Below, piece after piece: positions 1 to 39,241 of a DNA stretch of 39,241 bases. A program made the position numbers and the translations under genes. How positions within the stretch are numbered: the first letter of the stretch is position 1; every line of letters starts with the position of its first letter. The stretch is from a virus. Lineage: Duplodnaviria; Heunggongvirae; Uroviricota; Caudoviricetes. The stretch spans positions 1-39,241 of IMG/VR virus record IMGVR_UViG_3300015262_000003; one strand, written 5' to 3'. Under the pieces are notes generated by a model. That model saw only the letters and a program-made list of their open reading frames with translations, did not search any database and was not told the origin of the DNA.

Positions 1-423
1 ACTGGTCAACCAGTGGAGTTGACACACTCAGCTAAAATTGTATTTATGTATATGATGGATCGTACATCTTTCTTTACTGATGATCAAAAGAGTGATCATT
101 ATGAAACTCAGGCTACAATTGCTGATGCTTGTGGTATGGAGTATAAAGCGGCTGCGAGAGCTTTGAAGTCTTTCGTGGAACACGGAGCTATTATTGCTAA
201 GAAACAGAGGAACTTGAAACTTAGTCCTCATAGTCAATGGTATTATAAATCTGTAGACACTACGATTGAACTATTCAAGAAGGATGGGAGTGACTATGTT
301 TGTATGTCAAACGGTGTTGTGATTGGAGTGACCAGCAAGAAAGAAGTGGTTGACAATGATGATCACACTGAATACAGTGATGACTTCTTAAACAGTATTG
401 ATTTTACAGGAGAATGTATATGA
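1..423 (+). CDS. Helix-turn-helix protein (DUF6945-like phage winged-HTH), probably 5'-truncated by the window edge
   Basis: The frame is open from base 1 (act ggt caa cca gtg). The segment ETQATIADACGMEYKAAARALKSFVEHGAI has HTH character and is followed by an acidic C-terminus. Confidence 0.5.
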   Translation, partial: TGQPVELTHSAKIVFMYMMDRTSFFTDDQKSDHYETQATIADACGMEYKAAARALKSFVEHGAIIAKKQRNLKLSPHSQWYYKSVDTTIELFKKDGSDYVCMSNGVVIGVTSKKEVVDNDDHTEYSDDFLNSIDFTGECI

Positions 424-797
424 GTAAGTTTGATAAGATTAAACAGGCTATCACGATCTATCGTAAAATGCTTGATGGTAACAATATGGACAATGGTCAA
501 AAGCGTTGGGAGTTTTATGGTGTACAGCTTCGGATTGCACAAGCAGCGTACAATTTCAATGGTTACATTGTGACTGGTACTCGACACTCATGCCCTATCA
601 TGCAATTACAAATGATTGCTATTGGTGATGATTTGCTGGATGATTGGTGTGGTGATAATGAAATGATCCAAGGTTTCACTGACCAGTATGGAAACTTCCA
701 CAATCGTAAAGATGCTTATGTGATTGCTAAAGCTGCTGGTCAAATCATTCGTGAGGATGTCAAACCGGGAACTCTGTTCAGCGAGTGTTATGTCTGA
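420..797 (+). CDS. Conserved phage hypothetical protein
   Basis: The ATG at 420 overlaps the upstream stop (ATGA) and has AGGAG upstream. The motif QGFTDQYGNFHNRKDAYVIAKAAGQI...LFSEC is one I recognise from lytic phage hypotheticals. Confidence 0.75.
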   Translation: MSKFDKIKQAITIYRKMLDGNNMDNGQKRWEFYGVQLRIAQAAYNFNGYIVTGTRHSCPIMQLQMIAIGDDLLDDWCGDNEMIQGFTDQYGNFHNRKDAYVIAKAAGQIIREDVKPGTLFSECYV

Positions 798-916
798 TGC
801 GTTATGAAGAACACACAATGATGGATGGTACGATTATTCAGATTCCAATTGAACATGATCCAGAAGACATGATGTCTGGTGCTTTAGATACTGATGATTA
901 CGATTGTTATGCGTAA
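797..916 (+). CDS. Small acidic hypothetical protein (39 aa, MRYEEHTMMDGTIIQIPIEHDPEDMMSGALDTDDYDCYA), absent from the ORF track
   Basis: The start overlaps the upstream stop (TGATG at 795-799) and the frame is open to TAA at 914-916. Confidence 0.55.
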   Translation: MRYEEHTMMDGTIIQIPIEHDPEDMMSGALDTDDYDCYA

Positions 917-1038
917 TTTTGACCACCTCCAGACGTTTTAACACAAAAGACATACCAACGCCTAGCTTTAAGGAGAACGTCGTTTTAGTAGGTATTTTTA
1001 GCAGTAAATAAGCAATAGAAATAAACTATTGAACATCC

Positions 1039-1068
1039 TTGACAAATAGCAATATCAAATGTTACTCT
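1039..1068 (+). promoter_or_regulatory. sigma70-type promoter
   Basis: TTGACA (1039-1044), an 18-nt spacer ending TGt, then TACTCT (1063-1068), followed by TCACTT. Confidence 0.6.
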
Positions 1069-1099
1069 TCACTTATTAAATAACTGAAGGAGTAACAAT

Positions 1100-1288
1100 G
1101 TGCAACGTATTACAGATGAGGTTTATAAAATTGACGAATTGATGCAATTGATTGCAGAACAGAAACAAGACATGCTTGATACTGAGTTTGATGATTTGAA
1201 TGATCCCGTAAGATCATTTCGATTTGAATATGCTCATGAGAGTGTAACTGAAACTAATAGTCGCTTTAAACGGAGGAATTCATTTTGA
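1100..1288 (+). CDS. Hypothetical protein (62 aa). The frame continues past the TGA to 1363.
   Basis: GTG start with AAGGAG 7 nt upstream, directly downstream of the promoter at 1039-1068. Confidence 0.6.
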   Translation: MQRITDEVYKIDELMQLIAEQKQDMLDTEFDDLNDPVRSFRFEYAHESVTETNSRFKRRNSF

Positions 1289-1365
1289 ATAAAGAAAGCG
1301 GAACTGGTGCAGGAGAAGAGTATGAAGGCTTCTGATATCATTAGTGAAGAAGAATGGATCTAGTA

Positions 1366-1394
1366 TTGACTTAATTAGTTTTTATTGATACAAT
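1366..1394 (+). promoter_or_regulatory. sigma70-type promoter of the ncRNA/tRNA operon
   Basis: TTGACT (1366-1371), 17-nt spacer, TACAAT (1389-1394). The predicted start is near 1401. Confidence 0.75.
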
Positions 1395-1405
1395 AGCAAC
1401 TTAAA

Positions 1406-1670
1406 GGAAGACTTTCTTCCTTTCTCTATTTAAGAGCATACACTTCGTGGATGTATCGCATAAAGTCTCTCTCCTACTGAGTGCGGGTGAATCGAAGTGG
1501 TGCTACTAAAGATTATTGTGAGTGAACATGCCCTTCTGCAATCTTTAGTATCTATTCAAGAACATTTACCCGACAAGGAAATGTAGCAGAACACGCTTAA
1601 TCAAGACGCTGATTATTCTATTAGCCGTTCAGGCACTGAAAGAAGATTGACGAATCTTTAAAGTCTTCCA
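1406..1670 (+). ncRNA. Putative ~265-nt structured non-coding RNA, family unrecognised
   Basis: A perfect 10-bp terminal stem (GGAAGACTTT 1406-1415 with AAAGTCTTCC 1660-1669) encloses six hairpins. The element ends in CCA at 1670, has no ORF of 60 aa or more, and lies between a promoter and the tRNAs. Confidence 0.65.
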
Positions 1671-1698
1671 TTGGTGTAAATGGGAGCGAGAATTCAAA

Positions 1699-1776
1699 TG
1701 GCGTCTAGCAATCAAGGTGAATGCGCTGGACTGTTAATCCAGATAGAGCCCGGTTCGATGCCGGGGATGCCAGCCA
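1699..1776 (+). tRNA. trnN: tRNA-Asn (GTT)
   Basis: Acceptor TGGCGTC/GATGCCA, anticodon arm CTGGA-CTGTTAA-TCCAG, T-loop TTCGATG, encoded CCA. Confidence 0.95.
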
Positions 1777-1784
1777 AACAAATT

Positions 1785-1860
1785 GCCGTTATAGCTCAGA
1801 TGGTAGAGCGCTAACCTTGTAAGTTAGATGTCACGAGTTCGATTCTTGTTGACGGCACCA
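1785..1860 (+). tRNA. trnT: tRNA-Thr (TGT)
   Basis: Acceptor GCCGTTA/TGACGGC, D-arm TAGCTCAGATGGTAGAGC, anticodon arm CTAAC-CTTGTAA-GTTAG, T-loop TTCGATT, encoded CCA. Confidence 0.95.
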
Positions 1861-1866
1861 AACAAT

Positions 1867-1992
1867 ACGACATGATGAGACATGAATTGTGGAGGGTTCG
1901 AAACTTCCTATAAGAGTGGTATGGGTCTTTTACTCATTAAGACTAACTTAGCGGTTAGTGTATAGTTGGTTCGATTCCAACTTGTCGTACCA
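1867..1992 (+). ncRNA. 126-nt tRNA-like RNA (acceptor stem, T-arm and CCA, with a non-canonical interior)
   Basis: ACGACA pairs with TGTCGT-A-CCA, and the T-arm is AGTTGG-TTCGATT-CCAACT. There is a second T-like loop GGAGG-GTTCGAAA-CTTCC. I find no canonical D or anticodon arm. The AACAAT spacers on both sides match those flanking the neighbouring tRNAs. Confidence 0.75.
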
Positions 1993-1998
1993 AACAAT

Positions 1999-2077
1999 AG
2001 AGGATTCGCCAAGTCTGGTCTAAGGCATCAGGTTTTGATCCTGACATTCACTAGTTCGAATCTAGTATCCTCTTCCA
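1999..2077 (+). tRNA. trnQ: tRNA-Gln (TTG)
   Basis: Acceptor AGAGGAT/ATCCTCT, anticodon arm TCAGG-TTTTGAT-CCTGA, T-arm ACTAG-TTCGAAT-CTAGT, encoded CCA. Confidence 0.95.
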
Positions 2078-2109
2078 TTTCAATAACCAATTAATAGGAA
2101 TAAGCCAAC

Positions 2110-3453
2110 ATGAGTAAAGATGAACTAATTGAGGCGTATTCACTAATTGGCGTTAGAGGTATGCTTGCTGAAGGGTTATTTGATAACTTGACACTAGCTT
2201 TAGATAATGTAAATAATACTGCTGACTTCTTCAAACCTTTTAAACCTTTGAGTCGTGAATTTGCTGTCTTCGGTGATAGTCGAACTGCTCAATGTCATAC
2301 AATTGCAGCAACAGCCTTCTCCACTGAAAACTATGGTTATGCCTTTTGGGCTGCTCAAGTTTCCGGTGGCTTTTGTCCAACTACTAATAACTTCGGTGTT
2401 GGTGGTGATACTACAGCAATGATGTTAGCTCGTATTTCTGCTGTAGTTGCATGTCCAGCTGATATTGTATTGTTCATGGGTGGGACGAACGACCGTACTG
2501 GTGGAATGACTGTTGCTGATACCAAACGAAACATTATCTCGATTGTACGTCGCTTGCAGAAAGCAGGTAAGATTGTAATCGTCGGTAATGATACTCCGCG
2601 ATTTGGTAGTAAAGCATTAACAGCTCCACAACAACTTGACCATGAATCTATTCGTGATTGGGTAACTAATGAATTGTCCAAGATCACTCCTGTCGCTGAC
2701 ACTTATTCACTGATCAATCAGAGTGACTTGTGGGACGACCTTCATATAAACGTCAAAGGTGCATATAAGGTTGGTGCTCTAGGTTTTGGTCCTGTATTAG
2801 CTAAATACATTCGACTTGGTGTTGATCTTCCAACAGAATCAACAGACCTTTGGAGTGTTAACAATACAACTGGTAGCCTTACAGCAAATCCGCTGATGAC
2901 AGGTAATGTAACCCAAAGTACCGGGTCAGTCAATCCTGTCGCTGGTAGTGTGGTGGCAACAGGGTTTAAAGGTGCTGGTAGTGCGTTCACAGGAGTGACA
3001 ACACAGTGGTCTAAAGAAGCTGCCTTGTTTGGTGAGTCTCAAGTTATTGCATTTGCAGGAACAGCAACTACAGCTGCTGCTTATTTGGCTGTATCGCCAA
3101 CAGCGACATTCCCACTTGCTAACTTGTCAGCTGGTAATGTTATTAGTTTGATGTGTGGGTTTGATCTAATTGGCGACGGTGTTGGTATCCTTGGTGTAAC
3201 AGCTGAATTAATGGTAACTAAACCAGTAGCCTCAGTATCAACAACCATTTACTACCGTGATGGTGATAAATATGTAGATCCTCACTCGATGCCAGCTGGT
3301 GCTGTTTCAGGTGCGCTGGACACTCAACGTTATACTGTTGATGGTACAGAAACTGCAATTGTTGCACGAATTAGTATTTATTTGGCACAGAATGTTCCAC
3401 TTAATTCTTCGGTTAAGATTCGTCAGTTTGCAGTTCGCAAACACACAGCTTAA
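2110..3453 (+). CDS. SGNH/GDSL-family esterase with an N-terminal anchor-like module and a beta-rich C-terminal domain, probably virion-associated
   Basis: SGNH blocks are present: FGDSRT (I), GVGGDTT (II), GGTND (III) and DDLH (V). The first ~27 aa are similar to the N-terminus of 5813..6097. Confidence 0.8.
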   Translation: MSKDELIEAYSLIGVRGMLAEGLFDNLTLALDNVNNTADFFKPFKPLSREFAVFGDSRTAQCHTIAATAFSTENYGYAFWAAQVSGGFCPTTNNFGVGGDTTAMMLARISAVVACPADIVLFMGGTNDRTGGMTVADTKRNIISIVRRLQKAGKIVIVGNDTPRFGSKALTAPQQLDHESIRDWVTNELSKITPVADTYSLINQSDLWDDLHINVKGAYKVGALGFGPVLAKYIRLGVDLPTESTDLWSVNNTTGSLTANPLMTGNVTQSTGSVNPVAGSVVATGFKGAGSAFTGVTTQWSKEAALFGESQVIAFAGTATTAAAYLAVSPTATFPLANLSAGNVISLMCGFDLIGDGVGILGVTAELMVTKPVASVSTTIYYRDGDKYVDPHSMPAGAVSGALDTQRYTVDGTETAIVARISIYLAQNVPLNSSVKIRQFAVRKHTA

Positions 3454-3480
3454 AAAGAAATGATGTAGTAGTACCCTGAA

Positions 3481-3543
3481 GGCAGCACATATGTTGCCAT
3501 AATAAGGAGGTGGTCCTATATCTCTAGGCCGTTTATCGAGGCG
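3481..3543 (+). other. Intergenic structured element containing a 14-nt complement of the 16S rRNA 3' end, with no downstream start codon
   Basis: TAAGGAGGTGGTCC at 3503-3516. It is flanked by the hairpins GGCAGCA-CATA-TGTTGCC (3481-3498) and GG(T)CCTA-TATCTC-TAGGCC (3512-3530). Confidence 0.5.
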
Positions 3544-3574
3544 TAGTCAAAAAGTATCGGTTTTAAAAATAACA

Positions 3575-3604
3575 TAAACCCAGCCTAAGTGCTGGGTTTA
3601 TTTG
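3575..3604 (+). terminator. Intrinsic terminator
   Basis: TAAACCCAGC-CTAAGT-GCTGGGTTTA (10-bp stem) followed by TTT. Confidence 0.75.
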
Positions 3605-3625
3605 TATCTATAAGAGGTTAAATTT

Positions 3626-3976
3626 ATGAAAATGCTGCCACATAAAAGGGGTGATAGTTTCTCGCGTCTTACGGAAATTCCTGTAACAAATGAAGATGGT
3701 TCACCAGCATTTGCGGATGGTTATTTTGTAGGGTGGACAGTTCGTGCGCAAGTAAGGACAGCAAAGTTTGATAAATTCTTGTCAGAGTTGGAGTGTTCAT
3801 GGGTTGATCCTTTGACCACTAGAATCCTTAGAGTTCAAGATTTTGATACCAAAAATTGGGAACTTGGACCAGCTGAGATGGATGTTGAATTTACTCGTGT
3901 ATCTGACAACTTCATTCAATCAACTGCAACATTGAGTTTCGATGTTATTAAAGATGTAACTAGAGAAATTGTTTAA
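3626..3976 (+). CDS. Probable virion structural protein (beta-sandwich, BppU N-terminal-like)
   Basis: GAGG RBS. The pattern HKRGDSF...GWTVRAQVR...MDVEFT...ST is typical of small phage fibre-base proteins. It is the first gene of the appendage cassette. Confidence 0.5.
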   Translation: MKMLPHKRGDSFSRLTEIPVTNEDGSPAFADGYFVGWTVRAQVRTAKFDKFLSELECSWVDPLTTRILRVQDFDTKNWELGPAEMDVEFTRVSDNFIQSTATLSFDVIKDVTREIV

Positions 3977-4173
3977 TGGACACTATCACACTTAAATTTA
4001 CTAATGAACAACCAACACTCATATTGATGCCAGTTGAACCACAAAATGCACCAGCTTCATTTGTAAGTGTGTTGGTTGGTGAGAAAGGTCAATCAGGTGA
4101 TATTGGTGTAACGGATGATCTAGATGGTTTTACCACAGATCCACTATTCTACTACATACTAGCGAGTACATAA
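3976..4173 (+). CDS. Small virion-associated protein with a short collagen-like motif
   Basis: TAATG overlap with the upstream gene and a GEKGQSGD Gly-X-Y motif. Confidence 0.5.
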   Translation: MDTITLKFTNEQPTLILMPVEPQNAPASFVSVLVGEKGQSGDIGVTDDLDGFTTDPLFYYILAST

Positions 4174-4174
4174 A

Positions 4175-4666
4175 ATGTCATTACAAGATCAACTTGTTTC
4201 ATTGTGCCAAGCAATCGGCGCAGATATCAAAGCAGCTAAAGCAGTTGATGGTAATCTTTCGTCTCTGTCAACATCTGCTAAAACTAACTTGGTAGCAGCA
4301 ATCAATGAAATTTATGCATTGGTTGGAACTGGTGGTGTTACGATAAATGACGCCAGCACTGTAAGTACAACTCAAACTTGGTCAGCAAGTAAATCAACAG
4401 CTGCCATCGCCGCTGCAATATCGTCACTTCAAAACTCTCTGGTCAATGGCGCTGGTACTGCACTGGATACACTTAAGGAGTTAGAAACAGCTCTTGGTGG
4501 TGACGCCAACTTCGCGGCAACAGTAGCAACATCACTCGGTAATCGTGTTCGTTTTGATGCTGTTCAAACTCTTACATCTGGTCAACAACTGCAAGCTTTG
4601 ACTAACCTTGGCGTGGGTGATCCTACTCATAACTATGTCACTGACTACAACACAGCTAAGGCTTAA
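4175..4666 (+). CDS. Fibre/appendage protein (helical stalk)
   Basis: The motifs QAIGADIK, TSAKTNLVAAINEI and ALDTLKELETALGGDANFA are typical of phage fibre proteins. Confidence 0.65.
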   Translation: MSLQDQLVSLCQAIGADIKAAKAVDGNLSSLSTSAKTNLVAAINEIYALVGTGGVTINDASTVSTTQTWSASKSTAAIAAAISSLQNSLVNGAGTALDTLKELETALGGDANFAATVATSLGNRVRFDAVQTLTSGQQLQALTNLGVGDPTHNYVTDYNTAKA

Positions 4667-4668
4667 TT

Positions 4669-5151
4669 ATGAGCCAAGAGACTGAACTGACAGCGTTAGC
4701 TCAGGCAATTGGTGCTGATATCAAAAGTCTGAACACTAACAAGGTTTCTGTTGTAGCAGGTAAAGGACTATCTACTAATGATTATACAACAGTTGAGAAA
4801 ACTAAACTAGGTACAACATTGGCTCCGGGATATGACAACTTACTGGTGAATGCTGCATCAACAGGCACAGTAACTTTGAACGTTTCAAGTACAACTGTTT
4901 TCAACCTGACATTGACTGGTAATACTACAATTGCTTTCTCTGGTGTGCCTACACCAACAAACCAAAGTTATAGTTGGCTTGTAAGGGTTACTATGGGTGG
5001 TACAACTCGTACATTGACGTGGCCAACAGTCACTTGGTATACACCGGGAGGCATTCCACCAGATCCACCAGCTATCGGTAAAGTAGTTGAGTATATCTTT
5101 AGTACAGAGAACGGAACAACCATCTTTGGTGGTAAAGGTCGATATACATGA
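4669..5151 (+). CDS. Fibre/appendage protein with an N-terminus paralogous to 4175..4666
   Basis: Shares MS..L..L.QAIGADIK with 4175..4666. Contains the fibre motif KVSVVAGKGLSTNDYTTVEKTKL and a beta-rich C-terminal domain. Confidence 0.65.
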   Translation: MSQETELTALAQAIGADIKSLNTNKVSVVAGKGLSTNDYTTVEKTKLGTTLAPGYDNLLVNAASTGTVTLNVSSTTVFNLTLTGNTTIAFSGVPTPTNQSYSWLVRVTMGGTTRTLTWPTVTWYTPGGIPPDPPAIGKVVEYIFSTENGTTIFGGKGRYT

Positions 5152-5783
5152 GTCTAGCTAAACTTCTTTGGACTATCCCAACAGTACCTACTGATGTTCC
5201 AGCAATCGGGAGTGCTTGGCAAGGTGGCTATTACGGTGGAAAGATTGTAATTGATGGAACTACATATGGATTGGTTGTATCACCTAAAGCAACTGGGCAA
5301 GGGTATCTTGTTTACAGAACTTCAGGCGCTGCATTCACAGGTAATACATCAACTTATGATGGTTGGACAATCAGAGCGAATATGATTGCAGCTGGTATTG
5401 ATGACTTTCCAGCGCAGAAGGCTTGCATGGGTTTGACAATTGGTGGATTCACTGATTGGTATATGCCTTCCAAGTTGGAGATGGAGATAATCTATCGTAA
5501 CCTGAAACCAACAACTACATCAAACAACACTTCATCTGGCGCGAATGCTTATGCTGTTCCTCCAACAATCAACTATGTTGCCACAAACCCAACTAGAACA
5601 GTCGTAACAGCGTTTAGGTCTACAGGTACTGAATTCTTCGACAGTTCTTACTACTTTACAGCAACACAAGGTATTGATGGTAACACATATGCACATGGTA
5701 AGTTATTTACTTCAGGTGTAGACGGTGCGGATTTATATACTGCACCTTATAACGTAAGAGCAATTCGAAGAGTTGCTGTTTAA
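5148..5783 (+). CDS. DUF1566/Lcl-like (C-type lectin fold) putative adhesin
   Basis: IGSAWQGGYYGG, DWYMPSKLEM, YFTAT and a terminal YNVRAIRRV. ATGA-coupled to the upstream gene. Confidence 0.65.
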   Translation: MSLAKLLWTIPTVPTDVPAIGSAWQGGYYGGKIVIDGTTYGLVVSPKATGQGYLVYRTSGAAFTGNTSTYDGWTIRANMIAAGIDDFPAQKACMGLTIGGFTDWYMPSKLEMEIIYRNLKPTTTSNNTSSGANAYAVPPTINYVATNPTRTVVTAFRSTGTEFFDSSYYFTATQGIDGNTYAHGKLFTSGVDGADLYTAPYNVRAIRRVAV

Positions 5784-5812
5784 ATCAAATCAATCAAAAG
5801 GAAACTATAAAT

Positions 5813-6097
5813 ATGGCTATTACAACTCGTGCCGAACTAATCGAAACTCTGTCGCTGCTTGGTGTTATGGGTGCTGCTCGTGAAGGCTTGCTGGATGCAA
5901 TGTTTGCGGCTGGTGGTTATACTCTCCCCGCTGCAAGTACAACTGTAGTTGGTGGTGTCAAGAAGGCTGTAGCTGTTCCAGACCTTGCCGCACAAACAGT
6001 AACTGATATTGCAACTGCCCAAACCGCAATTACTGCAATTGTTACTAAGCTCAATGCTTTGCTTGCAGCTTCTCGTACAGCTGGTCAGCTCACTTAA
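5813..6097 (+). CDS. Head fibre/decoration-like protein
   Basis: The pattern YTLPAAS...GGVKKAVAVPD...KLNALLAASRTAG is typical of head fibre proteins. AAGGA RBS. Confidence 0.65.
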   Translation: MAITTRAELIETLSLLGVMGAAREGLLDAMFAAGGYTLPAASTTVVGGVKKAVAVPDLAAQTVTDIATAQTAITAIVTKLNALLAASRTAGQLT

Positions 6098-6106
6098 TAG
6101 AATATT

Positions 6107-6130
6107 GCCCCACTTCGGTGGGGCTTTTCT
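6107..6130 (+). terminator. Intrinsic terminator
   Basis: GCCCCAC-TTCG-GTGGGGC followed by TTTTCT. Confidence 0.9.
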
Positions 6131-6131
6131 T

Positions 6132-6197
6132 TATTTGTCAAATAGATAAATCCTATCAAGTATTGACAAATAATAGAATATTTGATATTCTTCACTT
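6132..6197 (+). promoter_or_regulatory. sigma70 promoter of the small terminase gene, with a 10-bp inverted repeat over the -35 box
   Basis: TTGACA (6163-6168), 17-nt spacer, TATTCT (6186-6191), then TCACTT. TATTTGTCAA (6132-6141) is the reverse complement of TTGACAAATA (6163-6172). Confidence 0.7.
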
Positions 6198-6222
6198 TAT
6201 AACCAAAAGAAAGGAGACATTG

Positions 6223-6678
6223 ATGTCACAATTGATCGACTACGAAGACGTAGGTGAAAGTCCAATTGGAAATGATACAAAGTGGGAAGCTGGTCAATCT
6301 GGTAATCCTAATGGTCGTCCCAAAGGTAAAACTAACTCAAAACCACGCTCTAAAATGCGTACAACACTGTCTAGGCTCTACTCCATTCAAGGAGAAGCAA
6401 TCGAGCTAATCCGACAACAGATGACGGGTAAAGACTCCAATGGTAAGGCTGTAGAAGCACCTTCCAAGGATAAAGTTGATATGGCTAAGTTTGTTGTTAA
6501 GACAATTGAGTCATTGAACAATACATGCCTTCGTGAAGAAGCATTGATTCTTGGTATTCGTGGCAAAGGTGATACAGAAGGCGCGAAAGGGTTGGAAGAA
6601 AGTCAAGCCAATCAATCAGCTGAAGATACTGGAGCATTCAGTATGGATATGGCTGTAGACGATGAAACTAAACACTAA
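6223..6678 (+). CDS. Putative terminase small subunit (DUF5681-type N-terminal motif)
   Basis: WEAGQSGNPNGRPKG motif, AAGGAG RBS before ATG 6223 (the ORF-track start at 6118 is too far upstream), and position upstream of terL. Confidence 0.7.
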   Translation: MSQLIDYEDVGESPIGNDTKWEAGQSGNPNGRPKGKTNSKPRSKMRTTLSRLYSIQGEAIELIRQQMTGKDSNGKAVEAPSKDKVDMAKFVVKTIESLNNTCLREEALILGIRGKGDTEGAKGLEESQANQSAEDTGAFSMDMAVDDETKH

Positions 6679-6687
6679 GGGGTAATA

Positions 6688-7083
6688 ATGAAATATCAAC
6701 TGATTGTAAAATGTGGTAACTCGCTGGGTTTCGGCTGGTTGGAAACAATTGTAGAACTCGCTAAACAAGGCGCAGTTTTGAAAGAAGGCGTTAACCAGAT
6801 GCTGAAGTTTCCACACACTTGCTACATGGAAATTGAATCTGAAGAAGATCCTGTAGCTACACCATTTGTTCGTGTCTTCCGAGAAGATAAGAGTGAAGTG
6901 TTTATTGTAAAAGAAACTGATGAAGTTGGTGGTTTCTCGATGGAAATTGATGACGGTATTCGTCTTAGTAAAGAAGAACTAGATGCACTGGAATGGCAAG
7001 CATTTAAAGAAGCTTGTAAGAAAGTGAATATTAAAGGTCGTGATCGTAACTTGATGACTACTCAGTATCTTAAAAGTGAATAA
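6688..7083 (+). CDS. Hypothetical protein between the terminase genes
   Basis: 131-aa ORF with an AAGGGG RBS and no recognised motif. Confidence 0.7.
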   Translation: MKYQLIVKCGNSLGFGWLETIVELAKQGAVLKEGVNQMLKFPHTCYMEIESEEDPVATPFVRVFREDKSEVFIVKETDEVGGFSMEIDDGIRLSKEELDALEWQAFKEACKKVNIKGRDRNLMTTQYLKSE

Positions 7084-7108
7084 AGTCAATAAATAGTTGT
7101 ATTACCTA

Positions 7109-7137
7109 TTGACATAATAGCTTTTATCAATTAGAAT
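7109..7137 (+). promoter_or_regulatory. sigma70 promoter upstream of terL
   Basis: TTGACA (7109-7114), 17-nt spacer, TAGAAT (7132-7137). Inverted repeat GTCAATA (7085-7091)/TATTGAC (7107-7113). Confidence 0.75.
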
Positions 7138-7189
7138 ACGTACTTAGATAGAGGGAATATATGAATCCCTTTCAATAGAAGGAGAACAC

Positions 7190-8701
7190 ATGTCTAAGAC
7201 AGACATTGCTGTTCGTCCTCAGTCTCCTTTTCAAGAGAAGTATCTGAAGTCAGATGCAAAGATTCTAGTAGTTGGTGGTGCGGCTGGTTCTAGTAAGTCT
7301 TATGTCGGATTGATGCGACATCTAAGATTTGTCAACGATCCTGATTATCGCGGTTTCTGTATTCGTAAGAACAGTACAGCAATTATGAAAGCGGGTGGTT
7401 TGTTTGAACAAGCAGTTCGACTATACTCCAAAGTATATCCTAAGATTCAAATCAAACTTAAAGAACAAAAGATTGTATTCCCAAGTGGTGCATCTGTTAG
7501 TTTCTCGCACTATGAGAATGACAGCGCCGGTCTTTTGTATCAAGGTCTTGAACTATCAAGTGTCTTCTACGACGAAGGTACACACGCTGATGAATCACAC
7601 TTGTGGTGGTTGTTTTCACGTCTACGTACTGAAGCAAAGATGGAACCTTGTATGTGGGTTAGTTGTAACCCTGATCCTGATAGCTTCTTGTTTGATTGGG
7701 TCAAATGGTGGCTCTACCCTGAAGGTCATGAGAAATATGGTCTTCCTGATCCTGCTAAGAATGGTGTTACACGATACCTTCTGCGTATTGGTGGTGATCT
7801 TATTTGGGGTGATACTTGGCAAGAACTTTATGATAAACATAAGAAGCCTGATCTTCCAGTTGATCATGAAGACCAAGTAAGGCCGATTCCATTCCAAGTG
7901 TTGCTCGGTACATTGTACGACAACCCAACGTTAATGAAGTCTAACCCAAACTATAAAGCTGCGCTTGAGGCATTGCCTGATGTTGAGCGTAGACGTTTGC
8001 TGTTAGGTGACTGGACGGCTCGTGAAGAAGGTAGCACATACTTTCAACGTGAGTGGTGTGGTGAACAAGCCATTGATGAACCTCCTGCAAGTGAAATTCT
8101 TCGCACGGTAAGAGCATACGACTTTGCTGGTACATTAAAGACATCAGCAAATCCAAGTCCCGATTATACAGCATCTGCTCGTGTTAGCAAGTTAAAGAAT
8201 GGTGATTTCTTCGTTCATGACGTGCAACGTACACGAATATTATTTGGTGATTGGGAGAAGTTTGTTCTTGAGAATGCAGCAAGAGATGGATTCAATACTG
8301 AGATTCTTATTCCACTTGACCCCGGCGCATCCGCAAAGGTTGCCACTAGTTTGCTCACAAGAGCAATTGGGGAAAAAGGCTACAGAGTACGAACACTTAA
8401 AACGACACAAAGTAAGCTAGACCGATTCAGACCTTTCTCTTCTCTAGCAATGAATGGTCATATCAAGTTCTTAAAAGGATGTGGATATGATTATGAAAAC
8501 AACATTGAAGCTGATAACAACTTCGTTTACAGAGAGCTTGAAGCTTTCAACGGTAAACGTCGTGGTGGTGAATCAGGACACGATGATATGTGTGACGCCT
8601 TGAGTGACACCATTTCAATTCTAGCACAAAGAGTAAATATTCCAAATATGTCAGCAGCGCTTGCGTCTGTGAACATGTCAACTAAAACACCCTTCAGCTA
8701 A
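7190..8701 (+). CDS. terL: Terminase large subunit
   Basis: Walker A GGAAGSSKS, Walker B VFYDEG, coupling region SCNP, nuclease motifs RAYDFA and HDDMCDALS. Located before the portal gene. Confidence 0.93.
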   Translation: MSKTDIAVRPQSPFQEKYLKSDAKILVVGGAAGSSKSYVGLMRHLRFVNDPDYRGFCIRKNSTAIMKAGGLFEQAVRLYSKVYPKIQIKLKEQKIVFPSGASVSFSHYENDSAGLLYQGLELSSVFYDEGTHADESHLWWLFSRLRTEAKMEPCMWVSCNPDPDSFLFDWVKWWLYPEGHEKYGLPDPAKNGVTRYLLRIGGDLIWGDTWQELYDKHKKPDLPVDHEDQVRPIPFQVLLGTLYDNPTLMKSNPNYKAALEALPDVERRRLLLGDWTAREEGSTYFQREWCGEQAIDEPPASEILRTVRAYDFAGTLKTSANPSPDYTASARVSKLKNGDFFVHDVQRTRILFGDWEKFVLENAARDGFNTEILIPLDPGASAKVATSLLTRAIGEKGYRVRTLKTTQSKLDRFRPFSSLAMNGHIKFLKGCGYDYENNIEADNNFVYRELEAFNGKRRGGESGHDDMCDALSDTISILAQRVNIPNMSAALASVNMSTKTPFS

Positions 8702-8710
8702 GGAGTTACG

Positions 8711-10249
8711 ATGGCAGAGGAAGTAGTAACAGACAATGCCCTGTCCTTGCAAGAGGGTGATGTAAAAGTTCCCGCAATGGCATACGGAGAGATGGGATAC
8801 ACTGGACTTGTTACCCTTGGTGGTAAAGTTTGGGATGAATGTACTCATGAACTTCGATGGCCTTATGCTTATAAGACATTTAAACAAATGGCACTTGATG
8901 GTGCTGTGCATCCATCTCTTGACTTCGTTGAGAGTAAGATTGCAGAAGCTGATTGGGTTGTTCGTATCCCAAAGAAAGCTCCAAAAGAGCTACTTGGTCA
9001 ACTAACCTTACAAAAGGAATTCGTTGAGTCTTGTATGACTGATATGGAACATAGCTGGACAGCAATGATTAAAGATGCTGCTAGTTTCAACCGTTATGGT
9101 TTCTCCACACTTGAGAAAGTGTACCGTTATCGTAATACGAAATACGGTAGTAAGCATGATGATGGTCGAGTTGGTTTCAGAAAGATTGTTGGTCGTAGTC
9201 AAGGTACTATTGAAAAGTGGGAATGGGTTAATAAAGGTCGTGACATTAAAGGTTTCTGGCAACGTGTTGTAACACCAGCTGAGACAATTAATATCAATGG
9301 TTGGGAAACATTGAAACTTCAATCAACTCAAGCATTCAACCTGAAGTTCATTCCGAGTTATAAATACCTGCACTTCCGTCATAATCCTCAGAACAATTCA
9401 CCAACTGGTAGTTCACCACTTGCTGGTGTATGGCAAGCCTATAAGATGAAGCAAGCTTATCAAGAGTCAGAAGCCATTGGTACTGCTCAAGATAACAACG
9501 CATTCAAGATCCTGTATCTGCCTCCTGAATACCTTGTAGCTGATGCTGACGAAGATCGTAAAGCTAGCTTTGAGATGTACAAGACGATGCTTGAGAAAGC
9601 ACACCAAGCAAAACAAAGTGGTTTTATCCTTCCAATGCTAACAGACAGTGAAGGTAATAAGATGTTTGACTTTGAGATTAAGAATATCTCAGGCACGAAA
9701 TCTTATGATGTGAATGCAATCATTGCTCGCTACACACGAGAGATTCAAGTCGGTTTGTTTGCTGACGTACTCTCACTTGGTGGTGGTTCTGGTGGTAGTT
9801 ACTCTCTTGCTGAATCTAAAGTAAACATCATTGACCTTGCTGTTAAGTCTCGACTGAATGAGATTAAAGATCAACTTAACCATGACTTGATGACACAACT
9901 GTTCGAACAGAATGGATGGTCTACAGAATGGATGCCTTACTTTGACTATGAACTTCCTAATATGGAAAGCATGGACAATAAAGGTAAGTTTTATCAGCGT
10001 GTTAAAGCTGTAGGTCTTCTGCCAGTAGTCCCAGCTGTAGTCAACCAAATCCTTAAAGATTGTGGTATTGATTATCAAGTTGATGAGGATATGTCTACTG
10101 AGGATCTTATGAAGATTCTTGCACCAATGTCACAAGCTGATATTCAGAGTGAAGCTGGTAAGGGAATGGAAAGTGGATTAAATAACTCAAACGGCAAAGG
10201 TACTGGCTCTAATGGTGACAGTAGCACTGCAAATACGGAGAACAATTAA
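8711..10249 (+). CDS. Portal protein
   Basis: 512 aa between terL and the protease. Portal-like segments include YGFSTLEKVYR, KYLHFRH...NPTGSSPL and GGSYSLAESK. Confidence 0.85.
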   Translation: MAEEVVTDNALSLQEGDVKVPAMAYGEMGYTGLVTLGGKVWDECTHELRWPYAYKTFKQMALDGAVHPSLDFVESKIAEADWVVRIPKKAPKELLGQLTLQKEFVESCMTDMEHSWTAMIKDAASFNRYGFSTLEKVYRYRNTKYGSKHDDGRVGFRKIVGRSQGTIEKWEWVNKGRDIKGFWQRVVTPAETININGWETLKLQSTQAFNLKFIPSYKYLHFRHNPQNNSPTGSSPLAGVWQAYKMKQAYQESEAIGTAQDNNAFKILYLPPEYLVADADEDRKASFEMYKTMLEKAHQAKQSGFILPMLTDSEGNKMFDFEIKNISGTKSYDVNAIIARYTREIQVGLFADVLSLGGGSGGSYSLAESKVNIIDLAVKSRLNEIKDQLNHDLMTQLFEQNGWSTEWMPYFDYELPNMESMDNKGKFYQRVKAVGLLPVVPAVVNQILKDCGIDYQVDEDMSTEDLMKILAPMSQADIQSEAGKGMESGLNNSNGKGTGSNGDSSTANTENN

Positions 10250-11602
10250 ATGGCCCACAGCCTAATTAAACTGAAGGGTTCTCTCCAAAACAAACCACAT
10301 CTTATTGAACCTGAAAGCTTTAATTCGATTATGGAGTATGTCAACTCCCGTATCCAAGGTAATGCTGAAATTACCAAAAAGGAAATGGCAAGTTGGGATG
10401 ATGTTGATGGAGACTTCTCTAGTCGTTTTTACGACGAAACTAAAACAGGATTTATGAGTATCGATGGTCCACTGACATACAAGACTTCCGGTTGGGAAGC
10501 ATTTTGTGGTGGCACATCTTATGAAATGCTCAAAGGTCAAATGGAATACTTTGTATCGCAAGGCGCTAAGACAGTTGCGATGGTTGTTGACTCAGGTGGC
10601 GGTGAAGCACATGGGATGATTGACAGTGCTAATTATATGCGAAAACTTGCTGATGAAAATGGTATTCGAATCATTGCTTATGTAGATGGTATGTCAGCTT
10701 CTGCTGCTTATGGTATCTCTTGTATCGCTGATGAGATTGTAATGTCTTCGGATAGTCAAGTTGGCAGCATTGGTGTTCTGATTCAACTCATGAACAACAG
10801 TAAGATGCTTGAGAAAGCTGGTATTGAACGAACATTCATTACTGCCGGTAAAGACAAAGTTCCTTTTGCTGAAGATGGTTCATTCACTGAAGCATTTAAA
10901 GAGAAACTACAAGCCTCTGTTGATGACCTTTATGAAAGCTTCACATCTCACGTAGCTCTATATCGGAAGATGAGTGTTGATAGTGTAAAGAATACAGAAG
11001 CAAACGTATTTATGTCAAAGGATGCGATTCAACTTGGTCTTGCTGATCAGATTATGACTCCTGAGAACTTTTATGAATATCTGGCGACGTATGCTCAGAG
11101 TAACTTAGAGGGAAACACAATGGGCAACCCGCTCAAGAAATTTATGAACAACACTAAAGAGGATGCTGAAATGGCCCAACTTGAAGAACTGCAACTTGAA
11201 CTGAATACCACTAAAGAACAATTTACAGCCATGTCTACTCAGATGAGTGAACTGAAAGAACTGTTCGGCGCACAAGCAGAGCAACTAAACGCCGCTAAAG
11301 AAGCACTGGCTGCTGCTGAAACTGCAAAAGCTGAAGCCTTGGTTGCTAGTCGTAAAGCCGCTCTTTCCGAAGTGCTGCCTGTTGACCAACTTGAAGCCGC
11401 GATGAGTGCTTATGGTGAACTGCCTGAAGCTTCGTTTAACTTCACAGTTACCACACTGAAAGCTGCTAAAGAGAAATCGGCTGGTGGTGAAATGATGACT
11501 GACGCTGGTGGTGAAGGCGCTGAGAAAGATGCAGAACCTGTTGATCAGCTTGAAGCAATTCGTCTCGCTGGTGTAGCTGCTGCTCAAGCCCTGCGCAAAT
11601 AA
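10250..11602 (+). CDS. Prohead protease (S49/SppA-like) with a C-terminal scaffold domain
   Basis: DSGGG, SASAAY, GSIGV and AGKDK motifs, then an Ala/Glu-rich coiled-coil C-terminus. In-frame ATGs with RBS occur at 11120 and 11171. Confidence 0.9.
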   Translation: MAHSLIKLKGSLQNKPHLIEPESFNSIMEYVNSRIQGNAEITKKEMASWDDVDGDFSSRFYDETKTGFMSIDGPLTYKTSGWEAFCGGTSYEMLKGQMEYFVSQGAKTVAMVVDSGGGEAHGMIDSANYMRKLADENGIRIIAYVDGMSASAAYGISCIADEIVMSSDSQVGSIGVLIQLMNNSKMLEKAGIERTFITAGKDKVPFAEDGSFTEAFKEKLQASVDDLYESFTSHVALYRKMSVDSVKNTEANVFMSKDAIQLGLADQIMTPENFYEYLATYAQSNLEGNTMGNPLKKFMNNTKEDAEMAQLEELQLELNTTKEQFTAMSTQMSELKELFGAQAEQLNAAKEALAAAETAKAEALVASRKAALSEVLPVDQLEAAMSAYGELPEASFNFTVTTLKAAKEKSAGGEMMTDAGGEGAEKDAEPVDQLEAIRLAGVAAAQALRK

Positions 11603-11631
11603 TTTAATATTAAATAAGAGGAAATAAAGAC

Positions 11632-12084
11632 ATGGCTTACACAACTTTGAATGCTCCAATTCCACGCGCTTCTGATCTTATTGTAGATCACGAAGAGTTT
11701 GGTTATAACTTCGACGATGCCAACATTACCCCAGCTGGTAACATTCCGTTCGGTACTGTTGTCTTCCGTGCTAAAGGTGCTGCTTCCGATGCCGTTGCTT
11801 GGACTGTAGTTGATGACGCTACTGACGTAGTTGTCGCCAATGACTTCGCAGTTGTTTACGGTGATCATTATGGCTTCAAGGCTGGTTTCACTCCTAAAAC
11901 AATCAAAGCTAAGTTCTATAACGCTCTCGTTATTAAACGTGGTCCTGTTCTGTTGAAAGAGTTTTACCTGAAGCAAGTTCACGGTACTCAGCTGGGCGCA
12001 ACCTTTGACAAACTGAAATCGCTTATGTCTGATCAAGGTCTTGTTGTTCTGGATGATGTCAGCGCTTTTAACGGCACTCTCTAA
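11632..12084 (+). CDS. Head decoration protein (lambda gpD-like position)
   Basis: 150 aa between the protease and capsid genes, with a GAGGA RBS and highly expressed-gene codon usage. Confidence 0.7.
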   Translation: MAYTTLNAPIPRASDLIVDHEEFGYNFDDANITPAGNIPFGTVVFRAKGAASDAVAWTVVDDATDVVVANDFAVVYGDHYGFKAGFTPKTIKAKFYNALVIKRGPVLLKEFYLKQVHGTQLGATFDKLKSLMSDQGLVVLDDVSAFNGTL

Positions 12085-12095
12085 TTAACTATCCC

Positions 12096-12118
12096 GAAGC
12101 ACTTTGAGAAAGTGCTTC
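12096..12118 (+). promoter_or_regulatory. Hairpin in the capsid-gene leader (stabilising or processing element)
   Basis: GAAGCACTTT-GAG-AAAGTGCTTC, a perfect 10-bp inverted repeat with no U-tract. Confidence 0.45.
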
Positions 12119-12142
12119 ATCCTCTTATATAAGGAATATGAA

Positions 12143-13240
12143 ATGACTTTGATTATCGACAAGAATATTGACCGCCTGAGCCAAGGTAAGTTTGTAGAGC
12201 TTACTGACATTCTGGTAGAAATCCCGCGTAACGTAAGTGTTATCGATGCACTGAATCTGTTTGATGATGTTTACCTGACCCAAAAGAAATTCGAAATTCA
12301 ACGTGTTCAGTACAGCAACCATCTGATCAAGGATAAGAATTGGGATGAGAAAGCTGACACCATCGTTGGTCGTCCAGTTCGTGGTTTCATCCAAGGTAAG
12401 ATTCCACACTTCCCAATGATCGACGCTATCAAGCCATCGGACATTGACGGTATCGCTTCGGTTAGTTCGATCCAAGAAGCTGCTGGTCTGGAAACTGTAA
12501 TGGATGTTCGTATCGAGAAGCTGTCCACCATCACCAACGCTTATGACCTGACTGAAGACGTTGCTAAAATGCAGCTGTTGACCAAAGGTACAGTATATGC
12601 ACCAGCTGGTACTCTGGCCACATCGTATGGCGACACCATCGACTTCTACCAAGAAATGGGTGTAACTCGTCAGACTATCAACCTTGAACTGTCCGGTGCT
12701 AACGATCCACGTATCAGTGTTTCGAATCTGGTTCGTAAGATGCGTGAAGCTCTGCGTAACAGTTCTAGCAATGGTAACTACAAGTCGCTGGTAGTTCTGT
12801 GCGGTACTGATTACTTCGACGCTGTTTACACCAACCCGTTCGTAACTGACACTGTTAAGCAGTTCAACCAAGACCTGTCGAAACTGTTGCTGCAAACTCC
12901 AGATACCGCACAAGGTTACGATGCTAACTTCCGTAGCGTTAACGTTTGGGGTGTAGTGTTCATCGATGCTGGTACTGGTGGTTATGATGGTCCAGATGGT
13001 GTGTTTGTTCCGTGGATTGCTGCTGATAAAGCGATTGCTCTGCCAACTGGTGTTCGTGGTATGTTCAAGACTCTGTACGCTCCAGCTAACACTTTCAGCA
13101 CCATCAACAAGCGTTCAGCCGGTCGTTACTACTTCGAACGTCTGAACGAAGAAGATGACCTGATCCAAATGAAAGCTGAACAGAACTTCATGAATGCTCT
13201 GATCTACCCAGCTGCTGTATTCGATCTCACCAAGTCCTAA
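12143..13240 (+). CDS. Major capsid protein (lambda gpE-like family)
   Basis: 365 aa with an AAGGA RBS before ATG 12143. Contains IPHFPMIDAIKPSDI, the TKG..YAP and DFYQEMGV region, and YAPANT...N. Followed by a terminator. Confidence 0.9.
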   Translation: MTLIIDKNIDRLSQGKFVELTDILVEIPRNVSVIDALNLFDDVYLTQKKFEIQRVQYSNHLIKDKNWDEKADTIVGRPVRGFIQGKIPHFPMIDAIKPSDIDGIASVSSIQEAAGLETVMDVRIEKLSTITNAYDLTEDVAKMQLLTKGTVYAPAGTLATSYGDTIDFYQEMGVTRQTINLELSGANDPRISVSNLVRKMREALRNSSSNGNYKSLVVLCGTDYFDAVYTNPFVTDTVKQFNQDLSKLLLQTPDTAQGYDANFRSVNVWGVVFIDAGTGGYDGPDGVFVPWIAADKAIALPTGVRGMFKTLYAPANTFSTINKRSAGRYYFERLNEEDDLIQMKAEQNFMNALIYPAAVFDLTKS

Positions 13241-13255
13241 TAAGGCGCACTTTAT

Positions 13256-13286
13256 GGGGCTGGCGTAAGCTGGCCCTTTATTGTTT
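13256..13286 (+). terminator. Intrinsic terminator after the capsid gene
   Basis: GGGGCTGGC-GTAA-GCTGGCCCT (GNRA loop) followed by TTATTGTTT. Confidence 0.7.
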
Positions 13287-13298
13287 CAGGAGGAATAA

Positions 13299-13712
13299 AT
13301 GACAGACGAAGAAAAGATTTCCCTCCTTGCCCTTATGCTTGGTGATATCCCCGGTGGTCCTTACTACCCAATGTTTTCGGAAGAACAGTATGCTCAGTTC
13401 CTGAAACTCTCTGGTGGTAATGTCAACCAAGCTGCTGTCTACGCTGCAATGTCCGCATCATTCTATGTTGGTGGTGAATCAACAAGAGAAGTTATTGGTG
13501 ATCTTCAATTGTCATCTAGCACAGGTGCAAATTACCTGAAGACTTTGGATTATCTTATTAAGACTGTTGGTAAAGTGCCACCAGCCAGTATGATGCCTTG
13601 GGTTGCTGGCCTTGACAGTTGTGAAAAGAATAAGCTTCTTGAATTCAGGCGCTGTGATGATCCTTGTAAGTTTATAACATTCAGCACTACTGAACAAAGT
13701 TGTGGGTGTTAA
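13299..13712 (+). CDS. Head-tail adaptor/connector protein
   Basis: First gene after the capsid gene, AGGAGG RBS, helical N-terminus and a Cys-rich C-terminal tail. Confidence 0.6.
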   Translation: MTDEEKISLLALMLGDIPGGPYYPMFSEEQYAQFLKLSGGNVNQAAVYAAMSASFYVGGESTREVIGDLQLSSSTGANYLKTLDYLIKTVGKVPPASMMPWVAGLDSCEKNKLLEFRRCDDPCKFITFSTTEQSCGC

Positions 13713-13714
13713 CT

Positions 13715-14104
13715 ATGGGAATGCACGATAGATTGCGTAACATGACAATCAGACAACTAGGGTTAGGTCCAAAAGGAAAAGGTGCACCAGCAACACTTAA
13801 CAAAGTGACAGAAGGTGTGTTTGATCCTGAAACTAGTACAGTGGTTGGTGGTGGGATTGTATCACATGATGGAAGCGGATTGAGGGTCAACTATAAGAGT
13901 TTTGATTATAGAGATGTAACAATTCAACATGATGACTTTAGGTTGTATCTGTGTCCAGTATTAGTTGACGGATCAGATTGTCCAGCACCATCTATTGAAG
14001 ATACCATAAACTTTGATGGTGACTTGTATAAAGTGATCAACATTGAACCTTGGAATGCTGCTGGTGTAGTGTGTGGCTGGAAGTTGCAAATGAGGAAAGG
14101 ATAA
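13715..14104 (+). CDS. Head closure/neck protein
   Basis: Synteny and the pattern EGVFDPET...IQHDDFRLY...DTINFDGDLYKVINIEP...WKLQMRK. The start is probably 13715 or 13721. Confidence 0.65.
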   Translation: MGMHDRLRNMTIRQLGLGPKGKGAPATLNKVTEGVFDPETSTVVGGGIVSHDGSGLRVNYKSFDYRDVTIQHDDFRLYLCPVLVDGSDCPAPSIEDTINFDGDLYKVINIEPWNAAGVVCGWKLQMRKG

Positions 14105-14514
14105 TGTCTAACGATGATTTCCTTGACACAATCAACAAATGGATTGAAGAAACAGAAGAAACATTGGATAACGTATTACAAACTATCGTAATTATGGTTG
14201 GTAAAAGCGTTGTCACTTTATCACCAGTTGATACAGGTTTGTTTAAAGGTAATTGGCAACTTAGTATTGACGGAGCTACAACATCCAGTCTTTTGCGTGA
14301 AGATAAGATTGGGGATGTAACAATTGCTGATATTGCAAGGAAAGCAAACAGTTTCACAGCCGGTCAAGTTGCTTACATTCAGAACCATGTTCTTTATGGA
14401 TATGACCTTGAATATGGTAGCTCACCTCAAGCAAGAAACCCGGACGGTATGGTAAGAGTAACAGCGGTTAAATTCAGTCAGATTGTAGATGACGCTGTAC
14501 GTCTTCACAAGTAA
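14104..14514 (+). CDS. HK97 gp10-like neck/tail-completion protein
   Basis: SPVDTGLFKGNWQ and YGYDLEYGSS...GMVRVT motifs. TAATG overlap at the start. Confidence 0.8.
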   Translation: MSNDDFLDTINKWIEETEETLDNVLQTIVIMVGKSVVTLSPVDTGLFKGNWQLSIDGATTSSLLREDKIGDVTIADIARKANSFTAGQVAYIQNHVLYGYDLEYGSSPQARNPDGMVRVTAVKFSQIVDDAVRLHK

Positions 14515-14528
14515 TTAAAGGAGAGTAT

Positions 14529-14939
14529 ATGAGTCATTCTAGAGTAAGGGCTTTATTCAACACAGCATTGTTAGCTTATGCAACACCAAAACAATATCGT
14601 GTTGCTACAGACAACGTTACATTCGTTCCAAAGACTAATGAGACATATCTAGCAGCGCATTTGATTCCTGCTGATACAACCACTAACACACTTGGTGGTG
14701 ATCATAAGAAATTCATTGGGATCTATCAGATTAAAGTTGTCACAGGAACAGGTGTATCAACCTCTGTATCAGACAACATCACACAAGACCTTCAGACTGT
14801 GTTCCAAGTAGACAAGTTGTTTACAAAGGACGGTTTCACAGTTCAAGTGGTAAGTCCTATCCATAGTCCAGAAGGTAGAGCACAAGAAGGAAGCTGGGTT
14901 GTCCCATGTTACTTCGAATATCGCTCTGACACGAATTAA
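14529..14939 (+). CDS. Tail terminator/completion protein
   Basis: Lies directly before the tube gene and has the typical C-terminal WVVPCYFEYRSD. AAGGAG RBS. Confidence 0.75.
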   Translation: MSHSRVRALFNTALLAYATPKQYRVATDNVTFVPKTNETYLAAHLIPADTTTNTLGGDHKKFIGIYQIKVVTGTGVSTSVSDNITQDLQTVFQVDKLFTKDGFTVQVVSPIHSPEGRAQEGSWVVPCYFEYRSDTN

Positions 14940-14985
14940 CGAGAGTTGATTCACACAAACATTCATTGATAAGAGGAATACAAAT

Positions 14986-15642
14986 ATGGCTTTTCGTTTG
15001 CCTAACGGCTCTACATTTGACTTTGCCGCTACTTACAGCGCTGATGTAACTATCACTGCAATTAGTAACGCTGCTACCGCTGTTGTTAGCGCTGCTGGTC
15101 ACACCTTTGTTGAAGGTGATATTGTTGTAATTACTTCTGGTTGGGTTAAAGTTACTGGTCGTGCTTTCCGCGTTGGTGAAGTTGCAAGCGGTACATTTGA
15201 ACTGGAAGGTTTGAACACTACTTCGACTGCTCGTTACCCAACCGGTAGTTCCGCTGGTACTGCTAAGAAAGTAGCAACTTGGGTCAATATCCCACAGATT
15301 ACTGAAGTAGCTTCTAGTGGTGGTGAGCAACAATTCTACCAATTCGGTTTCTTGGAAGAAGACGAAGATCGTCAAATCCCAACAACTAAATCCCCATCGA
15401 CTCTGACTCTGACTGTAGCGGATGACCCTTCGCAACCGTTCGTTCCAGTTGTTGAGCAAGCTGATGAACTGAAAGAAGAACGTATTCAACGTCTCAACTT
15501 GGTCAACGGTGATACCATTCTGTATAACAGTATCGCTTCGATCACTAATACACCAAGTCTTACCCGTAACCAACTGATGGTTCGTACTATCACCCTTGCT
15601 CAACAAGGTCGGGTCACTAGGTATCAAGGCGTAAGTGCATAA
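14986..15642 (+). CDS. Major tail tube protein (Phage_tail_3-like)
   Basis: MAFRLPNGST...WVNIPQITEVASSGGEQQF...IPTTKSP is characteristic of this tube family. Followed by a terminator. Confidence 0.9.
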   Translation: MAFRLPNGSTFDFAATYSADVTITAISNAATAVVSAAGHTFVEGDIVVITSGWVKVTGRAFRVGEVASGTFELEGLNTTSTARYPTGSSAGTAKKVATWVNIPQITEVASSGGEQQFYQFGFLEEDEDRQIPTTKSPSTLTLTVADDPSQPFVPVVEQADELKEERIQRLNLVNGDTILYNSIASITNTPSLTRNQLMVRTITLAQQGRVTRYQGVSA

Positions 15643-15651
15643 GATGTAAAC

Positions 15652-15689
15652 AAGCCCTTGCCTTACTTTAGGGTGAGGGCTTTCTTTTC
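15652..15689 (+). terminator. Intrinsic terminator
   Basis: AAGCCCTTGCCTT-ACTTT-AGGGTGAGGGCTT followed by TCTTTTC. Confidence 0.75.
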
Positions 15690-15704
15690 TAAGGAGATTA
15701 TAAA

Positions 15705-16085
15705 ATGGCTAAATCGTTTAAGATTCAAACTAACCCAACATTCAAAGCAGTGGTTAAAGTTCCACGTGTTGGTGCTGACCCGCTCGACATCACATTCACA
15801 TTCAAAGTGAAAGACCGTAAAGAACTGGCTAAGATGTTTGGTGAATGGAAAGCTGCCCACCAAGAACTCGTTAAAGATTCCGAAGATTATTCGTTGGAAG
15901 ATTGGGCTGAGAAAGAAATTGAAATGCAAGTTAAGCAGTTGAAAGACATTGTTGTTGGTTGGGGTTTTGATGATGAATTCAATGATGAAAATATCGAAGC
16001 TTTGGTAAGTTCTGTTATTTCTGTTACTGATGAAATTCAATTGACATATAACGAAGCTTATTCTCGGGCTCGCTCGGGAAACTAA
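15705..16085 (+). CDS. Tail assembly chaperone (lambda gpG analogue)
   Basis: NPTFKAVVKVPRVG and IVVGWGFDDEFNDENI motifs. Ends in GGGAAAC-TAA. Confidence 0.85.
   Translation: MAKSFKIQTNPTFKAVVKVPRVGADPLDITFTFKVKDRKELAKMFGEWKAAHQELVKDSEDYSLEDWAEKEIEMQVKQLKDIVVGWGFDDEFNDENIEALVSSVISVTDEIQLTYNEAYSRARSGN
16076..16082 (+). promoter_or_regulatory. -1 programmed ribosomal frameshift heptamer G GGA AAC
   Basis: An X XXY YYZ heptamer just before the stop. The -1 frame (CTA ATA ACC GCT GCA CAC GCC ATG) runs into ORF 16103..16414. Confidence 0.85.
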
Positions 16086-16102
16086 TAACCGCTGCACACG
16101 CC

Positions 16103-16414
16103 ATGTATGAACGGGAAGCAAATGCTCATCAAGCAGGATTGTTTGGTTTAAAGCTTGATGAGATTCCACCAGAGATTATTGAAGTTTGGGATATTAACTG
16201 GCCAGTATTTAGTATATTTCATTCAATGTCTACGCAATGGCGTGTGGGTATGGGCGGAGCTACAGGATTGGATTATTCAGCAATACCAGTAGTAGCTAAG
16301 ATGCTGGGTTTCAAAAAGAAAGACATACAAGACATGTTCCCCGACATTCAAGTGATGGAGAACGAAGCACTCATCACTATGGGAGAAAATAAAGAAGATG
16401 CCAACGATAGCTGA
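16103..16414 (+). CDS. Second tail chaperone ORF (gpT analogue, DUF1799-like), C-terminal part of the G-T fusion
   Basis: WDINWPVF..F..MSTQWRVGMGGATGLDY motif. In frame with the -1 shift at 16076-16082. Confidence 0.85.
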   Translation: MYEREANAHQAGLFGLKLDEIPPEIIEVWDINWPVFSIFHSMSTQWRVGMGGATGLDYSAIPVVAKMLGFKKKDIQDMFPDIQVMENEALITMGENKEDANDS

Positions 16415-19400
16415 GTTACAGATTAATGTGGACAGTTCTCCAACAGAGAGGGCTACCAAAGCATTAGTTGATTTTGCAAATGCTGCTGATAAAGCGGCAA
16501 CCGCTGGTAAGAACAAACGTGTATCTGATGAAGGTGCTTCGTCTGCTTCCAGTAAGAGTGCAAAAGCTGAACAAGACCTAAGTACCGTAATTGATATCCA
16601 AGCTAAGAAACTCGCTAACCTTGCTGAACAACGCAAGAAGCTTGAAAGTTCTGGTTTGAAGAGTAATGCACCAGAAGAGTATAAGCGTCTAAATAGTGTG
16701 ATTGATGCAAACATTGCCCTCGTAACTCGACAAGGTACTGCTGTTGATACACTCAATGCTAAACAATCTGGTGATGCAACACGCCGTCAAGCTCTAGTTG
16801 ATGCTGAGATTAAAGCTCAGGAACGACTTGTTAAACAATCTGAGAATCAAGCCAAAGCTGTATCTTCAGCAGCAGCTCAACAGAATGCGCAAGTTGAAGC
16901 CACTATTGCTGGATTAGATCGACAAGTTGCAGCTCAGCTTAAATATAACCAGACAATTGAGACACTGAATAAAGCTAGAGCTACAGGTGGTATGAGTGGT
17001 GGTAGCGGAGGTATGTCAAGTGCTGAGTATGATACTTGGGTTAAACTTGCTGCTGCTCGCCGTGACGCTGCCTTAGCGCTTGAGGATAACTCTAAAGCTA
17101 ACGCTTCTGCTCAAGCAAAACTCACTAACATGGAAGCAACTCTTGGTAAGATCGAGCGTGCTGAAGTTGGTTACGCTAAAGCTGTGAGTATTCTTGATGA
17201 CAACTTGAAACGTAGTCTTATTACAACTGAACAGTATGATGTAAAGCTTGCTGCTTTTGCTGATAAGCGTGATAGGTCAATTAAAGCTGCTAACGATAAC
17301 TCTGCTGCTGAAGCACGTTTTGCTTCTCAATTGAAGAGTGTTGTTGGTGCATATGATCCTGTCCAACGTGCTCAAGATCAATATAACTCTTCTGTGGTTA
17401 TTTTGTCCAAAGGTTTACAAGAAGGTAAGATTAGTCAAGAAGCTTATAACAAAGCTCTGATTGAACAAAAGGCTGCACTTGATGGTGTTAAGGATGCATC
17501 AAAAGGAAATGCTAACCTTTCCAGTCAATATGAAGATGCTCTTGGTAAATTGGTTCCTTATCGTACAGAACTTAAGAACCTTGAACAACAAGAGAAAGTT
17601 CTTCAAGCTCAGAAAGCGGCTGGTAAAGTTCAAACTGCCCAACAAATTGCTGACTACGATCAAGCAACAGCTGCAATCAATCGACAACGTATGGAATATG
17701 AGAAGCGTATTAAAGCCGGTAATGCTGCTGGTATTACATTCAAACAAGAGCAAGCAGCTATGCGCGGGCTACCTGCTCAGTTCACAGACATCGTAGTTTC
17801 CCTGCAAGGTGGACAGGCACCTTTGACTGTTTTGCTTCAACAAGGTGGACAGATCAAGGATATGTTTGGTGGTATTGTTCCAGCGTTAGGTGCAGTTGGT
17901 CGTGGTCTTCTCATGATTCTAAATCCCGCTACATTGGCTGCTGCTGCTATTGCTTTGATTGGATATGAAGCATATCAAGGTAGTCAAGAAATGGTTGAGT
18001 TTAACAAAGCCATGATTGCTAGTGGTGGATATGCTGGTGTATCAGCAAGTCAGTATACAGAGTTCCGTAATCAGATTGACAATGTAGTTGGTACTGCTGC
18101 TCAAGCGTCTGCTGCTTTAACAGCACTTGAAAAGAGCGGTAAGATTACAGGTGATATGTTTGTTCAAATTGGTATCGCTGCAATCAATATGCAGAAAGCA
18201 ACTGGTCAAGCTATCCAACAAACAGTTGATGACTTTGCTTCACTTGGTAAAGATCCGGTTCAGGCTGTAATTACTCTTGATGACAAATATAAATTCCTAA
18301 CTGCCTCAGTCCTGTCTCAAATTGATGCACTTCAACGACAAGGTGATATTCAAGGTGCTGTAACATTAGCTCAACATGAAATGGCAGATGCTACTGAAAA
18401 GATGGCTGCTAAGATGGTTGACAATCTTGGTTTTGCTGAGCGCGCATGGAATGGATTCAAGAATGTTGTTGGTGAAGTTGGTAGTGCAATCGCCGGTATC
18501 GGTAGAGATACCACACTTGCTGACAGAATGGCACAAGTTATTGAGAATGAAACTTCGTGGCGTAGTCAGCTGAGTCAAAAAGGAATCTTTGAGTCAAAAG
18601 AAGATGCACAGAAACGTGTTGACAATGACCCTCAGTTGAAACTATATGCTGAACGTAAGAAACAACTTCAGATATTGATAGACTTTGAGAAGTTTGGTGC
18701 GCAACAAACAGCAGAAGCAGAACGCAGTCGTCAAAGTGCTGTAAGTGCTCAAGCTAGGCAGAATGCTGGTGCTAAGTCTGCGCAATCACCAGTTGAAAAA
18801 GCTCGTGAAGAGTTGGATATTGCTCAACGTGATCAAAAGTTAATTATCAGCGAAGCTGCTAAGAAAGGTGAAGAACTTACAGCGACTCAGTTAAGTAACT
18901 ACACCAAATATAAAGCTGACCTTGATCGCAAGTTAAAAGATGCTTTAGATGCTGAAGCTAAGAAAGGTAAAACTCCAACCGCTCCGGCTCAAACTCAAGA
19001 ACTTCAAGAAGTTAAGAGTAACTTGGATTTAATACTTGCTGAATATGGTGGTTACTATAAAAAAGTAACAGCTTTAGGTGATGCCAACCTTGTTTCTAAA
19101 GCTGCTACATTTGCCTCTCAAAAGGCAATCCTTGAAGCTGAATCTAAAGCTGTTTCAAGTTCTTATGATGAACAGATTGAAGCAATCAAGAAACTTCAAG
19201 GTGTCAAGTCTAATAGTGCCTCGACAAATGTATCTTTGGATAACCAACTTACTAAAGCTCAAGCTGCGAAGCTTAAGGCTGAAGAAGAGTATTCAAGTAA
19301 ACAAGAAGTGTTGGCTTCAAAAGAGAAAGGTTTCTATGATTCTCGTACAGCCAGTATTGAAGCTTACAATGATGCACTACGTCAGCAAGTAGAGAACACT

Positions 19401-20405
19401 AAGATTTCTGGTGAACGTGCTGTCGCTGCCGTTGGTCAAGGTGATCGCCAAGGTAAGTTGAATGATGATTTAGCTCAAGCTGATCGTGACTACGCTAAAG
19501 AACAGTTGAAGTTGTCGAAACAGAAGTTGACTATGGACCCTGAAGAGTTTGCTGCTAACATGGTAAACCTCAAAGCCGCTCATACAGACATGACTGACCA
19601 GATCATTAAGAATGATGCTGATATTCAAGCAGCTAATGGTGATTGGACTAATGGTTTGACTAAGGCATTGCAAAATGCTGCTGATGAAGGTGCAAACTTT
19701 GCTTCTTCTGTAAACTCAGCTGTATCAGGTGCCTTTGATAGTATGGGTGAAGCAATGGGGACATTTGCCACAACTGGTAAACTCAACTTCAGATCATTGA
19801 CTGTTAGTATTCTTTCTGACATGGCTAAGATCGCTGCTCGCCAAGCAACAAGTGGTGCATTGAGTAGCTTGTTTGGTATGGCTATGACTGCATATGGTGC
19901 GTACAGTGGTGCAGGCGCTAATGGATTGGCAGCTGGTAGTGCTGGTGCTGTATCTTCAGCAGCTGGTGCAACTCAAGCTGGTTATTCTAACTTGGGAAGC
20001 TGGCAAGCTAAAGGTGGTGGTTGGACTGGTGGTACACAGTTCTTCGCACAAGGTGGTGCATTCACTAATAGTGTTGTGTCTAGCCCTACATCTTTCGGTA
20101 TGTCTGGTGGTCAACGTGGTGTTATGGGTGAAGCTGGTCCTGAAGCTATTGTTCCATTGGCTCGTTCTTCGGATGGCAGCTTAGGTGTTCGTATGATGGG
20201 TGGTCAATCCAGCGGCACAGGTGGTGGCGTTCAAGTCTTTGTGAACATTGATGGTAATGGTAACGCTAGCTCTAGTTCTGATGAACCTGCTATGAATCAA
20301 TTCGGTAGCGAACTCGGCGCGTTTGTAGAAGCCAAGTACCGTGCACTTCAAGCAAGGGATTTAAAAGACGGTGGTTCTTTGAATACCGCTATTAAAAACA
20401 AGTAA
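16398..20405 (+). CDS. Tail tape measure protein
   Basis: 1335 aa, Ala/Gln-rich and helical. Contains the lambda gpH-like GQAPLTVLLQQGGQIKDMFGG and a C-terminal AQGGAF...GEAGPEAIVPL. Confidence 0.95.
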   Translation: MPTIAELQINVDSSPTERATKALVDFANAADKAATAGKNKRVSDEGASSASSKSAKAEQDLSTVIDIQAKKLANLAEQRKKLESSGLKSNAPEEYKRLNSVIDANIALVTRQGTAVDTLNAKQSGDATRRQALVDAEIKAQERLVKQSENQAKAVSSAAAQQNAQVEATIAGLDRQVAAQLKYNQTIETLNKARATGGMSGGSGGMSSAEYDTWVKLAAARRDAALALEDNSKANASAQAKLTNMEATLGKIERAEVGYAKAVSILDDNLKRSLITTEQYDVKLAAFADKRDRSIKAANDNSAAEARFASQLKSVVGAYDPVQRAQDQYNSSVVILSKGLQEGKISQEAYNKALIEQKAALDGVKDASKGNANLSSQYEDALGKLVPYRTELKNLEQQEKVLQAQKAAGKVQTAQQIADYDQATAAINRQRMEYEKRIKAGNAAGITFKQEQAAMRGLPAQFTDIVVSLQGGQAPLTVLLQQGGQIKDMFGGIVPALGAVGRGLLMILNPATLAAAAIALIGYEAYQGSQEMVEFNKAMIASGGYAGVSASQYTEFRNQIDNVVGTAAQASAALTALEKSGKITGDMFVQIGIAAINMQKATGQAIQQTVDDFASLGKDPVQAVITLDDKYKFLTASVLSQIDALQRQGDIQGAVTLAQHEMADATEKMAAKMVDNLGFAERAWNGFKNVVGEVGSAIAGIGRDTTLADRMAQVIENETSWRSQLSQKGIFESKEDAQKRVDNDPQLKLYAERKKQLQILIDFEKFGAQQTAEAERSRQSAVSAQARQNAGAKSAQSPVEKAREELDIAQRDQKLIISEAAKKGEELTATQLSNYTKYKADLDRKLKDALDAEAKKGKTPTAPAQTQELQEVKSNLDLILAEYGGYYKKVTALGDANLVSKAATFASQKAILEAESKAVSSSYDEQIEAIKKLQGVKSNSASTNVSLDNQLTKAQAAKLKAEEEYSSKQEVLASKEKGFYDSRTASIEAYNDALRQQVENTKISGERAVAAVGQGDRQGKLNDDLAQADRDYAKEQLKLSKQKLTMDPEEFAANMVNLKAAHTDMTDQIIKNDADIQAANGDWTNGLTKALQNAADEGANFASSVNSAVSGAFDSMGEAMGTFATTGKLNFRSLTVSILSDMAKIAARQATSGALSSLFGMAMTAYGAYSGAGANGLAAGSAGAVSSAAGATQAGYSNLGSWQAKGGGWTGGTQFFAQGGAFTNSVVSSPTSFGMSGGQRGVMGEAGPEAIVPLARSSDGSLGVRMMGGQSSGTGGGVQVFVNIDGNGNASSSSDEPAMNQFGSELGAFVEAKYRALQARDLKDGGSLNTAIKNK

Positions 20406-20409
20406 CCCA

Positions 20410-20439
20410 TTGACAAAAACTATAATAGTGTAGTAAAAT
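20410..20439 (+). promoter_or_regulatory. sigma70-type promoter upstream of the tail-tip genes
   Basis: TTGACA (20410-20415), 18-nt spacer, TAAAAT (20434-20439). Confidence 0.5.
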
Positions 20440-20450
20440 TTGTAAACATT

Positions 20451-20475
20451 AAGGGACTTCTTAGTCCCTTTTCTT
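20451..20475 (+). terminator. Terminator-like hairpin after the tape measure gene
   Basis: AAGGGACT-TCTT-AGTCCCTT followed by TTCTT. Confidence 0.6.
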
Positions 20476-20496
20476 ATTTCTGGAGATTGATAAATA

Positions 20497-20841
20497 ATGG
20501 TTAAGACATTTGGTTGGAAAGTTGAACGTGGACCATCACCGTCGATTAATTATCGAACTGTCGTTTCACAGTTTGGTGATGGGTACAAACAGGTGAGTAC
20601 AGATGGTATCAACACCAAGGAAGAATCTTACACAATCACAGTTCATGCTTATAAAGAATTAGCTAAAACCATTATGGCTTTCTTTGATGAACATAATGGC
20701 AGCAAAAGTTTCTACTGGACACCACCACTTGGACCACTTGGTTTGTACACTTGTGCTGATGCTGCCCCAATGGATAAAGGTGGTGGTTTGTATACCATTA
20801 CGGGAACATTCGTGAAGACATTTGCAAGCTTGGGGGTATAA
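20497..20841 (+). CDS. Distal tail protein (lambda gpM-like)
   Basis: QFGDGYKQ...GIN and FFDEHNGSKSFYWTPP motifs. Confidence 0.9.
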   Translation: MVKTFGWKVERGPSPSINYRTVVSQFGDGYKQVSTDGINTKEESYTITVHAYKELAKTIMAFFDEHNGSKSFYWTPPLGPLGLYTCADAAPMDKGGGLYTITGTFVKTFASLGV

Positions 20842-21582
20842 ATGGCAACGACTGATATTTTACAAACAATTCAAGAGCTAGAGCCGGGTGGTAAAGTCAA
20901 ACTGATTGAGGTTGATTGCACAGAGTTTTTCGGTGATATCCTACGATTCCATAATTATAATGTACCATATACTGAAGCTGAATTGATTGCACTTCGTAAC
21001 GCTGGTGTTAATGAAATTCCAACCAAGAGTATCTTCTTTGGTGGTATTGAATATAAATGTTGGCCTTATCAATTGGATGGTATTGAACTTGACGGTTCAG
21101 GTAGTAGCCCAACACCAACATTGCAAGTAAGTAACATTGATGGATCAACATCCAGATTGTGCCTTGAATTGCAAAACCTATTTGGTGCCGTTGTCACAGA
21201 ACGTACAACATTTCGTCAATATCTTGATGACGGTGTTGATGCTGATCCAACTATGGAATTTACACAAGTTTGGTATATTTGCCGAAAGAGTGGTGAGAAT
21301 CCAAAGTCAGTAACGTTTGAATTGTCTAGTCCTGCTGATTTAACTGGTCAAAAGTTACCACGTCGTCAGATTCACTCAATGTGTCATTGGGCATTGAACA
21401 ATGGTTATCGTGGTCCTGACTGTGGATATACAGGCACTAATTACTTTACAGACAAAGGTGTTCCTACTTCAAACCCTGCTTTAGATAGTTGTGGTGGTTT
21501 GTGTTCTGATTGCAAGTTGCGATTTGGTGCAGAAGCTGAACTTCCTTTTGGTGGATTTATTGCAAGCAGCTTAATTAGCTAA
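20842..21582 (+). CDS. Minor tail protein (lambda gpL-like)
   Basis: C-terminal Fe-S-type Cys set (C.W...YRGPDCGY...DSCGG..SDCKLRF...LPFGGF). Confidence 0.92.
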   Translation: MATTDILQTIQELEPGGKVKLIEVDCTEFFGDILRFHNYNVPYTEAELIALRNAGVNEIPTKSIFFGGIEYKCWPYQLDGIELDGSGSSPTPTLQVSNIDGSTSRLCLELQNLFGAVVTERTTFRQYLDDGVDADPTMEFTQVWYICRKSGENPKSVTFELSSPADLTGQKLPRRQIHSMCHWALNNGYRGPDCGYTGTNYFTDKGVPTSNPALDSCGGLCSDCKLRFGAEAELPFGGFIASSLIS

Positions 21583-21593
21583 GGAGATTGAGA

Positions 21594-22394
21594 GTGGTGA
21601 GAATTCCAAAACAACTTAAAACTAAAACAATTGACGCCATTCTCAAACATGCCGAAGATGATTATCCAAATGAAGCGTGTGGTGTTGTTGTGTTAAATGG
21701 TAAGAAAGAGTTGTACGTCAGATGTTTGAACATTGCCAAAGATCCAACTCAAGACTTTAAGATGTGTCCTGAATCATTCATGGATGCTGAAGAAAAAGGT
21801 GATGTTATCGGTATTGTTCATAGTCATCCAGATGGAACATCTAAACCAAGCTTACATGACCTTGCAGTTATGAGCGTAAACCGAGAGATAGAGCTAGAAA
21901 TCAACCCTGAAAGCGACGTTATCCCTTGGCACATAGTATCATGGCCTGAAGGTGATTATCGTCAAATTACCCCTCAAATTCACGAAGGATTATTGGGTAG
22001 ACAGTTTGTACACGGTGTTTGGGATTGTTGGCAAACATGCTCTGATTACTACAGCAAGTATCATGGTATCAAGTTTGATAGATTTGAACGTGAAGACTTG
22101 TGGTGGGAGAATAAAGATGGACCTTCGTTGTATGAAGATTTTTATGAAGGTGCTGGTTTCTACAAAGTTGATACACCACAAGCTGGTGACATGATTGTAA
22201 TGCAAATCGGCAGAAGTTTTCACCCTAATCATGCTGGTATTTATCTTGGTATCACTGACAACTTTGAAGGTCAAGGGTTGCATGGTGGCCCATTCATGTT
22301 ACATCACATGTACGATAAGAAAAGCGAAATCATTGTGTACGGGGGTCAATGGTCGCAACGAACTAGAATGATCCTCAGACATAAGGAGATATAA
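21594..22394 (+). CDS. Tail tip assembly protein (lambda gpK-like, JAB plus NlpC/P60)
   Basis: PNEACG and HSHPD..PS..D JAB motif, GVWDCW and PNHAGIY NlpC motif. GTG 21594 fits the RBS spacing better than TTG 21588. Confidence 0.92.
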   Translation: MVRIPKQLKTKTIDAILKHAEDDYPNEACGVVVLNGKKELYVRCLNIAKDPTQDFKMCPESFMDAEEKGDVIGIVHSHPDGTSKPSLHDLAVMSVNREIELEINPESDVIPWHIVSWPEGDYRQITPQIHEGLLGRQFVHGVWDCWQTCSDYYSKYHGIKFDRFEREDLWWENKDGPSLYEDFYEGAGFYKVDTPQAGDMIVMQIGRSFHPNHAGIYLGITDNFEGQGLHGGPFMLHHMYDKKSEIIVYGGQWSQRTRMILRHKEI

Positions 22395-22955
22395 ATGAAA
22401 GAACGTATGATTGAAATTAAACTTGGTGGTTATCTAAAGCAGTTTGGAAGAAGTCATAAGTTTATGGTGTCAAGTGCAAGAGAAGCAATCAAAGCTCTTT
22501 GTAAACAGATTAAAGGTTTTGAGAATGCAATGAATACCGCCCATCATAAAGGGTTTAGATTTGCTGTTTTTAACGGTAAACATAACATCAAAAACGCTGA
22601 AGAGTTGATGTTGGGTACAAAGGACGTATTGAGGATTATCCCTGTTTATGAAGGTAGTAAACGCGCAGGATTGTTTCAGACAATCATTGGTGTGGTTTTG
22701 ATTGCTGCTAGTTTCTTTGGTGCACCAACTGCTCCAATGGGTATTGCCCTTCTTGTCGGTGGCGTTGCTCAAATGTTAACACCTCAAGCGACAGGATTGA
22801 AAACCAAATCAGATGCAGAAAACCAAGCATCTTATGCATTCGGTAGTCCTGTGAACACAACTGCTCAAGGTAATCCAGTTGGATTGTTATATGGTGAACG
22901 TGAAGTAGGTGGTGCAATTATTTCAGCCGGTATTATAGCGGAAGATCAAGCTTAA
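22395..22955 (+). CDS. Tail assembly protein (lambda gpI-like)
   Basis: IIPVYEGSKRAGLFQTIIG and SYAFGSPVNTTAQGNPVGLLYGER motifs. Confidence 0.92.
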   Translation: MKERMIEIKLGGYLKQFGRSHKFMVSSAREAIKALCKQIKGFENAMNTAHHKGFRFAVFNGKHNIKNAEELMLGTKDVLRIIPVYEGSKRAGLFQTIIGVVLIAASFFGAPTAPMGIALLVGGVAQMLTPQATGLKTKSDAENQASYAFGSPVNTTAQGNPVGLLYGEREVGGAIISAGIIAEDQA

Positions 22956-22965
22956 GGGGATTAAA

Positions 22966-25900
22966 TTGGAACTAATTTTAGAAGGTAGTAAGGGTGGTGA
23001 AGATAAAGCTCATACACCAGTTGAAACACCAAATAACCTCTTATCTGTAGCTTATGCTAAAGTTTTGTTGGCTGTCGCTGAAGGTGAACTTGCTGGTACT
23101 CCAACTGGTCGTGATATCTTTCTAAACGGAACACCGTTGCTGGACTCAACAGGCGCTCCAAACTTTGGTGGTGTTACATGGGAATGGCGTCCGGGTAGTG
23201 TTAATCAGTCGTATATTCAAGGTATGCCGGATGTCAGCAATGAAGTGAGTGTTGGTGTAGAGCTTAAGGATACAACACCTTGGGTTCGTGAAATCACCAA
23301 AGAGTCGCTTTCAGCTGCTCGTGTTACTCTTAATTGGCCAGCCTTGCAACAACAGCAAGCTAATGGTGATACTGTTGGTGTGACTATTGACTACGCTATT
23401 GATTTGTCAACGGATGGTGGTGCTTATCAACTATACCAACAGTATCAAGTGAGTGGTAAAACAAACACAGCTTATGAGCGAACTCATCGTGTAAACCTTC
23501 CACCAGCAACAACTGGTTGGACAATGCGTGTTCGTCGTATTACACCAAACTCAACTAGCTCTTTGGTTCAAGATACAATGAACATTAAGAGTTTCGCTGA
23601 AGTTGTGGATGCTAAACAACGCTATCCAAACACAGCGCTCTTGTTCGTACAGTTTGATTCTCGTTTGTTTGGTGGTGGATCGATCCCTAAGATTTCTGTT
23701 AAAACAAAAGGTCGCTCTGTACGTGTCCCTGCAAACTATGATCCAATCACTCGGGTGTACTCAGGTGTTTGGGATGGTGTGTTTAAATGGGCATGGACTG
23801 ATAACCCTGTTTGGATCTTCTTCGACATTGTAACACAGAATCGTTTTGGTTTAGGTAGTCGAGTTACAGTAAACCAAGTAGATAAATGGGAATTGTACGA
23901 AGTGGCTCAATACTGTGATGTTCTTGTCGATGACGGTACTGGTGCTGGAACTAAAGAACCACGTCACACATGCAACATCTACATTCAATCTCAAGAAGAT
24001 GCTTGGACTGTATTGCGTGATATCTGCTCCATCTTCAACGGTATGACTTATTGGGATGGTAACAAGTTTATTGCTCGTGCTGATAAACAAGAACCACTTG
24101 ACAACATTCCACTGTTTGGTCGCACTAACGTCATTGGTGACTTTGATTATCAAACAACAGATGAACGGACAATCTTCACATCAGCATTGGTTAGTTATGA
24201 TGAACCATCTGACCACTATGGTACTCAAGTTGAGGCTGTTTGGGAGAAGAGTCAAATCCTTCGTTGGGGTGGTGATCGTCAAACAACTATGGCAGCTGTT
24301 GGTTGTACATCTCGTGGTGAAGCTCAACGTAAAGGTAAGTATACATTAATCACCAACATGTTCAACCGTAGCGTAAACTTCAAGACAGGCTTGCAAGGAT
24401 TAGATCCTAAAGTACGTCCGGGCGCCATCATTGGTGTAGCTGATCCACTTATTGCAGGTAAAGAGTTTACTGGTCGTTTGATTGCTGCAACTAATAGGGT
24501 TATTACTCTTGACCGGGTGACTGAAGCTAAACCGGGTGACGTGATGTTTATCACTCGTAAAGACGGTAGTCAAGAAGGTCGAACTGTCCAAGCAGCTGCT
24601 GGTAAGGTCATTACGGTTACAACAAACTATAGTGAAATCGCTTTACCTAACTCCGTTTGGTATCTTGAGGCAGACGATCTTAAATCTCAACTGTTTAAGA
24701 TTACCAAATTGAAAGTCGATGGTGCCACTTGCATGATTGATGCTGTTGAATACAATGATAGTAAGTTTGCTGCAATTGACTCAGGTGCACGGCTTGAACC
24801 ACGTCCAATTAGTAAAGTACCACCACAAGCACAGAAAGCTCCAACTCCAGTAATCATCAGTTCAAGCAGCTACATTGAACAAATGCAAGCTGTAACTACA
24901 ATGACTATTTCTTGGCCTAAAACAGAGAATGCTGTTTTGTATGAAGGTCAATGGAGAGTTGGTCAAGGTGATTGGGTTACATTGGGTGTAACTGGTGCTC
25001 AACAATTTAACGTCAAAGGTATTTACACTGGTCAATATCTCGCTCGTGTTCGTGCAATCAACGCCTTAGATGTTAAGAGTGCTTGGACATTGAGTGAAGC
25101 TACTGACTTGAATGGTAAAGCAGGATCTCCACCAGCTTTGTCAACTTTCACAACAAGAAAGTTGGTATTCGGTATTGGTCTTGATTGGACATTCCCGAAC
25201 GGTGCTGAAGATACTGCACGTACTGAGATTATGTATAGTGTAACAACTAGTTTTGCTGATGCAATAAAGCTTGGTGATTATGCTTATCCTCAGAACTCAC
25301 ATGAAATGCATGGTTTGGCAGCTGGTGTTACATTCTTCTTTTGGGCTCGTATTATCGATAGAACTGGTAATATCGGACCTTGGACACCATTGTCAACAGC
25401 ACATGGTCTTATGGGTCAATCAAGTTCAGATCAAGCTGAATATGAACTGTACTTCAAACAAATGATTGGTGCTAGTGCGCTTTATGCTGAGCTGAATGAT
25501 CGGATTGATTTGATTGATGGTAATGGTACAGGTTCTGTCAATGATCGAATCAATGATGCTGTAACTGATCTTGAGGGGCAGATTGCTAACATTACAGACG
25601 CTTTGGTTTATGATCCTGCATTGCCTTACTTAGATGGTGATGTTGTTCGTCAAGGTCATAAGTTGTATCAAGCAATTCAAGATGTCCCTGTATCAACACC
25701 ACCACCAAACGTAGTGTATTGGAAAGATGTTGGTACTATCCTTGAGGAAGCAAATGCTCTAGCATCTCAAGTTGCTGTAAATACAACAAACATTGAAACC
25801 ATTGATGGTAAAGTAACAGCTACAGCAAGTCAAATCTCAGGACTGACAGCTGCAACAAGAGATGATGGTGGTGAAGGTGCATTGAATGACGCATTGAAAG

Positions 25901-26574
25901 GTTGGACAAGTACAGCTTCAATCGTAGAGGAAAAGACAGTACGTACTTCTGAAAACTATGCTATGGCACAAACCATAATTAAGCTGACAGCAGATGTGGA
26001 CACTAACACAGCTACAGTGGTTGAGGTTAAACAAACTCAAGCGACAGACCGTGAAGCAAATGCTTTAGCAGTTCAAGCACTCAATGTGAAAGCTGATGCT
26101 AACACTGCTGCTGTACAAACTACATCTCAAGCAGTTGCAACTCTGGATGGCAAAGTGAGTGCTTCTTGGTCGGTTAAGCTTCAGGTGAATGGCCAAGGTC
26201 AATATGTAGCAGCTGGTATCGGGTTAGGTATTGATAATGGACCAGCGGGCTTGCAAAGTACATTCTTGGTTCAGGCTGATAAGTTTGCTGTAATCAACAA
26301 CATTGATTCTACCTTGTCAGTTCCTTTTGTAATTCAAGGCAACCAAGCATTTATTCGATCGGCATTTATTCAAGATGCTTCGATCACCACAGCTAAAATT
26401 GGTGGTGCTCTGCAATCTGATGATTGGATTAATAGCACTCAAGGTTGGTACTTACCAAAGACTGGTGCTTGGCAAATGAACGGTAGTGCAGGAGGTGGTA
26501 AGATGGTAATTAACAACACATTTATCAGGTTTTACCATCCAAATGGTAATCTTGGTATCGACTTGAGTCTTTAA
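22966..26574 (+). CDS. Tip attachment/central tail fibre protein (lambda gpJ-like)
   Basis: 1202 aa. GSKGG..KAHTPVE N-terminus, WTDNPVW, FnIII-like segments and a DUF1983-like C-terminus (QYVAAGIGLG...FLVQADKFA). Confidence 0.95.
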   Translation: MELILEGSKGGEDKAHTPVETPNNLLSVAYAKVLLAVAEGELAGTPTGRDIFLNGTPLLDSTGAPNFGGVTWEWRPGSVNQSYIQGMPDVSNEVSVGVELKDTTPWVREITKESLSAARVTLNWPALQQQQANGDTVGVTIDYAIDLSTDGGAYQLYQQYQVSGKTNTAYERTHRVNLPPATTGWTMRVRRITPNSTSSLVQDTMNIKSFAEVVDAKQRYPNTALLFVQFDSRLFGGGSIPKISVKTKGRSVRVPANYDPITRVYSGVWDGVFKWAWTDNPVWIFFDIVTQNRFGLGSRVTVNQVDKWELYEVAQYCDVLVDDGTGAGTKEPRHTCNIYIQSQEDAWTVLRDICSIFNGMTYWDGNKFIARADKQEPLDNIPLFGRTNVIGDFDYQTTDERTIFTSALVSYDEPSDHYGTQVEAVWEKSQILRWGGDRQTTMAAVGCTSRGEAQRKGKYTLITNMFNRSVNFKTGLQGLDPKVRPGAIIGVADPLIAGKEFTGRLIAATNRVITLDRVTEAKPGDVMFITRKDGSQEGRTVQAAAGKVITVTTNYSEIALPNSVWYLEADDLKSQLFKITKLKVDGATCMIDAVEYNDSKFAAIDSGARLEPRPISKVPPQAQKAPTPVIISSSSYIEQMQAVTTMTISWPKTENAVLYEGQWRVGQGDWVTLGVTGAQQFNVKGIYTGQYLARVRAINALDVKSAWTLSEATDLNGKAGSPPALSTFTTRKLVFGIGLDWTFPNGAEDTARTEIMYSVTTSFADAIKLGDYAYPQNSHEMHGLAAGVTFFFWARIIDRTGNIGPWTPLSTAHGLMGQSSSDQAEYELYFKQMIGASALYAELNDRIDLIDGNGTGSVNDRINDAVTDLEGQIANITDALVYDPALPYLDGDVVRQGHKLYQAIQDVPVSTPPPNVVYWKDVGTILEEANALASQVAVNTTNIETIDGKVTATASQISGLTAATRDDGGEGALNDALKGWTSTASIVEEKTVRTSENYAMAQTIIKLTADVDTNTATVVEVKQTQATDREANALAVQALNVKADANTAAVQTTSQAVATLDGKVSASWSVKLQVNGQGQYVAAGIGLGIDNGPAGLQSTFLVQADKFAVINNIDSTLSVPFVIQGNQAFIRSAFIQDASITTAKIGGALQSDDWINSTQGWYLPKTGAWQMNGSAGGGKMVINNTFIRFYHPNGNLGIDLSL

Positions 26575-26576
26575 TT

Positions 26577-26879
26577 ATGACAGGTTTAACTATTAGAGAT
26601 TCAAGTGGTCGTGTTTTAGTTGATATGTCAATGAACATTAGTCAAACACAAGGGTATGTTGACACTGGTGGTGCGAACGGATCAATAGCTATTCCCGCAC
26701 CTCCTTATGGTAAAACTCAATATTACATTGTTGTACCTTTAGTTGACTTGCAACTTGAGAAGGGAAAGAAGCCGGGTGTTACGTTGACATCCGGCGCTAT
26801 ATCATGGTCGTACTCTTATTCTACAGCAGGATGGGGGTACTTTTCCGCAAACTGTAGAATATTTTATGGGTATTATTAA
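26577..26879 (+). CDS. Tail-tip associated protein
   Basis: MTGLTIRDSSGRVLVD N-terminus typical of the small gene after J-like genes, and synteny. Confidence 0.65.
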   Translation: MTGLTIRDSSGRVLVDMSMNISQTQGYVDTGGANGSIAIPAPPYGKTQYYIVVPLVDLQLEKGKKPGVTLTSGAISWSYSYSTAGWGYFSANCRIFYGYY

Positions 26880-27763
26880 TGAGTAGTTTAAAAGTATGGA
26901 AGGATACAGGTGTCTTGTTGTTTGATACTGACAAGATCACATATGGGTTGGTGAAAAGTGGGTATATGACATACCTGCAATCTTGGACAAGGAAAGCGTT
27001 GATTTCTTCAACGCTTGATCCTAACAATGGTTCAAGTTGGACTCAAACAACAGCGACTGCTGGTACAGCACAAGCTGACTCTATGTATGGCTTCACTGTT
27101 TATAACGCTCTTTCTCCAATTGTATTCATTGTTGGTACAGGTTGTTTGAATGGTACATCTGTTTCAGGTAATGCAATGACATTTTACTATGCGAATGCTG
27201 ATGCTAACACAAAGTTCTATTGCTTTGATTTAATGTCAGATAACATTGCAGGATCACCATATCTTAAGACGTTTGACACAACTGGAAGAATTACATTTAA
27301 CTCATTGCAACCACCGCTAAATGTTGCAACAGCTGTACAAGCGCCCGGTCCCGGTGCTACTGACATGTATGGACGATATGTGACAACATATGCTGGTGGT
27401 TATAATGTACGAAGACAAGTTTCAAGTGGTCAAGAAGTTGCTAAAATAGATTCCAGAGTTGATATTGCATTAGTTGCTGGTGTAGAGTTTGCAGCATTTT
27501 TGCCTTGGTCAAGAACGTGTACTATAAATGATATTGCAGTTGGTACTAACGTTTTTCCATTCACTCAATACGGTGGCTCTGAGGGTGCTTATGGTCGTGT
27601 TGGTGGTATGTCATTCTTATTTGGCGCTGCTGGTGGTACGACTCAAGCATACCCAAACTCTTCTGGTTACACAGCTACAACTTCATATGTAAATATTCCA
27701 ACAGATCGATATCCTATTGCTTTGTTGATTGCTACGACAAATTATCCATTTCCATTTAATTAA
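26879..27763 (+). CDS. Tail-tip/receptor-binding associated protein
   Basis: Two G.LLFD / GRITFNS repeat-type motifs, beta-rich, TAATG overlap with the upstream gene. Confidence 0.65.
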   Translation: MSSLKVWKDTGVLLFDTDKITYGLVKSGYMTYLQSWTRKALISSTLDPNNGSSWTQTTATAGTAQADSMYGFTVYNALSPIVFIVGTGCLNGTSVSGNAMTFYYANADANTKFYCFDLMSDNIAGSPYLKTFDTTGRITFNSLQPPLNVATAVQAPGPGATDMYGRYVTTYAGGYNVRRQVSSGQEVAKIDSRVDIALVAGVEFAAFLPWSRTCTINDIAVGTNVFPFTQYGGSEGAYGRVGGMSFLFGAAGGTTQAYPNSSGYTATTSYVNIPTDRYPIALLIATTNYPFPFN

Positions 27764-27775
27764 TAAGGAGACATT

Positions 27776-28717
27776 ATGCCTTGGTATAAATCAGGCACAG
27801 TGAGTGTAACCAATAACTCAAATGCTGTTATTGGTACAGGAACTGCTTTTATTGTAAATAGCAGAGTTGGTGATGCATTCAGAGGACCAGATGGCGCTTG
27901 GTATGAGGTTGTCAACATTGCAAGTGATACTTCTATGGCAATCTCTCCTAACTATCAAGGTGCTACGAATGCATCTGGTACATATGCTTTGGCTCCAATG
28001 CAAGGGTATGTTAAGGACTCAGCTGATCAGTTGCGTACTATTGTTAACACTTATGGTTCTCAACTTGCTGCTTTGAAAACTACAGGTAACTATGACATTC
28101 TACCTGTTAACAAAGGCGGCACAGGCGGCACTGACCAAGCTACTGCCAGAACTGGATTAGGTCTTGGTGCTGTATCTGTAGAGAATATACTACCTGTTGC
28201 TAAAGGTGGTACAGGTGGTACTGACCAAGCTACCGCTCGGACTGGTCTTGGTCTTGGTACTGTTGCAATAGAAAGTATTGTGCCAATTGCTAAAGGTGGC
28301 ACAGGCAACACCACAGGTACTGCTGCAAAGCTTGCTGGTAGTGGTGGTATTCTCGGCACTGTATCTCAATCGGCTGGTGTTCCAACTGGCGCAATCTTTG
28401 AATCAGGTAGCAACTCGCTAGGTACATACGTTAAGTTTGCCGATGGAACGCTGATTACAATCACTTACAACACTGGTCCTTGGAGCGTTCTTGCTAACTC
28501 ACTAACAGTTCTTGGTCCTTTTGGCAATCCTGCGAATTTTGTTAATAGTGTTTATGCAGTTTCGGCAACCGCAGCACCTAGTGCAACCAATGATACATAT
28601 GGTGTTGTTACGGCCTACCCAGCATCAGTCAGCACGGCTGTGTTTGTTTTCCGTAATGGCGCGACAGCACAGACACTAAGCAACATTAAAATTACTTGCA
28701 TAGGAAGATGGTATTAA
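27776..28717 (+). CDS. Side tail fibre protein
   Basis: MPWYKSGTVSV N-terminus, GGTG repeats and a gp53-like C-terminus (GTYVKFADGTLI...CIGRWY). Confidence 0.85.
   Translation: MPWYKSGTVSVTNNSNAVIGTGTAFIVNSRVGDAFRGPDGAWYEVVNIASDTSMAISPNYQGATNASGTYALAPMQGYVKDSADQLRTIVNTYGSQLAALKTTGNYDILPVNKGGTGGTDQATARTGLGLGAVSVENILPVAKGGTGGTDQATARTGLGLGTVAIESIVPIAKGGTGNTTGTAAKLAGSGGILGTVSQSAGVPTGAIFESGSNSLGTYVKFADGTLITITYNTGPWSVLANSLTVLGPFGNPANFVNSVYAVSATAAPSATNDTYGVVTAYPASVSTAVFVFRNGATAQTLSNIKITCIGRWY
28097..28306 (+). repeat. 90-bp (30-aa) tandem repeat, about 2.3 copies, within the tail fibre
   Basis: Units start at 28097, 28187 and 28277: ILPVNKGGTGGTDQATARTGLGLG / ILPVAKGGTGGTDQATARTGLGLG / IVPIAKGGTG. 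Confidence 0.9.
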
Positions 28718-28718
28718 T

Positions 28719-29087
28719 ATGAAAATTGTACTCGCACCAACTCGCACTGATAATACAATGGTTTTGTTCAAGACAGGTGAAGTTCTAACTGTTAATGGTG
28801 AAGACTTCGATTTCTCACGGATAGGTGAAGGTGATAGTTTGCCTTCATCTGCAATTACTTCTAATTGGTTCCTTGGTGATCAGACAAGAATCGATGGTGA
28901 GTTGGTATTGACTATGTTTTTACCAAACCCTTGGAACTATAGCCCCGAACAAGCATATCCAGTTCCTTTAACTAACGTTCCAGATGGACTCGTTGTCTTA
29001 CCAGCACCATTGCCTATAAAAGAGCAAACTAGTGTTGTTGTGGATGAAGTCGTAGTAGAACAAGAAGAGGTATTGATTAATGAGTAA
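28719..29087 (+). CDS. Tail fibre assembly/associated protein
   Basis: GEVLTVNGEDFDFS..GEGDSLP..AI..WF motif, immediately after the fibre gene. Confidence 0.7.
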   Translation: MKIVLAPTRTDNTMVLFKTGEVLTVNGEDFDFSRIGEGDSLPSSAITSNWFLGDQTRIDGELVLTMFLPNPWNYSPEQAYPVPLTNVPDGLVVLPAPLPIKEQTSVVVDEVVVEQEEVLINE

Positions 29088-29358
29088 CATTGATTGGACT
29101 AAATTAGTAACACGAGAAATGAAACTTGCTGCTCAAGCTGCTATTAAGAGGGCAGAAAATGTAGCGATTGAAGATCAATGGCGTATTCTTGAAGTTGCGT
29201 TTATTGCTGATCAACTCATCGGTATTGAAGACGGTGATCCTTCAGCCTTACCGGGCACTGATGCTCAGTGGCGAGCATATCGAACAAAGGTAAGAGCATG
29301 GAAAGAAGGTGCGCTTTACTTCCCTGATATCACACATCGGCCAATTAGACCAAGCTAA
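29080..29358 (+). CDS. Tail fibre assembly chaperone-like protein
   Basis: MSNIDWTKLVT...WRAYRTKVRAW...FPD...RP.RP pattern. Confidence 0.75.
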   Translation: MSNIDWTKLVTREMKLAAQAAIKRAENVAIEDQWRILEVAFIADQLIGIEDGDPSALPGTDAQWRAYRTKVRAWKEGALYFPDITHRPIRPS

Positions 29359-29373
29359 GAAAGGAAATGAGAA

Positions 29374-29931
29374 ATGGGCATTAATATAACTGATTCTTTA
29401 AAGAAGAAGATATTCATTGCCCTAATTGCCGCTGGTGTTGGTGGTCCTAGTGCTTATGTGGCTACGGAGTTAACAACACCTTCAGAGGGATTCTACACAA
29501 CACCTTATTCAGATCCTGTTGGATTAAAGACTTGGTGTGTTGGACATCTTGGTAAGAAGGGTGAAGTTGTTAAGAAACAATACACTGAAGATGAGTGTAT
29601 TAAACTGTTTGTTCAAGATTGGGTTGTCCATGAACGGTTGTTGAATGGTGTGGTAAAAGTTCCATATCGTTCTGAATGGATGAAAGGTGCTCTCACTGAC
29701 TTTACATTCAACAAAGGTATTGGAAATGTAGCTTCGTCAACATTGTTAGTCAATCTCAATAATAAGAAATATGATGCTGCTTGTGAACAATTGTCCCGTT
29801 GGGTATTTGGGAAAGTGAATGGTGTTAGTAAAGTGCTTCCGGGGTTGGTAATCAGAGCAACTAAGCAATATTCGTATTGCATGGGAAATGAACCAGCTGA
29901 TTATAAATCCAAGATGAGTGAGTGGAAGTGA
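29374..29931 (+). CDS. SAR endolysin (GH24 lysozyme)
   Basis: Catalytic E-x8-D-x5-T pattern (SEGFYTTPYSDPVGLKTWC), preceded by KKK and a Gly/Ala-rich weakly hydrophobic segment (IFIALIAAGVGGPSAYVA). Confidence 0.88.
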   Translation: MGINITDSLKKKIFIALIAAGVGGPSAYVATELTTPSEGFYTTPYSDPVGLKTWCVGHLGKKGEVVKKQYTEDECIKLFVQDWVVHERLLNGVVKVPYRSEWMKGALTDFTFNKGIGNVASSTLLVNLNNKKYDAACEQLSRWVFGKVNGVSKVLPGLVIRATKQYSYCMGNEPADYKSKMSEWK

Positions 29932-30263
29932 TGTTTGAAAACGGGTTGCTGAGTAAATTGTATAACCATATGCGAAAGCATTACAGGCTCTACTCTTTCA
30001 CAGCTAACACCCTTGTTGCATTGGCAATTGCTGGACTTGCACTCTTAGGTGTTCTTAACACTGTTCTAACATTGAAAGTGTTGATCACTTGGGGTGCAGT
30101 GTTCGCAATTGTTTATGGGATAGGGAAGTGGCTTGATCAAGAAGTGGATGATTTAGACAAGATGAGGAATTATGAATGTGAATTATATTCTGAACGCACT
30201 AAGCGCAATCAAAGTGAAGTTGCTTGTGGGAGTGATAGTTGTTCTGACGACATTACTGGCTAG
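29931..30263 (+). CDS. Putative holin/pinholin (two transmembrane segments)
   Basis: TGATG-coupled to the endolysin. The hydrophobic segments are TLVALAIAGLALLGVL and VLITWGAVFAIVYGIG. The C-terminus overlaps Rz by 92 nt. Confidence 0.6.
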   Translation: MFENGLLSKLYNHMRKHYRLYSFTANTLVALAIAGLALLGVLNTVLTLKVLITWGAVFAIVYGIGKWLDQEVDDLDKMRNYECELYSERTKRNQSEVACGSDSCSDDITG

Positions 30264-30609
30264 TAGTGCAATAGCTTATCACTTCCAGAGTCAAAAGTAC
30301 CTTGATGTATTACAGACAAACACAACAATCTCATTGGTGAACACTGGATTGAACACAACAATCAGTGCATTACAAAAAGAGATTCGTGAGATGCCTGATA
30401 GGAACATCGCAACAGTTAAAGATATTGATATGGAATTATGTAAAGGGTTGTTAGGTGTCAAAGATGTCTTAAACCTCCCATCAACAACTGTTCTGGATGT
30501 ATATCCTGTGAACCCTGACACTAAGGAGGTAAAAAAGAATGAGAAACCTTATGTTGACATTGATGCTCCCCTTCCTCCTGATTTGCTCAAGCTGCTCAAC
30601 GACGACTGA
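30172..30609 (+). CDS. Rz: i-spanin (Rz-like)
   Basis: Single N-terminal TM (LLVGVIVVLTTLLASSAIAY) then a coiled coil. GAGGA RBS, and it overlaps a lipoprotein gene. Confidence 0.7.
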   Translation: MNVNYILNALSAIKVKLLVGVIVVLTTLLASSAIAYHFQSQKYLDVLQTNTTISLVNTGLNTTISALQKEIREMPDRNIATVKDIDMELCKGLLGVKDVLNLPSTTVLDVYPVNPDTKEVKKNEKPYVDIDAPLPPDLLKLLNDD

Positions 30610-30814
30610 GCCAGCTGTAATATATCAAACAGAAAAGGTTTATATCCCGCTCTCCTTGCTCAAAGTAGAGTGTTTACCGAGAAAGGCAGGGGGTACACCA
30701 CGTTTGGTATCAGCGGCTTATTTGAGTGAGAAATCATGCAGGAAAGCCTATGAAAAGATGACTGAAGGGCTTATTAGAGATTATACATTAGAGGGAACTA
30801 AGAATGGACAGTGA
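30539..30814 (+). CDS. Rz1: o-spanin lipoprotein (Rz1-like)
   Basis: Signal peptide with lipobox-like LLICSSC-STT, AAGGAGG RBS, and a start inside the Rz 3' end. Confidence 0.75.
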   Translation: MRNLMLTLMLPFLLICSSCSTTTEPAVIYQTEKVYIPLSLLKVECLPRKAGGTPRLVSAAYLSEKSCRKAYEKMTEGLIRDYTLEGTKNGQ

Positions 30815-31133
30815 AACAAGTAAGATTAACCTTCTGATAGAGAAGTTTGGTGGTTGGGCAGCAGTTACATTGATCGTTCTAGTGTCGTTCATGTATCAAC
30901 AAGACAGGGCATCAATGAAGGCCGAACTTGCATCAACAAATGCTCGTATTGTTTCTGCTGAAAGATCCATTGGAAGATTGCAAGAAGGGAAAGCATCACG
31001 CGCTGAGTTGAAAGAGTTGCAAGAATCGTTTCTCAGGGAAATTGTTGGAACTCGGCAAGATATGAAAGAGGGATTTCAAATCATTCGTTCTGACATCGCT
31101 CAGCGTATGGAAATGATGAAAGCTCAAAAGTAA
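30804..31133 (+). CDS. Single-TM coiled-coil membrane protein (holin/antiholin candidate)
   Basis: TM segment GWAAVTLIVLVSFMY followed by a coiled coil. Last gene of the lysis cassette. Confidence 0.5.
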   Translation: MDSETSKINLLIEKFGGWAAVTLIVLVSFMYQQDRASMKAELASTNARIVSAERSIGRLQEGKASRAELKELQESFLREIVGTRQDMKEGFQIIRSDIAQRMEMMKAQK

Positions 31134-31138
31134 GATAC

Positions 31139-31176
31139 AAAAAGGCCGGGTACTCTTTCGAGTCCCGGCTTTCTTT
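31139..31176. terminator. Bidirectional intrinsic terminator between convergent transcription units
   Basis: AAAAA-GGCCGGG(T)ACTC-TTTC-GAGTCCCGGCT-TTCTTT, located between stops at 31133 (+) and 31187 (-). Confidence 0.85.
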
Positions 31177-31186
31177 GGTCTATCGT

Positions 31187-31519
31187 TTATTTATACTCAG
31201 CATCAATTGCACGAGCATTACCAATCAGTCTAGCCAGAAGCTTTTCAACTGGTTCCTGTGCATCGCCAAGTAGAATGTTATGACCACATTCCCGACCAGC
31301 TGGATATTCAACATCTCCTTCTTCAGAACAGATTTGAAGAATCTCATCAGTAAAAGATTCAATCAATTTATCAATCTCATCTTTTACAAATACTTTCTTC
31401 AGTACACCAGCGTAGTAAATCTTGTAATCACCACCGGTTGATTCAAGTGCCTTAACAATTTCATCCGCCCGGCGAAGTTTCTTTAGCTCCTTTTCGTCAA
31501 TCAGAACAGTCTTTATCAT
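31187..31519 (-). CDS. Hypothetical protein
   Basis: 110-aa ORF, co-directional and tightly packed with 31522..32067. Confidence 0.65.
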   Translation of the reverse strand: MIKTVLIDEKELKKLRRADEIVKALESTGGDYKIYYAGVLKKVFVKDEIDKLIESFTDEILQICSEEGDVEYPAGRECGHNILLGDAQEPVEKLLARLIGNARAIDAEYK

Positions 31520-31521
31520 GG

Positions 31522-32067
31522 TTAGTTCAACTTAATCACAGAATCTTTACCAGATTCAAACTTTACATCAACATTATCCAGAACGACAATCTTATATTTA
31601 TTCAGATCAACTTTAGGATAACCAGCAATCTTCAACCATGTACCTGACCAGAACATACCAAGTTGTTGCTCATAAGAACGCTTGACATCAACCAAAGTCT
31701 TCTGACTGGTGTTAAATTCATTACGACCACTCTCAATCACTTGTTGAATCTGACGGTACATCAGTGGATCAAGATTCATATTCTTCTCTTGAATAAACTG
31801 AACTACACCTTTACTACCGTCTTCGCCATATCGACCATTAAATGTTGCTTCTACAACTTGCAGCAAGTCTTTCTTGTACATACCCGGTACTTGTGCAGTT
31901 TCTTGAACCTTAGTTGTGTAAGTGTTCAATGTCACTTTGTTCTCTTGCCAAGTGGCATCCAGTTTAGTTTCATACTGAACACCGACGTTGTGATATTGAA
32001 CGTAAGTTGTGAACAAACCACCAACCAACAACAGTAGCGCAGCTACGACACCAATTACATATTTCAT
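31522..32067 (-). CDS. LemA-like single-TM helical protein
   Basis: N-terminal TM, then YHNVGVQYETKLDATW and a long helical body (IQQVIESGRNEFNTSQKTLVD..RSYE...FWSG), which is LemA-like in layout. Confidence 0.55.
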   Translation of the reverse strand: MKYVIGVVAALLLLVGGLFTTYVQYHNVGVQYETKLDATWQENKVTLNTYTTKVQETAQVPGMYKKDLLQVVEATFNGRYGEDGSKGVVQFIQEKNMNLDPLMYRQIQQVIESGRNEFNTSQKTLVDVKRSYEQQLGMFWSGTWLKIAGYPKVDLNKYKIVVLDNVDVKFESGKDSVIKLN

Positions 32068-32376
32068 TTACACAATCTCCTTAGCTTTGTTTAGAGCAGC
32101 TTCGTGTTCTGGAAGTTTAATGTCCAAGTAATCAAGAAGCTCACCAATTCGTTTGAAGTGTTTATTCATCTGATGAATCACGTAACCTCTATCATTACCT
32201 GAATACTTAGCAATCAAATCTTCAGGGTTACATTCACCGTTGTACAACGAACCACTTTTGTTATGATCACCGTCCTCATAAACCAATTGCCAAACACCAT
32301 CTTTCATGAAGTAATAGCAATCAGTTTCTTGGTGATAATGTGTGGCGGTTGGATAACCTTTCCAATCAATGTTCAT
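32068..32376 (-). CDS. Hypothetical protein
   Basis: GGAGG RBS before ATG 32376 (MNIDWKGYPTATHY). Confidence 0.65.
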   Translation of the reverse strand: MNIDWKGYPTATHYHQETDCYYFMKDGVWQLVYEDGDHNKSGSLYNGECNPEDLIAKYSGNDRGYVIHQMNKHFKRIGELLDYLDIKLPEHEAALNKAKEIV

Positions 32377-32378
32377 TA

Positions 32379-32594
32379 TTATACACTTCCTCCTAGTTGT
32401 TTCCACAAACGATGAGTTTCATCTAACCCTTCCATCCGAAGACGTTGATTGATTCGTGATTGAATCAAGTCATCAGCGTTCTTATCTCCCATGTTCTTTT
32501 GAACTACATCCTGACAATCCCAATGACATTGAAGCAAACCATTAAATGTTTGTCCATCAATCATTGGTAAGTTACAACCGGGACAATTACTCAT
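32379..32594 (-). CDS. Small hypothetical protein with a CxxC...HxxC motif
   Basis: MSNCPGC...CHWDC, GGAG RBS, overlaps the end of the HNH gene. Confidence 0.6.
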   Translation of the reverse strand: MSNCPGCNLPMIDGQTFNGLLQCHWDCQDVVQKNMGDKNADDLIQSRINQRLRMEGLDETHRLWKQLGGSV

Positions 32595-33162
32595 TTTGTA
32601 CTCCGTGATCTTCAGTGTATTTTTCAGACGATATCAGATTTACTTCTTTAATCATCTGCTCTCTATGTTCAACTGCAAGTGTGAAAGCTGTGTCTCTACC
32701 AAGTTTATGAACAGGGAAGTTCTTACTAAACTGTTTCCCGTCATCATCCACCCACGAAGCAACAGCATATTCATATTTACCAACTTCTGAAAATGAAACA
32801 CCAGTTTTACCGGATTTGTTTCTAGAATCAATACTTCTGTTACGGGTATTTGTTTTCTTAGTAACTAACCGCATATTCAGAAGTGAATTGTCTGACCTTA
32901 CTCTGTTAATATGGTCAATTGTCATGTTATCTGGAATTGATCCATGAACCAAACACCAAATGATTCGGTGACAATACCTTCTTACTTGCTTACCCAATAC
33001 CCTGAAAGCAACACTCCAATGACCATCTTTGTGAATACTACCACAAATATCACCTTCCGAGTAGAGAAGAATGTTTCTCGCTCTACCGTTGTAAATGTTC
33101 TTTGCCCAAACCAACCCTGATGGACTGGTTGGGTCATATCTGAAATAATCGCTGAAATTCAT
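32587..33162 (-). CDS. Free-standing HNH homing endonuclease with an AP2-like DNA-binding domain
   Basis: HRIIW...IDHINRVRSDNSLLNMRLVT...N HNH motif, RNKSGKTGV...ASW...F...G...AF.LA AP2 pattern, GAGG RBS before ATG 33162. Confidence 0.9.
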   Translation of the reverse strand: MNFSDYFRYDPTSPSGLVWAKNIYNGRARNILLYSEGDICGSIHKDGHWSVAFRVLGKQVRRYCHRIIWCLVHGSIPDNMTIDHINRVRSDNSLLNMRLVTKKTNTRNRSIDSRNKSGKTGVSFSEVGKYEYAVASWVDDDGKQFSKNFPVHKLGRDTAFTLAVEHREQMIKEVNLISSEKYTEDHGVQNE

Positions 33163-33187
33163 ATACACCTCTTACTGTGAAAAGTGA

Positions 33188-33216
33188 AGTATATAACGAA
33201 TTACAAAGATTGTCAA
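33188..33216 (-). promoter_or_regulatory. sigma70 promoter for the HNH gene
   Basis: On the - strand: TTGACA (33216-33211), 17-nt spacer, TATACT (33193-33188), then TCACTT. The -35 box contains the RNA ligase stop codon. Confidence 0.8.
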
Positions 33217-34355
33217 TCCTCTGCAAGCAAATAACGATTTGAAATTACCTTGAAGGAAAAGTCTCGGGTCATGCTCTTGAACACGAAACCTTCACGCATT
33301 TTACCATTCAAGCCACTTGGACCATCTGCATCAGCAAGTGCTTCTTTTACTGTAAGAGGTAAGTATACATCAGTTCCAGCGACTGGTACATGACTGATAT
33401 TATACAATTTGCAGAAGTCTTGACGCTCTTGTGGAAGCATATAACGTCGTTCATCAATCAGGTAAACATCATAGCAGTAGAACTCATTCTGTTCAACACC
33501 TTCAAAGTTCTTTTGAATAGAAGGACCAACCATCTCACCTTGAATTGCCAGATTGCGAACATCGCGAACAAGTGCAGTCAAAAGACCAGCCTTTTGAGCC
33601 ATTTGAGTAAACGAGTTGTCATCAGCTTTCCACTGAGTATCTACCGAGACAAACAGTTTACCCGTTTGTTTAACTTTTGCAAGCCATTCTTTGAATACAA
33701 GTTTGAAACCCTTGTTCTCAGTTTGCATACGGAAGCCAACATTACGAGAAGCAACACCAAGTACACCATCTTTGATGAATACCGTCAGACTACTACCGTC
33801 CAGTTTGAATGTCTTCTCAAACTTCTCATCTTTATCGCAAGCTTGCTGATATTGAACGACAATGTTCTGCACACGAGTTTGGTCAGTCTTAGGAACAAAC
33901 TTAGGGAAACCAAGTGCGGAAGTACCAGACTTCACACCAGCTGCGTTACCATTCAGTTGTTTCTCACCAGCACTTTCATACTTGATAATACCAAGCTTTT
34001 GAGTCAAATCAATATCAACAGCTAGCTTAGAATTGTCATGTAGACCAACTTCACTCAGTGGAATCAACAAGCCTTGACTCAGTTGCTTACGCAGCTTGAT
34101 GGTTTTGATACGAGCATATTGAACATTATCAACAGTGTAGTTCTTACTAGATGCAAGAAATGAGAATGCTGGGTTTGCCACTGGAAGCATACTATCAACT
34201 TCACAGTAAATAGCTTTAGAGCCAGCTACATACAAACCTTTCTGTGCAACTACTTGCCAACCACCTACAAGGGCAAGCTCAATTCGGTCTGCCCCTTCAA
34301 TTGGATGCAGGGAATCAACAATTACAACACGGGCCAACTTACGTTCTTCACTCAC
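33213..34355 (-). CDS. RNA ligase, DRB0094/Rnl2-Rnl5-like, with an N-terminal OB-fold
   Basis: Motif I KLDGSS, IQGEMVG, REGFVFKS, FKVISNRYLL. N-terminal HPIEGADRIELALVGGWQVV OB domain. Confidence 0.92.
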   Translation of the reverse strand: MSEERKLARVVIVDSLHPIEGADRIELALVGGWQVVAQKGLYVAGSKAIYCEVDSMLPVANPAFSFLASSKNYTVDNVQYARIKTIKLRKQLSQGLLIPLSEVGLHDNSKLAVDIDLTQKLGIIKYESAGEKQLNGNAAGVKSGTSALGFPKFVPKTDQTRVQNIVVQYQQACDKDEKFEKTFKLDGSSLTVFIKDGVLGVASRNVGFRMQTENKGFKLVFKEWLAKVKQTGKLFVSVDTQWKADDNSFTQMAQKAGLLTALVRDVRNLAIQGEMVGPSIQKNFEGVEQNEFYCYDVYLIDERRYMLPQERQDFCKLYNISHVPVAGTDVYLPLTVKEALADADGPSGLNGKMREGFVFKSMTRDFSFKVISNRYLLAED

Positions 34356-34368
34356 TTACTTCTCTCCT

Positions 34369-34557
34369 TTAAAAATTTACAGGTACAGCTGGTTGTACAT
34401 GACATACTGGACAAACGATTCTGGCAACCCTATCACCACAACCAGTGTAGTCCTTTTCAAATGAAAACTTCATATCACTGTAAGTGTATTCTAGAACAGT
34501 CTTACAGTTGTAACAAGTGCAAGTTTTGGCTCTTGCTAGCGATACTACACTAACCAT
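34369..34557 (-). CDS. Small zinc-ribbon protein
   Basis: CYNC and CPVC pairs in 62 aa. Confidence 0.7.
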   Translation of the reverse strand: MVSVVSLARAKTCTCYNCKTVLEYTYSDMKFSFEKDYTGCGDRVARIVCPVCHVQPAVPVNF

Positions 34558-34568
34558 TTCATCACCCT

Positions 34569-35621
34569 TTAAAATTCATGTTTATGTGCAAACCATGCTG
34601 CACCAAATGGGAATACCAAACCAACAAACATCAGCAACCAGATTGCCCACTTTGGAATCTCAACCTCATCATCAAGGTATTTGAATTCCTCAATACTACG
34701 GTGTTGATAATGCTTTGTCAAACCTTCTTTGATGACATTGTTCATTGCTACTGCATCAAACTTACCAATGTTCAACAGTTCATCTCGGATGACAACGTTC
34801 ACCATATCACTCTTCGACCAACTGAAGACAGCAACATTTAAGAATGATCCATCTTTATCCATGTTGATGACAACGTAGACATCATTGATCTTACCACCAA
34901 GCTGTTTAGCTCGCAAGCTCTCAGAGAACAATGACCCTTTGTTGTGCAATACAACCACAACGTTCACCTTCTTGCTAGGACCAACTGTCTTGAGTGTATC
35001 ATTCAGAAGTGTGTTCAATTGCTTAGCTTCAGGAACGCTTACACCAAATTCAATCACTCGATTGATTCGATAGTAATCATACACCGAAAGGTATTCAGGT
35101 ACAACCACTTTCTCATCCAGCTGACTCTTGTTGAAGATGCTGAAGGGTGATGCTTTGATGTAGTTGTAATAGCTGCTTTCTACTGCAAAAGGCTCACCAA
35201 TTCGCACGTTAGACCATCGGGGAGGCTCACGTAGCCCTTGTCGGTCAACGCGGTCAATTGACACACCACCAACGGTAGAATGTACATTCCAATCGACATC
35301 ATAAGAGTGGTCGTAACAGGTTTGGCAAATTGTGGAGCATGAACGACTGCTACCAGAGCCAGAACATGATGTCACACAATTACATTGGTAACTATGTTCA
35401 CAACTAACTTCATCTCGTGTAACACTGGTCACTTGTCCATTGAGAATCTGTGTGTCACGTCCTTGACCATACATACTACCAAATGCAATAGCACCAACGA
35501 TCACAGATTGAACACCTAACATGATCAACCCTTCTCGGATTGTAATCGTATGAGGGAACATTCTGATAGCTACAACCCAAACGAGTATAAGCAATAGAGC
35601 GAATCCAATAATCCACCACAT
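34569..35621 (-). CDS. Membrane protein with a Cys-rich insert and a possible TPM-like extracytoplasmic domain
   Basis: Two N-terminal TMs and one C-terminal TM. Contains CEHSYQCNCVTSC...CSTICQTCYDH and KVNVVVVL...GGKINDVYVVI. Confidence 0.6.
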   Translation of the reverse strand: MWWIIGFALLLILVWVVAIRMFPHTITIREGLIMLGVQSVIVGAIAFGSMYGQGRDTQILNGQVTSVTRDEVSCEHSYQCNCVTSCSGSGSSRSCSTICQTCYDHSYDVDWNVHSTVGGVSIDRVDRQGLREPPRWSNVRIGEPFAVESSYYNYIKASPFSIFNKSQLDEKVVVPEYLSVYDYYRINRVIEFGVSVPEAKQLNTLLNDTLKTVGPSKKVNVVVVLHNKGSLFSESLRAKQLGGKINDVYVVINMDKDGSFLNVAVFSWSKSDMVNVVIRDELLNIGKFDAVAMNNVIKEGLTKHYQHRSIEEFKYLDDEVEIPKWAIWLLMFVGLVFPFGAAWFAHKHEF

Positions 35622-35636
35622 GTTTACTATGTTCCT

Positions 35637-35792
35637 TTACAGTTTAAGTTTCTTGGTTTTAAGACAGTTGGAGCAAACAAATACTTTCTTTACATACAAT
35701 GGTCGTTTTGATCCAGAGTGTTCAAACACATTCGCATTAAACTGGAAAACCCACTTGTGACCTCTGAACCAACACATGATTCTATTAATCAT
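35637..35792 (-). CDS. Small DUF1660-like protein
   Basis: MINRIMCWFRGHKW...CSNC pattern, GGAG RBS before ATG 35792. Confidence 0.65.
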   Translation of the reverse strand: MINRIMCWFRGHKWVFQFNANVFEHSGSKRPLYVKKVFVCSNCLKTKKLKL

Positions 35793-35961
35793 AATCAATC
35801 TCCAGTTCGTCAAGTTCAAACTCAACGAATTCAATCAGTGTGTAAATATGATCGTCAACCTCATGACCAAATCCAACAGCTTTAGCATCTTTACGAATGT
35901 GCTTCAGATGAGCATGTAAACCCATCAGTTGTATATTTCTTAATGGATCTTGGTCTATCAT
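35785..35961 (-). CDS. Hypothetical protein (58 aa, MIDQDPLRNIQLMGLHAHLKH...), absent from the ORF track
   Basis: ATGA-coupled to 35958..36173 and fills the gap exactly. Confidence 0.6.
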   Translation of the reverse strand: MIDQDPLRNIQLMGLHAHLKHIRKDAKAVGFGHEVDDHIYTLIEFVEFELDELEIDYD

Positions 35962-36173
35962 ACTACAACCTTATAATTAAATTGTTTAGCGCGTTCACGC
36001 ATTTCACAAGACTGCTCATATTGAGCGATGGTCATTGCAAATGCACGATGAACACTATATTTATTACCATCTTCGTTCAGGAACCATACTGGACCATATG
36101 ACTCAGGATGGGAAACAAACCAAAAGCGTTCATCACCATATTCATCAATTCGTATTTCTTCACCGGGTTTCAT
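35958..36173 (-). CDS. Hypothetical protein
   Basis: 71-aa ORF in a tightly packed run of - strand genes. Confidence 0.6.
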   Translation of the reverse strand: MKPGEEIRIDEYGDERFWFVSHPESYGPVWFLNEDGNKYSVHRAFAMTIAQYEQSCEMRERAKQFNYKVVV

Positions 36174-36321
36174 TTTCTACCTGTTCTTCTAATCGCTTTA
36201 TGGTAAGTTCAAGTGAGAGAATCTTATATCTCTTCTCGATATTTCTTTTAACAGCTTCAGCATGTTCGAATGAAGTATAACGGTGTACATTACTACTTAC
36301 CCAATCCAATTCCCATTGCAT
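36160..36321 (-). CDS. Hypothetical protein (53 aa, MQWELDWVSSNVHRYTSFEH...), absent from the ORF track
   Basis: TAATG-coupled to the upstream ORF, stop TGA at 36162-36160. Confidence 0.55.
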   Translation of the reverse strand: MQWELDWVSSNVHRYTSFEHAEAVKRNIEKRYKILSLELTIKRLEEQVENETR

Positions 36322-36485
36322 TATTCTGTTCTCTTAACTCTGCTTTCGAAACTCATCTTATCAACCTTTGGAGTTGAGTGCAAGGATTTATTAACAATTC
36401 TTTCTGCTTTGATTGGTGTGATGTATGGACCAGATGCATATCCACAATAAAACGCAAGAAGAAGAACCAATCCGAATTTAATCAA
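36321..36485 (-). CDS. Small membrane or secreted protein (54 aa, MIKFGLVLLLAFYCGYASG...), absent from the ORF track
   Basis: TTG start with a GAGGTG RBS, hydrophobic N-terminus, and a TAA overlapping the next ATG. Confidence 0.5.
   Translation of the reverse strand: MIKFGLVLLLAFYCGYASGPYITPIKAERIVNKSLHSTPKVDKMSFESRVKRTE
36355..36383 (-). promoter_or_regulatory. Possible internal sigma70 promoter with a palindromic spacer
   Basis: On the - strand: TTGCAC, then the 17-nt spacer TCAAC-TCCAAAG-GTTGA, then TAAGAT. Confidence 0.4.
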
Positions 36486-36696
36486 TCATCACCTCTTCGA
36501 TAACCACATCATCTTCCAAACCCAACCATTTGAATGCAGCGTCTACATCAGCTACAAGTGTACGAGTCAAGCTGTTCTTTGGGACACGAACGTTGTTAGG
36601 AAATGCTTTATCATTGTAATTGATGGTCCAAGCTTTTGGACTCTCTTTCACCAGACGACAAGCACACATCATACCACTTGTGCTAACTAAAATCAT
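36478..36696 (-). CDS. Hypothetical protein
   Basis: 72-aa ORF, ATGA-coupled to the upstream gene, with a GAGG RBS. Confidence 0.6.
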   Translation of the reverse strand: MILVSTSGMMCACRLVKESPKAWTINYNDKAFPNNVRVPKNSLTRTLVADVDAAFKWLGLEDDVVIEEVMID

Positions 36697-36881
36697 TCTT
36701 CATCCATCCTCAAATCAAAGTGGTTGTCAAGGTCATCTTCCAGACCAGAGATATCAGCCGACAATTCCTGAGCAATGGCAATCATTTCATGACCATCCTC
36801 ACAGTTTTCAATATCATCAAGCTTACATCTGATACGGAACAAACTCAAGCACAAGTCTGTTGCAAATTCACGGTTGTTCAT
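36693..36881 (-). CDS. Hypothetical acidic protein
   Basis: 62-aa ORF with an AGGTG RBS and ATGA overlaps at both ends. Confidence 0.6.
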   Translation of the reverse strand: MNNREFATDLCLSLFRIRCKLDDIENCEDGHEMIAIAQELSADISGLEDDLDNHFDLRMDEE

Positions 36882-37002
36882 TTATGTTTATCACCTAAGC
36901 AAGTGTAATAGGAAGAAGCCATTCCTGCTATATAAGTTATTGACACAGCTGTGTACCCAGCATTGATACAGGATTGTTTGTGCTTGTTAGTGTCATTTTC
37001 AT
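36878..37002 (-). pseudogene. Frameshifted mini-gene (one base short of a 41-codon ORF)
   Basis: An ATGA-coupled start at 37002 and an ATGA-coupled stop at 36880-36878 are 125 nt apart and in different frames. Confidence 0.4.
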
Positions 37003-37184
37003 TTATCGTTCAACCCTAGTAGTTCCAACAATCCATAAACCCACTTGCTCAACTCCAAGCATTCGGTTGGGTTGGGATTGTAATCAGACATTCCGGTTCT
37101 AGCCATCTCACCCAACAACATTCTGAGAGCAGTTTCCATGTTCTCATTCTGGAGCTTGAGTAGTTCAATTTCATCTGGATGCAT
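36999..37184 (-). CDS. Hypothetical protein (MHPDEIELL...)
   Basis: GAGGA RBS before ATG 37184. The ORF-track start at 37274 runs into the upstream gene. Confidence 0.55.
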   Translation of the reverse strand: MHPDEIELLKLQNENMETALRMLLGEMARTGMSDYNPNPTECLELSKWVYGLLELLGLNDK

Positions 37185-37422
37185 TTTCCAATTCCTCAAT
37201 ACGCTCATTCTGTTCTGTGAAGTGTTTGTGAAGTCGATCAAACAAATCATCAAGCTCAGTGAATTCAACACCATTCATTGTGATACGGAAGTCAATAGCT
37301 TTGTCATCCCAACCGGGAGCGTTCACCATTTGGTTGAACTTCTCTGACAGAACACCGTCACTTGCTGCAACAACTACAGCAATCCATTTACGTGTGTCAT
37401 CTTGCTTCATATTTAGAATCAT
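37171..37422 (-). CDS. Hypothetical protein
   Basis: 83-aa ORF, ATGA-coupled to the upstream gene. Confidence 0.6.
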   Translation of the reverse strand: MILNMKQDDTRKWIAVVVAASDGVLSEKFNQMVNAPGWDDKAIDFRITMNGVEFTELDDLFDRLHKHFTEQNERIEELENASR

Positions 37423-37682
37423 TCTTCAATCCCCAATGCTTGTTTGATATCTTGTTGAACCTGAGCCTTACCTTTCTCAAGACCTAGATTATAGACATGA
37501 ACCAGTGCTGTGTAAAGGATTGATTGTACATCTGGTGCCGTAGCTGAGAAGTCAAACCCTTCAAAGTCAACGTTCAGCGTGTGAAAGGATGAGTCAGAGT
37601 CGTTATGCCAAACTTCAAAACCCAAGCTTGTGATTAGTTCACATTTCTTGTTCAATTCTTCAGCGTTTCTATTGCGGCGCAT
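37419..37682 (-). CDS. Hypothetical protein
   Basis: 87-aa ORF with an AGGAG RBS, first gene after the promoter at 37740. Confidence 0.7.
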   Translation of the reverse strand: MRRNRNAEELNKKCELITSLGFEVWHNDSDSSFHTLNVDFEGFDFSATAPDVQSILYTALVHVYNLGLEKGKAQVQQDIKQALGIEE

Positions 37683-37712
37683 GGTGTATATTCTCCTGTC
37701 TGTATGGTGGTC

Positions 37713-37740
37713 ATTCTACCAGTATCAAACACCTTGTCAA
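37713..37740 (-). promoter_or_regulatory. sigma70 promoter (extended -10)
   Basis: On the - strand: TTGACA (37740-37735), a 16-nt spacer ending TGG, then TAGAAT (37718-37713). Confidence 0.7.
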
Positions 37741-37754
37741 CATTTATTTTAGAC

Positions 37755-37780
37755 GAAGAAAAGCCCGCATGAGGCGGGCT
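37755..37780 (-). terminator. Intrinsic terminator after nrdA
   Basis: On the - strand: AGCCCGC-CTCAT-GCGGGCT followed by TTTCTTC. Confidence 0.8.
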
Positions 37781-37798
37781 AGGACTTAACACATTTCT

Positions 37799-39241
37799 TC
37801 AGGCAGCGCAACTATTACATTCATCTTTTACAACAACACCACTGCGAGAGTAAATGTAATATTGACTAATTACATTATCATCAAGAAGCAACAGTGTCAG
37901 CAATCGAGCAATCAGCTTCTCACTACCATCTTCTGGTACATAGAAATTCAAGCTCTGACCTTGACAAGTGTGTGGTTGTCGCTGACTTGCATGACGCAGA
38001 AGAATCTCTTGGTCCATCTCAAAAGCATTGAGGAAGATAAGCTTCTCTTCATCTGTAGCCCAATCAACATGTTGAATAGAACCAAGATGATCAATGATGT
38101 CATTTACAACTTCCTCATTGTAAACACCTTTGTCCTTCATAAACTGATAGAACACAGGAGGAATACGACGAAGCTCACCAACACTTGACCCAGCATCAAA
38201 GATCATACCCGGATCAGGGAACCACGATTCACTAACACCACCCATCAGCAAGCTAGATGTCTTAGTTGGTGCATATGCTATACGGTGTGTATTACGAACA
38301 CCATAACCTTCACACCACATTGGACTACCATACTCTTCAGCCAACCATTTACTAGCACGAAGTGATTCAGTATCCAAGTGCTTAGCAATACGTGTACTCA
38401 GGAACTGAGCTTCCAAACCAATGTATGGAATCTTGTTAGTTTGCAGATAAGTATGGAAACCCATCACACCCAAACCAATTGCCCGACCACGAATAGTGAA
38501 CTCTCGTACCTTCTCAAGACCAGCAACGCCAGCGGACTTCTCAATGAACTCAGAACACAAGCAGTCAAGGAACACAGTTGCAATGAACACTGATTCACGT
38601 TGAGGAATAACATCCCAATGCAGCAAGTTCAACGAAGCCAGAATACACGAGTATGTAAGCATCTCAGAGCTGTGAAGCATAATCTCTGTACACAGGTTGG
38701 AAGCTTCAATGAACAAGTTCCAATCGACATACATTTGTGGACGATGACGGTTAGCACAGTCTACTTTAAAGATGTAACCCTTACCTGTAATCAGCTTGGT
38801 GTATACAGCTTTAACCCAACGACGGTTAGCTTCAGGATCATTCGCTTTCAATCGCTCAATGAATGTATCCTTGATAATCCAACCATAGTTCTTACCATTG
38901 TGATCATGTGCTAGAGAGTCGCAAGCTTCATCCCAATCACCATGTTCAATGTCCAAGTAAGCACCGATACTACCACGACGCGCACCACCTTGACTGATGT
39001 CAGCAACAGTCTCAAAATAACGGTTGATAACTTGTACAGCACCATTAGCTTTACCACCTTTGGATATCTTAGAGCCCCGTGGTCGAATGTGACTGAAGTT
39101 TGCACTAGTACCAAATCCTTGCTGAGACAATAGCGCTGTCTCAGTCATACCACTATAGAAGTCTTTGACGCTATCACCAACCACTTGACCAGAACAAGCC
39201 ACCATCATACCACGAGCAGTACCAGTGTTAGCTAATGCTGG
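37799..39241 (-). CDS. nrdA: Ribonucleotide reductase class I alpha subunit, 5'-truncated by the window edge
   Basis: The frame is open to base 39241 (PALANTGTARGMMVACS). Contains QGGARRG, SNLCTEI, APTKTSS, the YY radical-transfer pair (SQYY) and a C-terminal CxxC (CNSC). Confidence 0.93.
   Translation of the reverse strand, partial: PALANTGTARGMMVACSGQVVGDSVKDFYSGMTETALLSQQGFGTSANFSHIRPRGSKISKGGKANGAVQVINRYFETVADISQGGARRGSIGAYLDIEHGDWDEACDSLAHDHNGKNYGWIIKDTFIERLKANDPEANRRWVKAVYTKLITGKGYIFKVDCANRHRPQMYVDWNLFIEASNLCTEIMLHSSEMLTYSCILASLNLLHWDVIPQRESVFIATVFLDCLCSEFIEKSAGVAGLEKVREFTIRGRAIGLGVMGFHTYLQTNKIPYIGLEAQFLSTRIAKHLDTESLRASKWLAEEYGSPMWCEGYGVRNTHRIAYAPTKTSSLLMGGVSESWFPDPGMIFDAGSSVGELRRIPPVFYQFMKDKGVYNEEVVNDIIDHLGSIQHVDWATDEEKLIFLNAFEMDQEILLRHASQRQPHTCQGQSLNFYVPEDGSEKLIARLLTLLLLDDNVISQYYIYSRSGVVVKDECNSCAA

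Follow-up and report, generated by a model that had tools for sequence, protein, structure and literature searches.

Background

Small stable RNAs encoded in phage tRNA clusters, such as species 1 and 2 of T4, have been known since the 1970s, and to our knowledge none of them has an assigned function. The genes of the two T4 species, rnaC (species 1, 139 nt) and rnaD (species 2, 119 nt), directly abut tRNA genes, and hence their excision from the same precursor is expected; their function is still unassigned (PMC4933390). The Pseudomonas phage PAK_P3 produces an abundant RNA of ~120-130 nt (sRNA2/ncRNA2) that lies between two phage tRNA genes and is made by processing rather than from a start site of its own (PMC4933390, PMC10914365), and transcriptomes of further phages, phiKZ and YuA among them, show many short RNAs derived from 5' UTRs (PMC10914365). 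On a larger scale, the DNAVirus_X catalogue lists 8,495 covariation-supported motifs of 29-151 nt from IMG/VR intergenic regions, and its text mentions no motif that heads tRNA operons (PMC10690425).

Here we describe an RNA from a ~103-kb soil phage genome that sits between a strong promoter and a set of tRNA genes. We conclude that positions 1395-1558 of the 39,241-nt stretch that was analysed (the window) constitute the 5' leader of a phage tRNA operon and belong to a family of structured RNAs that had not been catalogued before. As the leader is found in at least five IMG/VR genomes it may already be included in the DNAVirus_X catalogue, listed there without a name or a function.

Results

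The promoter and the operon

An earlier note on this DNA had proposed that a promoter-driven, structured and unclassified RNA of ~265 nt heads the tRNA cluster; this description holds in all respects but the size, which we place at about 130-160 nt. The promoter claimed at 1366-1394 (plus strand) is present, with a sigma70-type TTGACT-17-TACAAT arrangement, an extended -10 TG and 10/12 matches in a consensus scan, and transcription of the leader would start near 1401. An equivalent architecture (TTGAC[AT], 17 nt, TA[TC][AT]AT) was recovered at the homologous site in 13/13 loci examined, reaching 12/12 consensus matches in L004, and the conserved core begins ~8-40 nt past the predicted transcription start in all members. 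On the same strand ARAGORN and Rfam tRNA matches define tRNA-Asn (1699-1776), tRNA-Thr (1785-1860), an odd tRNA-like element (~1867-1992) and tRNA-Gln (1999-2077), and this cluster (1699-2077) is likely to be co-transcribed with the leader. Relatives carry 13-20 tRNAs at this locus as against 3 or 4 in the window phage, and thus the array has clearly been remodelled. The untranslated array 3' of the leader extends over 0.4 to >2 kb, and in every member the leader lacks a terminator of its own; apart from the 5' hairpin described below, no plus-strand intrinsic terminators were detected in the L004 cluster or between the window RNA and its tRNAs.

In two relatives the leader RNA is missing and a translated ORF opens the same operon instead. 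The RNA is absent from phiK7A1 and PE09; the leader of PE09 contains a C/U-rich hairpin but gives neither a match to our covariance model (R1) nor a stable fold. The earlier claim that the region is devoid of ORFs of 60 aa or more proved correct, the largest ORF within 1289-1698 being 29 aa. A 62-aa protein is encoded immediately upstream and co-occurs with the leader RNA; it retrieves only sub-threshold matches in Pfam and PHROGs, and AlphaFold models it as two helices with low confidence (pLDDT 64).

Anatomy of the conserved core

The conserved core, as defined by model R1, spans 1430-1558 on the plus strand and comprises a 5' motif, the helices P1, P2 and P3 and a short tail. In the alignment consensus the 5' motif is a near-invariant, single-stranded AAGAGCA (1432-1438). 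It is followed by domain 1 (1442-1498), delineated by pair changes across 14 sequences, in which P1 (1442-1447 with 1493-1498, lengthened in the window by 1436-1439/1500-1503) and P2 (1456-1466 with 1476-1486) flank an asymmetric internal loop rich in purines (1448-1455 and 1487-1492) that has an invariant GA on both strands. The P2 loop CUCUCCU (1469-1475) is identical in 14/14 distinct sequences and is the complement of AGGAGAG, a Shine-Dalgarno-like sequence. Domain 2 (1504-1550), recognized by pair changes together with loop conservation, consists of P3 (1504-1513 with 1541-1550) and its 27-nt apical loop (1514-1540), in which the motif U.AGUG is conserved along with a C/U-rich run that reads GCCCUUC in group A, the group of the window, and GGCCUUCC in group B. 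The window aligns to the full length of R1 with 120.9 bits (E 5e-23) and holds the sole copy in its 103-kb genome, and R1 finds one copy per genome in general. All features by which we recognize members of the family are present in the window, namely the P1-P2-P3 order, CUCUCCU, AAGAGCA, the P3 loop (U.AGUG ... CCUUC) and the position between promoter and tRNA genes on the same strand.

Comparative evidence for the fold

We recovered the core at the same position, 3' of a sigma70 promoter and 5' of the first tRNA, in 14 distinct sequences; it is common to at least 15 related phages, on contigs of up to ~105 kb. RNAalifold predicted 26 pairs, 24 of which (24/26) display compensatory changes. 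In the model alignment 94.2% of the base-pair cells pair, compared with 39-45% (~42%) in slid controls, and the covariation score is 0.84 as against 0.12-0.15 in these controls; the observed values were reached by none of 500 shuffles for four of five measures and by 1/500 for the fifth. Among the 14 sequences both-side changes affect 5/6 pairs of P1 (98.8% of cells pair), 9/10 pairs of P2 (92.9%) and 10/10 pairs of P3. The strand is set by many G-U pairs and one invariant U-G that suit the promoter strand only, and the model matches on the promoter strand only. Coding is excluded by non-triplet indels and by the absence of any conserved start codon. Judged by this sequence comparison, the structured-RNA family and its fold are almost certainly real. 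The folding energy of single core sequences is unremarkable (z -1.2 and +0.2); the 290-nt stretch gives z = -1.97, and its GC-adjusted MFE lies only in the top 6.7% of windows genome-wide. A covariation scan for pseudoknots and tertiary contacts was dominated by the division between the two clades.

Distant blastn of GenBank phages with 1300-2110 returned matches to tRNAs only; pattern scans of IMG/VR with the 5' hairpin, GGATGTATC..GGGTGAATC, the P3 loop of group A and the 24-nt hairpin were empty or turned up chance matches only; and a pattern scan of GTDB genomes yielded 4 chance matches, none confirmed by R1. An IMG/VR search anchored on a hydrolase contributed two distant loci and one fragment, while a metagenome scan contributed short contigs only. 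Among sequencing runs the stretch was found only in its probable source sample, and no RNA run was listed with it.

We also compared the element with known RNA classes. At the gathering threshold Rfam 15, including GOLLD, ROOL, 6S, riboswitches and ribozymes, gave only tRNA matches in the window and six relatives, and the check for a known family that the earlier note had called for thus returned no match in the element. At E<=10 the sole match inside the element was a chance-level one to SNORD26 (14.5 bits vs 44 needed), and the Rfam tRNA and tRNA-Sec models had no match in 1401-1690 at this cutoff; neither ARAGORN nor Rfam recovered a tmRNA. With filters off, R1 found nothing at rnaC/rnaD in the T4 tRNA region (L080 1909-2172, minus strand), the best chance match elsewhere scoring 9 bits. 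The whole HK022 genome had no R1 match at E<=1, homology between the PAK_P3 sRNAs and the leader RNA was not found, and no boxA-like sequence occurs on the RNA strand.

Flanking elements

A 5'-terminal hairpin, AAAGGAAGA-CTT-TCTTCCTTT (1403-1423, plus strand), emerged from the MFE fold, the group A alignments and the terminator scan. It is confined to group A and present in all group A relatives, where one G-C pair is exchanged for A-U, and ~7-8 local 5' pairs are predicted in every relative. The terminator scan flags it with 9 pairs, 3 of them G-C, and the tail CTCTATTTAA. Counted from the predicted transcription start, the hairpin occupies +3 to +23. Stem-loops at the 5' end are known to stabilise RNAs (RNase E/RppH), and this hairpin is probably such a 5'-end stabiliser.

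Outside the core, on its 3' side, lies a separate conserved 24-nt hairpin, AACATTTACC-CGACAA-GGAAATGT (1561-1584, plus strand). In L025-L028 it shows 100% identity and is set apart from the core by a tRNA-Met gene, and its central 15-mer is present as a single copy per genome in group A as well as in L004, L047 and L057. In L004 and L047 it lies 3' of the last tRNA detected at the locus, and in L004 it shows a compensatory T-A to A-T change. Beyond it, the plus-strand tail at 1586-1698 is specific to this genome: it resembles neither the fetched loci (best E 0.14) nor GenBank phages, and relatives have spacers of unrelated sequence and other length in its place. A neutral spacer is the default reading of this tail.

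The proposed tRNA-like molecule

The earlier note had read 1406-1670 as a stable ~265-nt RNA whose two ends form a 7-bp tRNA-like acceptor stem with a discriminator and CCA, matured by tRNA-processing enzymes. As letters its elements are accurate: GGAAGACTTT (1406-1415) pairs exactly with AAAGTCTTCC (1660-1669), A1670 completes a CCA at 1668-1670, and the hairpins at 1642-1659, 1436-1447/1493-1503, 1504-1514/1540-1550, 1562-1584, 1598-1615 and 1628-1640 are all present. The 10-bp complement dominates the ensemble with pair probabilities of ~1.0 if the RNA ends at 1672, CCA is encoded in the phage's own tRNA genes, and T4 rnaC is a precedent for a tRNA-like stable RNA in a phage tRNA cluster. 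Against this, the closing stem is predicted only when the RNA is taken to end near 1672; once the sequence runs on to 1690, the MFE fold of 1401-1690 contains the local 5' hairpin instead, the conserved alternative for 1406-1415. About a dozen perfect inverted repeats of >=10 bp within 320 nt occur in the 39-kb window, the majority of them in coding DNA, so that a closing stem of this spacing is within chance.

The comparison of relatives contradicts this model. Of the interior stems, S1 (1436-1447/1493-1503) with its inner hairpin and S2 (1504-1514/1540-1550) are far beyond chance, being upheld by covariation in 14 related sequences, and S3 is the separate conserved hairpin described above, whereas S4 and S5 belong to the genome-specific tail and are not conserved. 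The same tail contains the 3' arm of the closing stem, the CCA and the hairpin at 1642-1659, which had been likened to a T-arm despite its loop GACG, which is not a T-loop; none of these has a counterpart in any relative. None of the relatives has the closure; in six of them the longest complementarity between 5' and 3' parts comes to 6-8 bp and is located at unrelated sites. Further, relatives have a tRNA gene inserted at the equivalent of window ~1556/1561, and thus the proposed molecule would be split. ARAGORN detects 0 genes in 1396-1700 at default and relaxed score, the Rfam tRNA and tmRNA models are equally silent, and an RNase P cut is expected at 1698/1699, not at 1670. We therefore consider the acceptor-like stem and CCA end accidental to one genome and a 265-nt tRNA-like RNA very improbable. 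The evidence speaks neither for nor against the role as decoy or scaffold that the earlier note had suggested.

Functional implications

We tentatively favour, at somewhat below even odds, the view that the leader is a stable trans-acting RNA which works through its pyrimidine loops. It would be transcribed from the consensus sigma70 promoter together with the tRNAs and freed by RNase P cleavage at the 5' terminus of the tRNA that follows. In several genomes (L004, L050, L056, L057, L025 and L027) the tRNA starts 0-3 nt past the end of the model or overlaps its last bases, and hence RNase P should release the leader; in the window phage the freed RNA would carry an extra, non-conserved tail of ~140 nt unless this is trimmed by RNase E. 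Once freed, the leader might persist as a small, stable RNA whose production parallels that of the tRNAs. We speculate that its two exposed pyrimidine-rich loops act in trans, most likely by pairing with purine-rich AGGAGAG of the Shine-Dalgarno type and thereby modulating translation, or alternatively that they hold a protein. The loops remained invariant while the stems turned over, AGGAGAG ribosome-binding sites, the exact complement of the P2 loop, precede 12 ORFs in the window genome, group A gained a 5'-terminal hairpin of the stabilising kind, and T4 rnaC and rnaD and PAK_P3 sRNA2 are precedents of stable RNAs in phage tRNA regions. However, AGGAGAG-type ribosome-binding sites are equally frequent in the RNA-free phages phiK7A1 and PE09, and loop matches of >=9 nt are not enriched beyond Shine-Dalgarno likeness; thus target pairing is unproven and these sites are not specific evidence for it. 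The most explicit form of such pairing, in which the leader is an anti-Shine-Dalgarno mimic that is released with the tRNAs by RNase P and occludes strong AGGAGAG sites on phage or host mRNAs through CUCUCCU and the CCUUC-rich P3 loop, appears unlikely to us. If true, it would be an RNA-only counterpart of T4 RegA/RegB that reprograms translation in infection.

The invariably promoter-proximal position of the leader and the lack of a terminator of its own equally fit a role in cis. It might act during its own transcription, for example as a processive antiterminator, either factor-independent or of the Nus type, that shields the long, untranslated tRNA array from Rho, or it might serve as a platform for folding or processing of the tRNA precursor, with RNase P release being mere disposal. 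In all members the element is found ~8-40 nt past the transcription start beside a conserved promoter, an untranslated array of 0.4 to >2 kb invariably follows it, and the two RNA-free relatives that open the same operon with a translated ORF are consistent with such a function. The leaders of rrn operons (boxA) and the HK022 put RNAs, which are promoter-proximal elements that make RNA polymerase termination-resistant, provide precedents. Yet the RNA strand has no boxA-like sequence and the leader no homology to HK022; the 5' hairpin aside, plus-strand intrinsic terminators are missing from the L004 cluster and from between the window RNA and its tRNAs; and the probably stabilising 5' hairpin of group A would be superfluous to a purely co-transcriptional role. 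On balance we regard a cis-acting leader as the main rival explanation, somewhat less likely than a role in trans.

The invariant loops could instead be engaged in tertiary contacts, for example of the AGAG in the 5' motif with the CUCU of the P2 loop; as both are invariant, covariation cannot speak on this pairing. Together with the GA-rich internal loop they might then build a tertiary pocket, making the RNA a riboswitch-like sensor of a ligand or protein, or a catalytic RNA. Invariant single-stranded nucleotides beside covarying stems and the conserved asymmetry of the purine-rich internal loop are in keeping with this, as are the co-occurrence of a small protein immediately upstream and a G inserted after AAGAG in two sequences, which could add one pair to an AGAG-CUCU pseudoknot. 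Nevertheless, there is no expression platform, with neither a terminator nor a Shine-Dalgarno-sequestering helix 3' of P3, Rfam offers no match and the pseudoknot covariation scan is uninformative, and we think a sensor or ribozyme quite improbable. As for a non-functional spacer or the decayed remnant of a tRNA or protein gene, the remodelling of the array (13-20 tRNAs in relatives vs 3 or 4) and the spacer-like behaviour of 1586-1698 would accord with it, but the strong purifying selection on the structure of the core, along with the failure of tblastx of 1290-1700 against ORFs of relatives and of tRNA-model searches to reveal any remnant, leaves it scarcely credible for the region. For the core itself (1430-1558) it is refuted by structural selection.

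Irrespective of which role applies, the leader family is a well-defined subject for the old question of what the small RNAs of phage tRNA clusters do, as it combines a covariation-proven fold with two invariant, exposed loops amenable to mutagenesis and a fixed place between promoter and tRNAs. Natural variation in the presence of the 5' hairpin and of an abutting tRNA adds to this. If the leader proved to control the tRNA operon at the level of translation or transcription, large lytic phages of soil and plant-associated bacteria would have a new layer of regulation. The case also illustrates that an attractive tRNA-like closure may be an accident of the one sequence in which it is seen, the real unit having become visible only through comparison of relatives.

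Comparison with known systems

The resemblance to tRNA and tmRNA is confined to this genome, in which a 7-10-bp helix between the two ends of the leader is possible, with N-CCA after it and a hairpin beside it; a T-loop consensus is lacking and the closure recurs in no relative. GOLLD and ROOL are, like the leader, structured non-coding RNAs that often adjoin phage tRNA genes, but the leader matches neither in Rfam, has three simple helices and is presumably some three to six times smaller. With the HK022 put RNAs and the nut-boxA elements of rrn operons and lambda, which are multi-hairpin heads of long and also of untranslated transcripts, the likeness is one of promoter-proximal position and architecture only.

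The RNA of PAK_P3 has a T-loop-like 11-mer, which the leader family lacks. More generally, the ncRNAs of Pseudomonas phages have transcript support but no covariation, whereas the leader family has covariation and is known from genomic sequence alone. T4 rnaC and rnaD are located at the distal end of their cluster rather than at the promoter, their homology to the leader is not detectable with R1, and rnaC possesses a tRNA-like T-arm (GGUUCGAAUCC) and a terminal closure in its fold, neither of which is seen in the leader core. In their setting, however, they come close to the leader: like it they are non-coding, reside in the tRNA cluster of a lytic phage on the tRNA strand and abut tRNA genes.

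A conserved RNA core downstream of the operon promoter

The earlier note proposed that an approximately 265-nt tRNA-like RNA is transcribed at the head of the tRNA operon, and the sequence features on which it drew are all present: the promoter at 1366-1394 reads TTGACT-17-TACAAT with an extended -10, segments 1406-1415 and 1660-1669 form an exact 10-bp complement followed by CCA, every internal hairpin it named is there, and there is no long ORF, the longest in 1289-1698 being 29 aa. No Rfam 15 family matches the region, either at the gathering score or at E<=10, and ARAGORN reports no tRNA or tmRNA in it, even at a relaxed threshold. The 290-nt stretch as a whole is not singled out by thermodynamics or by chance expectation: its folding z-score is -1.97, among all 272-nt windows of the genome its G+C-corrected folding energy makes only the top 6.7%, and about a dozen perfect inverted repeats of at least 10 bp, no more than 320 nt apart, occur in the window, mostly within genes. 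After G+C correction, the most stable 272-nt fold genome-wide lies outside the window on the minus strand at genome 64,500-64,900; at -102.8 kcal/mol and 4.2 SD below expectation, it is far more extreme than the leader region.

Neither searches of GenBank phages nor pattern scans run directly on IMG/VR matched the leader element, and relatives were reached through the 62-aa ORF directly upstream of it (window 1100-1288). Homologues of this ORF, the close ones with 74-90% identity and the distant ones, detected via a profile, with 28-40% in the alignment, occur on contigs of many unrelated samples. We retrieved locus DNA for 12 of these proteins; three more genomes came, independently of the ORF, from an IMG/VR scan with the conserved apical-loop motif. 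Every retrieved locus has a near-consensus sigma70 promoter at the homologous position, and downstream of it a region of ~130 nt that aligns with window 1430-1558. RNAalifold yielded three helices for 11 sequences; of their 26 pairs, 24 display compensatory double changes. A covariance model built from this alignment (R1) gave a single full-length match in each genome, in every case on the promoter strand, with 120.9 bits for the match at window 1430-1558; it found no match in the cultured phages phiK7A1 and PE09. In the R1 alignment of 14 distinct sequences, standard pairs fill 94.2% of cells, versus 39-45% when partners are slid by 1-3 columns, and the covariation score is 0.84 versus 0.12-0.15 in the slid controls. 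Column shuffles reached the observed values in none of 500 trials for four of five measures and in one of 500 for the fifth. Many G-U pairs fit the promoter strand only, one of them being a U-G at the base of helix P2 that is invariant. Indels of 1 and 4 nt exclude a conserved peptide, as does the fact that two members have lost the only candidate ATG.

The core carries an AAGAGCA motif (1432-1438) and helix P1 (1442-1447/1493-1498, extended by 1436-1439/1500-1503), with 5 of its 6 pairs changed on both sides. A purine-rich internal loop with GA invariant on both strands (1448-1455 and 1487-1492) is followed by P2 (1456-1466/1476-1486; 9 of 10 pairs changed on both sides), which is capped by the invariant loop CUCUCCU (1469-1475). 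P3 (1504-1513/1541-1550; 10 of 10) bears an apical loop (1514-1540) with conserved U.AGUG and GCCCUUC/GGCCUUCC. These three covariation-supported helices are the stem at 1436-1447/1493-1503 with its inner hairpin and the stem at 1504-1514/1540-1550 that had been read from the window alone.

Divergence of the distal leader and probable release of the RNA

The relatives diverge past window position ~1556, and in L025-L028 a tRNA-Met gene is inserted exactly at this breakpoint. Another relative, L022, has a long odd tRNA-like insert (~3393-3510) exactly between the leader RNA and a 24-nt hairpin, with T-arm GGTGG-TTCAACT-CCACC and a CCA end; ARAGORN makes no call there. Past the insert, these loci have a 24-nt hairpin identical to window 1561-1584, then unrelated spacers of 60-200 nt before tRNA-Asn. 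This hairpin (loop CGACAA) is far better conserved than its flanks, with a central 15-mer that each genome contains once; further sites are L004 3879-3903, with a compensatory T-A to A-T change, L047 4918-4932 and L057 7887-7901. In the window's subgroup it comes after the leader RNA or the first tRNA, and in L004 and L047 after the last tRNA detected in the locus; it may act as a signal for processing or as a binding site for a protein.

Window 1586-1698, which includes the hairpins at 1598-1615 and 1628-1640, the T-arm-like hairpin, the 3' arm of the supposed acceptor stem and its CCA, has no match in any locus. The 5' arm falls within a local hairpin, AAAGGAAG ... CTTCCTTT, that the window's subgroup has retained, apart from one G-C to A-U exchange, and that is predicted in all its members. 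Between the 5' end and the distal leader of the relatives there are chance complements of at most 6-8 bp and none longer. Because the distal region is unmatched, the local 5' hairpin is conserved and the closure is missing in relatives, the 265-nt tRNA-like molecule is not a conserved entity. Even in the window, folding predicts the long-range closure only for an RNA that ends near 1672; when the 3' end is set at 1690, it gives way to a local hairpin (1403-1423) plus a 3' hairpin. We regard the tRNA-like model as very improbable.

In six loci (L004, L050, L056, L057, L025 and L027) a tRNA starts 0-3 nt past the R1 end or extends over the last bases of the model, which places it some 8-10 nt beyond P3. 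RNase P cleaves tRNA precursors at the tRNA 5' end; given this established processing and the abutting tRNAs, such a cut would free a leader that extends from the transcription start to a point shortly beyond P3. Directly after the leader RNA, L047 (~2936-3010), L051 (~2955-3030) and L052 (~3008-3090) contain stretches that by eye are tRNA-like, with acceptor ends, T-arms and CCA. ARAGORN missed these, and therefore the count of genomes with a tRNA abutting the leader is probably an underestimate. In the window no tRNA adjoins the core, and the RNase P cut is predicted at 1698/1699 instead of the CCA end at 1670, which would give a primary leader of ~298 nt (1401-1698) unless trimmed.

Genomic context

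The phage genome is 103,241 bp long with 40% G+C and 123-bp direct terminal repeats, the window being its first 39 kb. A search of sequencing runs found the full stretch in one public sample only, a rhizosphere metagenome from which it probably derives, and listed no RNA data set containing it. The closest cultured relatives are Pseudomonas syringae phages, with phiK7A1 showing 83% amino-acid identity in the SGNH hydrolase (window 2110-3453); Otagovirus phages such as PE09 are more distant. All of these have a tRNA cluster upstream of the hydrolase, with 19-20 tRNAs in the relatives versus three and one odd tRNA-like element in the window genome. This ~126-nt element (1867-1992), between tRNA-Thr and tRNA-Gln, has an acceptor stem, T-arm and CCA, and receives no call from ARAGORN or the Rfam tRNA model. 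The element is conserved: in Pseudomonas phage PE09 a segment without annotation (26203-26359) is 69% identical to it across 157 nt, and the acceptor stem shows compensatory changes. PAK_P3 sRNA2, at a similar location, cannot be aligned with it. The related phage genome L057 has a group I intron (Rfam RF00028, 54 bits) at 12784-13079, ~6 kb downstream of its leader RNA.

The product of the upstream ORF, with the motif FKFEYAxESxT...YKRR, is encoded 100-170 nt upstream of the RNA in every RNA-carrying locus examined, including the three genomes found independently of it, and is absent from phiK7A1 and PE09. As most members were found via that ORF, this co-occurrence is a lead and not evidence. 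The family (window 1100-1288; P0001-P0018) comprises proteins of 54-63 aa whose N-terminal half is acidic and whose C-terminal motif, F.FEYA.ES.T ... KRR, is invariant; they are always encoded just 5' of the promoter and leader RNA. Pfam and PHROG provided no function, and AlphaFold models the protein, with low confidence, as a helical hairpin. Between this gene and the promoter, a mini-ORF (1285-1363) appears by eye to be split by a frameshift into 16 and 13 codons; its L004 counterpart, judged by eye from sequence and alignment, is a single ORF of ~30 codons with the same ...EEEWI end.

Possible function and relationship to known RNAs

The contrast between strictly invariant loops and rewritten stems, together with the 5'-terminal hairpin of the window's subgroup, suggests that the leader could be a stable trans-acting RNA, a reading we hold tentatively. 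T4 rnaC and rnaD and PAK_P3 sRNA2, likewise located in phage tRNA regions, offer a precedent. The P2 loop is exactly complementary to AGGAGAG and has 9-10-nt matches at several ribosome-binding sites, which also points to action in trans; however, this argument is weakened because phiK7A1 and PE09, both without the RNA, have the extended Shine-Dalgarno motif equally often. The extended motif AGGAGAG(A) lies ahead of 12 ORFs in the window phage; 11 are on the minus strand, and most are beyond 40 kb.

Action in cis, on the operon that the leader opens, is a somewhat doubtful possibility: the element is promoter-proximal without exception, has no terminator of its own and precedes a long untranslated array, and the two relatives without it open the same operon with a translated ORF, but we detected no boxA, no similarity to HK022 and no internal terminators. 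A sensor or catalytic RNA appears unlikely.

The leader element belongs to no Rfam 15 family and has no homology to the T4 RNAs, the PAK_P3 RNAs or put; it may be one of the thousands of unnamed IMG/VR motifs in PMC10690425. In architecture it resembles promoter-proximal leader elements, and in position and likely biogenesis the small stable RNAs of T4. The leader takes its place among the phage non-coding RNAs embedded in tRNA operons.

Follow-up and report, generated by a model that had tools for sequence, protein, structure and literature searches.

We report a family of tRNA-shaped, non-decoding phage RNAs that is real, undescribed and absent from Rfam. Its representative here is a 126-nt element at positions 1867-1992 of the window, the whole stretch of 39,241 bases analysed, which forms the beginning of the record of an uncultivated soil phage; that record is 103,241 bp long and has direct terminal repeats. 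Stable small non-tRNA RNAs have been known from phage tRNA clusters since T4 species 1 and 2, and the family is a second, independent example of them. We are highly confident that the element is a real structured RNA, and it is most probably not an ordinary decoder. The explanation that we find best overall, and hold to be probable, is that it encodes a small, stable tRNA-like RNA that does not decode and is accessory in Otagovirus-like tRNA operons.

Structure of the element and its covariation

We analysed the element with tRNA finders and RNA family models. On the window region ARAGORN called tRNA-Asn, tRNA-Thr and tRNA-Gln only; the element was called neither as a tRNA nor as a tmRNA. It had no match in Rfam at gathering score, and the tRNA model (RF00005) did not match it even at E up to 10. 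An earlier reading made from the letters alone (the sequence-only reading) had anticipated such a lack of a tRNA call. At relaxed thresholds the sole Rfam match was tRNA-Sec (RF01852; 15.1 bits against a cut-off of 47, E = 6.1). We rejected this assignment, as the score was below gathering and the D stem of that alignment was only 56% paired across the family. A tmRNA was rejected as well, given the missing ARAGORN call and a pair 3-70 that is G-C, U-A or A-U, not G3.U70. The parallel with YrlA RNAs drawn in the sequence-only reading was also abandoned: the Rfam YrlA model (RF02553) did not match the element, its only weak match (14.2 bits against 69) fell outside it, at 1749-1809, and the termini of the element form an acceptor stem.

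Folded as a single sequence, the element gave z = -1.86, with 8 of 200 shuffles folding equally well. As this is only weakly better than chance, the case for structure was made by comparison. In an 11-sequence alignment, 94.2% of cells pair, whereas shuffling gives 63.9% and slid registers 36-48%; both sides have changed in 27 of 33 pairs, and each of the six helices is supported. Having been fitted to the model, this alignment is biased in its favour. The homologues thus show the covariation that the sequence-only reading had looked to as a check. A plain MAFFT alignment served as an independent check: of the 33 pairs that RNAalifold predicted on it, 22 show compensatory changes.

The fold is a cloverleaf-type four-way junction (Table 1), with a 1-nt linker between the acceptor stem and P2, four nucleotides between P2 and P4, and four more before the T arm. 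The element resembles a canonical tRNA (RF00005) in its acceptor stem, discriminator, CCA, TTCGATT T loop, four-way junction and genomic context. Indeed, it has a tRNA-type acceptor (7-bp stem, discriminator and 3' CCA) that is 95.5% paired, with both sides changed in six of six modelled pairs, and a T arm at 1964-1982 whose 7-nt loop is of the TTCRANY type. The stems described in the sequence-only reading are all present: acceptor ACGACA (1867-1872) with TGTCGT (1983-1988), A1989 and CCA (1990-1992); the T arm with AGTTGG (1964-1969), TTCGATT (1970-1976) and CCAACT (1977-1982); and the hairpins GGAGG-GTTCGAAA-CTTCC (1891-1908) and ACTAAC-TTAGCG-GTTAGT (1942-1959).

At the place of the D arm, which in a tRNA has 3-4 bp closing 7-11 nt, the 5-bp helix P2 encloses an insert of 53 nt composed of a single A, P2a, the P3 hairpin and a 14-nt unpaired strand. 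All five positions of P2 are paired in 11 of 11 sequences, in five to six different combinations (ATGAG/CTCAT, ATGCG/CGCAT, GTGAG/CTCAC, ATGTG/CACAT, TACAG/CTGTA and ATGCA/TGCAT). The claim that the RNA has no D-arm was therefore half right: a normal D arm is missing, but CTCAT (1933-1937) pairs with ATGAG (1875-1879) at the D-stem position. The alternative stems that had been drawn around CTCAT fared badly, the local hairpins being 71% and 56% paired and without covariation. P2a is nearly invariant, with a double change in two of its three pairs, in A4. The 14-nt strand, with its conserved GG, is a candidate D-loop equivalent that would contact the T loop.

At the place of the anticodon arm, which in a tRNA has a 5-bp stem and a 7-nt loop with U33 and purine 37, P4 has a 6-bp stem and the 6-nt loop UUAGCG; five of its seven modelled pairs covary. 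When the covariance model R1, built from six sequences of the family, was made to align ordinary T4 tRNAs, P4 landed on the anticodon arm and the P2 domain on the D arm. The CCA is encoded in seven of the 12 members, the remaining 3' ends being GTCA, TCCT, ACAG, GTCT and TCTT. Since these five lack CCA although the neighbouring tRNAs encode it, the tRNA-like 3' end may not be essential.

Table 1. Coordinates of the element, its operon and related features (window positions unless a locus is named)
Feature	Position	Strand	Basis or remark
Sigma-70-like promoter heading the leader-tRNA operon	1366-1394	+	TTGACT, 17 nt with TG, TACAAT; consensus match only
tRNA-Asn	1699-1776		
tRNA-Thr	1785-1860		
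AACAAT spacer, 5' leader of the element	1861-1866	+	repeated at 1993-1998; precedes most homologues
Acceptor 5' strand	1867-1873	+	pairs 1982-1988; U.U at seventh pair in window copy
P2 5' strand ATGAG, D-stem position	1875-1879	+	pairs 1933-1937
A14-equivalent bulge and P2a 5' strand CAT	1880-1883	+	pairs GTG 1916-1918; RNAalifold
P3 hairpin, variable stem	1887-1913	+	5/6 pairs covary, 77% paired
14-nt unpaired strand GTATGGGTCTTTTA	1919-1932	+	conserved GG and U-run
P2 3' strand CTCAT	1933-1937	+	covariation alignment
P4 hairpin, anticodon-arm position	1942-1959	+	6-bp stem, hexaloop TTAGCG 1948-1953, closing pair C1947-G1954
T arm, 5-6 bp stem, loop TTCGATT	1964-1982	+	4/6 pairs covary, 100% paired
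Acceptor 3' strand TGTCGT, discriminator A, encoded CCA	1983-1992	+	sequence
tRNA-Gln	1999-2077		
HNH endonuclease gene	32587-33168		adjoins RNA ligase gene
RNA ligase	33213-34355	-	PF09414 RNA_ligase with N-terminal PHA02142 OB domain
~70-aa two-helix membrane protein	G000 63111-63344	-	plus homologues; not significant after correction
UUAGCG tRNA-like genes, unrelated uncultivated phages	L093:2663-2787	-	
	L102 near 4735-4767	-	
	L079 near 13699-13733	-	
	L090:544-609	+	same as L120:6069-6134 (-)
	L096:2412-2485	+	
	L124:5028-5106	-	same as L113:1380-1458 (+)
Separate ~115-nt tRNA-like family	L163:3129-3243	+	also L167, L196, L200, L207
	L176:657-774	-	
	L217:7213-7327	+	
~100-nt stretch before tRNA-Ser	L001:1335-1430, L003:1482-1578, L005:1440-1535, L046:8174-8294, L024:6861-6973		
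Long conserved tRNA-array gaps	L020:6296-6603, L044:8171-8397, L023:7878-8196, L022:7243-7611		
~45-codon ORF	L023:7472-7600, L044:7808-7945, L046:7339-7475 and others		phages with and without the element
Second tRNA-like stretch in an element-bearing phage	L023:8273-8388		acceptor/T-arm end
tRNA-Ser with anticodon AGA (A34), Otagovirus	L001:1435-1524, L003:1580-1671, L005:1536-1625		

Distribution and genomic setting

The family comprises 12 distinct sequences of 122-126 nt each. A blastn search of phage records found the element at 68.8% identity over 157 nt in Pseudomonas phage PE09, in an unannotated gap of the tRNA array. Further copies lie in the Otagovirus phages M5.1, COT4 and UNO-G1W1 (Pseudomonas), in six further virus contigs and in one metagenome contig; the routes to these contigs were IMG/VR pattern scans, loci fetched via the terminase, and R1, with which the fetched loci were searched. 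Eleven of the 12 members sit between tRNA genes, the exception (L135) having no tRNA gene nearby. Six of 18 complete relatives carry the element (three of 15 searched at full length, the genome of the window and two others). It is thus a dispensable, accessory gene of ~100-kb Otagovirus-like phages.

Searches with narrower and wider patterns delimit the family. An exact conserved 19-mer had no match in IMG/VR; a strict family pattern gave two matches there, one additional member from metagenomes, and none in GTDB genomes, searched as one per bacterial species. With a pattern of two T-loops ~63 nt apart, the matches were without exception unrelated double-T-loop RNAs or adjacent tRNAs; a family member whose P4 loop differed was not among them. 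No description of the family was found in literature searches, and it could be added to Rfam.

The genome containing the window has a GC content of 40%, and the window itself encodes the large terminase, portal, protease, major head protein and tape measure protein. Asn, Thr and Gln are the only three tRNA genes of the whole 103-kb genome, and they share an operon with the element: the promoter is followed by a ~300-nt leader, tRNA-Asn, tRNA-Thr, the element and tRNA-Gln, then by an SGNH lipase gene. No terminator-like site was seen between the operon promoter and position 3574. The AACAAT spacers noticed in the sequence-only reading do flank the element on both sides, at 1861-1866 and 1993-1998. 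To judge from these shared AACAAU spacers, the single promoter and the lack of a terminator before 3574, it is plausible that the element is co-processed with the neighbouring tRNAs. The sequencing runs found to contain the region were all DNA metagenomes, with no RNA run among them. In the window copy the P4 stem CUAAC/GUUAG (1943-1958) has the same sequence as the anticodon stem of the neighbouring tRNA-Thr (1809-1826). This could be chance or local gene conversion; the identity is limited to the window copy, the other members being without it.

The closest analogue of the element is T4 species 1 RNA (rnaC, 139 nt, NC_000866 70908-71046). Both are non-tRNA genes in a phage tRNA cluster. In each, an acceptor-like stem of 7 bp stacks on a canonical T arm, the 5' half carries an additional long hairpin, and the T arm is immediately preceded by a hairpin whose loop has 6 nt. 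The U-rich unpaired strand is very similar too (UAUGGCCUUUUA in rnaC, UAUGGGUCUUUUA in the element). Unlike the element, rnaC lacks a helix around the insert, has CGUCAA as its hexaloop and comes from another phage family. R1 scored rnaC at 11.2 bits, in the 3' part only, whereas ordinary T4 tRNAs reached up to 22.4 bits; homology to rnaC was therefore not detected. Of the T4 RNA C parallel proposed in the sequence-only reading, the architecture was retained, but at 11 bits common descent was not. To our knowledge no function has been established for rnaC.

The invariant hexaloop and its possible targets

In the sequence-only reading, two T-loop-like motifs were the hallmark of the RNA and the hairpin at 1942-1959 was a plain hairpin. 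Both views had to be revised. The second T-loop is present in the window copy, where the 8-nt P3 loop GTTCGAAA (1896-1903) with the flanking C1904 matches the T-loop consensus; a T-loop-like P3 loop is found in eight of the 12 members, but other loops replace it in the other four. Two T-loops are therefore not family-defining, and the emphasis moves to UUAGCG, the family's invariant part. The P4 loop with its closing pair (YUUAGCGG) is identical in 12 of 12 members, over 12 different stems, the closing pair being U.G in seven and C-G in five. As an anticodon loop it would be atypical, with 6 nt (8 if the U.G pair opens) and a C at the place of purine 37.

We asked how often this loop occurs elsewhere. 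The loop 7-mer, at 11-19 nt upstream of a T loop, was present at 58 distinct IMG/VR sites, 10 of which were closed by at least 5 bp; a permuted 7-mer used as a control gave 57 sites, none of them stem-closed. Some of the stem-closed UUAGCG sites sit in scaffolds with unrelated 5' halves, in tRNA-like genes of unrelated uncultivated phages (Table 1). These take the form of a 66-nt mini version, tRNA-sized versions of 74-79 nt, and versions of ~125 nt in two arrays of 18-19 tRNAs; one of these genes was called tRNA-Ala(AGC) by ARAGORN. The recurrence of the stem-closed loop in other scaffolds, with none in the permuted control, indicates that the hexaloop is a selected and probably functional end. 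On balance we favour the view that it is the working end of the RNA.

How could such an RNA work? It would be transcribed from the operon promoter and excised, like its neighbours, by RNase P and the 3' tRNA-processing enzymes. Its acceptor, T arm and elbow part would serve maturation and stability, and the RNA would act in trans via the invariant hexaloop. It is possible that the hexaloop pairs with the anticodon loop of tRNA-Ser(GCU), perhaps also of tRNA-Asn(GUU), masking or titrating both. This loop-loop pairing is our preferred target, although we give it low odds and put it forward tentatively, as a lead. When UUAGCGG was compared with 48 anticodon loops from 19 related phages, full complementarity was confined to Ser(GCU) and Asn(GUU); at the anticodon the pairing is all Watson-Crick for Ser(GCU) and includes one central G.U for Asn(GUU). 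Random 7-mers did as well in 0.7% of cases (Watson-Crick at the anticodon) or 2.5% (G.U allowed everywhere), and when ordered by duplex energy against the hexaloop, the loops of Ser(GCU) and Asn(GUU) take the first three places. In addition, the gene directly next to the element is Ser(gct) in five arrays; in three it is Asn(gtt), and in three others, including that of the window, one or the other lies two places away. These data are suggestive, the complementarity argument being post hoc with p ~0.01-0.03 and the synteny representing few independent events. In real tRNA-Ser(GCU) and tRNA-Asn(GUU) the modification t6A37 would block one of the hexaloop pairs. The genome of the window contains no tRNA-Ser(GCU) gene; and phage-encoded Ser(gct) occurred in four of nine genomes with the element and two of 10 without, giving no signal. 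As to target sites in the phage genome, CCGCTAA, the complement of the loop, was not enriched (four occurrences against a median of eight for permutations).

A known system offers a mechanism for such pairing. In T-box Stem I, the specifier codon and a purine pair with the tRNA anticodon, and a T-loop platform stacks on the tRNA elbow. The analogy is one of mechanism only: the hexaloop presents AGC, a Ser codon, with a purine after it and complements the whole anticodon loop, and in most members a long arm ends in a T-loop motif. Unlike a T-box, the element is free-standing and tRNA-shaped, not a 5' leader; it has no antiterminator and no interdigitated double T-loop, its P3 T-loop is not conserved, and the pairing of the hexaloop with a tRNA is putative. 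An RNA of this kind would be an 'anti-anticodon', whose hexaloop (the AGC codon and its flanks) would engage the anticodon loops of Ser(GCU) and Asn(GUU) in a loop-loop complex; put so specifically, we regard the proposal as rather doubtful. Like T-box Stem I, the long P4-P2-P3 axis, often tipped with a T-loop, may then run along the body of the tRNA. Binding of this kind could protect t6A-type tRNAs from nucleases that attack the anticodon loop. Alternatively, it could keep the halves of cleaved tRNAs in place for an RNA ligase that seals nicks, such as the one encoded in the window (Table 1), or it could titrate tRNA-Ser(GCU) and tRNA-Asn(GUU). We know of no free-standing, trans-acting RNA from phages that reads a tRNA anticodon. 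If the hexaloop does read anticodon loops, it would be a new viral way to manipulate or protect specific tRNAs.

The presence of a phage-encoded RNA ligase led us to consider a splint role in tRNA repair. A PF09414 ligase is found in nine of 26 related records, and as a splint partner it was rejected: both were present in five cases, only the element in four, only the ligase in four and neither in eight, that is, without co-occurrence. We also compared the clustered proteins of 18 related genomes and that of the window, nine with the element and 10 without. None of the 723 protein clusters tracked the element after correction. The best cluster, the two-helix membrane protein of Table 1, was present in eight of nine genomes with the element and two of 10 without (uncorrected p = 0.0045); the next was a SLOG/DprA-like protein found in five of nine and none of 10, and neither is convincing.

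The strongest competitor of pairing with tRNA-Ser(GCU) and tRNA-Asn(GUU), to which we give about the same low odds, is the idea of the sequence-only reading that the RNA may be a decoy, with a tRNA-shaped body that draws a tRNA-targeting protein of the host and an abnormal hexaloop that makes it an uncleavable or tight-binding competitor. The protein might be an anticodon nuclease, a toxin that modifies the CCA end, or a modification or processing enzyme. Selection has kept the acceptor, the T arm and the elbow-forming GG, the patchy accessory distribution is like that of counter-defence genes, and tRNAs for ANN codons (Lys, Asn, Thr, Ser-GCU, Arg-UCU), a class attacked by known anticodon nucleases such as PrrC (PMC13191261), are abundant in the arrays. 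Phage tRNAs and their variants can evade or out-titrate tRNA-targeting defences, for example in T4 and T5 against PrrC-type nucleases (PMC13191261). The element shares with such tRNAs its place as an accessory gene in a phage tRNA array and its altered anticodon region; they, however, are functional decoders with point changes, whereas the element cannot decode normally. Against a decoy, the hexaloop is unlike any natural anticodon loop (6 nt, with C instead of purine 37), and no defence system, anticodon nuclease or protein could be linked to the element, the comparison of genomes with and without it having given nothing significant.

We consider two further possibilities improbable. The RNA might be aminoacylated and act outside the ribosome, for example as an aminoacyl donor, or a class II synthetase might take P4 for a long variable arm. 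ACCA forms the 3' end of seven of the 12 members, P4 precedes the T stem by 2-4 nt, as a class II variable arm would, and the element often adjoins tRNA-Ser genes. However, five of the 12 members have no CCA, the discriminator is A, G or T, the variable-arm loops of the phages' tRNA-Ser are unrelated to UUAGCG save for a partial likeness in PE09, and no co-occurring aminoacyl-transferase gene was found. Just as improbably, the element may act only in cis, as a module for the processing or stability of the polycistronic tRNA transcript, and have no function in trans, as its embedding in tRNA arrays (11 of 12 members) and its tRNA-like spacers could suggest. A processing handle, though, needs no invariant hexaloop, no length-conserved insert and no conserved unpaired strand; the neighbours differ among phages, and most relatives process their arrays without the element.

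It is very unlikely that the element is an unusual functional decoder, with an 8-nt loop U-U-UAGC-G-G and a four-base anticodon for GCUA, or a frameshift or suppressor tRNA. The U.G closing pair of seven of the 12 members does allow an 8-nt loop with U33 and purine 37 to be drawn, but the C-G pair of the other five gives a 6-nt loop, and the D region holds a 53-nt insert. Moreover, none of the 539 GCTA sites in the 103-kb genome joins two long frames by +1 (other 4-mers gave at most six chance candidates), and the lack of conservation in acceptor sequence and discriminator leaves no apparent set of aminoacylation identity elements. A tRNA pseudogene in decay that carries a random insertion, for which nothing speaks beyond the missing tRNA call, has a negligible chance of being correct and is refuted by the comparative data: every helix has compensatory changes, the loops are invariant, and the length is held at 122-126 nt though the sequences differ at about a third of positions, so that the earlier view of a selected tRNA-shaped RNA, not a decayed tRNA, is upheld in 12 members.

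The family offers a well-supported structure, a sharply defined conserved loop and cultured Pseudomonas hosts (for M5.1, UNO-G1W1 and PE09). Since there are cultured phages with the element and close relatives without it, the role of tRNA look-alikes is directly testable.

Other conserved sequences in the tRNA arrays

Several further sequences were observed in the same and other loci (coordinates in Table 1). A separate tRNA-like family of ~115 nt combines a T arm with two hairpins: a GGTTCGAAAC hairpin in the 5' half, and a covarying one at the anticodon-arm position whose 7-nt loop, CAUCGCA, is invariant. In many phages a conserved non-coding stretch of ~100 nt lies directly before tRNA-Ser(UGA) or tRNA-Ser(AGA); its core is GUGAGGGUUCUGC ... 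GGGGUAAxAGUCCyCACAGG, and it looks like another structured RNA or a leader. Long conserved gaps of the tRNA arrays contain further sequences that are not tRNAs but have T-loop-like motifs, such as AAUAGCGAACGGGGUAUACGCCCC ... GGGUUCGAUUCCC; these are probably more tRNA-like or structured RNAs.

One element-bearing phage (L023) has a second tRNA-like stretch with an acceptor/T-arm end, which R1 did not call. Its hairpin loop GUCAUGAA is the P3 loop of the L044 copy of the element, and it has the motif UUUAGCAG too. A conserved ORF of ~45 codons, starting MTKFYDATKEH, lies within tRNA arrays directly 3' of the element or of tRNA-Asn. Finally, Otagovirus genomes encode a tRNA-Ser with the unusual anticodon AGA, that is, with A34.
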